In this document: positions 1 to 64,000 of the stretch, in pieces
Layout: each line of letters starts with the position of its first letter
Numbering within the stretch: the first letter of the stretch is position 1
Source of the DNA: Trichoplax adhaerens
Lineage: Eukaryota; Animalia; Placozoa
Length of the DNA stretch: 64,000 bases
Reading direction: 5' to 3'
Assembly: GCF_000150275.1 (NCBI RefSeq)
Contig: NW_002060943.1
Location: 12,947,639 to 13,011,638 of the forward strand
Program-made: the position numbers and the translations under genes
The notes under the pieces: model-generated
The model's input: the letters and a program-made list of their open reading frames with translations, nothing else
Databases searched by the model: none
Told to the model about the DNA's origin: nothing

Positions 1-1901
1 TACTGCTGAAGAGTAAATAAGAAGGACTGTGAACAATAGAAAGTGACTCAGGTTAAGGCTAAGTTGGGTGATAGTTTTATACCGCATATTGTGTTGAGCG
101 AGCTAGTTCTTCTTAAGGATTCCGATTACTATACCGTAGATTAGGGAAGTAGTTGTGCGGATTAAAGTAAAGTTTATTATAAACGCTGTGTTTTTTTCTT
201 GTGTCGCAAGGGTAGTTGTGGCACATATATTTTATTGAAGCTAAAATTATTTCTTCTACAATATAACAATAAATATAGAATCTAAAAGCAAACATTATTG
301 GTAGATCAAGGTTTATCATATTATTTTTTGAAGCACATTATGCTTTTCGTTAAACTATCAGTAGCCTGTATTATATAGAGTATTGTGTTGAAATTTCTCA
401 GGCATTAAGTTTATTTAATTGCTTCAAACAATTGCCCCTGTGTTCGTTCTTATTAATTTATGCCTTCGCTATTGATAAATTCTATATCGATAACTTATTT
501 CCCCAACTCTTACATAACCTTTACTAACATAAATAAATTGCATGACTTTGCTACTGTCTATCGATACGCGATTATTGATTTGTGCTTCAAAGTTTTCTTT
601 GTTTAGGTCCCTCAAACGACATCAACATTTATGATGCACGTTAATTTGCATGAACTTTGCACATGGTCATAATGACTAAATATGTAAGGATTTAATATCG
701 AGTTCTGATATTATTCTGTTATCATAATATTTACAGGATAGAGTATTTTTAGATCATTTACAATAAATAATAAGCACTTATCTAACTGCGGTATGTACTT
801 TCCATTTAATAAATGCCTTGATTACGATAAATATATTAATGTCACAAAACAGCTTTGCAACAAGATAACGCAGTATACGATCAATAAGTCAATTCCTTGA
901 ACCACGTATCAAGGAACGATATCTGCACTATCACAAACACTTTTGCTCTACTAGCAGACTACACAAAGACTTAAACGCCTCGTATTTTACGTTAAACACT
1001 AAGTTGGAGAAATTCTCTTTATTTCACGATATACTGCATTTATATACTACTCCTCAATAGTTCATGAGTCATAGTTAATACAATTAACATTGGAATCATT
1101 TACTGAATTAGATATTAATTTTAGCTACTGCTCCCTTAATGCTGACAACAGTATTTACGAACATAGACATGTAATGACTAATACAGAATAGTCAGATTAC
1201 GATATGTCCTATCACGGAACATTTCCATGATAATTTACAGTCTACCATAAGTAAATTACAATCACAATGATTCGAACTGTAAGCAGATGATTTGCATTCC
1301 CTATTATAACTATTAATTTCAGTATGAGTATAAGTGTCACTGTCATAAAAAGTCAGTGCTATATTAAACACAGTATACCCAAATTAGAAGTTAACTAAAT
1401 AAGGATAGTCTAATAGAATTATCCTAACATAGATATTTCTACTGTAATACAGTATATAACACTTTAACAATTAAATAACGCGAAATTTATTTTTTATTCT
1501 AATTTATTAGCAAGGATAACAGTTTGATTATTACAAAGTAAATAGTCAGTTCAGTTACAATAAACTTGAGAACTTGTTATTAATTACGGTAATTTATAGA
1601 CTATTGCAAACATTGCATGCTGGTAAATTTTTAGGTATTGCACAAGATGAAAACTTAAGTTAAGGACTGATTTCATAACTTGAAGTTGCTACCAAGGATA
1701 TTATTACTTGCAGTTTCGCCCTTCTACATCAAATAGGGTATACGGCTTGTGTAAGATGTGTAGGAATAGTAACTTTGTTAACGTTAGCGGACATCAAACG
1801 ACTCAGACCAAATAGTAATGATCTAATCTAATATTACCGATACATGATGCATAGATAGCGAGTATATGTATATATTGCTGGTAAAATAAAGATTAGATGT
1901 A

Positions 1902-2861
1902 TTACATACTAGAATGGAATAGATTTTTAACTTCAGATATTATTCCGGCCCTGATTTGTTTATCAAATGTCACGTAAATGAGTGGATTCAGAAAATGTAT
2001 CGATAGGACGAGACCACTTATAAAATAGCCCGCTATAAACAAATTAACGTTATCAGGTGAAAGGTAAACTACGGATTTTTGAATTATTGAAGCTATGATG
2101 CTGCATACAAAATAAGGTAGGCTTAGAAGTATATAACATGAGGTTATATAAATCAGAACTTTAATAAATTTTCTTCTCTTTGTAAAGTCTTCATGGAGCT
2201 GCTCTGATGTCCGAATGCCAGGTCGAACATAATTCTTTTGATAGATTGCAACTTTTGCATAAGACATGGCAATCGTTGCAGTAGGGATTGCATATGAAAT
2301 AAATGACCAATGCAACAGATATACTGATTCATTAACGCCCATTACTGGAAAATCACATGTTGTAGGAAAATCTGGATACGAAGACATATACAATGACATT
2401 GGTGATGCTGCAGATATTGATACCAACCAAATGAGAATCTCAGTTGTAATCAGAAATCTTCGTTTGTGGTTTCGGTAAAATGGCGAGAATGGTCTTATAA
2501 TAACAAAATAGCGATCCACAGCGATCAATGCTAAATTCATCATGGAAACCGCGTATGATGTAAATAAAATCGTTAAACCAATACGACATAGATTGGAACC
2601 AGCGACGAAATCTAAATTACCAAAGGTTATCATAATAAACATGATCAAGGCTGTACTTGCCGAGATAGTATCTGATATAACTGACATTCGAATCAAGCGA
2701 TAGGTAGTCTTTTGGAATATTTTGTTTGTAGATAGCAGTTTGAGTAGAAGTATATTTAATATTAATCCAGTTGCGTGTGTCGGAATAAAAATTCCCACCA
2801 TAACGCGATAAATTTGTATTATATTCGGTGGAAATAAGTTTGTCGAATTGAAGGTATTCAT
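1902..2861 (-). CDS. Intronless orphan class A (rhodopsin-like) GPCR, copy 1, 319 aa
   Basis: ORF has seven hydrophobic segments, N-terminal N-glycosylation sequon (NST), TM3 'LIAVDRY', ECL2 Cys (TTCDFP), TM6 'CYILLSLP' and TM7 'NPLIY'. Confidence 0.93.
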   Translation of the reverse strand: MNTFNSTNLFPPNIIQIYRVMVGIFIPTHATGLILNILLLKLLSTNKIFQKTTYRLIRMSVISDTISASTALIMFIMITFGNLDFVAGSNLCRIGLTILFTSYAVSMMNLALIAVDRYFVIIRPFSPFYRNHKRRFLITTEILIWLVSISAASPMSLYMSSYPDFPTTCDFPVMGVNESVYLLHWSFISYAIPTATIAMSYAKVAIYQKNYVRPGIRTSEQLHEDFTKRRKFIKVLIYITSCYILLSLPYFVCSIIASIIQKSVVYLSPDNVNLFIAGYFISGLVLSIHFLNPLIYVTFDKQIRAGIISEVKNLFHSSM

Positions 2862-4781
2862 TCTGTCAACAACGTAAACGATGGGTTGATAGATAGTTTG
2901 TTAGATTTGATGACTAGATAACACCTAGTTTACAATTAAATTTTCGAATAAAAAATTATAATATATTCAACAAATAGAGAAGAAAATTGCACTTAGCGCC
3001 TGAACTGATCTTAGAAAATGATGTTGGATAATTGAATACCAAGCGACTTAAACAGAGAAATAGACTTCATACATTTACCTGAACAATCATAAACTAAGGA
3101 AATTTTAATAGAAATTCAATAGATCTTATCAAATATTGTAATAACTGTGTTTTATTCAAAATTTATAACTGAGCCATGAAATAATTACTATATTATCTTA
3201 AAATTTAAGAGAAACTTTTGCTTTCACAAAACCTTATACTATTGTAGTGGTTAATTCTTAAGTTTTACATTTATTTAAATTGTGATTACATTTACCACAT
3301 TAGGATGGGATTCGCTTATTATGACCTATATTTGTTTCTTATTTTATCTATATCACACGTTATATAATTGCAAATTACAAACCCAATCGTATAGAGCAAC
3401 TAATTAGTACATTTCCATTTAAAGGATGATTTTTCTTGTAGATTAATCTTTTTCAAAAACATGTTATAAAGGAGCTCTACATCTAAGCTAACGCCTACAA
3501 TAGGGAATTAATGATGAGAACTAGATTTTACGACCGATAGGTTAAATATAGAAGCCTTACTGAACAGTCATTCTGGGTAATTTTTACATTCCTAGAAAGA
3601 TATGTAATAGTATTAAACTTTGTACTTTAATATTGCATCTTTTTAATGGTCATAGAAACTCAATAACTGAGTGTACAGATAGAACTGACAATGAAAATTT
3701 CATATACTAATGGTTGATTCATGATCATTTTGATAGCAGTTTTGCTACTATAAGAATTTGAGTTCTATTCCATTTTGTATACTAGGTATGATAAATATAC
3801 AGCATATCTCTCATCACAATAATTTGCTAATAACCATAAATTAGCATTTTAAAATTTACTAAAGCGGCAAGAGTGAAACATTGAAAACAAAATATCGCAC
3901 CTAAAGTGAATAAAAAAACAACTTTGTTTAAGTCAGTAAACTGTTATAGAAAAATCGAAAAGAATCGCAGATAGAGCCGATTTGCACGCTCTCAACCAAT
4001 CTAACTATCTAAAGTGCAATGAAATGAAATATGTAGAAATCAAGCGACACAACTTCTAACAAACTTTGATTCTACTTTCTTGGCACTCTAGTCGACTTAA
4101 CGAAACTTTGGCACCAAATAATAATTGGGGAAACAACCGATCAATAATTTATTTATAAAACGTGAGATAGACAGATCAAACAACCTTCCAAATACTTAAT
4201 TCTAAGTATTATAAATCAAGAAATAAAAAAAAGACAGAACTGAAACTGTCAACAACCAAACAACTTAACAAAAAGAAAATCGTTTTTACTTACAACAATT
4301 CGACCCAGAAGGCCTTTAAAATTAAACAAGTTCATAAAGTCATAGACACTGAAAATTCTTCTTTACCTGAAATTCGTTAATTTGAGGGAACAATGAAAAT
4401 TCATCCAAAAAAATTTAACTTCATTTCCATGTCTTCTGTTTCACAGATTAGTCATATAGATTAATATAAAATGTAATTTATTACGGTAAATTATGAAATG
4501 ATAGCGATAATGAAAGCACGATCTTGGTAATATGTGCGTCAGAACAGGAAAATGCAATGTGTGCCGTAGTAAGCTAGTAGATTTTAAATCCTGTAAGCTA
4601 TTAAATCAAAATCGCCTATGAGCCTTTCATGATAATCTAAAGATACCAATACTCTTATATAATGGTAATATGAAAAACTTTAATTTAAATCACCCTTAAC
4701 TGTTTCAGTATCTTCAATTCATGGTTTTTTTAACAGTTTCTTCAACTTTGAATATTATTATCTCTGTAATCGACATTTTGT

Positions 4782-5192
4782 AATCAACTCACGTATCAAT
4801 ATTTGCCTAAACTCTTGTAATGAAGTACAATGAATGTTAACCTAATTCTATAGATATTGGAATTGATAACTTGGGCAAAATAATAGAGTTTCATAATTAA
4901 AAACCAATTCTGGCCATGGTTATGAAATTATCAGTACAAAAGAATTTTAGCCTAAGCATCACAATGTTGTTTAAAATCCAGCCATAATTTATGATAATAC
5001 ATCAATATCGGCATTACTTCCTGTATTCTTGATAATAGTCAATAACATTAGGCAACAAATATTATTTACTTTCACTAGGTTTCATTTCTATCACAATCTC
5101 CTAATATAGATTTGTAAGTATTGACATCTCCTTTTTTACAATTTTCGCTGTAAAACTGAATGTTAGTTAAATTGGAATTATTTTATATTGAA
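4782..5192. repeat. Dispersed ~410-bp repeat, copy A
   Basis: Collinear similarity to 25003-25411 (aatcaactcacg...ttacttcctgtatt...cgctgtaaaactgaatgtta...tattgaa). Confidence 0.8.
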
Positions 5193-6485
5193 ATCATTAT
5201 AGCATTTTACCACGTCTTTGTATAATTATTTATAGGATTTCCTATTGTAAATTTGAAGCGGCATAAATCCATTTTCTGCAATATAATTAACTAAAATTAA
5301 GTTCAAGCCATAAAAAAGAATACTTTTTCTCAACTAGATCATAATTATGTACTACAATACGAATCATTTTACCTAAAATATCTCTGCTCTTTTATTAATA
5401 TCAACACTGAAAGGTCCTAGAAACCTAACTATATCAAATATAGCTATCAATATAATCAAATTTATGGAGCATCACCGCAATTTTATAGAAGCTAAATCTA
5501 TTACATCTAAAACATAAAAATTAAATAGAATCATAAAGTAGATGAAGGCTTTTTCATATTATTTTTGAGATGTATTATTCCTGTCGCTAAGCTGTCAGCA
5601 TATTGCATATTATAGAATATTAAGCTATCATTTTTCAGGCATTAAATTGATTTAATTGCTTTAAAGAATTGTCTTTCTGTTTGTTATTCTTGTTAATCAA
5701 TGCCTTCTCTATTAATGAATCCACATTGATAACTATTATCCCCTCTCTGTTACATAGCCTTCATTAACATAAATGCATTTCAAGATTTTTTCTAATGTTT
5801 GTTAGTAAACCATAAATAATTCGTAGCTTAAAATTTTCTTCGGCTAGGTCCCTAAACCTACTTTAATATTTAAGATGTATTTAAATTTGCATGAACTGTA
5901 CACGTAGTCACTGTTGACTAAATAAGCAAATGTTTAACATAAAACAGCTTTTATCGTGCTAACATTATAATTGCTAATGAATAGTGTTTTCAGATCATTT
6001 TTAATAAACATTTAGCACTTATTCTAGCAGCAAGAGATACTTTCCAGTTAATATCTTGCTTACGATATCACATTAAATGATACAAAATTAATTTTTTTAC
6101 TCTAATGTATTACCAAGGGTAAGAGTTTGATTATTACATAGTAAATGGTTCATTTATTGTAGATGAAACTTGAGAATTTGTAACTAGTTATGATAATTTA
6201 TGGATTATCCAAAAAATTATTTGCTGACAATTTTTAGGTAATGTGAAACATGATAAAACTTAGGTTAAAGTCTAATTTCAAATTTTAAAAATTACAGCAA
6301 AGAATGTCATTACTTGAAAATCAGGGTGTACTCCTCATATAAGGATAGTTTGCAAATTTTTATAGAAATCGTAATCTTATTAACGTAAGCTAACATTGAA
6401 ACAATTCAGATCAATTAGTAATGACCTCATCTAATAACGAGCTTGTTCATAGATTGCTGATAAAAGAAAGCGAAGATTAGATGTA

Positions 6486-7445
6486 TTATTTACTACAATG
6501 GAATAGATTTTTAAGCTCAGATATTATTCCAGCCCTGATTTGTTTATCAAATACTAAGTAAATAAATGGGTTCATAAAGTGTAACGATAACACCAGGCCT
6601 ACTACAATATAGTTTAATAGAAATAAATAAATATTACCAGGTAAAATTTGCAAGAAAGGTTTCTGATATGCTGAAGATACAATGCTACATACAAACAAGG
6701 GCAAACTTAGAAGTATGTAACAAGACTTTATATAAATGAGCATTTTAATAAATTTTCTTGTCTTTGTAAAGTCTTTATGAAGCTGTTTTGATGTCCAAAA
6801 CTCAGGGCGAACGTAATCCTTTTGATAATATGCAATTCTTGCATAAGACAAGAAAATCATTGTAATAGGGATGACGTATGATATTATCAACCAACTCATG
6901 AAATACATCGATTGATTAAGGTTTAATTCTGTCATATTGCATGCTGTTGGCAATTCTGGATATGGAGACAAATCTATTAACATTGGTGATTTTGTAGATA
7001 TCACAACTAACCAAATGAGAACCTCAGTTATAATCAGAAATTTTCGTTTACGATTCCGATAAAATGGTGATAATGGTCTTACAATAGCAAAATAGCGATC
7101 TACAGCGACCAATGCTAAATTCATCATAGAAATAGCAAATGATGCGAATAAAATCGTTAAGCTGACACGACATAGATTAAAACCAGCGACGAAATCCAGT
7201 CTACCAAAAGTAATGATAGTAAACATGATTACAGCTGTAATTGCCGAGATAGTATCTGATATAACTGACATTCGGATCAATTGATAGGTTGCCTTTTAGA
7301 AATTTTTGTAAGCAAATAGTAGCTTGAGTATAAGTATATTTAATATTAATGCAGTAGTATGTGTCGGAATAAAACATGCTGCAGCATACCGATAAATCTG
7401 TCTAAAATGCTCTGGAAATATGCTGGTCCTATTGGAGATATTCAT
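6486..7445 (-). pseudogene. Class A GPCR copy 2 with nonsense mutation Q50*
   Basis: ATG at 7445 gives the same 960-bp span as copies 1 and 3 (MNISNRTSIFPEHFRQIYR...). In-frame TAA at 7298-7296 replaces CAA (Q50). The rest of the frame is open, with DRY and NPFIY. Confidence 0.85.
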
Positions 7446-8189
7446 TCTGCCAATGAGGTAAACGATGGCTTAAAATAGCTTGTAATATTTGCTAAGTAGA
7501 TACTTTCTGGTTTAGAATTAAATTTTCGAATGAAAATTAGAATTTATTCACCGAATAGAAGAGGAAAAGTATAACCAGCGTCTGAAATTATCTTGGAAAA
7601 TGATACACGATATAAAGAGCTTTCACTGCTATTTATTACACCACAATACGCGTATTAATTAATCTACCGTGTGACTCAATACCATAAATAAATCACTTCA
7701 AATACTGCATGACGCATATATAGAGATTAGGCTATTCAATAGTGCCAAGAATGATCAAGAAGATAGAAGTACAGTAACAATCAATTATCTTTTATCGTAA
7801 TTCAACGCAATTTTTTCCGAGTAAATAATTGAAATAACGTTTTTTGATTTATTTATTTATTCAGTAACCCAGATTGTAAAATAGTACTTAGAATTCGTTA
7901 TATCGCATACTATTTCCACACTAAATAAGGTATGATAGCAGTTACATCTACAATATTATTTGGGTCCTAGGAGATCAGAAATTTTAAGAAGCAACTATGC
8001 AAAAATACAGCTGTTAATCTGATAATTAATCAATTCTACCTAGTATGAATTATTGCCGTTACACTTGGAATTCGTTAATTTTAATGAGTAATAGATATTT
8101 ATCAACAGATGTTAATTTCATCTATATATTTACTATTTTCAAGGCTAAATTAGCTAAAATCAATTTCGAAAATAATAAAAACCTGATTT

Positions 8190-9190
8190 ATTATAAGATA
8201 TCATATAATACAACGACATAGCAGTGATGATGACCTAGAGCTGACTATGAAATTTCGGGCAACTACTCATATTCAGAAATAGCTTCTTCATATTCGCCTA
8301 GCTCGCCCGCCTTACGTAGCACCAATGTTACTATATGATTTCGCAACATCGGGATAGTTGTGAATAGCGATAATTGGATAATTGAATATTGGGGGACTTC
8401 TTAAGCATAGAAGTAGGCTTTGCATATTTCTATGGACAATAATAGACTAAAGAACTTGCAATGGAATTGCTTAATACTATTAACGATTAAATAATATTAA
8501 ATAGTATGGCAACTATATTTTATTAAAAAATAATAATTGATCCGAGTCATCATTAAATAAGAAAATGAATTATTATCAAATAAAATTTTAAGACTACTCT
8601 GTATTACGTTCAAATTTATAGAAAAACCAATATTTGTAGAATTTTCCATTATTAGTAGTATACGTAAACCGTAAGTTACATAACAATTTAATTCTTACTT
8701 GGTTTGGCGAGAATACCTGTATGTGTTTGTATAATACAATTATGGTAGATAGGACAATTTCTTAATGAACTTTCTGTAATAGCCAACAGCTCAAAGTTAC
8801 GAACGTATTTCTTTCTTTATTATACGATCTCGCTACACGGGGAAGATTGCAATTAAGAACCAATAATTGCATTTGGCTGATTTTTGATACCTGGATATTA
8901 CCATTTTATACTTGCTCTGACGATAAAATGTAAGATCAAGATTGATGATCATACTGTACTGTTTTGCAACATCAGGATGAATATGGCCATTAATTGGCAA
9001 TAGAATTTCTGAGCGATTTCTTATGCATAGAAACCTTTTCTACATGCATGCATCGGCCATAATAGACAGATCCTATATTGTTATCTATTGCAGCAATATT
9101 AGGATGATTATGGTCTAAAGCGTATCATTCAATTTTAAGGAATTTTTTATACGCAGCTATGGCCTGATTATGCTTGCTTCTATATTGACG
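8190..9190 (-). pseudogene. Decayed TPR-repeat (NPHP3/kinesin light chain-type) gene relic
   Basis: Hand translation of the minus strand gives KHNQAIAAYKKFLKIE*YALDHNHPNIAAIDNNIGSVYY, GHIHPDVAKQY, LVYYCP*KYAKPTSMLKKSPNIQLS, HNYPDVAKSYSNIGAT and LGEYEEAISEYE*. Many stops and frameshifts. Confidence 0.8.
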
Positions 9191-10078
9191 GAGGCAATTA
9201 TTTGTGAGACACTTTATTACAAAATCGTATACTCCGAACTGTTTCAAGAATCACGCTCTTAGATGTTAAATTGGACTTTACTGAAATTGCTAATTGTTAT
9301 TTTGTAAACTTGACTAAGTTATTTTGGTTGTGATTGGATGTCTACTTTAGTTAGCAAATTGAAATGGTCGCAATTATAAACAATCAAGTCATACTACAAC
9401 AGCTATTTCTACTTCCGCATATTTTACCTGAGCTATACGCGTATTACTTCTAAATTACAAAATTGAGTAGAAATTTAAAATTTAATCTAAATTACAAATG
9501 GAAGCCTTTCGTTATATTGTTTTTTTATGCCTTTTATTTCAATCGTTAAACAGCCAACAGTCTGCAATGCGAATTTAGTCTTTGATTAAACAAAATTCCT
9601 AAGACATAAAATCAACTTAATTACTGGAATAAAGGTTACACAGTTTTTTTTCTGCTTTTGGTAATTTTTAATGCCTATCTCATGTAGTAAATAGACAGAG
9701 AAGAGATTAATTTAATCAATTATAACTTGTTTTTACTTACTTTATTTTATCAATAAAGAAGAATAACGTATTGGTGACCCTGTATATGTTGCAGAGCATG
9801 AAAATGCTTAAGTTAAGTTTCAAGTTCATAACTTACGAATAAACAATAAAGCGTTTAGTCGAATTTGATTACACTCTCCTGTATTAAACAGGGCATAAAC
9901 CCATTCTTAGCGGATTTCCATTGAAAATTATAATCTTTTAACGTTGGCTAACATTAAAATAGTTAAGGGCAACTAGTAATGATTTTATCAAGTGCAATCA
10001 ATTCCGTATTATATGAACTACTACATGTAAACAGTGTATTACGAATTAGTGGTAAAATGAACAAATAAGTTAGATGTG

Positions 10079-11038
10079 CTACTTGCTGCAGTGGAATAAT
10101 CTAGCTAATTTTGATAACATCCCAGCACGTACTCGCTTATCAAACGTCATATAAATAGTTGGGTTTATAACGGGTAACGATGCCGCGATAGCTATGGCAA
10201 GATAAGCCAATATAAACGTAGATGTGTTACCTACTGACATACTAACGACCGATTTCTGATATATTCCAGATACTGTGCAATTTAGAGCATGAGGCAAAAT
10301 TATTATTATATAGCATAATGTTATATAAATCAAGACTTTAATAAATTTCCGTCTATTCCTAAAGTCGTTATCGAGCTGTTCGGATGTCCGAATACCAGGT
10401 CGAACATAGTTCTTTTGAAACGATATAATCTTTGCATAAGAAAAGATAATGGTTACGATAGGAATGGCATATGCTATAATTACCCAAAGTATCAGGTATA
10501 TGGATTGATCAAGGTCCATGTGTGGAAAATCACATGATGTAGGCAAGCCAGGGATCGGAGCAAGATAAAGTATGAAAGGAGATGTGGCAGATATTGATAT
10601 AAGCCAAACAAGAAATTCCGTAATAATCAGAAATTTTATTTTATGATTTCGATAAAATGGCGAGAATGGTCTTACGATAGAAAAATAGCGATCTACGGCA
10701 ACCAATGCTAAGTTCATGATGGAAATTGCAGTTGATGAAAATGTAGTAGTAGCTAAGACACGACAAAGATTGGAGCTGACGATGTAATCTAAATTAACAA
10801 AGATTGATATAGAAAACATAGTTGCAGTTGCTGTAACAGATATAACATCCGATATTACAGACATTCGAATCAAACGATAGGTAGAATTTTGGAAGTCATT
10901 GTCTGTGAAAAGTAAATTGAGTAAAACTATGTTCAATATTAATCCAATTACAAAAAGAGGAAGAAAACCCAACCAAATATCGTGATAAATCTGTACAAAA
11001 AGCACTACAAATGAATTAGTAGTATTGGAAATAGCCAT
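10079..11038 (-). CDS. Intronless orphan class A GPCR, copy 3, 319 aa
   Basis: 7TM pattern, 'LVAVDRY', 'NPTIY', N-terminal NTT sequon. Collinear with copy 1. Confidence 0.93.
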   Translation of the reverse strand: MAISNTTNSFVVLFVQIYHDIWLGFLPLFVIGLILNIVLLNLLFTDNDFQNSTYRLIRMSVISDVISVTATATMFSISIFVNLDYIVSSNLCRVLATTTFSSTAISIMNLALVAVDRYFSIVRPFSPFYRNHKIKFLIITEFLVWLISISATSPFILYLAPIPGLPTSCDFPHMDLDQSIYLILWVIIAYAIPIVTIIFSYAKIISFQKNYVRPGIRTSEQLDNDFRNRRKFIKVLIYITLCYIIIILPHALNCTVSGIYQKSVVSMSVGNTSTFILAYLAIAIAASLPVINPTIYMTFDKRVRAGMLSKLARLFHCSK

Positions 11039-12875
11039 TCCTTTAGTAAGAAAATAATAAATTGATCGATAATTTGTAATATTTGGTAATTTGATAATAT
11101 TATGCTTGAAATTAAATTTTAAAATGAAAAATTGGACTGTAACTGTTTAATAGACGAGAAAATGCGTAGCCAACATTAGGAGATATGGCAGCAAATGATG
11201 TATAATGAAAATGATATGCACTATTATTAAATTAAGCTGCAATAGGTATACCAATTGTTTTCCTCCATAAATTCAATACCATAAACATTTCACAACATTA
11301 CCTATACTGCATTAAGCTCAGGTGTTTGTTATTTAATGCTGCTTAAAATGACGGAATAGATTGCGGAAAATTATTAACAATCTTTTATATATATTGAACG
11401 CAACTTATTCTTATTCGTCCATTAACAATCAGCATGGCGGTTTATAATTGGTTTACCCTATGAACAGCATAATAGACTATTATCGAATAGTCCTTAGAAT
11501 TGATTCTTTCGCTTGCTATCTCAGTACTATATTAAACATAGGGATATTTCCGTAATTCAATTTACTTTTTCATTACCATTTATAAAATTGAACTTACGTT
11601 CCAGTATATTACAAAAATAGATCCTCATAATGACATCCTTTTAATGTAGCGTAGTGATTCGTATGTAATATAGTACTGTGCACTTACGTAAAATATGATA
11701 TAAGAAGCCGATTTAGGTTTTACATTCTAAAGCAGACTTCTGGTACAGTAATATGTTATCTACCTAATACTATAAGATTTATCATCTACAGTTCACATAA
11801 AAAAATTTAAATCAATAAAGTCGTGTTACGAGTATGTGAAATATTAATGAACTTAAATTGACTATTAAACTGAATAAGTGCATAAGCTTATCATGCCTCA
11901 TGAAGAATGTTTACATGGCTCTACAGTATCAGATCTTCTATTTAGGCAATTTGGTATGGAGGGATGTTATTATGGTATAAGATAGTGCAATCATATAGCT
12001 CTAATATTCTAATCGTTTTAATTTCATTTTACCTTTCCGTTTACCGATATAAATCCAAGAAATTCTGTAGTAATATCATATTATCGCTTGATATCAATGA
12101 ACGAAATTAGATATATTAGCAATAGTACTGAACCATGATTTATCAGTCCTTATAATATATCATAGCACATTATAATTTAAGTTCATTCCGACACAGATAC
12201 ATTCAAAATTTTAGTTTAAGCGAAATAAAGAATAGTTTTGTACGCGTATTACGACCTCACTTTCTCATATTTTATTCAAACACTTAAAGTTCCAGTACAA
12301 TATCTAACATTTTCTATTTTTTTGTATTAATAGTAAAAATTGCAACCATAAATGCGTATCCAAACCAATATGACAATGATCAAGGTCTAGCAGGTGATGG
12401 TTAGTAAATTATTCAAGATTATCGATATTTTCAAATAGTACTATCAATCCTCGAATAATTCTTCCATTATAATTAAAGGGAAATTGATTAGACTAAATTA
12501 CTCAATCTCAAATTTCAGAGACTATACTGGATACTCATGATATTCATTACCATCTAAAGGAAAGAAGTTATAAAAGGGAAGCGCATCCTCTCCTGTTTTC
12601 AGGGATAATTTCAGGTAAACTGTGATCGTTAGATCAGAAGCAAGAAATTAATGGTTAGAGAATAATACGATTATTACAGCCCATAATACAACTACTTGAT
12701 TTAGTCACTGAATTCACTAAATAGTATTACTAGTAGAACGCATATTCGCTATATTTAGTGCACTGTATGCAATTGCACGTTTTATTTTACGATATTATTA
12801 GCAGAAAAATGATTAGTCATTACCTAATCTTATTTTTTATCGTAAAAATATTCTTTCCATAAATATTTTTTATAG

Positions 12876-13782
12876 GCTATCCTCGAGTTGTAAAACGTTG
12901 CTCATCATGTGATGACCACATTATCACAATATCACAAGTGCTTCAAGTTCAACTTATGATTCCAAGCCAATGTCTAGCTGATGATGTAGAAATAGCGCTA
13001 ACGGTTTATTACATAGATCCTCCATACACTGATAATTTACAGATGAAGAACGACGATGGCTATCTGATTTATGTATCACCAATTATTCGCCTTGAACCGA
13101 TGGGTATAAATTTTATAGTAATGAATTATTTCATGCAAATTTACACTAGCCGATATTCTTTTCAAGAATTGCGTCAATATTTCAAAGTCAATAATACTTA
13201 AGATCTGCCATTAAAATTAGCTCTACGAAGCCAGTCGGATAAAATTTGGAATATCCAAGATGTACATGATCAAATGATATCGATATCACAAACAGACAAT
13301 ATATCTTACGTCAAGATATCAATCTGTCATTTCTCCAATTATTTCATCTTTTTTCGATCTACTATTTCAACTCTACAAAAGTTTTTGTTTCTAACGTATC
13401 AGAAAAGAGTTTGTGTAAAAGCTTCTCTATCAACAATCGATTACTGTCTGAATACAACTTATTTGAAGATTGTTTTACTAATGAAACATTACGGCAAATT
13501 CCTAAGGATTTTAAGTTCACATCGCTTTCAGCAGCCGAGCTCGAAAAGCAAATTATGGAGAATGGTCTATATCAAATCACTTTTAACGAAGACGGCCTAA
13601 ATTGTAAAAATAGTAAATTGTTAGAGCAGACTATTAATATCAATTGGAATGTAACACTATGCTATTATCTCCATTACCAATGCTTTATTATAAGTCCAAA
13701 TCGTAAGTCAACTGATGTAGCAAATCGAATAGTTACACCTATTGGTGATCAACGTGAATCAAATCCAAAATATTATTCTTGA
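12876..13782 (+). pseudogene. Disrupted ZU5(-UPA?) domain gene fragment with HFS motif
   Basis: After the acceptor at 12875: VQLMIPSQCL...EIALTVYY...VSPIIRLEPMGINF (ZU5-like). In-frame TAA at 13199-13201, then the same frame continues to KISICHFSNY. A frameshift leads into ORF 13411-13782. Confidence 0.6.
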
Positions 13783-15389
13783 TAATGGTAAGTTAATAGT
13801 ATACGTCAGAAATATGATGATTCATTAAACCTAAGAATAGTCGTATGACTTTAACTTGACTTTCAGAACTAAACATTAAATATCTATTTCGATCTTGCAT
13901 AGACTTCATCAGACCAAGTTCCTGATGATATTGAGCCAACATCGATTAAAACTGGTCACTATTATCCTTGTAATTCTAGAATGATTTAATGCAATAGGGC
14001 ATCATTACAAGTTAAGTTTAATTTCTAGATTATCTAATACTAAAATTATGATTGAAGTAATTCACTCTATATTTGATTGTGTGTGTAGCTCTATTTGATA
14101 TGATCAGGCTTCTAAGAATAGATATTATGGTGATACTAACATTAGATGATTGCTTACTACTATACTATACAGTGAACGTACCTTTTCAGAATTGCTGATG
14201 ACTATATTAGCCAGTTGATTAATTATAGTACAAGATTTATGTGGCTAAACCTACTTTAATCTCGAAGATGCCCAATAGCGAAAGGCGCTGGACATTAACA
14301 GAAAAGTAGGGATTTTTTAAGTAGAATGATTCGGATTATAGAAAATAATGATTTATTTGAGGAAAAGTATTCTATTTTTATGACTCAAGTCTGATTGTAG
14401 TTAATTATGTCATAAATGGATTTGATGAAATGTATTTAAGAAGTGCAGAGATGAAATCACAAGGGAGGCAGACTTAGCTTTGCTTTGAGCTCGGAATACT
14501 TTACATTTTAGACTAGGTTCTTGTAGTAATTGATTCTTGCGCGATTATTCTTGAAACCTTTATATAAAGCCTTTTAGAAAATTCCATTTGATTGCAATGG
14601 CGAACAGATGTTTGGCTATCAGACTAAGGCGAGCCTAGAGCCTTACTAATGCAATGCTATTAAGATATAATTCCACATTCAAGACTTTTAGCCTTTCTTT
14701 ATTTTATTATCCTACTGATTTAATCGCTGACTTATTGATGGACACAATACTAAATCATCTTCACTTTCATCATTTCCTTAAATTGAAATTTTAATCTTAT
14801 TTTGATACAAATCTAGTACCAGTTGCTGAAATGATTTCAGTACCACAAATACAGTATGCTGTAGATCATCAACATGGAACAGAATTCATTCGAATTGTAA
14901 CCACTGATCGAATTTTGCGTCCATTGCAATGACAACATGTTGTAAGCAAAAGTGAAGTTATCCAAATGAAAAGCCAGTTGTACAGAGATTAGAACATACT
15001 TACTTTTCGATATCTTACGTAATTATCGCAATGGGCGTGATTTGGGGTATTTTGTCAATACTAATTATTACAAAGTAACGAGGTCTATGCGCTCCAAGAA
15101 TTTAGGAAACTGTTGGAATTAGAAGCTAGAAATGGAAAACTGAATTCAGAATAAAACATTGAACCCTTGGACAGTCTATCCGAGTTCTATGTCATCATTC
15201 ACTACAAGCTGACTGCTGACTGATAGTTTGTATTCGAAATTTCAAAAAATAAAATAACTCAATCATGCAGTAAAAATTAAAAAAACAGCAGGTGCCAATT
15301 ACTCAAGGTTGTTGTGATCTATATTGGTGAAATTTTAGCCAAATTCAAAGTAAACACCTGAAAAATTGAAAGATAGAATTAATGGCTAC

Positions 15390-15695
15390 GCAATGGCGGA
15401 ACAGTTTTCAACTAGTACAGTGCAGTATTGTAGAGGGCTTGCCACGCCCGTGAAAAAAATGCTCTCCATTTTTGGCTTCAATGGGGCATAATTGAGTTAT
15501 GTCACGTGTCTTTGTCAGACCATTCTTGACGTCTGATTGGCTGATAGACCACTTGGGTTGATGAACCTTCAAACCAACTCATGTTATTGTGCGTCACTTG
15601 CGGTACAGTGGACAGTACGTACAATGCGCCACGATCCTGGTACTGAAGAATTCATAGTAAACCAACAACAGACCAGGATAGTATGTACGGTAAGG
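15390..15695 (+). promoter_or_regulatory. Putative promoter and non-coding exon 1 of the ODC-family gene
   Basis: Locally GC-richer island with GCCACGCCC (Sp/KLF, 15441), CACGTG E-box (15503), TGACGTC CRE-like (15527), CTGATTGG reverse CCAAT (15533) and TGCGTCA (15590). Donor-like gtatgt and gtaagg at 15681 and 15690. Confidence 0.55.
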
Positions 15696-15786
15696 TATCG
15701 CTGGTAACGTTGGCAGTGGCTTCTCCGATGGTATTTGCGTCAAGCGCTCAGGAGGGGGTGGTTGCTTAATTTAATTTAAGCATATC

Positions 15787-16147
15787 TATATGTATACCTA
15801 CTTATTTATTATAATTATAATTATTGTAGCAAATTTCTATTGCTTACCACTTTCCATTTTGATAACGTGAAGATAACTTCTACTCAGATAATCCAAGACA
15901 AGTCATTATATTATTCAGTGCAATAGTCCTCTTGGTAAGATCCTTTGCATTTTAGGGATGTTTTTGGTGGCAACCCTATATGTATGCCTTCTTATATATT
16001 ATAATTATAATTATTGTAGCGAATTTCTATTGCTTACCACTTTTCATTTTGATAACGTGAAGATAACTTCTACTCAGATAATCCAAGACAAGTCATTATA
16101 TTATTCAGTGCAATAGTCCTCTTGGTAAGATCATTTGCATTTTGGGG
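15787..16147. repeat. Near-identical direct duplication, 2 x ~170 bp (period 190)
   Basis: 15787-15957 and 15977-16147 differ at only a few positions. Confidence 0.9.
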
Positions 16148-16314
16148 GTTAAGCAGCAGTCAACACGGTAAAAGTCAACGCTTTTTGTGCACTGATTTTC
16201 ATTTTTCAATCGGGTAATGATTGTTGAAATGTAGAAAATTCCAGCTTAGTAAATGCGTCAAAGTGAAATCGTTGGGATTTTTGCAACGGTACTACTCAAG
16301 CCGTTCGTTCCACT

Positions 16315-17020
16315 TGGATAAATGATACACGTCTGAAATTGATAATGCTTTGCTTAAAATTTTATTTTGATAATTGTATATAATTAAGTATTAAATACAC
16401 GCGGATAAATGATACAAGTCTTTTAAAAGTTATAATACTTTGCTTAAATTTTACTTTGATATTTATAATGAGTAATAGTTACAATACTTTGCTTAAATTT
16501 TACTCTGATAATTGCAGATAGTTATTGTACAATGTACATACGCGGGTGAATGATACATATCCAAAACTTACAAAGCTTTGCTTACATTTTACATTGATTA
16601 TTATAATTAGTTTTTGTACGTACGGCAATAAATAGTACACGTATGAAAGTTACAACGCTAAGCTTAAGTTTTAATTTGATAACTCTAATTAGTAATACAG
16701 TACTGACATTGCTTTGCTTAAATTTTACCCTGATAATTATAATTGGTTATTGTACAATATACCTACGGGGGGGTGAACGATACATATCCAAAAGTTACAA
16801 AGCTTTGCTTAAATTTTACTTTGATTATTACAATTAGTCGAGTACACGTTCAAATGAACGGGAACATTTACTACACAACATACTGCACTGAACAAGATTC
16901 AGAGCTAGGTTATCAGACTATCTATCAATCCCTTCTCAGTGTGAGATAATATGAGCTGCTTCAGTAAACTTTATTGTATACTTTGCGTAAATTCTACTTT
17001 GATAATTAGTTATTGTACAT
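16315..17020. repeat. Degenerate tandem repeat with core CTTTGCTTAAATTTTACTTTGAT
   Basis: Core recurs near 16348, 16438, 16487, 16576, 16712, 16804 and 16981, often preceded by aatgatac. Confidence 0.8.
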
Positions 17021-19321
17021 CGGGAATTTATTGACCCAGTGTCCTTTTCTATGATTTGGAATATTATTAACGAATACTCCATTAATAATTTATTTTATAT
17101 TTTCACTATCGAAAGATGTATTTAGTATTGCAGCCTCTCATTACGTAAGAATTCTTCCGTCATTATTCAATTAGTAGTTCACATTTACTCTTTCAACTGA
17201 ACCTACTTTACGGTATCCTCAGTACTAATTCACCAAATGCTTTAATGGTATATTGCTGGACTAATTATTTTTGTGGGTAATAAGTTGCTAATGATAAGTA
17301 TATGAAACTATTTAGGCTTATTTTCACAATTTTATCGTTTTAGCAGATGGTTATGCACATTTTAAGGTGCAGATTCGATACTAGTCTAGTATGTAGCACT
17401 TCTTTTATATTAGAAACATCAATCAGGCATTTGCTAACATAGAAAACTGTAAAGATAGCGGTTACGCTAGTTATCAAAGGAGTGGATTTTAGGTAATCAA
17501 TGTTCATAACACCTTTTTAACCCAACGCCAAAGAATGTCAAGCACGAAAAATCAAAAAGAATTTTTGTGATTCTTCCGTAAAATTTGTTTAATACTTCAA
17601 TCTAGATTATCCGTAAAAATAAGCAAATTGCATTCTTTTAGGGCAATTTTGTCTCCAAATGCTAACCGTGTTACTTCTAGTAGATTTTAGATCAACGAAA
17701 TTTTAAATGAATATTGATTATCATTTTAATTTACAAACATTAAAGATTTAGTTTTCTACAACTCCTGGCAGCATGACTGTAAATAAATAGCTACTGATTC
17801 AAATCTGGCAGCATCGTATGGCAATAGCTGTCTAATTCAAGTATAAAATTGATTCGATTAAATTTCATAAATCTCAGTCAGATAATAACCTGCCAATTTT
17901 TCGTGGACGTTTGCTAGCTTATATCACTATAAGCTGCTTTAATACAGTAAAACCTTAGTTAAATCGATTACCAATATTTATAATCTATAAGCCAGTACTT
18001 GCATACTTCCCCTTAATATCTACGTGTTGAATGTTTTAATTCATAATTCTGTCATCTCGCCAGCCTAATTTATTTCAGATTGATAAATACATTATCATAA
18101 TAATTGTTAACGTGTAAGGACCCATTTGGCACTACCATAGCAGGATATTTTATTTATAGGAGTAATTTCAGTCTTTTATACAAGTACGGCTTTTATTAGA
18201 TGATTTTTCACTTTTAATGATGATAGAATTCCATGTAACACTATTTTTTATCAATTGGTTCGCAATAGTTGGTTTTAAGATTACTGCATTACTAATGCAA
18301 AGGATAACTGCGGTTGGAAAACATCATTAAATAAATATTTGAGACAGCAGAAAGCATTTAAATTAGTAACTATAATTGCAAGAAGCATGCTATTTCAAAG
18401 TTAATTATGGCATTTCACTAGTCATAACATTATTTTAATGTACTTGTTTTAATCACAGTAGCAGTTCAACAAAACTTCCGAATGGACTATTAGTTTTTCG
18501 ACGGATTAAAGAAATGAAAAATTGTAGGGAACAGATATAGCCTTTTACCACTTAGTATCACAGCTTAATTAATCTTTAAAAGCTTTATTAAAGGTATTAA
18601 AAATATTAGATGATTCATAACGATATTATGTGGAAACATCTATTCTCATATTTATGTGTTTGCTAGATAAAGGTGCTTGATACTTATAATGTTATAATTG
18701 TCGATCGTATCAGGAAGTTAGATAGTAGCTTGATTTAAAATTCGAAACATACATCCAATCCGAAGATCTTAGTTTATTTTCTGATGAGATATGTGTTTGT
18801 TAATTTTATATTCTGTAGCAATTTTAAATATTATAATTGGCCAAATTGGCATTTGACAGAAAACACATTTGCTTTTGAGAAATCAATAAGTAGCAAGTGA
18901 CTGTTCAATTCGCAATAGTAGATAAATCAGATAACCTTTAATGGGTGCTTTCATGGGAAAATCTTGTACAATTAAAAATAATCTACTTAACTCTTACTTG
19001 ATTAATATCATAAATGAATCAAAATTCTAGTATAAAAATTTTGTTAACTCGAATTAATTATTAATAGAATTAAAATAATTTATTCATTCATTATCGATTA
19101 GGCAAGTCACAGATATTATTTCTAACTTATCATCTTACATTAGTTATGTCATAGTTCTACCAGAAGTTCTAGTACCTTATTATAGATGTGGAGTGCCGGT
19201 TTAATTCAAATCTGATTAGTCGTTCGAATTATCGTTCGATAGCTTTATTTCTTCATGAATTAAGCTATACTGTTTTCTTGGATTTTAAAAGGTCTTTACA
19301 GTTATTTCTTCATCAAGATTA

Positions 19322-22300
19322 ATGGCAACTGCTAGTACAACGATTGTTAATGATAGCCCTCTACAAGTTTTACCATCTATAGACCTTCCCAACCTAATAC
19401 AACGCAAAGCTACTGATCATATGGTAGGTTTTCTTTTATTACAGGCAGACTGACTAATTACGGAAAAAGCCATTACTTGATTGTTACGATTCTAGTCAAC
19501 GTATTTTGTAGATTAGTTTGTTGTTTTCGTAAATTGTTTATTACATTAGATGATAATCGAATGTGAATTAAATATTTTAATGATGATATTTAACTCAGTA
19601 TCAACATTACTTATTATTTCATCTTGATGAGTTGCTATTAATTAAAGTCAATTAATTGATTTAGTGGTGCTGAGTTTCTAGGTCCTAGTTGGTCATTAAT
19701 TGATTTATTAAAAATTAAAGTTGTTTACTGTTGGACTCTATAGTGAGTTATATTATAAATTTTCTGTCTTATTTTATACTAATGCAAGTAAATTGTAGAA
19801 CCAGCATACTTTAGCTATACCCCATAAGTGTATTGCAATTGTATATAAGCTCATATAGCGTTTTGTTTACTCAGTTGCTATTTCTTAGTTTTGCGATAAG
19901 GTCTATACTTTTTGTGTACACTTAGAATAAAATTCATTTAGTTAAACCAGCTTCTAGCCACTCATAATACTTGTGAGTCAGTAGTTAGTCTAACTTTCGG
20001 CACTCCTCCTTAGTTAGTAGAAATCTTTAGGTAGCTAGTAAGGTAGTTTAATAAGATCATATACCAGAAGAGTAAATCGTGACATTGATATATTACAAAG
20101 CATAGCAGATTCAGTGACTAAAGAAAAGTATTCGTAATATTTCTACAATAGCAATGCAATGACGAACCTTTCAATATTGTTGATATTGGTGATATAGTCC
20201 ACAAGATTAAAATGGTAAGCAGATGATAATAAACCCTCGAATATATCATGTGAAACACAGATAACCAAATTGCACATTTCCAGTTAGAAAGTGTACAACT
20301 ACGCTTTAGTCTACTATAACAAAAGACATAGCATTAATCCTGAAGTAAATGCTGATATAATGTATTTATAATAACAGTGTTTAACAATGTCTATTGAGAT
20401 CGAAGCTTTATAGAAGTATTGATATTTCAGTAAAATAACAAGAAATATCTCAATTGTATTTTTTCTATAACTCTATAACTTAACAATTATTCTTCATCTT
20501 CTTGATTTGGTATTACAATTATAAATGAAATTGCGAGACATAATTTGACATTTCTTTGTTAAGTTTTAGTTTGTAACTGTAAAGAGTTGGTAAATAATAA
20601 TGCTTTCAATATTGTGCAATATATTTTACTAAAAATTCGAATTCGCAATTTCGTTAAAGATTTTTACAATTGTCAAGTATTACTTACTATCTAGAGTTAA
20701 TGTTAACTACGGTATTTAAGGTTTTACTATTCTCAACTGGCATAGGAGGTAGGGATCGGTACAAGTGGTTAAAGTTAATATACAACTATCTACTAATCTC
20801 CACACCCTCGATTACTTAAAAAACGGCCATGTTTTATGTTTAGACTGTCCACAGTTGTAATGTACGAGTATTGTGTGCCTAACAATTATTATATTGTACG
20901 ATAGTAGATTAGTGATAAAGTGGAATTAAGAATCGCAATGAGGTTTCCAACTTACTTAAGCGTAATCCTCGTAAAAACGAAAATTTTGGTAATAACTTTT
21001 ATTGCATGTCACTAAAAATTAGTCACAAGCATTAGGTCATTTTTAGCAAATGTAAGTTGGTAATGAGATCATGCTAACGGTAATCTGTAACAATAACAGG
21101 TTTATAATATATCAAATTCAGCTAATATTGAATTAAAGTACACATGCAATCGTATTAAATGTATAGCAGCTAGGAACTTAGTTATGTCCGAATTTTTTCG
21201 TTGCAAAATATATACAATCTAATAAATTATTACATAGCAGATAATGCCGCAATATTTATACCCCGATTACTATTTAAGTTACAAACCTTAAACGATGAAT
21301 AACTCACTTAAGATCTATGGGTGCATGGGTATTTAAGCGTCGTCATATGAATAACAAATGCTTTAATCCCATCATACATGATACGTTTTCCAACAGTTGA
21401 AGTATTTGAGAACTTAAAGAGTCTTTACAAGTGAGAACTTTCAATGGCAGACAAAAGTTAAAGATTTAGTTACACTAACTAATCGAATTGTTAACAGTAT
21501 AAATGATGAAGTGCAGAATTTTGTTGATATAAACAACTTGATAGCAGATAAAAAGGCATTCACTTTTCCTGAGATGATAATGTAAAGTTACCTTCTTACA
21601 TTGATATAAACATACATTTATTATTCTTGGCTATAAATCATGCAGTGGTTTTCTCTCCTGCCTCGTGTACATCCTTATTTTGGTATGTTCACATTTTAAA
21701 ACTGAATCTATTCAGATTAAATTCACCTTTAAAATTAATGCATGAATTATATATATACTTCTAAAAAACATATTGACTTTGCTACTTGCATAACTAGCCC
21801 TAAAATGTAACGTTGATAGAGGATTTTTAGCCACTTTACTAGCCTTTGGATTTGGTTTTGAAGGTGTTAGTAAGGTCAGCATAAATTTTAATTTTTAACA
21901 ATTTCAGCATAGATAGTAGAATAGAATTAATCGTATCATGTTATAGTAATTATCATAACTATTTTATTAACGGATTAATTAAATATATCATTTTATGAAG
22001 GCTGAAATCGATACAGTTTTGAAAATGGGGGCTTCACCTGAAAAGATTATTTTTGCTAATCCATACAAGCCAATTTCTCATATAAAGTATGTTTTAATAG
22101 AGTATCATGTTTAAAGTAGAAATAAGGTAAATCGTTAATAATATGACGATTTTAATAATATCCATAGTATTATTAAAAAGCGAATGTACATGGGCTGAGA
22201 GTAAATAAATTAATTAGACTACTTAAATAAATTCTGGGTATTTAAGATACGCTGCTCATCAAAACGTAAATCTGATGACATTCGACAACGTCACAGAATT

Positions 22301-24518
22301 ATATAAGATCAAAGAGTTTTATCCAAAAGCAAGGTGAATTATTTAATACCCTCCTATTAGCCTATAGCACTATATCTCGAAATTAATACTTTTTATATAA
22401 CGGCTATCAATGTGAATACATTAGGTTACTTTTACGTTTAAAATTTGATGATCCTAGATCGAAGTATGAAGTAAGTTATTATCACTTATTTACGCACGTA
22501 GCCTAAAAAGATAGTCATGATCGTATAGTAAGTGTTTTCATGTTCCTTACGATGCAGTTGGGTAAAAAATACGGCGTTGAAATTGATGAAGTTACGCATA
22601 TACTACAGATAGCGCGCGAGTTACAGCTAAATGTCGTTGGAATTAGGTAAGTAAATTAGCAGTATTCAATCAACTATCTAGACTTAAATATTCGATTAAT
22701 AATTTACAGCTATGTAAACGTTTGGTTAACTGTTTTTTTATCAGCATATAAGAATAATGCAAATTACATCTACTTATTGTTATATAATAGCGCGTGCATA
22801 CGTTCATTTATGGGATTAATAGTTGAGATTGTTATGATTACTTCATTTAGTGTCGATATTGCCTTGTCGATTAATTTATTTGATCTATCCACTTGAATTT
22901 TCGATAGTTATCACGTCGGTGGCGGATATACCGATGCCTGTAATTTTTTGAAAGCTATAGAATTAGCTAAAACTGCCTTTAATTATGCGGTATTCATAAA
23001 TACATTGACGACTAAATTTTATGATAACATAATACTAAACATGTAGTTTAAGTTTATAATAAATGTCGAGTAGATTTTAATTCAAATACTTAACCCTCGG
23101 AATAACAGAAATCGATAGGAATTAATTTTAATGTTTTGGATATTGGTGGTGGATTTCCTGGCCAAGCAAATTCACTTTTTAAGAAAGTACGAGGATCTAA
23201 ATTGACATAGTTAATAGATCAAGAACGAAATTTTAAATATATTTAGTTTTTCAAATATTTTTGTCTAGATTTGTAGCAATATCAGCAGCGCTTTAGATAA
23301 GCATTTCCCAGTTGAAGACAACATTAGCATTATTGCTGAGCCCGGTAAAACTTCCTTTTTTAAATACCGTTTTAATCTCGATTATGATCTAATTTAGCAA
23401 TCAATTTCTATCATAAACACAGAGCCTAAGAATGGCAATTAATTATTAATCTTAGGCTTTATTATCCTCGTTTAATAGGTAGATATTTCGCGGAAACTGC
23501 CTTTACGTTAGTTCTTTGCGTAGCTGGCAAACGTGAAATTTATGAAATTGATCAGAAGATTCCAGTTTATAGTAAGATTCATAGGAATTATTAGGCCTCA
23601 TGTAATTGTGCTTTCCAATATTGGATATTTACGGTGGAGTTAATGTGTTGTCGCAATTTAATTGATTGACAATTATAAAACGCTAGATAAAGGATGTATT
23701 AAAAAGAAATTTAGAAATGAGGCCTGTAATAAGGTACGGCAGTAATATCCAAGTCTACAATTAATTCTTGAGTGCAGTAGTAATGCTTTGTTTTTGAAAT
23801 TTTATTAAAGAAAAAGTTTGAATATTACGTCAATGACGGGCGTTATGGATCCTTTTCTGAATTTTTAATGAGCTACGGATGTCAGTATCCTCAAGTTATC
23901 GGAAAGAAATCTGAAACGTTATATTCAACTCGTCTTTGGGGACCCACTGTTAGCGGATCGGATTGTATATTTGAGGAATGCTACCTTCCTGAAGTAAGAA
24001 CTTGTTGTAATATTAAAGACGTGACTTATTGATAAAAATTTGAAAGTATTGATGAATTTGTCGACAGTTACAAGCTCAAGCGATAGCATGTAATCAGTCT
24101 CAAAAACTTTCTGTATCATCCTTAGCTAAATATTGCTGACAATTACGTAATATTTCTATCGTAACACACTGTAGCTCGAAGTAGGGGATCTAATTTACTT
24201 TGAAGGTAAGAAAAAATTATAATCTTATCAGGAAAGAGACAATACCATAACAAATGTTTTATCGACAATCTTGATAGAAATGGGAGCCTATACGACAGTT
24301 TTAGGTACTAATTTTAATGGACTTACTAGACCTGTTTCATACTATGTCATTGATCAAGGGATGTGGTAAGACCAGCACTTTCGAAACTTATTAACGTTTT
24401 ATCATTACCTGGATTTAGAACTTGTGAAAACCCAGCTTATAATTGAATTTTTAACAGGAACGTGGCTAACCATAAATTATTGACAAAATTCAAGGCCGTT
24501 GATGAATACTCAGCGTAA
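19322..24518 (+). CDS. Ornithine decarboxylase / antizyme inhibitor family protein (group IV PLP fold), ~441 aa, with an altered active site
   Basis: 17 GT-AG exons join in frame: 19322-19423, 20152-20214, 21646-21682, 21798-21874, 22001-22086, 22247-22333, 22425-22470, 22558-22646, 22908-22989, 23109-23186, 23269-23344, 23479-23571, 23687-23733, 23811-23993, 24175-24205, 24278-24365, 24458-24518. Motifs: PYFALKCN, IIFANPYK, MTFDN, SYHVG, LDIGGGFPG, IAEPGRYF, YYVNDGRYGSF, WGPTVSGSD, MGAYT, FNGL. Confidence 0.9.
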
Positions 24519-25002
24519 ATAGACACATTTAATTAGATAGAATATGAGAGTATGCATATCCACGAAGGAATTACTACTTAAGCGCATTATTAGATAAATC
24601 ACAAATTACAAAGCTAAATACTGCAATGATGAGTGTTGAATTTACGCCGTTATTTCATTTATTCTTAGGTATTACGAAGTTACAGTACAATAACAAGGCT
24701 AAGATGTAATAATTGCTCTAATGATACCTAATATATGCAGTATTGTAAAAATAAGTCATTATAATTAGGAGATAAATTAGATGAGTACATAAAATTTAAT
24801 ATCAGTATGTAATCGTTCTGTAACGCCTAATATAGATGCATAAGATTTTACTCTGTGAAATAGCAGAGCCTATATCATAGACCTAAACATAATTATTGAA
24901 GTTCGCGTACCATGATTGCCAGTAGTATTATTACTGGAAGCAAATAAGCACATATTAAAGAATAAAATGATTGATTATTACTGGCTACTTTCGGAGAATT
25001 TA

Positions 25003-25411
25003 TAATCAACTCACGCTTCAACATTTGTATAAATCCTTATAACGAAGTACAGTGAATGTTAATCTGATTGATAGATATGGAATTGATAAAATTGGTAAAT
25101 AATAGAATTTTATAATTAAAAGCGGATACAGTCGGTGATTATGAAGTCATATATGAGTATTTTGTCCTAAATATCACTAATATTCTTCATAATCTAGCCG
25201 TAATTTATTACAATACGTCCTTATCGAATATTACTTCCTGTATTTATGATAATAGCTGATAGTGTTAGACAACAAATACCTTTTATTATCATTAATAATC
25301 ATTTCCATTTCAATCTTTTATTATAAATTTGTAAATGTTAACTCCTGCTATTTGTACAATTTGCCGCTGTAAAACTGAATGTTACTTACATCGAAATTAT
25401 TTCGTATTGAA
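25003..25411. repeat. Dispersed ~410-bp repeat, copy B
   Basis: Same orientation as, and collinear with, 4782-5192. Confidence 0.8.
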
Positions 25412-27005
25412 TGTATTATGTTTCATCCGAAATGTGAATTTCTTCCCTTCAGATTTAGTTATTTAACGTGTTACACAGATTTAATTCCCATTAGCTTATC
25501 TAGACTTTACAGATAGCCTTACCATTTTACAATATTATTATTGTAATATTAACATTAATATTGCAGTTCCAATTTGAAATCTCTGAAGTTGACTATATTT
25601 CCCGATTCAATTTCATAAATTTATTTTGTTAGCATGAATACAACATGTTTTCCAAACACCTTTTATTTATGTTTACTTTAGTAAACCAAAACTAAATGCA
25701 ATCACGAAATGAATCCTACTTAATGCTTTAATGCAAGCACCATCGATTGATTGATCGTACCACTTCAATAGACATTTTCCCTATCAACCTACTCTTATAA
25801 TCTTCTTAACTATGTCTACAGACAAGCTCAGCAGCTGAGATACTCAGATCAATTCTCCAATCAATACTTTAACTGTATTCTGCAATGGAATACGTTTATT
25901 TCAAAGAGTATTAACACCAACATAAGCTTACTTCCTGAACGACTATCTGCTGTTACGCAGTTGCTTCTTTACTGTGCTACAACGATATACTACCAAGGTC
26001 CAATGAGTTCAACGACTTGACCTAATACGATACCATAAATTACAAACAGATCTTGAAAGCTAAATCTTCACCTTTATTTTTACTCATAAAATTGAATCTA
26101 CGCTAAATTAAGGAGACGAATGTTGTTAATAAAGAGATGACAGAAGAGTAAATTACATCATATCTGGTGGCCATCGTGATAGAGAATAACTAAAACTCTA
26201 AAGTAATCCTGCTCAATTTATCCAACAGATTAAAAGAAAACTAGAAATAGAAGCTAGAAATCAAGGACCGATTTGAAACACTCAATCTTACGCTATTGTA
26301 AAATATTACAAAAACCATCCATGGTAGAGTCTCTCTTGAATAGCCAAAATGCAGAGAATCATGCTACAGTTCCATCTCATCAAAACGCGATAATCATTAG
26401 ACAGATAGATGCAATCTTTCCTTGTTTCGGCTACAATTGAGATCTTATCACTACTTGCCATTGATCGGCAAGTAGTGATCATTTTGATGTTATAAGATGA
26501 TGCAATTCTTGACAACGTAAAATTCTATCACGCACTAAATTAGTAAGATTGAACAGTAAAAAGGCAGATACAAAATAAAGGAAATTTATTATGCAGACTT
26601 TCAATTCAAACTATTTCTTTATCTACGTTGAGCTGCTTCATTATTTTACACACAAGGTATATCGCAAATCTAGAATTTATAATCCCAGCAGCAAAATTTA
26701 CCTGCAATAATTTTTTTCATACTGTTAGAAAGTATTTTGTCCAATGTCGATGTAGGAAAAAACTTTATAGTAAATATTGCAAAGTTACTATTACAAACTA
26801 GATAGTATAAATGATTTAGATTTCTTCGTTCTTTTTTATGCTAATATTGTAGTCTAGCATTGAGATCATTCCGTATAATATGAACAAATGTGCAGCTTTC
26901 AATCAAATTCTTTAACCGACAAGCCTTAACAGATCGCATTTTCATCGTCTATCCATCTAGATAAAAGAATTATATTTACAAGGTGTATTATAATTATCGG
27001 ACCAG

Positions 27006-27611
27006 CTATGCATGCTGGGACTTTAAATGTTGCTTAAGATCTGGCATATGCTTGGGACTATATTTGCACTTATGACATTGCAAAGGTGAAGCAAGAAAAG
27101 ATTGATATAATTCCTTATTTAAGCTAATGGATTTTTTCCTTTCCAGTTCTTGTATAATATTGGTTGAAAGCAAAAAGAAGGATGTCGTAAATGAATTCCA
27201 ATGTTTTTTAGTCTTTAAACAATCTGAATTGAAATCTTGACTGATGACATGAACATGCAATGGAGTCATACTTGGTATAGCATGATAGCCGATTCTAAAT
27301 TCCAGCTTGCCTTGATCATCATTTTTCCCTTGAATTCTGTCGATCAGCTCCTGTGCACGTTGGTGTAAATGTTTTACAAGATGTAGATGTTGATCAGCTC
27401 GTAATTGTTGTATATTGTTAATATCATCCTTAGGCATGATTAAATAATGATGCTTAGCTTTAGGAAATTTATCTTTAATGGTGACAGTTAGATCATCTTC
27501 TTCTACTTTTAAATTAGGATCTCTGATGGAATCTTTCAACGATAGAAAGGCCCTATTAAACATAACACTGCCATACCGATTTTTTTTAAATCCACGATAA
27601 GACATGATCAT
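27006..27611 (-). CDS. APTX: Aprataxin (HIT + C2H2 zinc finger); start codon uncertain (27611, 27605 or 27563, or an upstream exon)
   Basis: IKDKFPKAKHHYLIMP, GYHAIPSM, HIT motif HVHVISQDF, LKTKKHWNSF, and zinc finger CHKC...LKQHLKSQH. Confidence 0.9.
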   Translation of the reverse strand: MIMSYRGFKKNRYGSVMFNRAFLSLKDSIRDPNLKVEEDDLTVTIKDKFPKAKHHYLIMPKDDINNIQQLRADQHLHLVKHLHQRAQELIDRIQGKNDDQGKLEFRIGYHAIPSMTPLHVHVISQDFNSDCLKTKKHWNSFTTSFFLLSTNIIQELERKKSISLNKELYQSFLASPLQCHKCKYSPKHMPDLKQHLKSQHA

Positions 27612-28470
27612 AAAAGTAAACAACAAGATCGCTCCACTTCAAAGTCGTTTAGCTCGCAAGAAAACTCGTTAAGATTGAAATTTAACCTCTGTCTATCCCA
27701 TAAGCATTCTTCTTGGCTCGATTGCTTCAAGCAGTACCTTTGCCAACGAGATCTTTCACCAACAGCCTGCCATCTTGCAGTCGCTGCAGTAGCTCAGCTC
27801 CTCCTTTGCGTGGCATCTCCAAGCTGAGAAGGCTTAACTGGAACAGTTGTACCGTTCACCCATACAATATCTAATGAAGTTTTCTCATGTTTGGAGCATA
27901 TAGTACTCAATTACCACAATTTTGCTGCTTAACTCGTCGTACGGAATACTGGACGTACAGAACGTTTGACCATAGCATACTCTGTGTACGATACAGCCTT
28001 GCAGCATGATACAGTAATATAGAGTAAAAGTGTAAACATCGACACCACTAAAGTTGCCTGAAATCGACACCTTCTTCTACTCTTAACGCTAGCATCGAGC
28101 TCATCATTTGTCATCGCTTCTCTTCCTGACAGCCGATGGTGGAAAATTTGGGCGTAGAAATGATCATTCTGCTCCATCAATAAGTTTTTTATCCAACTTG
28201 CAATCATGGTAATACAATATTGATGAGAAAGAGATTGTAATGTACAGTTGGTAGTCACCGATCGTAGATATGCTTGATTGCAAATGGCTGAAGAATGATT
28301 TGGTTCATTTCTGACTACTTTTAGGTTTATGCAGCTCGGCTACATGAGCGCTATACTTGAATGATTTTATTATCTTTCAGATAGTGCTGCTCAAAGTTGT
28401 GCAAATCGACCTTAAAAAGCTTGAATCAGTAAGATTTACAGTACAAGTAAACCGATACTAGGACGATAGT

Positions 28471-29630
28471 ATGAGATTGCGATCGTTATCCCATGCTCTC
28501 CGAGTAGGATGGCTTAATTATGGTCATGGATGTCTGTTCTATGGCAACTCTCCATGGATACGATACAATTCTACTACCGGTCATAAAGTAGCGTGTATAG
28601 AAGATCTATCTATTGGTCAATCGGTTGAAATAACAAGATCATTTAGTCATAACGATGTTAAGCTATTTGCTCAGCTAAGTGGAGACAATAACCCTTTACA
28701 TCTGGATCCCGACTACGCCAAGAATACTCAATTTGGACGTTGTATTGTACACGGATTGTTAATTAATGGGTACTAGAAACTCATATGCGTAAGGGATATC
28801 ATGATAAATTAATGAGCATTTCTATCATGACATAGATTGCTATCAGCTCTACTTGGGACGAAATTACCAGGTTATGGAACGATCTATGTATCTCAGGATA
28901 TAAGATTTCATTCCCCTTGTAAGTAATATGCAGGTAGATCTATAAATGAAAACTGTTATTATCATATTTGGATGCAATGACGATGATAGAAGAGAGCAAT
29001 GACTAAGAATGAGTACATATAACAGTAATACCGTACTTCACCTTGCCTAGCTATTTCTATCGTTAATCCATATTTGGTGTACAGTTATTAATGAATTCAT
29101 CTTACATTCTACAGTATATATAGATGAAGAAGTCACTGCTCTTGTCCAAATTAGTAACATCCGAAGGTCAACTGTTTATGCAGCTCTCACGTGTACCGCA
29201 AAAGAGAGAAATGAGGTAATTAGTGGCTAAGAAATGAAAGTAGTTTCTTGTAGATCCTATTGCGTCAATGAATGTGAAGATTTTAGTCGATGGTTAGCTA
29301 AATACATTAAAACCATTATTCCTGAGTAAGAAAATTGCAATTATTATTTTCATTTCATATAATTATTAATGATAGTTGCCGATTCAATAACTTGAAAATA
29401 TCAATCTCTTTGTATTATAAATTGATAAATCCTGATGAAAGTTGGTCTCTGCTGTCTGATTTTGAGATGTCAAACATGCTTCTCTTCAATTATTTCAGAA
29501 TTAAGCTATGATTTGATATTAATGGCTTTAAAATAACTTATAGGTGTTCATAATCAATCTATTACAGGTAGTACTGTCAGGCCAGGCTATTGTTATGATA
29601 CCCAAAAGGAACCAAATTCAAAGTGAATAA
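28471..29630 (+). CDS. HTD2: Mitochondrial hydroxyacyl-thioester dehydratase type 2-like (MaoC hotdog fold)
   Basis: Exons 28471-28769, 28836-28918, 29115-29215 and 29568-29630. Arg-rich, acid-free N-terminus (presequence-like). Hydratase-2 motif FAQLSGDNNPLHLD, IVHGLLING, LLGTKLPG, YVSQDIRF. Confidence 0.85.
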
Positions 29631-32600
29631 TTTTAGTGCCAAGAATCGGATAATTATTACAGCAATCCTACGTGCCAACAAAAGAGTCGAGCGGGATGAT
29701 TAAGCAAGACTAGTATTTGCATTAATGTTGCTTATTTTCGTATGTAACTATACTAAGTTTCTGCGTGTATCTATGGCAATGGTATTCAATTTTATGTAAA
29801 AAAGAAAGAGTTTATTTATTCGAAATATTGACCAGCTATAATTATTATACTTAGTAAATGAGTAGTTATTTAAATGGATTATTTCTTTTTTGTATACTTT
29901 AGTTTACAATTTAATTAACTTGACGCTAGAAAAGTATCTTAATGCTAGAATGTAAGTAGATGTAAATTGCAATTCGTATGATTCATACAGTAACGTTAAC
30001 CGTTTCAATATCAGCTACTGTCCATTTATACTTTATTTAGGTTACTTAGTCTGTTATAGTACATATATGCTATCCTATAGTAGGTTTGAAAAAAATAGGA
30101 AGATTTACAAAGATTAATTCCGAATGGTGATCCATGTACACTTTCACATCAAATAACATACGGTAGCTACTCATGGTAATAACATTGCCACTTATACTAT
30201 TATTCTACATTATAGTAGTAATGATTATCTTAGGATAGGAAGAGAAATTAGGATTAAAATGTTGTCACAAATATCTCCTACTTGTGAGCGATTAAACTTC
30301 TCTAGTTACTATTACTCTCGTTGAACACTGGCTATTATGGTCGAGGTTAGAACTACTAGAAGAGTTTTAATGTTATAAAATACTTTATTGGTATAAGTCC
30401 GGCTTGCAGGCCTGTCTATTACGATCGGAATTTGGAACTGAACAAGCTAGTAAGCTAAGTAATTCTATGGCAACAATATAGACGGTGCATTTACATTTAA
30501 TAATCCGAAACTCAAATAGCAATAGCGAATCGCAATTAACAGGAATGGATAAACAACATTAAAAGCAATTAGAAATATTAATTTAGCTTACGGTGTCAGA
30601 CACCGTAGCAAATGTACATCTGTATTAGCGAATCTATGACTAATGTCCACTGACGATGAAATTAAAAAATTCTGTATGCCTTGACTAAGCAATACCGCTG
30701 AACTAATATAATTGAATCAAGAAAAATCCCTATCTTTATCAGCCAGCTACCAAATAGACAATAAGACTTAAATGCATATACAATTTATTTCTAGAACGCT
30801 GAATTAGAATATTCCTTACATTATCCCACTAAACTATCGAGCTATATTTTCTCTTTACACTAGTGTACTTCACCTGTAGGATTGTCGAATAAATATTTAT
30901 AAAGCTGTAATCTATTTTACGGCTTGAACAGTGCCTAGTGCAATTAAGTTGATGAATTACTTGGGTCCAGTATATACGCATATAAAATTCTCCGAGATCA
31001 ATCGATATATAATGGTCGGCTCTTTAGTATCTTGAATTCTCCATAATCGATAATATATTTTCAATAAATGCTAGTTTCTCATGATAATATATTCTCTAGA
31101 ATCCGTAATCAGTAAATGCGCCGCATTTGCCACAATATTTGTAATGAATCGATAAGACTATTAATGATTATTTTTGCAGAAACTTGACAAAATTTTGCAG
31201 TTTCTATGTAATACTAGAATCCGTATTTATAATTCAAAGTCAATAATTAAGTGATGAATAGAATGGCGATAGAATGGAAACAAAACTTATAAAATATAAA
31301 CCATACACTGGTCGAGATATATCACTAGCAATATTACATATAGCAATTCCACTTATTTTATATAATATATCGATGTAAATGCTAGATTACGCATAGCACG
31401 AAGTCACTGCATCTGATTGCAAGATAGAAAGAATCTTGATCTGTAGATTTAGACTACTATTTGATCCAATATAGACCTACTCGTATTCATTAATTCACTT
31501 TATATATTCGTTATGTACAACAGAAATATGGCGTTAACTGAAAACAAAACTAGTCTAAAAGTTCATCATTCAATGTAAATTTAGGGAGATGTTTCTTTGA
31601 AATTGTGAAGCATATTGTGATTGAATCTATGAATCAGATATTCTTTAATAGTTTTTACACAATTTCTGATTAAAGGCATAAACTGACTTTAAAAAATTAT
31701 TTTTGTTTCCTTTATCAACAGCCATTCATAATGAGTGATTGACAGGATATTGTTGCAATAGATATATATGAGCAAAAAAATTATAGCAAAGCATTCAATA
31801 ACATTAACCAACTTGCCTTTTTAAAGTAATTGTAGCGATATAACTAGTACCATGGCCTAACATTAACCCTAAACTTAGTAATATGGATTGGAAATCTCAT
31901 CACACCTTTGTACTTTTCTAAAAATCATTTCGGAAGAATGGCTGATTGTATAATAAAGTCAAAGATGCTACTCAAGTACGACAAAGTTCAATAATAACTT
32001 AGTCATTATCCGCCTCTTTTTTATGGAATTTTTATTTAAAACTATTTCATAGAAGTAATAATCAAGCAAATTGAGTAAATCAATAATGATAAAACGATGA
32101 CAAATAAATCACTTCTGATGATCAATTTCATCCCAAGCGATGAGACTTATTCTATACTATAGTTTTATCATTCCGGATATATGTGATGCTATAGGTATAT
32201 GCTGTTATTTTATTTAAAAGTTATCTGAAATTGATTGCATAATCAAGAAGCATTCACTAGTCGTTCTATCGATAGTATTTATAAATCGGAGCCTAACTAA
32301 TATTGATTCAATTGCGCTCTTTCATTATTATATGCCTTGACTAGTCGATTATTTCCCTAAATTACTTTCAAAGAGGTCATAATATAACGCCTAAACTATT
32401 CTTTTTAGACTAATTATACACGAAGCTTTTACATATCTTTCTTTATGCTTTTACAATTAGTTTGCATAGAAGCCAACATTGTTTACTTCAAATGACAAAT
32501 TAATAGTTTACTCTTCCATTGATGAATTAATATAACATGAACAAAAGAAGCATCTACTGGCTTCTAACAAAAGTTTGCTATTACTAGCCATTTCAATGGC

Positions 32601-32983
32601 GGCGTTAAAGATATGAATATATTATCCGATCGTCATAGCAACAAGTGGCAGTAAAGAGCAGAACTATTTTTTCGTCTTTCTATCGGATAGAATTTATGTC
32701 TGCAAAGGGATCCAACTATGATGATTGATGAGAATCATTCTTAACTCAGCATGACCAATTACAATAACAAACTATAATTTCGTCATAGGATAGATGCTCT
32801 CGACTAATTAAGAAGAGTCAATTCCTTGGTTAATATATTATTATCGAATTGTTTTAGCACTGAAAAAGAGGTTGGAATTTATTCTGTTTTCATACTCTGG
32901 ACGCAAGTCAACATTTCCATTTAGCCTAAGAAGATTATATGCTAGTTACGAAATTAAAGCAGTAAAAATTAACTGACTCCGAA

Positions 32984-35900
32984 ATGGCATCACAATCACC
33001 CAATAAAAGTGCAAAGAAACTCCAATTTAAACAGAAAATCCTTTCAACGATCAGTGGGAATAAAAACCAAATTAGTAAAGCTATCATGGAATCAAACCAA
33101 CCAGTCTCCGTGGTAAATACGTGTATATTTATAGCATTCCATTTATTCCTGATAGGCAATCCTGTCTAATCAATTTAAAGTATAACGGATAGTTCCTAAC
33201 ATTAAATTAATATGGTCATGGCAATGTATTTCAATCTTGATTGTAGAGTCTTGTTTTCATCATATTTATCATTTCGGTTTGGATTACCAATTAGTGTCGG
33301 ATAGGAATTAATATTTTTTAAAAGCAATTTTTATGCTGTTGATAACAATTATATCTATTTCATATTTCCATATAGTTAACTAAAGTAATAATCTGAAATA
33401 TTTTTCTGAGGAAATGATGAGAAGATATATTCAAATTATATGAGCAGATTAGTACTACATCCTGTTTATCAATGGTGTTCAGATAATAATTACCGAAAAA
33501 AACTGTTAAAATTAAAAAATAAACAGATTGAAAAACGGTTTTACTCTAATCGCCAATAGTATTCCATCGAAGCTTATATTTAGTCTTATTTAATAAAGGA
33601 ATAGACTAATTTATCTTCATTAAAAAGAAGTACAATTATATTTAAATCGTTAATAATATCGGTTCCTAGCTCATATTTTTATCTTGTTATCTAAAGAAAA
33701 CAGACTGATTGATCTTCCTGAAGAAATGATATCAAGTATCTTTAAATCTTCTTAGTTGATTACCACTGTATCATATTCACTAGGGCTGTTTAAAATAACA
33801 TTTACACCTACAAGCGGATGAAAATGGATAAATTGGAAAATAACTTTATGTACATCTTTCATTTAGCTGGAGTGGAATAGATCGTAATTACTCAATAATT
33901 TAATCTATTCTTAATATCATTGCTTTTCTTTATTATCTCGCATAGGGCAAACAAACGAGGCCAAACTCTCGCTTAAGGCGAATTGAAGAAAAGATGAGAG
34001 CTGCTGATTTAGAAATTGATTCTGACTCTGATAGCAGTAATGACGGATGGGATACTGATCTTGATGATGTGGGTAAGTTCCCATCAGAATAATATACCGC
34101 TTTAAGCACTATCATCTAGATTATGACGGATTCGAGTTCTAATTAAAAAATGAGATGGTTCGATATCTTCTACATGAAATCGAGACAAATCTGTTTAGCT
34201 CATCGTTATCCCTATGACATTAAGAAGCTATACAGTACAGTAACATAAGTTCGTTGTATTTTCTGATAACCTTGAAAATTTATCACAACATAAGGTTAAA
34301 CTGAGTCCTGCTAGACTCAATTACTGCAGTTATTCATGCTAAGATTCTGATTAATATTACTACATAGTAATGTAAGCTTTCGAATATATTCGTTTATCAA
34401 CGAACAAATATGGTACCATCAATGTAATTGATAAAGCCGAAGTCTATTTAATTAGTGACTTCATAAGTGATATTTTTGACCGATGGAGTATTCTGATCTA
34501 TCTATAAGCATCGATATCAACACTTTAATATCAGTACTATGTTATTAATTTATTTAGCTTCAGCATCTGAAGAAGAATATGAAGATCCATTAAAAGCAAT
34601 GTACATCAACGAATGTAAAAAGAAGGGCATGACTCCAGTATCCCACTATGTACGGCACTTTACCGATAAAGGTCTCCATCTTAGCCATTTAGGCCTGGGA
34701 TCTCGAGATATCAAAATTCTTGCTCAAAGTCTTGTGGTAAATTTCTAATGATTTGCATCCATAGATTGTAATATCTATCCTTTAATAAATTGTAAAGGCA
34801 GAACGGAATACTTAGATTTCAAATGATATAATTTACGTTATTTTAATGTTTATTCAACAGGAAAATACTGCCACGGTTAAGCTAGATCTACAGGATAATC
34901 GTCTCGAAGGAGAAGGAGCTGTTGCTATCGCCAATATGATGAAAGAAAATACCACAATTAAAGAAATAGTTAGTATCTGATTCTGTTATGCGCCAATATT
35001 AGTTGTGATTGTCAGCTATAAATTCATGATCCGAAAGTTTGGAGTTGTAGTATTAAATATTTCAAACATGCATTGCCAATCATCATTGACTCTCTGGCTT
35101 ATAAATTTATCCTTTATATCATTCGATAGAATTTAGCCGAAAACAGAATTCGAAGTGAAGGAGCCAATGCTGTAGCTGAAATGCTTCTTTATAATACAGA
35201 GATGCTCTCCCTGAATGTTTCAGGTTTGTTCAATTCCTTTTAAGCATTTCTAGAAGGGTAAAATATCCACCTTAAAAATTGTCGAATCGGCCAGGACAAT
35301 TAAAGTGGAATACTCTCGATTTTTTCGCTGCAGGAAACGATTTTGAAGACAACGATGCAGAGATATTATCGGAACCCATTATGGTAAAAATTAAAATATT
35401 TGCATATCAATATGCATTATACTCTAGCTAAGCATGTTAACTAATGCTAAATTTAAGCAGGAGAAGCCCGTCTATGTTTCTTTTATAATGATTTAATTCC
35501 CTTCTACAGATTAATTTCCACCTACAGACACTTAATTTAAGCCATAATAAGTTTTCCATTATTGGCGGCCAATTCTTAGGGAGTGCAATAGGTAAGAAAA
35601 TCTATTACCAACATTCTACCATTTCCTTAACAAGTTCATAGAGTCGAGAGAATAAAATTCTTTTATTTTCGTGATTAATATCTACAGCTCAAAATGATGG
35701 AATCGAAGATTTAGATTTAAGTTGGAATCATCTACGGAAAAAAGGTGCACATGCAATCGCAATCGCTTTAAGGGTAAGTAAAAAGCAAATGAATTTATGC
35801 CTCTGCTGTATTAAAGTAGATGATGCTAAGTATTTTTGCTAAGTCAGAAATAATTATTCAACCCTACTAAAGGAAAATGTTATATTTCCATTACATTTTT

Positions 35901-37419
35901 TATAGAGTAACGTTAGGTTAAAATATTTAAACTTGTCTTGGAATGGTTTTGCTGATGATGGGGCAGCCATCATGGGTGAAACATTAAAATATAATAATAC
36001 CCTCCTAGAGTTGGATCTCAGGTAACTTTCTTAGCACTAAACTAAATCTATTTATCCTGTAACTGCAATCGTCGTAGTTTTCAATGATACTTGATGCATA
36101 ATCAAGCATAAAATATTATTTTCCTCGTAGTAATAATCGTATAGGAGTCAAGGGAGCAAAGGCTTTAGCTCTTGGTTTAGCAGTCAATGACACCATTAGA
36201 GTTATAAAAGTAAGTTGATAACTAAGTTATTAGCCTGCTTTCGTCTTATAAAAACGAAATTAATGTAAAAATAATAGGTATAGCATCTATTTGATATTTG
36301 GCCATTCAACCACACTGCTAATTAATTGTATCTTCTAATTCTATTATATAATAATTTCTTTTCAGATTGGCAAGAATCCAATTTATGCCGAAGGTTGTTG
36401 TTCGATCCTTGAAGCCATAAATCGCAATCCTCGAACGGTTATTGTAGACATAGAAATGCAGGTAAAATAAAGCTGTTCAGAAAATGTATAATCATATATG
36501 TAACTTCAAGTTCTTTCTCTTTATTATTGTTAATACTTCTACAGGATATTCTTATTGATGACGTTTGTGGAAAGATACTAGAAGAAATAACTAAAAAATT
36601 TCCCACGATTAAAATCACTCATGGCGGTTTTTCCAATAACAGCGGTCTTAAAAGTATTAAAGTTGATCCAATGGCTGTTTTACAAGAATATATCGAAAGC
36701 CATAACTTGAGAATTATTGATTTATTTAATCGATTCGATCGTGATAACAGCAGAACTGTGGATAAACGAGAGTTCTTGGATGGTATGAAGGTTTGTATTA
36801 GCGTTCTCAATTGGATTTCTATCTTTAACATTGCTCAGTAATAAGATATATATAGCCATAATTAATTATTCATCTCTTTGCAAACTTCCGTTTTGATAGA
36901 CTTTGGATGTGCCACTGACTAAAGATCAATTGCTAGAGCTGGTTGATAGGCTAGATGCTGATGGTGATGGTCAAATTGCATACGGGTATACATTACTTTT
37001 ATTGACCTTTTATTATACTAAAAAACTAATTGTAACTACTGGTTATATGCCAAAACTGTAGAGAGCTAGTATCATCATCTCGAGGCATATTGCTTGATAA
37101 ACGAACGATTAAGAAGAAAAAGCTGGCTGCTGATAAAGAAATTGAAGAATTAGCCAAACAAGCTGATACAACGTCCTTAAGTCCAGTTATAAGATCTAAT
37201 TCAACGTCAAGAAAATCGATTGTAGCTGCAATAGCTGAATTACAAGATAAAGGCCTATTAGCGCCTAATGCAAGTATAACTCATGGAGCTCACGGGGCTT
37301 CTTTGAGTCCTAGAAAATCGATAGCTAAATTGGAAGGCATAAACAAAAGCAAAGCTCTTGCCTCTCCACAACCCAGATCTATTTCAGTTGTATCAAATAA
37401 AAGTAATTATTCCAAATAA
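32984..37419 (+). CDS. LRRC74: LRRC74-like leucine-rich repeat protein with C-terminal EF-hand pair
   Basis: About 14 exons (32984-33112, 33946-34072, 34558-34736, 34861-34968 ... 36545-36790, 36900-36985, ~37062-37419). WDTDLD motif, RI-type LRRs (LDLQDNRLEGEG, LDLSWNHLRKKG, LNLSWNGFADDG), and EF-hand loops DRDNSRTVDKREF and DADGDGQIAYGEL. Confidence 0.8.
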
Positions 37420-38326
37420 CTTACAGTCCTTTAACCATAAAAATGAGCATATCCACATTCTGGATAGTCTCAGTGATCTGATAGTTGAATACAGTAATAT
37501 ATAGTAATTTCTACCATCTCTACAGACTTTATTTCGATCGATATCTATGCATTCAACAGAAAATAACTATGGCAGTATTTGATACCCTTTTTGCAGAGTC
37601 TCACTATGGGACTGAATGATTAATTTATTTATGCAAGTGTTTACATTTTCAGCCTCATTACTTTTACGATTAAAACTACTTCAAGGTCAATAAGAAAGCA
37701 TCCATATTTTATAAAATGTATATACGTAAAGTTAGTACTCTTTTGATATGTAATCAATTATTTCATTTATTAAAAGTAATTTGTATACCGTTGATATCAA
37801 TGCGCACATTTATTGAGGGTTTTATCAAGCAAATGGAATGTTATACTTGATAAAGGTAGCATTCAATCGTGACTTTATCCTGACTTAAAAATTGTATAAT
37901 ATATAAAGATATTTCTACTTGAATTTAATATGCATTCCGCTTCATCGAAAGGAAACGGTAAGGATGCGCTATTTAACACCCTTTTTTAAACTTAATTTAC
38001 AACCAATACAATAAAAAAATGCAAGATAAAGCAATTTCGAAACAGTTTGTACTCGTGTCTTTAGCACTAGATACACATTCTTGTTAGCCACTGATAATGG
38101 GTGTCTAGTTAAATCAACAAGTCATAGACAATAGCTGCCGTAGTCATATATGCGTATATCAACATGACGAAACACTATCGGCATAAAGTATTTGTTGATG
38201 GTTAGTTATATTACAAACTAGATCCAGCACTGATCTTTACATTAGCCATAGCCAATACTTTGATGATTACTTATAATAGGATTGTTGCACTGCGAGGTAA
38301 TTTCATAACCAATCGATTACTGCCAC

Positions 38327-40404
38327 TTAATCCATGGTAAATATCCTTGAGGCAATATCGTCGATCAACCAGTCAACACCATCTAATAACTTTTCACCAG
38401 TAACTGCACTACACCATTGAATACTCCAGTGATGGGAATGAATTGTATCTAGTTCTAAAGCCTGATAGAAACAAAATCGATAGACTTAACTTGCTTACTC
38501 TCTGTATGAGTCAAGTGCAAGATCACATGATTGATATAGGCATTTCTAAGAGCTGAAGATGTTTCATTTGCATACCTTTCTAATTTCGTTGGATGATAAA
38601 GCTCCAGCTAAATCTTGTTTATTAGCAAAAACGAGCAAGGTTGCTCCAGCTAATCTCTAATGATACAATTGAATATGTTTGTATTATTCATCTAATATCG
38701 AGTTCAGTTTTGATTGTATGCAACTACTTGATCATATTGGCAATATACACAAGCGTCTTGCTATCTATCCATTCACATTACCTCTTCTCCTAATAGGGCA
38801 TGTAATTCAGCTTTACAATCTTCAAGTCTTCTGACATCAGCACTATCAACTACCCATACTAATCCATCAGTGCTTTCAAAATAATTTCTCCAATAAGATC
38901 GAATGGATTTTTGTCCTCCAATATCCCATATATTAAGCTTAAAACTATGTAAAGTAAAAGTATACGAACAAATAGTAAGATACCAAGTGTAACATTATCT
39001 TTATACTTTACAAGATAGCATGACGAATACGTTTGGTAGAAAGTAATCATTTTAAAGAGCAAAGCTTAGTTAGGTCTTGTAACCTCACCATTGAGCTCTA
39101 TTAGCTCATGATCAAGTCACGTTGGATTGATTAATATTATTGTTCACGTATTTAACGGATGTTCTTTACACTCTTGAGAACTAACTACGATTAGACTTAC
39201 GAGCGATGTTCTAGAGTCTTAATATTGAAGCCAAGCGTTGGCGATATTGTATTGACATCCTCACCATTGAGCCGTTTCAAAATAGTTGTCTTGCCAGCAT
39301 TATCTAAACCTCTAGGATTGAAATACATTTTGTTAAGGATTATCAAAACAACCGCAACCATCATCCTATTATTTCATTCTTTTATTGAATACGATGGAAA
39401 CGACGTATACATAAATTGAAACAGTTAGGCACTTATTCTACTATAAGGTGAAATGTTTGGAGAAAAACTTGGACTGCAGCAATTGAATAGGTAGTCCATT
39501 ATTGAAGTAACACCTACATTCAACTATAGTACTGTAGATGATACAGAACAGTGATACTCTGTTGCTTTCGATACTGCTATAGTGTTTGAAAGTATGCACT
39601 TTTGCAACTCAGCAGTGAAGTCCATTGGTTAATACTGTATATGTATATTAAGTATCAAGACAGACGTATGTTCAACCACTGTCGACGACAGAATTCCGTT
39701 CACCAATACTCAATGATGGTCATTTGAAATTATGGACTTTAGGCATTTAATGTAGTCCACTGTCGAAGGCCAGCGTGTGTGTAGACGCTGGTATTCTGCT
39801 CATTTCGTTAATCGATGACCGTGATTTGAAAATAATATAGACCAAAGCAATAGAATAGATAGTTCACTGTAGAATCTTCAGTAGCTACACGTATGTTCAA
39901 TTACATTTATGGCAGTATTCTGTTTATTGCCATGCTGTATATGACAGTAATTTAAAAAAAAATAGACTATAGTAATAGAAGTAGTTGACTGTTCCATCTT
40001 CCATTGATACAAGTACTGTCTGTTCAACGCGAGTAGACAGCAGCATTCTGATCATTTCCACACTATAACAGTGATTTCAAAATGCCGACGATACTAACTT
40101 GATGGATCGTTTACTATGAAATCTTCGATGCATGTATGCTTAACTCCTGTTCAAGGTAGTTTTGTTCATTGCGATACTATGGCAGCGATTTGTAAATAGT
40201 AATAGTAGTGTCGATCTTAGTCATTGCATCCTCATTGATGGCGTAGTCCATTGCGCAAATAAGACGTATGTTTCATTGCATTTTACGATCGTATTCTGTT
40301 CATTTCGATACATTATGACAGGTATAAATCAAAGGATACAACATTAAGATTCGCATTTCCTTTTCCTTCTCCTTCATCTTTTTCAATATAGCAAGTAATC
40401 CCAT
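38327..40404 (-). CDS. ARL2: ADP-ribosylation factor-like GTPase 2, 184 aa
   Basis: Exons 40404-40340, 39311-39201, 38944-38782, 38656-38576 and 38461-38327 total 555 nt. [71 protein letters not shown]. Confidence 0.96.
39312..40339 (-). other. U12-type (minor spliceosome) GT-AG intron, ARL2 intron 1
   Basis: Donor GTATCCTTT at 40339-40331. Branch site TCCTTAAC at 39339-39332, about 20 nt before the AG at 39313-39312. Confidence 0.9.
39480..40320. repeat. Degenerate ~120-bp tandem repeat inside ARL2 intron 1
   Basis: Core gtattctgttcatttcgatac-like near 39555, 39791, 39916, 40043, 40160 and 40291, alternating with gtagtccatt and acgtatgttca words. Confidence 0.65.
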
Positions 40405-40716
40405 GTTGATTTCGCAAGTCTATTTCTTATCCACTCGTCCGTAAAAGATGGAGTAGTTGACGAATGATAACCGTGGTGACGGAATGGGACTGACAGTTGA
40501 CCTGCCGAGCTACTGGTACTGGACTGTACAGTGTACAGTACAGGGTTCGGGTTACAGTATACAGTACTGTACACTGTACACGACAGGTTTGCAGCGACGA
40601 CCGTGGCCAACGTTTGGACTACTCTGTCTACTGTCGTAGCTAGTATCAGGTACAAATATGAAATGACTGCTGACTAGAAGCTGTATACAGCGTAGTATGA
40701 AACATTTTTGGAATAG

Positions 40717-40840
40717 TTTGGGTCCGCGGGCTTTGCCTATGGTTGCTAGATAGAAGAAAAGCAGTTGAATATTTAAGAAAAGCTGTTGAATATTTTGGGT
40801 CTGCGGGCTTTTGCCCAAGGTTGCTGGATAGAAAAAAGCT
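40717..40840. repeat. Short direct duplication (~45 bp, period ~78)
   Basis: tttgggtccgcgggctttgcctatggttgctagatagaa versus tttgggtctgcgggcttttgcccaaggttgctggatagaa. Confidence 0.75.
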
Positions 40841-41350
40841 CGTTTATCCTCTTCATCGATGGGTAATGTAGTACTGTACTGAGAAAGTGGATGTTTTGCG
40901 ACTATTTGCGACACCGGATAGTTCCTTCTACAGGATTCAACTAAACCTCTGCAAGCCTACAACTAACACGTCCATGACGTCATTGACAGAAATCTTGCTG
41001 GCCCGTTATTCTGCGGTCAGAGTCGTTGTTGTATTCAGTAGTCTAAGCCTGTACCTCAGGATCCGACATCAGACATGTTTACTGTACGAGAGAGAGTACG
41101 ACATGATCCGGATACATTGAATATTCCAATTTTTGCATCCATTGGTACAAAATTGATCGGCAATGCATGGTTTGAATATGCCAAGGTTCATCAAGATTGG
41201 TCTTTCTGAAGCATTTTACCCATAATTTTGAGTTAGTTTTTACTATTCAAATATATCGAAGAAAACGGATGACATTCGGTAGTACAGTACATGCAATACT
41301 GTACACTGTACGGCATGTTTACTAATTCTTCAGATGTTTAGATAGCAAAG

Positions 41351-41530
41351 TATACTTATATATATATATACTTATATACTTATACACTTATATATATATA
41401 TACTTATATACTTATATACTTATACTTATATACTTATATATACATATATACAAAGTAGACTTATATATATATATACTTATATACTTATATACATATATAC
41501 AAAGTAGACTTATATATACATATATACTAT
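41351..41530. repeat. TA-rich microsatellite (TATACTTA)n/(TA)n
   Basis: Directly visible low-complexity run. Confidence 0.9.
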
Positions 41531-41716
41531 ACTGTACAGTATAGAAATTAGGGAAAATGAATGATATACCATTGCATATTTTTTATTTATTTATTTAATA
41601 ATAGAAATTATTGCTGTACCGTACTGTGCTGTAAAAAAAAAGGGATTGGTCCCTGATAGTATAATATCAATTTTTCAACTGCTATTTTGGGGGCCAAATC
41701 AACTTAATTTAAAATT

Positions 41717-42048
41717 ATGTAGAATTAGATTTCAGTTACTTCACTGTACTCAAAAAAAAATCCTAAAAGTGTATCAATCAATAAATAAAAATTTAAAATT
41801 CCTATAGTGAAATATTTTATCACTAATCATGTAGAATTGGGTTTCACTTACTTCACTGTACTCAAAAAAATCCTAAAAAGTGTATCCATAAATAAATAAA
41901 AATGTAACATTCCTATAGTGAAGTATTTTATCGCTAATCATGTAGAATTGGATTTCACTTACTTCACTGTAGTCAAAAAAATTCTAAAAGTATGTCAATC
42001 AATAAATAAAAATGTAAAATTCCTATAGTGAAATATTGTATCGCTAAT
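41717..42048. repeat. Tandem minisatellite, 3 x ~111 bp
   Basis: Units starting atgtagaatt at about 41717, 41829 and 41940, each containing ttacttcactgta...ttcctatagtgaa. Confidence 0.9.
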
Positions 42049-42718
42049 TAAGCTTTACTGACTGTCAATGAAAATTTAAAAAATAAAACATTCGCGTGAG
42101 TATAGTATTTGGACCGAATAAAAAAATGGCGTCCGTAGTAAAAAAAAATCATTGGTCGAATTTAGAGCATGCTCTTGTTAATCGACAAAACTTGTAATCG
42201 CTAAATGACCCACTTTATAACCTGTTCAGTATCTCCACGTATCATACAAACTGGATAATAAAGCTCACAAATCTGCACTTTTTTCTGTGGATACTAAATA
42301 ACAAGTGCTATATTTTTAAGTTTGAACAGCTTTTAGACTAAGATTTTGGAAGTTCAATTTTCTTCAATTGCACTTTCTGTGGCCAATACTGTCCGTACAG
42401 TAGAGTACTGTACACAATATTTGACCATAAAGATACGCATTCCATACCTTTACCAAGAGCTTTTATTATCATACTCGTGATAGGTTTACTACACTCTATA
42501 GTCGGGTTTCCACGCCTGCGCAGACCATAGATGGAAGACTGGGCAGATTGCTAGGGTTACTCCAGACTCCAGTATCACTTTGATGGCCTAACCAGCAACT
42601 TTCTCCTCCTCCATTCTCATGGATTTTTAAATCAATTCTAGCCAATTCTAGGTGCAACGAGTCGGAAAAGAGTAAGAGAAAATTGGCTATAACGTAGAGC
42701 AAAGATAAGATCGCCATC

Positions 42719-45700
42719 ATGGCGTCCATTAAATGCAAGTTAAGCCGTGAATTTGCCGTTGGCAAGACTCGTTTATCAAGCCAAGGTTATACAGAATATC
42801 AAATTGAATATCAGGTAAAATCCACACACCATCAACTCGACAAACGAGAACTCGGATTTGTAATTTGATCAAATTGAGTAGCAGAATGGTGGTGATCATG
42901 ATAGAGTACATAGTAACCTTTACTCACTCACCTTCATCATGAATGGATAATCGATACTGCAGATAGAATGCTATAGTAGCCCGTGCTTGACTTGCTGTCC
43001 TATCTCAATCAGCAATGGCAGTGCAGTGCTGACAAATGAATCGTGCACTAGCTGTGAATGCACCATTTGTCCATTGGCAATCAGGACATCAACAACTTAA
43101 GTACTTTCTCGTCCAACAACTCTCTCAGTCAATCAGTCAACCTAGGATCATGAATCCTATCTCTTGCATGACATAGTATATGAAATGACCTTGTTGATAC
43201 TGATTATACGTACAATGATTGATAACGGAGAGGGTATGATCATCGATACATACTGTAGATCAGTCTTCACAAGTCTTATTACTACTAATGATTAATGATT
43301 ACTAATATAGAATTGATTCTGTCGTGATTGCTATTACATTTAGTTACATTTATGCTTTTATACATGTATCCTCATTTCTTTCCTTGACGGTACTGTCGTA
43401 ACATATATATACACAATGCAGTACAGTTTCTGTTGGATCTTTGACCACTTTTCGCTCATGAAAACTCTTCTATAGTAAAAGCTATGCATGATATACGTAG
43501 AAATAACAAGTAATTCATCAATCTAGAAAATCGTTTTTGCAACCTCCAATAATGATTAACTTGTCTTGTAAATATCATTTTATATCTAGGTTGAAAATCA
43601 GAGTGATGAAGGCCAACTTATGCAGGTAATAATTTTATACAATAATTAGAGCTATCAATAATTCGATTGACGTGTATGGTGATAAAGTAGTGGCCTACTT
43701 GAAATGAAAATACGGAATTAAAAATCAGTCATTTTTGCCTACGTAGACAAGACATATAGTGCTTGATAAATTCTTTGTATTAAAACAGTCAATAAACACT
43801 CCTTCATTCACCATACTGTAGCAGTACTGAGCAACAAATGAATGTCACATTAAAAAAATCATCTCTATACCTACATTGTAATGACGTGAAACTAAATTGA
43901 ATAATTTTATCCTAAATGACCAACTCCATTATTTTCTATCGTAGAAGAGTAAATGGTGCCGATTTAGAGAGATTAAAAAGCTACATCGCGACTTACAAAC
44001 TTTGTATACACAAATTGCCACCAAAGACTCCGGAAGCTTCCCTAAATTTCCTCGTGGCTCTTATTTTGGTAATACGACAACACAAAATGATACTAGCTTA
44101 ATAACAATACTACACTATTGCCTCGGTTACAACAAGGTCTAACATATCTTACAAAATATTATCCAAATCAAATTAGTTAATCTCGAAGAATGGGATAATA
44201 ACGGAAATTAAAAATTTAACAGAGTTTACAACAATAGCTTTCATATTAATCCTCAAGAATTTATTCATTGCAAAAATTAAGATTAAACAAAGTTTATACA
44301 GTAGTAATAATATCAACTTCTCGGTCTATTTTCTTCATAATAGGTCGTTTTGATGAAGAAACGATCAACAGTCGGCTTATAGCAATACGAAACCTTTTGT
44401 TATTTTGTAGCAAGATTGATTATCTATATGGAAGTGTACATTTTCAACAATTTTTTATGGTAAGATATCAATTGCACTCTGATGTACTAGTTATAGTAAC
44501 TTTGTTAACCAATTCCTAATCCATAATTGAGCAAGTTTTTACAACATATTATGTAATATAGCTCCATAAAGGCGTTGTATACTGTTTTTAATAGTATAAT
44601 CTATCACACGGTTAATATCACAGGAGGATTTTGATAATGAATATACACAAAGTCAAAATATTAGCCCTTCCAGTAGTAGTAGCGATGTTAAACCACTAAA
44701 TGATGATTCTGATTATCAGGATGATCATTTAGATGGACATGGTAATAAAAGAGACAGCAAAATGTCGGATATATCCATAGCAAGTACTACTGATAATGAT
44801 GGTGATGAAGGTCCGTTAGACACCTCTCAGCAACGTAATCCCCTAGGTGGTGTTTGGTTACATAAAAGAGATGATGACATAGAAAGCTCAGACGAAGAAA
44901 GCAATTCTATTCCCCATGAAAAGAAACTTACCGACGACTTGAATAGACTCACCATTGATGAAGATTTCTCGCTAATAGATGAAACCGCTATAAAGGTAAC
45001 CGGTATCCACACCTTAGACCAGGAGAAAAATTTAATTGATTTTGGAGCCGACAATGATAAAAAACTTAGCGATTGCATTCAACCAGCGGACAACTCCGTA
45101 GATAGTAGTGATATCCAAGATGATGTGGATAAAGAAGCAGAAGATATATCTGTAAATGATTTAGTAAATGAATTATTAGCCATCGATGTACCGACTCATC
45201 TTAACCATTCCGAAAACTTACTACCAAGCGATATGAACACTATTAACGAAAGCCGAGAGAAGCCGATCGACAATGGCGTAGTTGATGAACATTCTGCACA
45301 ATCAACCCTTTTATTCGATCCTTTGGAGATATCTAAGGCCACTGAAGACATCAGTAGTATCCCCAAGGATGATCCTTTTGCGTTATTTTATGATTTGAAG
45401 CGTGACAAAAAGCCTAACATAAGTGTTGATCCTGTCGATGAGGATGCAAAAGACCCCTTGCCTGAACCAAAAAGAGATACCTTACCAAACTCAGAGACTG
45501 TACTAAATTCAACAAATAATGGCCAAAGTGAAATCCAAACCGAAAGTCATTCACCAAGTCAATTGGAAGAATCAAGTAAAAAATTTGAGGAAGTAGACTA
45601 TATATATGACGCAGCAAAATTTATTGTCCAGGCTGTGCGAGAAGAGTCCAATTGTAATTATAGTGAAAGTTTCACCTTATACAAAGAAGGTATAAGATCC

Positions 45701-48350
45701 TTACTAGCTGGAGTTCAGAGTAAGTATACAAATTTATGTCAATCTATATATTTTACCAGCGATAATTATTGCATTCGCTACATCGCTAAAAGTGCTCTAA
45801 AATCTGTACGTTTCATAAATCTTTAGCTGACAGTGACTCTAAACGTCGTGATGGTGTTAAGAGGAAAATTGAATTTTACATTTCTCATATTGAGAAAATG
45901 TACATTTCACAGTTAGCTGGTAGCGAAGGAAAAGATGTAAGTGTTATATTTTGAATTCAGAGTTTATTTTTTTATGAAACTGATTGCTTATTAATTAATG
46001 ATAGTTGCATGGAAATCAAGAACTTCCATCATCCGTTCCTACTTGTATGAATTTAAGATTAGAGCTTAAAGATTTTAAAGTTATTGGTGTAATCAATAAG
46101 GTAAAGAAAATCTTTGTAGTGTCTTAATTCTATAACTATGTCTTTAAATACGTATTCATCGCAGTGAATAAGTCATTTATGCGTTAAACAGGTTCTCCTA
46201 GCGCAGCATTTTACTACCGAAGAAGTATTTGTAGTCAAGGTAAGATATAGCAGAAAAGCTGTTTCTTCTTATCAGCAATGAGTTGCTTTATTACTCTCTA
46301 TGTAGAAATCATCTCACACTGCGTCTCAGAAGGACATGCATATGTTCATATTGCTTAGAATTCCTTTATCAGTGGACGTTTTACTTCACAACATTCAGCA
46401 TACATATTCTATAGGATATCACCGCATAACTTGCTGCAAATCCTTTGCAGCTAAAGTCTCTCTTTTACGTACGATTACGTATACGTATATACAGTGTCCT
46501 GATCGTATTGTATAAATCAAGCTTTCAATATAACAGCAGGACACGGCTTTTTTTCTTTCACAGGTTCTCCACAAAGGTCCAAAAATTCATACTAAGAAGG
46601 GAAAAAAGCTACTGACACCAGTGGAGAGAGCGAGAATGAGATCTAATAGTATCATGAAATCGGTAATTGCTACCTACTTAGATTTTATTAACGATTCTTA
46701 TTACGGCTATCTCGTAATGTGTATCAAAATAGAAATACTAATGAACATTGGTTAAAATTTTTATGTTTGAAATGCTACAGATGGGTTGTCCATTTATGGT
46801 AAAGTTATATCGCTGGTTTGAAACAGCTACTAGCTTATTTTTGCTAATTGAACACGTTCCAATGGGATGTCTATATAACTCAATCAGCAATTATTTACGT
46901 CTTGAAGAAGAAGAAAGTTTATGGCGTATTCGTCGGTCTAATAAGGATACTCATAATTTGATTGGTGCTAACCAATGTAAGTTGTATTCATAGGTTTTGA
47001 CCAAATTTATGATAAAGATCTACCTAAGCCGTTGCAATTTTTAAAATAAATATTTTATAAAAGATACTCAAGAAAAGGATCAAGTTTTAGAAACAGTTCA
47101 TGATGAAGGTCTACCTCAAACCTCAGAAATTGAAGATTCTGTAGCGGATGAATCAGAAGAAACAGAAGAGAGTGAAAGAACACGTTCATCGACCGCTACG
47201 CGTATATTTGCAATGTTAGACAATTTGGAAAGCAATCCCAGAAAGAAATTACCGGAATCCTATATTCAAATTTGGATATCCGAAATTATTTCAGCTCTCT
47301 CATATCTGCATTCAATTAATATAATTTGGAAGTAAGTAAACTAGCTCAATACTCATTATCACCTTTATCACAGTGATATTATCTCACCACATAATAAAGA
47401 ACTCAGTTTGATGCTATATTTAAATATCTGTACGTCTTAGGGATTTTGGACCACAAAATATCTTGTTAGACGCGAATGGTAGGCATGATCATATACTTTA
47501 TTATCAGGACTAGTGTTAAAATTAATATTTGTCGTATGATCTAACATGCTCGACATATCACTTAACACGGCCATTTAGGTCACGTTAAAATAACATTTTA
47601 CGGAGAATGGGAAGAAGTCACTCAAACTATAGCTCCTGAGAATATTAAAAGATTATATTGTGCCCCTGGTACAAAATCTAGTAGATTTTTAACGATTACA
47701 TACTCTGCTATGCAAATTTATCAAAAGACTGCTTAATATTTTAGAAATAGGTAGTATTACCCCTCCAACTCCTGCATCAGATTGGTGGAGTGTAGGTGCT
47801 ATAATGTATGAAATGTTAACTGGCCGAGTAAGTCTTCTAATGAAGCTTAAAGTGATGTGATTTCGAGTCTACTATTTGCATATATGTTACATATGCCGAA
47901 AATACCATTGATTAATAGCCGACCCTTTATTGTTCATTTAGAGTTTGTACCATTCATTTCCACGTGGTCTACATACTCATACTGAGATACATCTGCCAGG
48001 TCATGTTTCTGCTGATGCTCAATCCTTGGTAAAAGAGGTGAATAGCGTGATATACTAATATGGTTATTAGAACGTACTGGCCTGTCTACTTAATTTCGAG
48101 AAATATCAATTAACTATTAATTACCTTACGTTATATCCTTCTGCCATTAGCTATTACAAATCAATCCACATCAAAGAATCGGTAAGTTGAATTTTGATTC
48201 AGAAAAAATTCAAGGATACGTTTTTTGAATCCTTGAAATTTTTGTGTGTCCGCTGAATTTGTCTATCTTTCATAATTGTAAGGTGGTGGACGTAATGGTG
48301 CAGAAGAATTGCGATCTCATTCATTTTTTAATGGCGTCACTTGGCAGTGA
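42719..48350 (+). CDS. RPS6KC1: Ribosomal protein S6 kinase delta-1 (PX + MIT + split pseudokinase)
   Basis: PX exons (GYTEYQI; WCRFREIKKLHRDL..FPKFPRG; GRFDEETINSR), large acidic exon 44623-45720 ending in MIT (DYIYDAA...YKEGIRSLLAGVQ), and kinase exons (FKVIGVINKVLL; PFMVKLYRWFET; IIWKDFGPQNILLD; YCAPE; DWWSVG). Stop at 48348-48350. Confidence 0.9.
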
Positions 48351-48629
48351 CTAACAATGTGATGTTTGAGCATCCGATATTGTAAATAGTAATACTTTGC
48401 TTCAAAAAGAACCTATCGTTTTGGGTAAACAGACTTTTGTACATAGTTGCTTTTCTAAATTGGTTTATGTTTTACATGCATCTAATGTCTGACCCAGTGA
48501 TACTTCCGAAAATTACGTGCATCGATGTATGTTATCAACCCTGTTGTAGAATTAAGAATTAATATTCAAGATGCTATAACAAAAGAATATGAAACTACAT
48601 ATTAATTTAAACTCTCGCATGAGTATCGG

Positions 48630-48679
48630 NNNNNNNNNNNNNNNNNNNNNNNNNNNNNNNNNNNNNNNNNNNNNNNNNN
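48630..48679. other. Assembly gap (50 N)
   Basis: N run. Confidence 1.
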
Positions 48680-49620
48680 TATAAATTTTATTTCATTTTC
48701 ATCCATATGAAAATATTCATATTAGCATATGTTAATTATACACAATTTCCATATCATGTTGAAGTTATATCTTGTTGATGTCGTAGTCTACATTGCAGCA
48801 AGATTTGTAATAACTAAATTGTATATTAACTGAAAGTAATCTTGTTGAACCTGTAGACTTACATTTCCGAAATTATAATTATTAGTCAAGATCTATATTT
48901 TCAGCCCAATTTAAAGAAATATCAGTACGTTTTTTTCAATAGTTTCTGAAGTTGCTTTAAAAAGCGCGCCTTTACTACATATTTTTGAAGACATTAGAGA
49001 CAGTTGTAGCCGTCCCTTTCTTTATGTAAATATCTTTGATTTAAAAACTAATGAAATTGATGCTAAACTAGCAAATATGAAATATACTTTTTGTTGGATC
49101 ATTTCTTAAAAGCTTCTGTGATCTAAAATTGATTACAAAATCTAACAAGAGTGATAATACCATCATAAAATACAGCTGCTACCTCATGTTGATTTATAGA
49201 TGTAATGTGAATCTGTTTTAACCAAGTTGCAGATACATTATAGTTACGCGATAAAATTATTATAATTAGAACGAAAAGTTGAAATAGTAAACCTACAATT
49301 TGAAATTTGACGTATAATAAACTGGATCTGGATTTGATATAAATTGTTTATATTGTGATCTCTATTAATCTTAATATTAAAATCAGCTTTATGCCAGATA
49401 AAGGATATTTTTGCTAAATCAAAATATTCTTCCCTATTCACTCTTATCATGACTATAATTCAAAGAATTTAGAAAAGAATTTACAATCTATTATTTGCGA
49501 TCACGCAGTAGTAAGACCTGTATTACAGTTGATCTAAATACGTTGCATTGCTTTCACAACAGTTTACAGTACTTTATTAAGTATCACATCGATGTTTGTC
49601 TTCTCAGCAAGTTCTTGTCA

Positions 49621-52600
49621 TTAAGACATGCCAAATCCTTCACTCCCTTCATTGATAGCAATAAGTAAACTATGTTGCATGTCATCTAGTGAGTCGTATA
49701 TCGGTAAACATAATTCGTTGAAGCTAAAAGTAGTAAATTATACATATTGATTAGCAATAGAGGCTAATCTACGTGTAAAGTAGGATAATTAATCCGTAAT
49801 TCGAAGTTGCTCATAATTTTACCATGTATGAGCGGTGGGTAATGTTCCAGTAACCATAGCATTGACAATTTGAAATTTAGGAGATAATTCAGAGAATCCC
49901 TCAGGTGGAAGTTGTGAACATCCTGTGACAAACTGTAGTAACCTTGCCATTTCTTGTTGAGTAAAATTGGCAATGGTGCTCCAAAACCAAGATAAAATCT
50001 ATCATTTAAACACAAGTATACATAAATAGTTGCAAAAGGTGTTGAAGAGATTTCATGAGCTACTCTACTTCCGTGAATCATGTAATCAGAACTATGGTAA
50101 TAAATCTATACCTTTTCAAACTCAGATGTTCTACCGATGACAGCATGATTTAACTTCAAATCGTTAATATCATATTCGCAAGTACCACATATTAAGAGCT
50201 ATCGAAATGTTTGTAATATGCAAAGACAAATCGATTAACATGTTATTTACATGTGCGTATACCACGTATTAAGAATTAAAGCAATGGCAATGATATCCAA
50301 GATAAAATTATTAATATTGAAAACAAGGAACGGACTTTATACAGCTGTGATTCAGTAACTAACTAAAATACGTTATTTCACCTCTAATTCATTTTCATCA
50401 AAAATACTGAGAAGAGAATCAGGTATCAAATCATTTAGGCCTGTTACAAATAGAATTTTAGAGATTAACGATAAAATGTCTTGAAATGTTCCAAATTGCT
50501 TCTAGAGGAATTCTATTGCCCTCAATTTTATTCAGCTATTACAAGTAGTTGAAATAACCTTTCAAGAAAGCGTTCTTTTCTTCTTGTATTTCTTTACACA
50601 GCCTTTGCTGAGCTAGTAGATCCAAGTATTCAATCTTATTATCATTGTTAACGACACAATTCTTGCCATTGGGCTTTAATTCAATAATCTTTTGAAATTA
50701 AATAATATCCAGAAGAGACACCATTACATATTTATTTACACTAGTTCAATCTCTTCTGCAATAGTATTTTAACAATCAGTGATAATTTTTTAATACTTAT
50801 GTATTTAGACTACATTGAAAAATGACATGAGTAACACTTTACTACATAAGTGGCCTAAATTATCGTTAATAGCATATCTGATGGCACACGATATCATTAC
50901 TTTATCGAAATGCACGTAGATTAGTAACATATTATCATCTCAGCAATAACATCAAAAGACATGTAATACGTTTTTTTTTATATGACTTTTACAAGAAGTA
51001 TGCTAGCTTTGCGATAACCGTAACATTTCATATTCAAGGCTACCTTTCTAGATTGCTAGTAGTTAACGGCAAGTGACTATATTTGGCTAATAATTTTTTA
51101 AGGCATAATAACGCAACTTACCTTTTCTAATTTTCCATCCGAGCTGTAAATTTCTTCAGCAAAGACCAGTGATAAGTCGGCTATATCGTTGCTAAGAATG
51201 TACTGAATCTTGTTGGTAAAAAATTCTGGATCGTCATTTTCAAAATGCTAAGCATTAAAGACACCGAAGAAAGGAGAATAACGTTAGCATTAGTTAGTTT
51301 TACCATATTTGATCTTTGTTAAATTTGCAATCTTAAGTACTTTTTGAAAGTGGCACATTCGCATTAAAATTTTATAATTAAGTATACGCGTAATCCGCTA
51401 GACACAATAATAAAAATTAATCTCTTTCTGCAAATCTTTGATTTCATTTAATTTAATATTACACCGTAAGAATGAAAATAGATATTTAATCGATATATAG
51501 CCAATTGGAGCATAGCCGTGAATACTTGGAGATAGAAATCAAAATAAAATTTAGAAATTACCTTATAATGTACACGAAGTCCTAATATTTGGGCCAAAAA
51601 TGAACGGGCAAAGCAAGCTCGAATATAGCAGTTTGAATCTCGAGTAATTGCAGACTCAAGTAAACATTTACCAACAATTTTACCAGCAAATTCGAAATAT
51701 TTAATTTTAGCGAATTCTGGAGGACGAGCGTTGTTAGGACGAACCTAGAATGAATATCACCCATGAGTTATCAACGGATTTAGGTCAATCACTACTTAAA
51801 AAGATATGCATAAAAAACGAGAGATTAAAAATGATCCTATATTTAGATTGAGTGGAACTTCATCAATAACGAGAGCTTATCGGCTTATTACTATGATTAT
51901 TCAGTTCTAATCTAAGTTGCTAACGTATTATGATCTACTGATGACAGTATTTTAGGGATTAGCTAGAAATAAGGGAAGCTTTTGGAAATAAAACTTACCA
52001 GAGCTTGATTATCATCTCGAAAGCCAACGAATAATTGATTAGATGGTGCAAATAGAGCTCGACTCAATACATGAAACCATTCTCGCAATACTCCACCTAG
52101 GTCTTCAGCTGTGATAGCACCATAAAACGAAAAGAAGCATGTATTAACTATAAATTCTCATGAAATAGACGTGTACATATCCTAAGTTAAACGTCATGAA
52201 TATTGCTTTCATTTTCATTTACAATTTCTGATAGCTAGCAAATCATTCAGTTTAAAATAATTGATTTACAAAACTGCAAATGATTGCATAATTTTAGCTA
52301 GAAAGACTTACCTTGTTCACCCTGAAATTTAATTTGAAATGGGCGACACCAATCGGATGCGGAAGCATTCTTCAGTTGTTTCATGCTCTAGAATTAAAGC
52401 AAATTTTATTCATAATTTATTATTATTTGAATATTTAAAATGTGCGGTCAAAGAGGGTAATCAGCTATTAATTGGTGTATAATAATTCTGTTCATCAGTC
52501 TACTTTTTCATTTACTTTGATATAAGTGTAAGCAAAATTAAAAATACCGTACGTGTTATAATGTTGGTTATTTAATACAACTTAAAGACAATTATCTTGC

Positions 52601-55600
52601 TTAATATTTTTAATTTCCTTCTCACTTGACTTAGATGATAGAATAGTTAACTTACATCTCTCAAGGCATGTTGGCGTGAAATGGATACAGCATATTTACT
52701 TTGAGATCGCTTGATGTTTAAAGCTGCTAATTCTTGTTGGAAATAGGACATTTTCATGGCAAATGTGTCGCCACCCACTGAGAGAAAATGTCATAAAGTA
52801 GACAAGCGTAAAAATTTTCGAAAAAACAACAAAAACGTTTATTATTGAAAGATTATAAATGACCCCTTACTTTATGTTATTCAACCAAACTTACTAAACA
52901 TTCTCTAAGAAATTTATAGACCGTAAATGAAATGATCATGAATAAAATGGTATGCAAGTGATACTATAGATTTATTCAGTAGGACTGAAGAAGCTCTTTA
53001 CAGAATAAAGGATAGTCTACTGTAAATACCTATGCAAGCAACTAATGCCTTTACTCAATTAGATAAAACTGAATATATCTACCGTATTAATACTTAAGGT
53101 TAAGATAAACAAAGACGGTAAACTTTCATTTCTAAAATATAAAACACTACTATCGCCTTGAATAGGCGTACAAGCAAGCAATGATTATTTATATTGTTCA
53201 TCACTCTATGTGCGTGTATATTTCGTTACTGAAAAGACTCTTTAAGAATCCATCACGCTGTAACTTCTATTATCCCTCAATCAGTCAGGACTGAATATAT
53301 CCAATCATGCTTTGGATAAAACAAGCTGATAGACTTTTATTTCAATTGAATAACAATTCTGTGGCTGCCTTACCAAATTTTCTATTCAAGAAAGTTGCAT
53401 ATGTTGCCAGGAAGAGATACTTTTCCTTACACACAACGGATAACGGAGCTTGAATACCATCATCAATGACCAAAGTCTCTNNNNNNNNNNNNNNNNNNNN
53501 NNNNNNNNNNNNNNNNNNNNNNNNNNNNNNGTCACTATTTCCGAAATATAAAATACAAGTAGTTATCTTATACCACGGCTCATTTAACACAATATTTGGA
53601 TTTTTATCGGAAGGTTCCATTAATAATAGGTGACTGAGAATTAGAAATAAGTTCTATCTAGTTCTAACCTTTGTTGAAGGCAATACGCGAAATGAACACA
53701 CGTTATTGGAGAAAACTTTAAGGTAATATTCTCGGACCTTAATTTGCTAGAAGAAAGGGAAAAAGTAAAATGTAGATTCATTTCCTTACCAAATTTTAAT
53801 ATTTTAATTTGCAGTAATCTATGTTAACTTGTATTTATTTCGATAGATAATAAAGATAGATTACAATGCAGCTTGATAGATAAAGTATTGTTAAAATGTA
53901 GATAAAAATACAAATGAAATACAAGCTAGTTAGCATTGTGAATCTTTACACGATGAAATAGTTGTCTATAAACTTACTCTGGCTGAAATACTGCAGTGGA
54001 CTTTCTTCGGCTTCTTGCTAAAATCAAGGTAGCTGTTTTCCTTGCTCGCTAGTTTTGCTTCAAAGGTAACATTCATCTTTTTTCTTCCAATTTCCTTATG
54101 TAATTTGGCGCCATCAACATCTGTAATACAGGAGGAAAAGGTTAAAATTTTGCTTCCTCTTTGATAAAGCTGAATGTGATGAATTACGCCTGTGAATGAG
54201 GTTATCAAGTAATTCGAACTAAAATAGCCAAAGGGTAAATTTTAAAGTTGCTTTATAAAATTGAATCCCGTTCATGGGCTTGAATGGAATGCATTACATC
54301 CATGATTGCGGTTATGGAATAATACCACATTAGTATAGAACATTTTATGCTAATGGAGGCTAACGATAAAATTAAAGATACTTTATAAACTTGCATTTCT
54401 ACAATACCCATCTTCCAAGATGACTTATTAAGGTGAGATAGCCGATTATTCATGAAATAAATGATTTTACGGCACATACACTTCTAAAGATAAACTGTTA
54501 TTATTCCACCCATCTTACGGCCTTGAATTATTCCTTAATATTTGCGACTTAGTTCATGCTGTCTCCACGGTATCCAAAATAATTTGGTAAACTAAAGATG
54601 AGTAAATCGGTTTAGGGTAAATTTCTATCTGTATAATACGTGCAGGAGGATATCACACTAGTGCTGCCGATCTATCATTCTGAGGTAGAAATTTTGGATA
54701 CTATGAGAAATTTTTATCGTGAAAGTAGAATATTCGTGCAACTTTACGCTCAAAAATAGACGTAATTTACTTTACAATGGATAAGTTTTCTCTTCTACGG
54801 GTATTTAGAAATTTCGTAAGAATCCATAATGGCATATTCTATTTACTATAAGAATTTTATCACCAGTATATCTCGTCATCTTTGTACTTACTACTTAAAA
54901 CAACTAAAGTAAAATCGCCATTCTTTAAGATTACGGAATCATATAGAAGCTGAGCTTTATAGGCACCCTCTTCTCCAATGACTTTCGTTTCCAATTTTTG
55001 CTCACTCAAGGCTAACTCGGTGTTAGTTAGAGCAGAAGGATTCCCAATCTATTCCATAAATGAAATTGAAAAGGGGATTTAGCTTATGAAAATGAATTGA
55101 TGTTACGGTATCAAAACAAACCATATTGCTATAAATTAGTAGTGACAGTTACAAGTTGCAATATTATAGAAGCAATGCCACAGTATTTTGTTACCACTAA
55201 TGCTATATTCTATTTCGAAGGAACTTTAACGATATAAGGTACTGTAGTCTTATAAAGCAAGAGTGCTTCCTTACCTTCGTAAGCTTCAGATCAAATCGAT
55301 TTTCCATTGCTTTACAATAATTTCCAAATTTATCTCTGCAGTCAAGTTGCAAGGAATGCACAACATCACGAGTTACAACAATAATGGAGCTAGCAATGCC
55401 AATCGTCGATTGCTGAGGATCAGCAGGCCCTAAACAAGATGATTCAAAGTTAGAAACAATAATCCAATTATTTGTTCAATATTTGGATAGATACTTTATG
55501 CATTCGATCTCCACTCTTTAGGATGCTATTAAGGTAAGATAGAAGTCCCAGAGGAATGCTATTTCATTATTAGATTCATGTTACCTGCTAGAAATTCCTT

Positions 55601-58483
55601 TTGAAATGGACTATTGGAAATTTCATTTCCATCTACGCGAATATGGATTTTATATTTTCCTGCTTGATGCAATGTAAAGGAAATATTGACGATATGCGGC
55701 AGTAATCGGTTTTCGTTGATATCAGAAACGATGCCAATAGGATTTCCAAGTGGATTCAACATTTCTACTTCTAGGTTAGTTTGTGGTGTGATTGGACAGG
55801 CTTGGCCTACCAAAGATACTTGCTATTAAGGTTTAAAAAAGGAATTAGCATGAGGTCTATGTTGATACTATCTAAAGAATAAATGAGATTGTAACATATA
55901 GTATCATTTTGCTTTAGCTCGATCTTTAAGAGGAGAAGAAAGAAATTTAGAATAACTCGTGGATTATATTATCATGCTGTTACTGATTTGGTACCTACCG
56001 ATATAGAAAATTTCAAAGTGCCACCAACGACTTTTGGATCTTTCCACTGCCATGTTACATTGAAATGATTTGCAAATTTACTACGAATATTTTTTATTGC
56101 TTTGATTGGATTTAGCTTGGATACTTGTTTAGCCACATCACTGACAGTACCAACGTTATGATTTCGAAATAATAGTGCTTCAACATAGACACCAACATAA
56201 ATAATGGAATCTGCTACAAGTTTTAGATTGCGAGTGCAAATAATACGCCAGCGAAATAAAAGCGATATACCAAGAATAATAATTGTATATTGGAGGACTA
56301 AAGCAAAAAATAAAATTAAGATTAATCAATTAAATATAATGATGGTTATATTAGGTTGTGATAAAGTGATCTTCAAAACAATAAATCAAGAACTACAGTT
56401 TCTTGCAAATTTCACTTTATTATAGAAGTTAGGTTCGTCTAACTACCAAGGACTATCTGACTATCTGACAATCTACTTATTACAGCAAAATTCACGATTT
56501 ATATACGATTAGTTACAGAATGCTTTTACTGTAACAAATCTTATCTTGCCCATTAAGTCGCAAGATCAGATCTAAATTTACATATGTATAGCTATACTAC
56601 AAAGGAGCAAGCAAGCCGAAGTAAAAACACGTCTTTACTTATTTGCTATTAACCTGAAGTTTACCATTACCGCATAGAGAGCTAAGAACAATATACTTAA
56701 GACAGCTGCTCGCTTTGACAAACTTCTTATGCGAAAGCCATAGATTGACTTTTCAGATGATTACTTAAAATGGCCTATAATATCCGTACTCGTCTTATTA
56801 AAGCAAAAGTCTATCTTGAGTTATTCACTAGAATATAATCCATGCATTATAATTAAATGATGAAGAAGTAAAAGTAGGGGAAAAGAACAAGGTAGATAGC
56901 TGATTAAATTATTTCATTCTTACTTAGTGATGGTTCATGGTATTAGCTTGTAAAGAAGCTACATTGTGCGTCATGATTGCACGATAGAGAAGTTGGAAGC
57001 AGAGGAAAGAGCAAGGTAGGTTGTTGATTGAATCATTCTGTTTTTACTTAGTGACGGTTCATGCCACAAGTGTGTAAATGGGCTAAATTATACATCATGA
57101 TTGCAAGATGGAAAACTGGAAGCTGGGGAAAAGGACAAGGTATGTAGCTGATTGAGTTATTCCATTCTTAGTAATGGTTAATGGCACTAGCGTGTAAAAG
57201 GAGCTAATCTGTGCATCATGATTGCATAATGGAGAGCTGGAAGCAGGGGAAAAGGACAAGGTAGGTAGCTGATTGAGCCATTCTATTCTTAGTGATGGTT
57301 CATGGCACTAGCTTATGAAGGAGCTAATGCATACATCCTGATTGCATAATGGAAAACTAATGGTAGAGATAAATGACAAGGTAGATAGCTAATATAATTA
57401 TTGCGCATTTAGTAATGGCGCTAGCCTGTAAGGGAGCTTACTAATAGTAGCCATCCTAAGTTTTGAGTTTTAAATATGAATTTAAGTTGATATTACTCGT
57501 CACATTTAATTTTACAGTTTTCAATAAGATTAAATCAAATTATCGTTCATTTTACCTGGATAAGCAATAGAAAGAGCGTAAATGACGATCGGGCCATTCC
57601 ATATAGAACTTGCCATTTCTTCAATTTCCTCTACCAGAGATTGAATGGCTAATTTTAACTTTGCATTTTCTTGTCCGGTAACATCATGAGAGGTTAATTC
57701 GTTCAACTTTGCTTCGCTTAATTGGATCACTTTGCGGACATTATCCACTCCCATATCGAATAATTTGATAGCATAATTTTGCAGACTATAACGTTTTAGC
57801 CAATTGACAAATTTCAATCGTTCTCGTAATCTGATCACTGCTGCATTGATGCGATCAATCTTAGAATGATCTAGTTGGCTAAATGCAATATATTGGTGTA
57901 GTCGATCGAGATCAAGATTAGCACAAGCATCCAAGGATACGATTCCTAAGGTAAAAAAGTCAGCATATTCCCATTTTGATACTTATTATAGAATGAATAT
58001 CGGTCAAGTAAAGAGTGATCTAGATTAAATTGGTGACTTTAATAGAATAGGAATATCTTTTACTGAGCTGAGAGGTTAATACTATTTAAAATATCCGATA
58101 TTAGTGAATAGATAATCCTATCCAGTAACGTGAACCTCTTATTCAGTTCCATAAAGCAATAATGAAAATTCAAATGTACTAATAAAGTCTATTGGAATAT
58201 GGAATGGATAGGGTCTTGATCGGTTGGTCTATTAGATTACCTTCCTATTCAACTACTCTTCTATGCAGTATAGTGTAAGCAATCTACGTTAACCTCTTAG
58301 CTTACCTTCCATCCAAAAAGCATCTTCAAAATCGGATAATCCGTTCTCGCTAAGCCATAACGAGATGGATTGAAACTTTTCGCTGTTGATGTGATATCTC
58401 CAGTATGAAATTAGACCGATCATAGCCAAAATCAGCGTGCAGATGGTGTAAAATACCTTCCTCGCTTGATTAATACTTGCCAT
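49621..58483 (-). CDS. AREL1: Apoptosis-resistant E3 ubiquitin ligase 1 (TM/SAM-like N-terminus, filamin-type Ig repeat, HECT)
   Basis: Multi-exon gene. VTWQWKDPKVVGGTLKF, FTLHQAGKYKI, KPKKVHCSIS, TLVIDDGIQAP match AREL1 blocks. HECT: DLGGVLREWF, ELELLICG, QFVTGCSQLP, catalytic LPTAHTCFN, C-terminal EGSEGFGMS*. One exon is cut by the gap at 53481. Confidence 0.9.
53481..53530. other. Assembly gap (50 N) interrupting an AREL1 exon
   Basis: N run next to the coding sequence ETLVIDDGIQ. Confidence 1.
56870..57440. repeat. Intronic tandem repeat, ~4.5 x 123 bp
   Basis: caaggtagatagctga...ttagtgatggttcatgg...catgattgca units starting near 56881, 57006, 57129, 57251 and 57372. Confidence 0.9.
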
Positions 58484-60174
58484 GCCTGAGAATTTCCTAC
58501 AACTATATAGAAATGAATGCAGTCAATCAGTGCATACTAGAGATTACTTTACGGTCTATTTCTTTCCTAGTCTACTTTTCTTCATTGCATTTTGGAATCC
58601 AATAAATCAAGATTCCTTTTCAATTAATACTAGCATTACTTTGCAGTATGATGAATTAGCAATCAGTCTGCTTTTCTTCACTGTATTTTTAAATCAAATG
58701 AATCAGAGTTTCTTTCAATTATAAATTAAAGCGATGCTTCTAAGCCATCACTAGCAATTTAACAACGTCCGTGAAAAAGAAAGTAACCGGCATACATAGA
58801 GTGGAAGCACTTATCAAGGCCATCCGTAATCATCAATGCTCATTGATAACCTCCCTCTATGGGCTACCAAAAAAAAACTAACCGATTTATGGTGATTCGA
58901 GATTTTGTAGCATAGATACGGTATTAAAACACTCAGTAGCGGTGATAGTACTAGCAGATTTTATAAATGGGATGCTACAATTTTCTCCTCGTTACAAATT
59001 CCGATTTGTAGTAGGATGCCATCATCAGGGATGATAAAAATGCTGATTCAATCTGTCCTAAAGACAGCAACCGATATTCGGTGGTAGCATTTGAAAATTG
59101 AATCCAATGCGATACTCAAATAATTAGTAGAGCGATCATATCATCAACAATTAGCATTCATGTCGTGGTGTTGCAATAGAGAAATAGATGCCAAAATCTT
59201 TCAAAATGATTGACAAGAAAATATTTGTAGTCGCAGGCATTTAATTTTGATGAGCCTAAAGATGTAACTCTTCATTCCATACTAAATCTGTTCAAGAACG
59301 GTATATTCTATTCTAAAAGGGAAAGAAAGATACTTGAAGGAAAAATTGGGATAGTCTACTGTATTCCTAGCGAGTGATATGAACTCCATAACAAATCCAT
59401 CGTAGTTATTTTGCCATCATGGATGCAGCCTTTGCGATATCAACAACCATCTCACTCTATTTGTTCAAAAGATGAGAACGGAAATACGTTAGAAGCATCT
59501 GCAGGCTCTGTAAAATAGTATGCTAAAGGACTCCATCAATGATGATTATAATAGCCATAACTAGCAATCTCACTTTATCTGATCAGCATCAAGTCAAGAT
59601 TGCCTGTTAGATCCTGTAGAGGCCATTATGGCAGAAAAATTGTCATCTATAAATGTAACATTCATTAGCACATTTTTCTACTAAAATTAGGATAGATGAC
59701 CATAGAAGCTTAGTATGCCAATACACAATTCTTCCTGATCAATGTAAGGCAAGGGATATTATACTCATTATCGCCATTGCCTTTGGAAATGGAATGTCTC
59801 TTTTTTCTTGTCTTCATGGGTCAATGATATTGAACTAAAACCAGGTAGAGTTTATTATATATGGGCAGGATTGGAGTAATGCTCTAGTCAATGCATTTAC
59901 GTTTATTACTGGGGATAAATTTTGAATCCTTTAGCTTTTATGAAAACGTTAAGAAGTGGACTGGATTTTTTCTTTTAGTAATTCTTGATTGGATTCGTAT
60001 GTCGACATGGTGGATCATACCCAAGATGGACAGGTTAGCCTATCTGTTTGCAGCTATTCTGATATTACGGTTGAGGAAGACAAAAATTAGGGGCTGCACT
60101 CAAGAGAAAATCTTACAACAAACGTGTCGATCAACTTGCTCATTAAGAGTTTCAAGGATTTCTTAGCATGATGG

Positions 60175-61810
60175 AATGCATTTAAAAGCCATTCTAGCAA
60201 GAAAGTATCCTCAATGCAGAAAATATAAAATGATGGTATTCAAACTTTGACGGTATCGTTCATGGTAAAAATATTATTTGAAAACCCACTTATTTATGCT
60301 TTTCTTTTGCATTATTTTAGCCAGTTGTGTGGCAGTTATAAGCCATCAAAGTATAAAATCGAATGTCTTTAATCCAATGGAAACTGCTTTATCGGTTTAG
60401 GGATCATTTCTTCCATAACAACTGGAAAGATAATAACCTAATCGATTGCATTCGAACGCTTACTTTCCCATACTTTCCTCGGTCCCATTTTTACGATCGC
60501 GAAGAATCATTAAAAGTACTCGCTTATGTATCGTTATACTAATACACTAAGTCCGAACTGTAGCAAAATATCATGTCTGATAATTATAATTATAATAGGT
60601 AAGTTATAAGTTATAATAATCATAGATTACAAATTATCAGCATGTTATTGAAATACTTGTCTGTGTTGTATCTAGCAATTGAGTAAATTTCAATATCTGG
60701 ATAAGTCGACGTTGCTATGGTACAAAACGATTCGTTACTATTCTAGCTCGAAAAGGAAAGTCTTAAGACCTCTTCGGCATTGCTCCACACGATCATTCAA
60801 ATACTCTGCTAATATATCTGTAGCTCAACCTTCAAAAAAATCAATGAATAAGCCAAGCGCGAGCTGCAATTTATGAAAAGTATTACTAGTCAACCTCAAG
60901 ATCCACCACAATTTATTGGTAGCACTGGTACGGCAGTAATTAGCCATCAAAGTCCAAGATTCAATGCCTTCAGTCAAGTAGAATTTACTTTATCGCTTTA
61001 GGGATCATTTCTTCAAAGTAATCTTAAAGCGATTTATAAACTAAGAATTGTTAATTCCATATGAAAGCCCACTTTCCAATGAGGATTATTGCCACTTGTG
61101 TGACACAAATAAGCCATCAAAGTCCAGAATTGAATGCCTTCATTCAAGTGGGAATAGCTTTTTTGGCTTAATATATCAAAATCAACTACACTAAAAGCCA
61201 TATATAAATAATGCAACACCATCACTTGCATTTGAAAGCCCATTTTCCCTTGCTTTCCTCTGTCTCATATCTACCACTTATACATCAATGACAAGCTATT
61301 AAAGTGTAAAATCCAATGCTTTCCATGCTTGGAAGTTATTTTACGATTCAGCGATCAATTCTTAAAAGTATACTAAAAGCTATTCCAGAAAAAAACTGAA
61401 AAGATAAATTATTGATTGCATTTGAAAGCCTACTTTCCAATGCTTTGCTCAGCTCCATTTTTGCTACTTATGCCTCACGAATATACCATTGAATGTCTCT
61501 TGAATGTCTTCAATCAAGTGGAAATGAGCAAATTACTTTATCGAATTGCTTTATTGCGCTTATTTATTGCTTTATTTATTGCTTTATGACTGCAAAAAAA
61601 ATCATGGATTCCATGTCAAAGCTCGCTTTCTCATGCTTTCTTCAGTTCCATCTCGGCTAATTTGCGGCACTAATAAGCCATCAAAGCGCATTTGTACAGG
61701 ATTGAAAGGCCTCCAATCTAATGGAAATTGCTTTATCGGTTTTGTGATCAATTCTTTAAAATAAATTAAAAGCTATTCAAAAAAACTGTCATGATAATTG
61801 GTTCCCATTG
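60175..61810. repeat. Degenerate ~170-190-bp repeat array, possibly derived from LRR-coding sequence
   Basis: agccatcaaag at 60342, 60943, 61112 and 61677. tgcatttgaaagcc-like words at 60177, 60447, 61227 and 61417. ctttatcg-tttagggatca recurs. Confidence 0.7.
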
Positions 61811-64000
61811 CCAATGAATTGAATTGTTAAGGACTCCATGAAAAGGAGATGATGGGTTGGCTGTCGGCTTCAAAGACAAGTTGCTAACGCTTTATAAAGC
61901 CAGTAATAACATCAATGGCGGACTCAATTAAAGTTTTCAAATTAGAATCAATTAAAGTTTTTAAATTAGAATGAGCACTATACAAGACAACTGTCGCACT
62001 TATTGCTTAGCTTTTTATGTCAAAATACGCTTGATAAATGTAGTATCATGATGAAAAGGCATGTTTTCATCTTGGTCAGAGAGATGGATAGGGGCAGAGC
62101 CAATGTTTATCATGTCTATGTACCCTACACCAAGGTTATTAGCCAAAACTCAAGTTCATTTAGGAAATAAACTTGATATAGTTATAATTGCATAGCATGA
62201 ATACGGTAGGATTTGGGGGTATGGTAGTCGATTTGAATACACCATCGTTGATTTGTTTATCTTTGCTTACATAAAAAATAACCAGCGGAACTCAAAGTTA
62301 ATTTAAAAAATAATTCACTCTATATGAGAAATACGAGCAATGTATGGAGAGAAATCCATGTCTCTTTTTGGGTAGTGTTTTTCTTGTCGATGGTTGATTT
62401 GAAGAGATTAGAACCGACTAATTTAACCTTACTGGCACACATTTATTAGTGGGAACTCAAATCTGATTTTAGAAATGATCAACTTCATTCATAGTCCATT
62501 GCAGGATAGACAAATATATAGCTTATGGATTGAACTTTTTTTATGGTAGCCATTTTAATACGCTCTCCTTCACGCATTTATCCTTGTTGACACCCCCCCC
62601 CCAGGAAAAATTAAAAAAACACTTAGAAGAAATGTGCATTTTAGAGATCATTGAAATAACTCTACCAATACCCTTTTGGTAGGACATGCATCGGACTTTC
62701 GGCTTTGGTCTTCCAAGGATAGATGTCAATGTCTATTCAATATTATGAATCGTATTTTGCCATGCCATCATAGCTTTCAAAACACGAAGGTTATGGCTAA
62801 CACAAAATAACTAATCAGCAGAAACGACACTCTAATTTGGATATTGATCAGTGCCCTCTATTTTGTAGGATAGATAAACGTGTCTATTTGTAGCCGTTAG
62901 CAGAGTAAACTATACATTATAATTCAAAGAATTGGAGTAATTGAAGGACATTTAGGCGGCCATAAGTATTCTCTAAAGATAGTATTATGTCATCGTAGCT
63001 TGTCCTATACTAGAACTCGCGCTATCATTCTTGCTAACAGATATACCCCCCCCCCCAAAAAAATAATAATCTGCGTAAAACTAGAGTTGGCTTTAAACCT
63101 TGATTATAATTATTATTCTATTTGTAGGATAGACATATATGTAAATCAAAAACATCCATCAAGGTAAGTTAGCGATTGCTAATTGATACACACTAATGAG
63201 AAATAGTGACCACCAATCGTACCTTTCATGTGGCAGCAGCTTTTAACGCACTAAAACTCACGTTCTCATCAGTGCATGCATAAAAAATGATCAACTCAAA
63301 TCAAAGTGAAATTTTACAAAAGGAAAACTGCGTAAATACCCCATTTGGAGGACACGCCTCAGGGATAGAATTTATCATACTAATCCATTTCAGTATACTC
63401 TAACTCATGCTCTCATTTTTGTTGACCGGCGAAATAATCAAGGGAAATTCAAAATTTCTATTCCAAATCAACTTTAGTAGTAGTGACAATATGGAGGAAA
63501 TGCTTGCAGGATAGACGTAAGTAGAAAAGTATGAAAGGGGGCTTTATTTTCGTCATTGGATAGGATGAATGATAGACCCTTTGACTAAAATGGCAGGTTA
63601 AACTAAATCAGCATTAAATTATGCATGGTATGGCAAGACTCGACTTGATCAAATTGGCAGTAAAAACAGCACATGAAGAGAAATTATTCTACTTCACGAG
63701 TACATGGCTGCTTTTCACTGTATAGTAATTCAGCTTTTATACCAATACTATCGGATTCAATCACAACCTAATGATGCCGTTACAAGAGCAAAACAACTTA
63801 CCGTTATCCCTAACGAATAGCTGGCAATGGAAAAGGCTGTCAGCCTTGAATATCAATGTTGGCTGAAATAGTCGAAATGAGCACAGGCCAACTTTTTTTT
63901 CAGTGCAATAAGCAGATGATCAATGGCCGCTTAACTACCTTCTATGATCTTTTATTATAAGTTGTATGTCGGAATAATATGCAACTCTTCATGGTGTTTT

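What the first reader, a model, noticed from the sequence alone, without database searches (positions are those of the whole stretch)
19322..24518. ODC paralogue with intact PLP site but rebuilt substrate pocket: new decarboxylase or early-animal antizyme inhibitor
Seen: the gene is intact, with 17 in-frame exons, canonical splice sites and no stops. In human ODC numbering it keeps K69 (ALKCN), R154, K169, H197, G235-237, E274, R277, Y323, D364, Y389 and F397/N398. It changes GPTCDGLD to GPTVSGSD (C360V, D361S; 23949-23954), NCILYD to SEFLMS (C328E, Y331M, D332S), V322R, GFDCAS to GFEGVS (D88E) and S200G. Known: C360 controls protonation and reaction specificity, and D332/D361 bind the ornithine delta-amine. 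Vertebrate AZIN2 has Val at 360, AZIN1 lost PLP contacts, and the mouse ODC paralogue Gm853 decarboxylates leucine. Inference: cofactor residues are conserved while amine-binding acids are lost together. That fits a PLP enzyme for a non-basic amino acid, which could make an unknown amine messenger, better than decay. The alternative is an independently evolved antizyme inhibitor.
Basis: partly seen in the sequence, partly recalled or inferred. Interest (0 to 1): 0.82.

Follow-up and report, generated by a model that had tools for sequence, protein, structure and literature searches.

The report
Divergent ODC-like gene of Trichoplax
This is an intact, selectively maintained copy of the ornithine decarboxylase gene in the simple animal Trichoplax; it keeps its vitamin-B6 cofactor site but has lost the residues that hold ornithine, so it almost certainly does something else, either a new decarboxylation or a regulatory role.

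Summary
Window 19322-24518 (+) carries 17 in-frame GT-AG exons (441 codons). An 18-nt upstream exon at 18295-18312 gives the 457-aa form annotated in Trichoplax sp. H2.

The gene is TRIADDRAFT_19621 of Trichoplax adhaerens, publicly labelled "ornithine decarboxylase".

Kept: K69, R154, K169, G171, H197, G235-237, E274, R277, Y323, D364, G387, Y389, F397, N398. Changed: D88E, S200G, V322R, N327S, C328E, Y331M, D332S, C360V, D361S, L363S. Two independent assemblies agree on GTT-AGC at 23949-23954.

It is not decaying: dN/dS is 0.23 against its closest paralogue, and exons diverge less than introns between H1 and H2.

It is one of about a dozen ODC-like loci in this genome. Only one (C1408) has the full canonical residue set.

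It lies in a placozoan-only clade, so it is independent of vertebrate AZIN1, AZIN2 and Gm853.

Function is open. I favour a PLP enzyme that no longer uses ornithine (0.4). An antizyme-binding or heterodimer-forming regulator is not excluded. ODC paralogues with changed key residues were already described (Ivanov 2010), so this is a new member of a known kind.

Elsewhere in this genome the scan flagged the canonical ODC leader and another "respecified PLP decarboxylase", but not this gene.

The parts
18295..18312 (+). Upstream exon 0 (MQRITA), followed by a GT donor. It gives the 457-aa form annotated in Trichoplax sp. H2.
19292..19423 (+). Exon 1. It starts at 19292, after an AG, if exon 0 is used. 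Encodes the ODC N-terminal segment.
20152..20214 (+). Exon 2 (QCNDEPFNIVDIGDIVHKIKM)
21646..21682 (+). Exon 3 (WFSLLPRVHPYF)
21798..21874 (+). Exon 4. Carries the Schiff-base Lys69 (codon 21803-21805, ALKCN) and D88E (21860-21862, GFEGVS).
22001..22086 (+). Exon 5. Carries K115.
22247..22333 (+). Exon 6. Encodes the region equivalent to the antizyme-binding element (residues about 122-150). A123, E138, L139 and K141 are kept. Positions 125 and 140 are His and Tyr.
22425..22470 (+). Exon 7. R154 is kept (LLLRLKFDD).
22558..22646 (+). Exon 8. K169 and G171 are kept (LGKKYG).
22908..22989 (+). Exon 9. H197 is kept; S200G (SYHVGGGY).
23109..23186 (+). Exon 10. The PLP-phosphate loop G235-G237 is kept (DIGGGFPG).
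23269..23344 (+). Exon 11. E274 is kept (IIAEPG).
23479..23571 (+). Exon 12. R277 is kept (GRYF).
23687..23733 (+). Exon 13. A basic loop (NKGCIKKKFRNEACNK) stands in place of the acidic loop of mammalian ODC. The exon is absent from the public T. adhaerens model and present in the H2 model.
23811..23993 (+). Exon 14. Changes: V322R, N327S, C328E, Y331M (23868-23870), D332S (23871-23873), C360V and D361S (23949-23954), L363S. Y323 and D364 are kept.
24175..24205 (+). Exon 15 (LEVGDLIYFE)
24278..24365 (+). Exon 16. G387, Y389, F397 and N398 are kept (MGAYT...NFNG).
24458..24518 (+). Exon 17 and the TAA stop. The short C-terminus has no equivalent of the mammalian ODC C-terminal tail.

Best explanation
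The gene encodes a dimeric, PLP-binding enzyme of the ODC (alanine-racemase-like, group IV decarboxylase) fold. It arose by DNA-level duplication inside the placozoan lineage and has been re-specified away from ornithine.

Shown:
- The gene is intact and under purifying selection.
- The residues known to contact PLP in ODC are kept: K69 (Schiff base), H197, the G235-237 and R277/Y389 phosphate contacts, E274 (pyridine N) and R154.
- The K169-D364 inter-subunit pair and G387 are also kept.
- The two acids that hold the distal amine of ornithine (D332, D361) are Ser.
- The Calpha proton donor C360 is Val.

Inferred:
- It binds PLP and forms ODC-type dimers.
- It does not decarboxylate ornithine at a useful rate.
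- It acts on an amino acid without a cationic side-chain end.
- Because C360 is lost, catalysis is slow or is diverted towards decarboxylation-dependent transamination, as in C360A/S mutants of T. brucei ODC (from my own knowledge of Jackson et al. 2000, not checked here).
- The substrate cannot be named from sequence.
For: - 17 (or 18) clean exons, matched by the H2 model.
- 14 of the 18 'key' ODC residues of Ivanov 2010 (listed in table 2 of PMC5574924) are kept at only 51% overall identity to the canonical Trichoplax ODC. These include every listed PLP contact except the mild changes D88E and S200G.
- dN/dS is 0.23 against paralogue B over 302 codons, and all pocket residues are identical in the two copies.
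- Exons are less diverged than introns between H1 and H2: 4 differences in 1326 nt against 31 in 3871 nt.
- A 59%-identical relative on a metagenome scaffold shares S361, S363, M331 and the loss of D332. It keeps E274, R277, D364, G387, Y389 and F397, so the new pocket is older than the genus.
- Family pattern: about ten further ODC-like loci in the genome keep K69-type and mostly C360-type motifs but vary at D361 (S, T, G, N) and in the 327-332 loop. This looks like diversification of substrate pockets rather than many redundant regulators.
- Positions 125 and 140 are not the Lys residues that give AZIN1 its high antizyme affinity.
Against: - C360V removes a residue counted as one of the two essential catalytic residues. 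The same change occurs in planarian ODC5, which is of unknown, putrescine-independent function.
- N327, Y331 and D332 are exactly the positions where the non-catalytic AZIN1 differs from ODC.
- All five conserved antizyme-binding-element residues are kept.
- The only characterised animal ODC paralogue with a new substrate (Gm853/LDC) keeps all critical ODC residues. No precedent therefore links this residue pattern to activity.
- There is no biochemical, expression or structural evidence here.
Confidence: 0.4

Rival explanations
1. An independently evolved antizyme inhibitor. The protein is catalytically inert towards ornithine, binds the placozoan antizyme through the conserved 117-140 element, and so frees the canonical ODC.
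For: - K115, A123, E138, L139 and K141 of the antizyme-binding element are all kept.
- N327, Y331 and D332 are changed. AZIN1 differs from ODC at the same positions, which there weakens dimerisation and raises antizyme affinity.
- C360 is lost, as in mammalian AZINs.
- Recurrent origin of such forms has been proposed by Ivanov 2010.
Against: - Positions 125 and 140 are His/Tyr and Tyr, not Lys. The canonical Trichoplax ODC itself has K125.
- R277, Y389, K169, D364 and G387 (dimer residues) and the whole PLP site are kept, which an AZIN does not need; AZIN1 lost PLP binding.
- About a dozen such paralogues is too many for this single role.
- No antizyme gene was found with PF02100, although that search is uninformative. 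One exact frameshift-site-like 14-mer was found, but no antizyme domain was detected downstream of it.
Confidence: 0.2
2. A pseudoenzyme partner. It heterodimerises with the canonical ODC, or with another ODC-like paralogue, and inactivates or modulates the shared interface active sites. This is the 'ODC inhibitor' idea of Ivanov 2010, analogous to trypanosomatid prozymes. Alternatively it is a PLP- or ligand-binding sensor without turnover.
For: - Dimer-interface residues K169, D364, G387, F397 and Y323 are kept.
- Changes lie on both halves of the composite site (D88E, S200G, Y331M and D332S on the K69 side; C360V and D361S on the partner side). Either hybrid site with ODC would therefore be defective (inference).
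- The idea is discussed for planarian ODC5/6.
Against: - Full retention of its own PLP contacts is not needed for poisoning a partner.
- AZIN2 does not heterodimerise with ODC.
- No co-expression or interaction data exist.
Confidence: 0.2
3. A young pseudogene or functionless duplicate that has not yet acquired stops.
For: - H1 and H2 differ in the coding sequence by 3 nonsynonymous changes and 1 synonymous change, a ratio near neutral, though n = 4.
- Sister copies are decaying. Paralogue B lacks usable exons 6 and 10. C1397:1.138 Mb has an in-frame stop. C1397:1.2016 Mb and C1278 are fragments.
Against: - dN/dS is 0.23 over a dS of 0.40.
- All 34 splice signals and 441 codons are intact.
- Exons are 2.7-fold less diverged than introns.
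- Pocket residues are shared with a 59%-identical relative.
Confidence: 0.07

Closest known systems
Eukaryotic ornithine decarboxylase (mouse 7ODC, human 2ON3/1D7K, T. brucei 1F3T); canonical Trichoplax ODC TRIADDRAFT_27475
   Same: - Same fold and domain order (PF02784 + PF00278).
- E = 1.8e-99 to mouse ODC over residues 24-418.
- 51% identity to the canonical Trichoplax ODC, and its exons align piece by piece to that gene, which suggests shared intron positions.
- PLP contacts and dimer salt-bridge residues are kept.
   Different: - D332S, D361S, C360V, Y331M, N327S, C328E, L363S, D88E and S200G.
- A basic loop (exon 13) stands in place of the acidic one.
- There is no long C-terminal tail.
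- There is an extra N-terminal extension with no acidic residues (2 Arg, 9 Ser/Thr in 25 aa).
Catalytically altered ODC homologues / putative antizyme inhibitors of invertebrates (Ivanov, Firth and Atkins 2010; planarian ODC2-6, PMC5574924)
   Same: - A lineage-specific ODC duplicate with substitutions in a few of the 18 key residues, alongside one fully canonical copy.
- C360V also occurs in planarian SMED-ODC-5.
   Different: - A placozoan lineage.
- The particular set D88E, S200G, C360V, D361S, together with loss of D332.
- I could not read the 2010 paper, so I do not know whether it already lists the Trichoplax copies.
Vertebrate AZIN1 (3BTN, 4ZGZ) and AZIN2
   Same: - No C360.
- Changes at N327, Y331 and D332.
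- The conserved antizyme-binding-element residues are kept.
   Different: - It scores lower to AZIN1 than to ODC (253 against 337 bits).
- It keeps K69, R277 and Y389 and the PLP site that AZIN1 lost.
- It lacks K125 and K140.
- Its origin is independent: a placozoan-only clade.
Mouse Gm853 / leucine decarboxylase
   Same: An animal ODC paralogue that does not use ornithine and does not bind antizyme.
   Different: Gm853 is reported to keep all residues critical for ODC activity, whereas this protein changes four of the 18. The origin is unrelated (vertebrate duplication).

Membership tests
ODC / group IV PLP decarboxylase fold (Pfam PF02784 + PF00278) | N-terminal TIM-barrel PLP domain followed by a C-terminal beta-sheet domain, with significant profile matches | tested here: met
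   Exon-wise Pfam hits are collinear on PF02784 (positions 49-241) and PF00278 (25-82). P0001 and P0232 carry both domains. E = 1.8e-99 to mouse ODC.
ODC / group IV PLP decarboxylase fold (Pfam PF02784 + PF00278) | Schiff-base lysine and PLP contacts (K69, H197, G235-237, E274, R277, Y389, R154) | tested here: met
   All are present in the alignments to mouse and human ODC. Actual PLP binding was not tested.
Functional ornithine decarboxylase (EC 4.1.1.17) | [quoted passage not shown] | tested here: not met
   D88E, S200G, C360V and D361S, i.e. 4 of 18 are changed. D332S and Y331M lie outside that list.
Functional ornithine decarboxylase (EC 4.1.1.17) | Decarboxylation of L-ornithine to putrescine | not testable with these tools
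   An enzyme assay is needed.
Antizyme inhibitor (functional class) | Binds antizyme more tightly than ODC and rescues ODC activity | not testable with these tools
   Only proxies are available. The five conserved antizyme-binding-element residues are kept. The affinity-raising K125 and K140 are absent.
Antizyme inhibitor (functional class) | An antizyme gene exists in the same genome | tested here: inconclusive
   The PF02100 six-frame search was blank, but so were all controls. One exact TGGTGCTCCTGATG was found at C1398:34663-34676(-), but the downstream ORF pieces give no PF02100 hit.
Vertebrate AZIN1/AZIN2/Gm853 orthologue groups | Descent from the vertebrate-lineage ODC duplications | tested here: not met
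   The gene falls in a placozoan-only clade with paralogue B, TRIADDRAFT_60920 and a metagenomic fragment (98/99 support). All Trichoplax copies group together in the quick tree (98 SH-aLRT). Vertebrate sequences themselves were not in the tree.

The most novel reading that the evidence does not exclude
Placozoans have expanded the ODC fold into a family of about ten amino-acid decarboxylases with different substrate pockets. This gene is the intact representative of one subfamily, with the pocket S361/S363/M331 and no D332. The family would make non-polyamine amines, or, with V360, aldehydes by decarboxylation-dependent transamination. These could serve as small-molecule signals or defence compounds in an animal without neurons.
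Probability: 0.25. Interest if true: 0.75.

Novelty: new member of a known kind. Interest (0 to 1): 0.45.

Why it matters
If the protein is an active enzyme, it would be only the second animal ODC-fold paralogue shown to have left polyamine synthesis for another amine, after mouse leucine decarboxylase. It would point to an unexplored set of small amines in placozoans, whose cell-to-cell signalling chemistry is largely unknown.

If instead it binds antizyme or ODC, it would be a clean independent origin of an AZIN-like regulator at the base of animals.

Either way, the family-level pattern is a ready-made natural experiment on how the ODC pocket is re-specified: one canonical ODC plus about ten copies that vary at D361 and in the 327-332 loop. 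As it stands, this is an annotated gene of unknown function that fits an already described evolutionary pattern.

Tried and rejected
Exons were searched one by one by reference. Full-length work used the public ids P0001 and P0232. Codon statistics were summed exon by exon.
- Antizyme: the PF02100 six-frame search of the genome found nothing at E <= 10, but the control rang nowhere, so this is uninformative. A pattern search for the frameshift site, typed from my memory of vertebrate OAZ1, gave one exact hit. The hit lies right after an AG acceptor, with a 'WCS*' / +1 'DA...' reading. Eight downstream ORF pieces gave no ODC_AZ hit. This stays unresolved.
- Upstream uORF with a P-x-W motif, as in ODC/AZIN leaders: only one unconvincing single-frame match in 15500-19330. 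Spliced uORFs could not be searched.
Several paralogues (C1397 arrays, C1373, C1413) were therefore seen only in 3-10 kb pieces and not fully modelled.
- Ivanov et al. 2010 and the 2008 uORF paper are not held. The 18-residue list was taken second-hand from PMC5574924.
- No paper mentions TRIADDRAFT_19621, RDD39368 or B3RKL2.
- Rejected, sequencing error at codons 360/361: two assemblies and a paralogue agree.
- Rejected, orthology to vertebrate AZIN or Gm853: the gene sits in a placozoan-only clade.
- Rejected, bacterial contamination: it has spliceosomal introns and its exons align piece by piece to those of the canonical ODC gene.
- Not run: structure prediction and complex prediction. With E = 1e-99 to solved ODCs the fold is not in question, and a predicted dimer would not separate the hypotheses.
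Full report
**What is there.**
The window is AT-rich (about 30% G+C). It is part of a 105.6-Mb assembly of 1414 contigs (G000:C1414:12947639-13011638).

Three-frame translation of 19200-24700 shows a chain of short open segments that read as an ornithine decarboxylase. After fixing the boundaries by hand I get 17 exons. Every acceptor is AG, every donor is GT and the frame is continuous, for 1326 nt = 441 codons plus TAA.

I never built or searched the joined H1 protein.

Exon-wise Pfam hits are collinear on PF02784 (Orn_Arg_deC_N) and PF00278 (Orn_DAP_Arg_deC).

**Identity of the gene.**
An exon-14 search of the 50% representative library returned a 351-aa protein that is 100% identical over the exon. 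The word search and cluster look-up name it TRIADDRAFT_19621 of Trichoplax adhaerens (XP_002108385.1, UniRef B3RKL2 'ornithine decarboxylase'), on a contig of 13,260,704 bases.

That public model is partial. It lacks exons 1, 2, 13 and 17.

Its 90% cluster also holds RDD39368.1 of Trichoplax sp. H2 (P0232, 457 aa). That exon (ATGCAAAGGATAACTGCG followed by GT) is in the window at 18295-18312. Exon 1 can then start at 19292, after an AG.

I used P0232, which differs from H1 at 3 residues, as the by-reference full-length proxy.

**Residues.**
- Kept: K69, R154, K169, G171, H197, G235-237, E274, R277, Y323, D364, G387, Y389, F397, N398.
- Changed: D88E (also C89G, A90V), S200G, V322R, N327S, C328E, I329F, Y331M, D332S, C360V, D361S, L363S.

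Against the 18 'key' residues of Ivanov et al. 2010 (as tabulated in PMC5574924), four are altered: D88E, S200G, C360V and D361S.

**Not an error, not decay.**
The H2 assembly (NOWV01000138.1, L050) aligns to 17000-26000 at 99.39% identity. The differences fall as follows:

| Region | Differences | Length (nt) |
|---|---|---|
| Exons | 4 (F57L, H126Y, N426K, one synonymous) | 1326 |
| Introns | 31 | 3871 |
| Flanks | 20 | 3804 |

None of the differences lies in exon 14. Exons are therefore about 2.7-fold less diverged than introns. The 3:1 nonsynonymous:synonymous count is too small to interpret.

A deeper comparison is with the closest paralogue, C1414:7297691-7302270 ('B'). Twelve exons align without gaps. 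Nei-Gojobori counts summed exon by exon give dS 0.40, dN 0.09 and dN/dS 0.23 over 302 codons. GFEGVS, SEFLMSY and GPTVSGSD are identical in both copies.

**The family in this genome.**
Pfam and exon-14 searches of the whole assembly find about a dozen ODC-like loci. Exon-wise tblastn shows the following.
- C1408:4309573-4312756(-), TRIADDRAFT_27475. This is the only copy with the full canonical set (VKCN, GFDCAS, FHVGSGC, NCLLYDH, GPTCDGLD, MGAYT, FNGF).
- This gene, plus copy B.
  - In H1, B is interrupted by an assembly gap and has a degenerate exon 10.
  - The H2 model of B (P0002) lacks exons 6 and 10.
- Fragments of the same subfamily at C1397:1201532-1201969 and on C1278.
- TRIADDRAFT_60920 (C1397:1.131 Mb), with GFDAAS, FHIGGG, GNVLHDF and CSGLD.
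- Its neighbour at 1.138 Mb, which has an in-frame stop.
- A tandem array of four at C1397:0.94-0.97 Mb, with C360 kept and D361 replaced by T, T, G and N.
- Copies on C1373, C1362 and C1413 with CDSLD.

The exons of this gene align one by one to those of the canonical gene. This suggests the copies arose by DNA duplication rather than retroposition.

Among all 232 proteins fetched, VSGSD occurs only in the Trichoplax proteins.

**Relatives elsewhere.**
The best non-Trichoplax full-length hits are ordinary animal ODCs, at 44-47% identity. The canonical Trichoplax ODC is 55-60% identical to the same proteins. This gene is therefore a fast-evolving derivative.

One 65-aa representative (P0003) lies on an ENA metagenome scaffold of 32% G+C (L049). 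The scaffold carries exons 12, 14, 15 and 16 of a gene that is 59% identical in exon 14.
- It shares D361S, L363S and Y331M, and has lost D332 (Asn).
- It keeps C360, E274, R277, D364, G387, Y389 and F397.
- It has His at 323.

The loss of the two ornithine-binding acids is thus older than the Trichoplax genus. C360V, V322R and C328E are recent.

**Phylogeny.**
A quick ML tree of 49 sequences puts all Trichoplax proteins in one clade (98 SH-aLRT). This gene and B (100) are sister to the 60920 pair (99).

A careful tree of 30 sequences recovers {this gene, B, L049 fragment, 60920 pair} at 98/99. It leaves the link of that clade to the canonical Trichoplax ODC unresolved.

No other animal's sequence falls inside the clade. 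Vertebrate AZIN1, AZIN2 and Gm853 were not available by reference and are not in the tree. Independence from them rests on the placozoan-only clade and on the higher score to ODC than to AZIN1 (337 against 253 bits).

**What it does.**
From established ODC structure-function work (my own knowledge of the T. brucei and mammalian literature):
- K69, H197, G235-237, E274, R277, Y389 and R154 hold PLP.
- D332, and D361 of the partner subunit, hold the distal amine of ornithine.
- C360 of the partner protonates Calpha.
- K169-D364 and G387 support the dimer that forms the two interface active sites.

Here the PLP set and the dimer set are kept under purifying selection at only 51% overall identity, while both acids are lost. 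Ornithine decarboxylation is therefore very unlikely (I put canonical activity at about 3%). Selection on something that needs the cofactor site is likely.

The family-wide variation at D361 and in the 327-332 loop, with K69 and mostly C360 retained, looks like pocket diversification. I therefore favour a PLP enzyme with a non-cationic substrate (0.4). V360 would make turnover slow or divert it to transamination.

**Why I do not go higher.**
- The review PMC6313458 states that AZIN1 differs from ODC at R277, Y331, D332 and Y389 (dimerisation) and at N327 and Y331 (antizyme affinity). This gene changes N327, Y331 and D332, so the 'rebuilt pocket' is also an AZIN-like signature.
- The five conserved residues of the antizyme-binding element are all present.
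- C360V recurs in a planarian paralogue whose knock-down phenotype is putrescine-independent and unexplained.
It does not link this residue pattern to activity.

Against the AZIN reading:
- K125 and K140 are absent.
- The PLP site and most dimer residues are retained.
- There are too many such paralogues for that one role.

I could not show that Trichoplax has an antizyme.

**Context.**
Neighbouring genes in the H2 locus are a 7TM receptor, an unknown protein, a DcpS/HIT protein, a MaoC dehydratase and an LRR/EF-hand protein. They suggest no metabolic cluster.

No paper in the library names this gene, and none discusses a placozoan ODC family.

**Verdict.**
Its class, a lineage-specific ODC paralogue with altered key residues next to a canonical ODC, is already described, and the gene is already annotated. 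I therefore rate it a new member of a known kind, with moderate interest that rests on an untested enzymatic reading.

Noticed in passing
G000: C1408:4309573-4312756(-); C1397:941617-965610(+); C1397:1130694-1139417(-); C1373, C1362 and C1413:9732773-9735848; loci L003-L045: Trichoplax has about a dozen ODC-like loci. Only one (C1408) has the full canonical residue set. They include a tandem array of four in which D361 is T, T, G and N while C360 is kept. The family as a whole, rather than this one gene, may be the more interesting object.
   Followed up: partly
G000:C1414:7297691-7302270 (L036, L007, L019); P0002 (H2): The closest paralogue (about 85% identical per exon, same VSGSD/GFEGVS pocket) appears to be decaying. 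Exon 10 (the GGG loop) is degenerate next to a 50-N assembly gap. The H2 model lacks exons 6 and 10. Its N-terminal extension (MELLTRSLYFRGYAAVNRIFPTISSSRL) looks like a mitochondrial presequence.
   Followed up: partly
Over its first 25 residues the protein then has no acidic residues, 2 Arg and 9 Ser/Thr. This may be an organelle-targeting signal, and the two start codons could give two localisations.
   Followed up: partly
G000:C1405:1987845-1989056(-) (L001:1093-2304) and C701: An intronless 403-aa ORF inside a 2.47-Mb scaffold is a bacterial-type diaminopimelate decarboxylase (TIGR01048 lysA, 368 bits against a cut-off of 298). It is either a horizontally acquired gene or DNA of the endosymbiont. 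A second copy lies on the 2.2-kb contig C701.
   Followed up: partly
G000:C1398:34663-34676(-) (L051:1501-1514): This is the single exact genomic match to TGGTGCTCCTGATG, the vertebrate-type antizyme +1 frameshift site as I recall it. It lies 8 nt after an AG acceptor and reads ...GKWCS* in frame 0 and DAFRT... in the +1 frame. No ODC_AZ domain was detected within 1.5 kb downstream. It may be the unannotated placozoan antizyme, or it may be chance (about 0.1 expected).
   Followed up: partly
L049 (ENA ERZ23499115, scaffold_7561, 3482 bp): A metagenome scaffold of 32% G+C carries the 3' exons of a placozoan-like ODC paralogue, 59% identical in exon 14. This implies DNA of a placozoan, or something close to one, in that environmental sample.
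   Followed up: no
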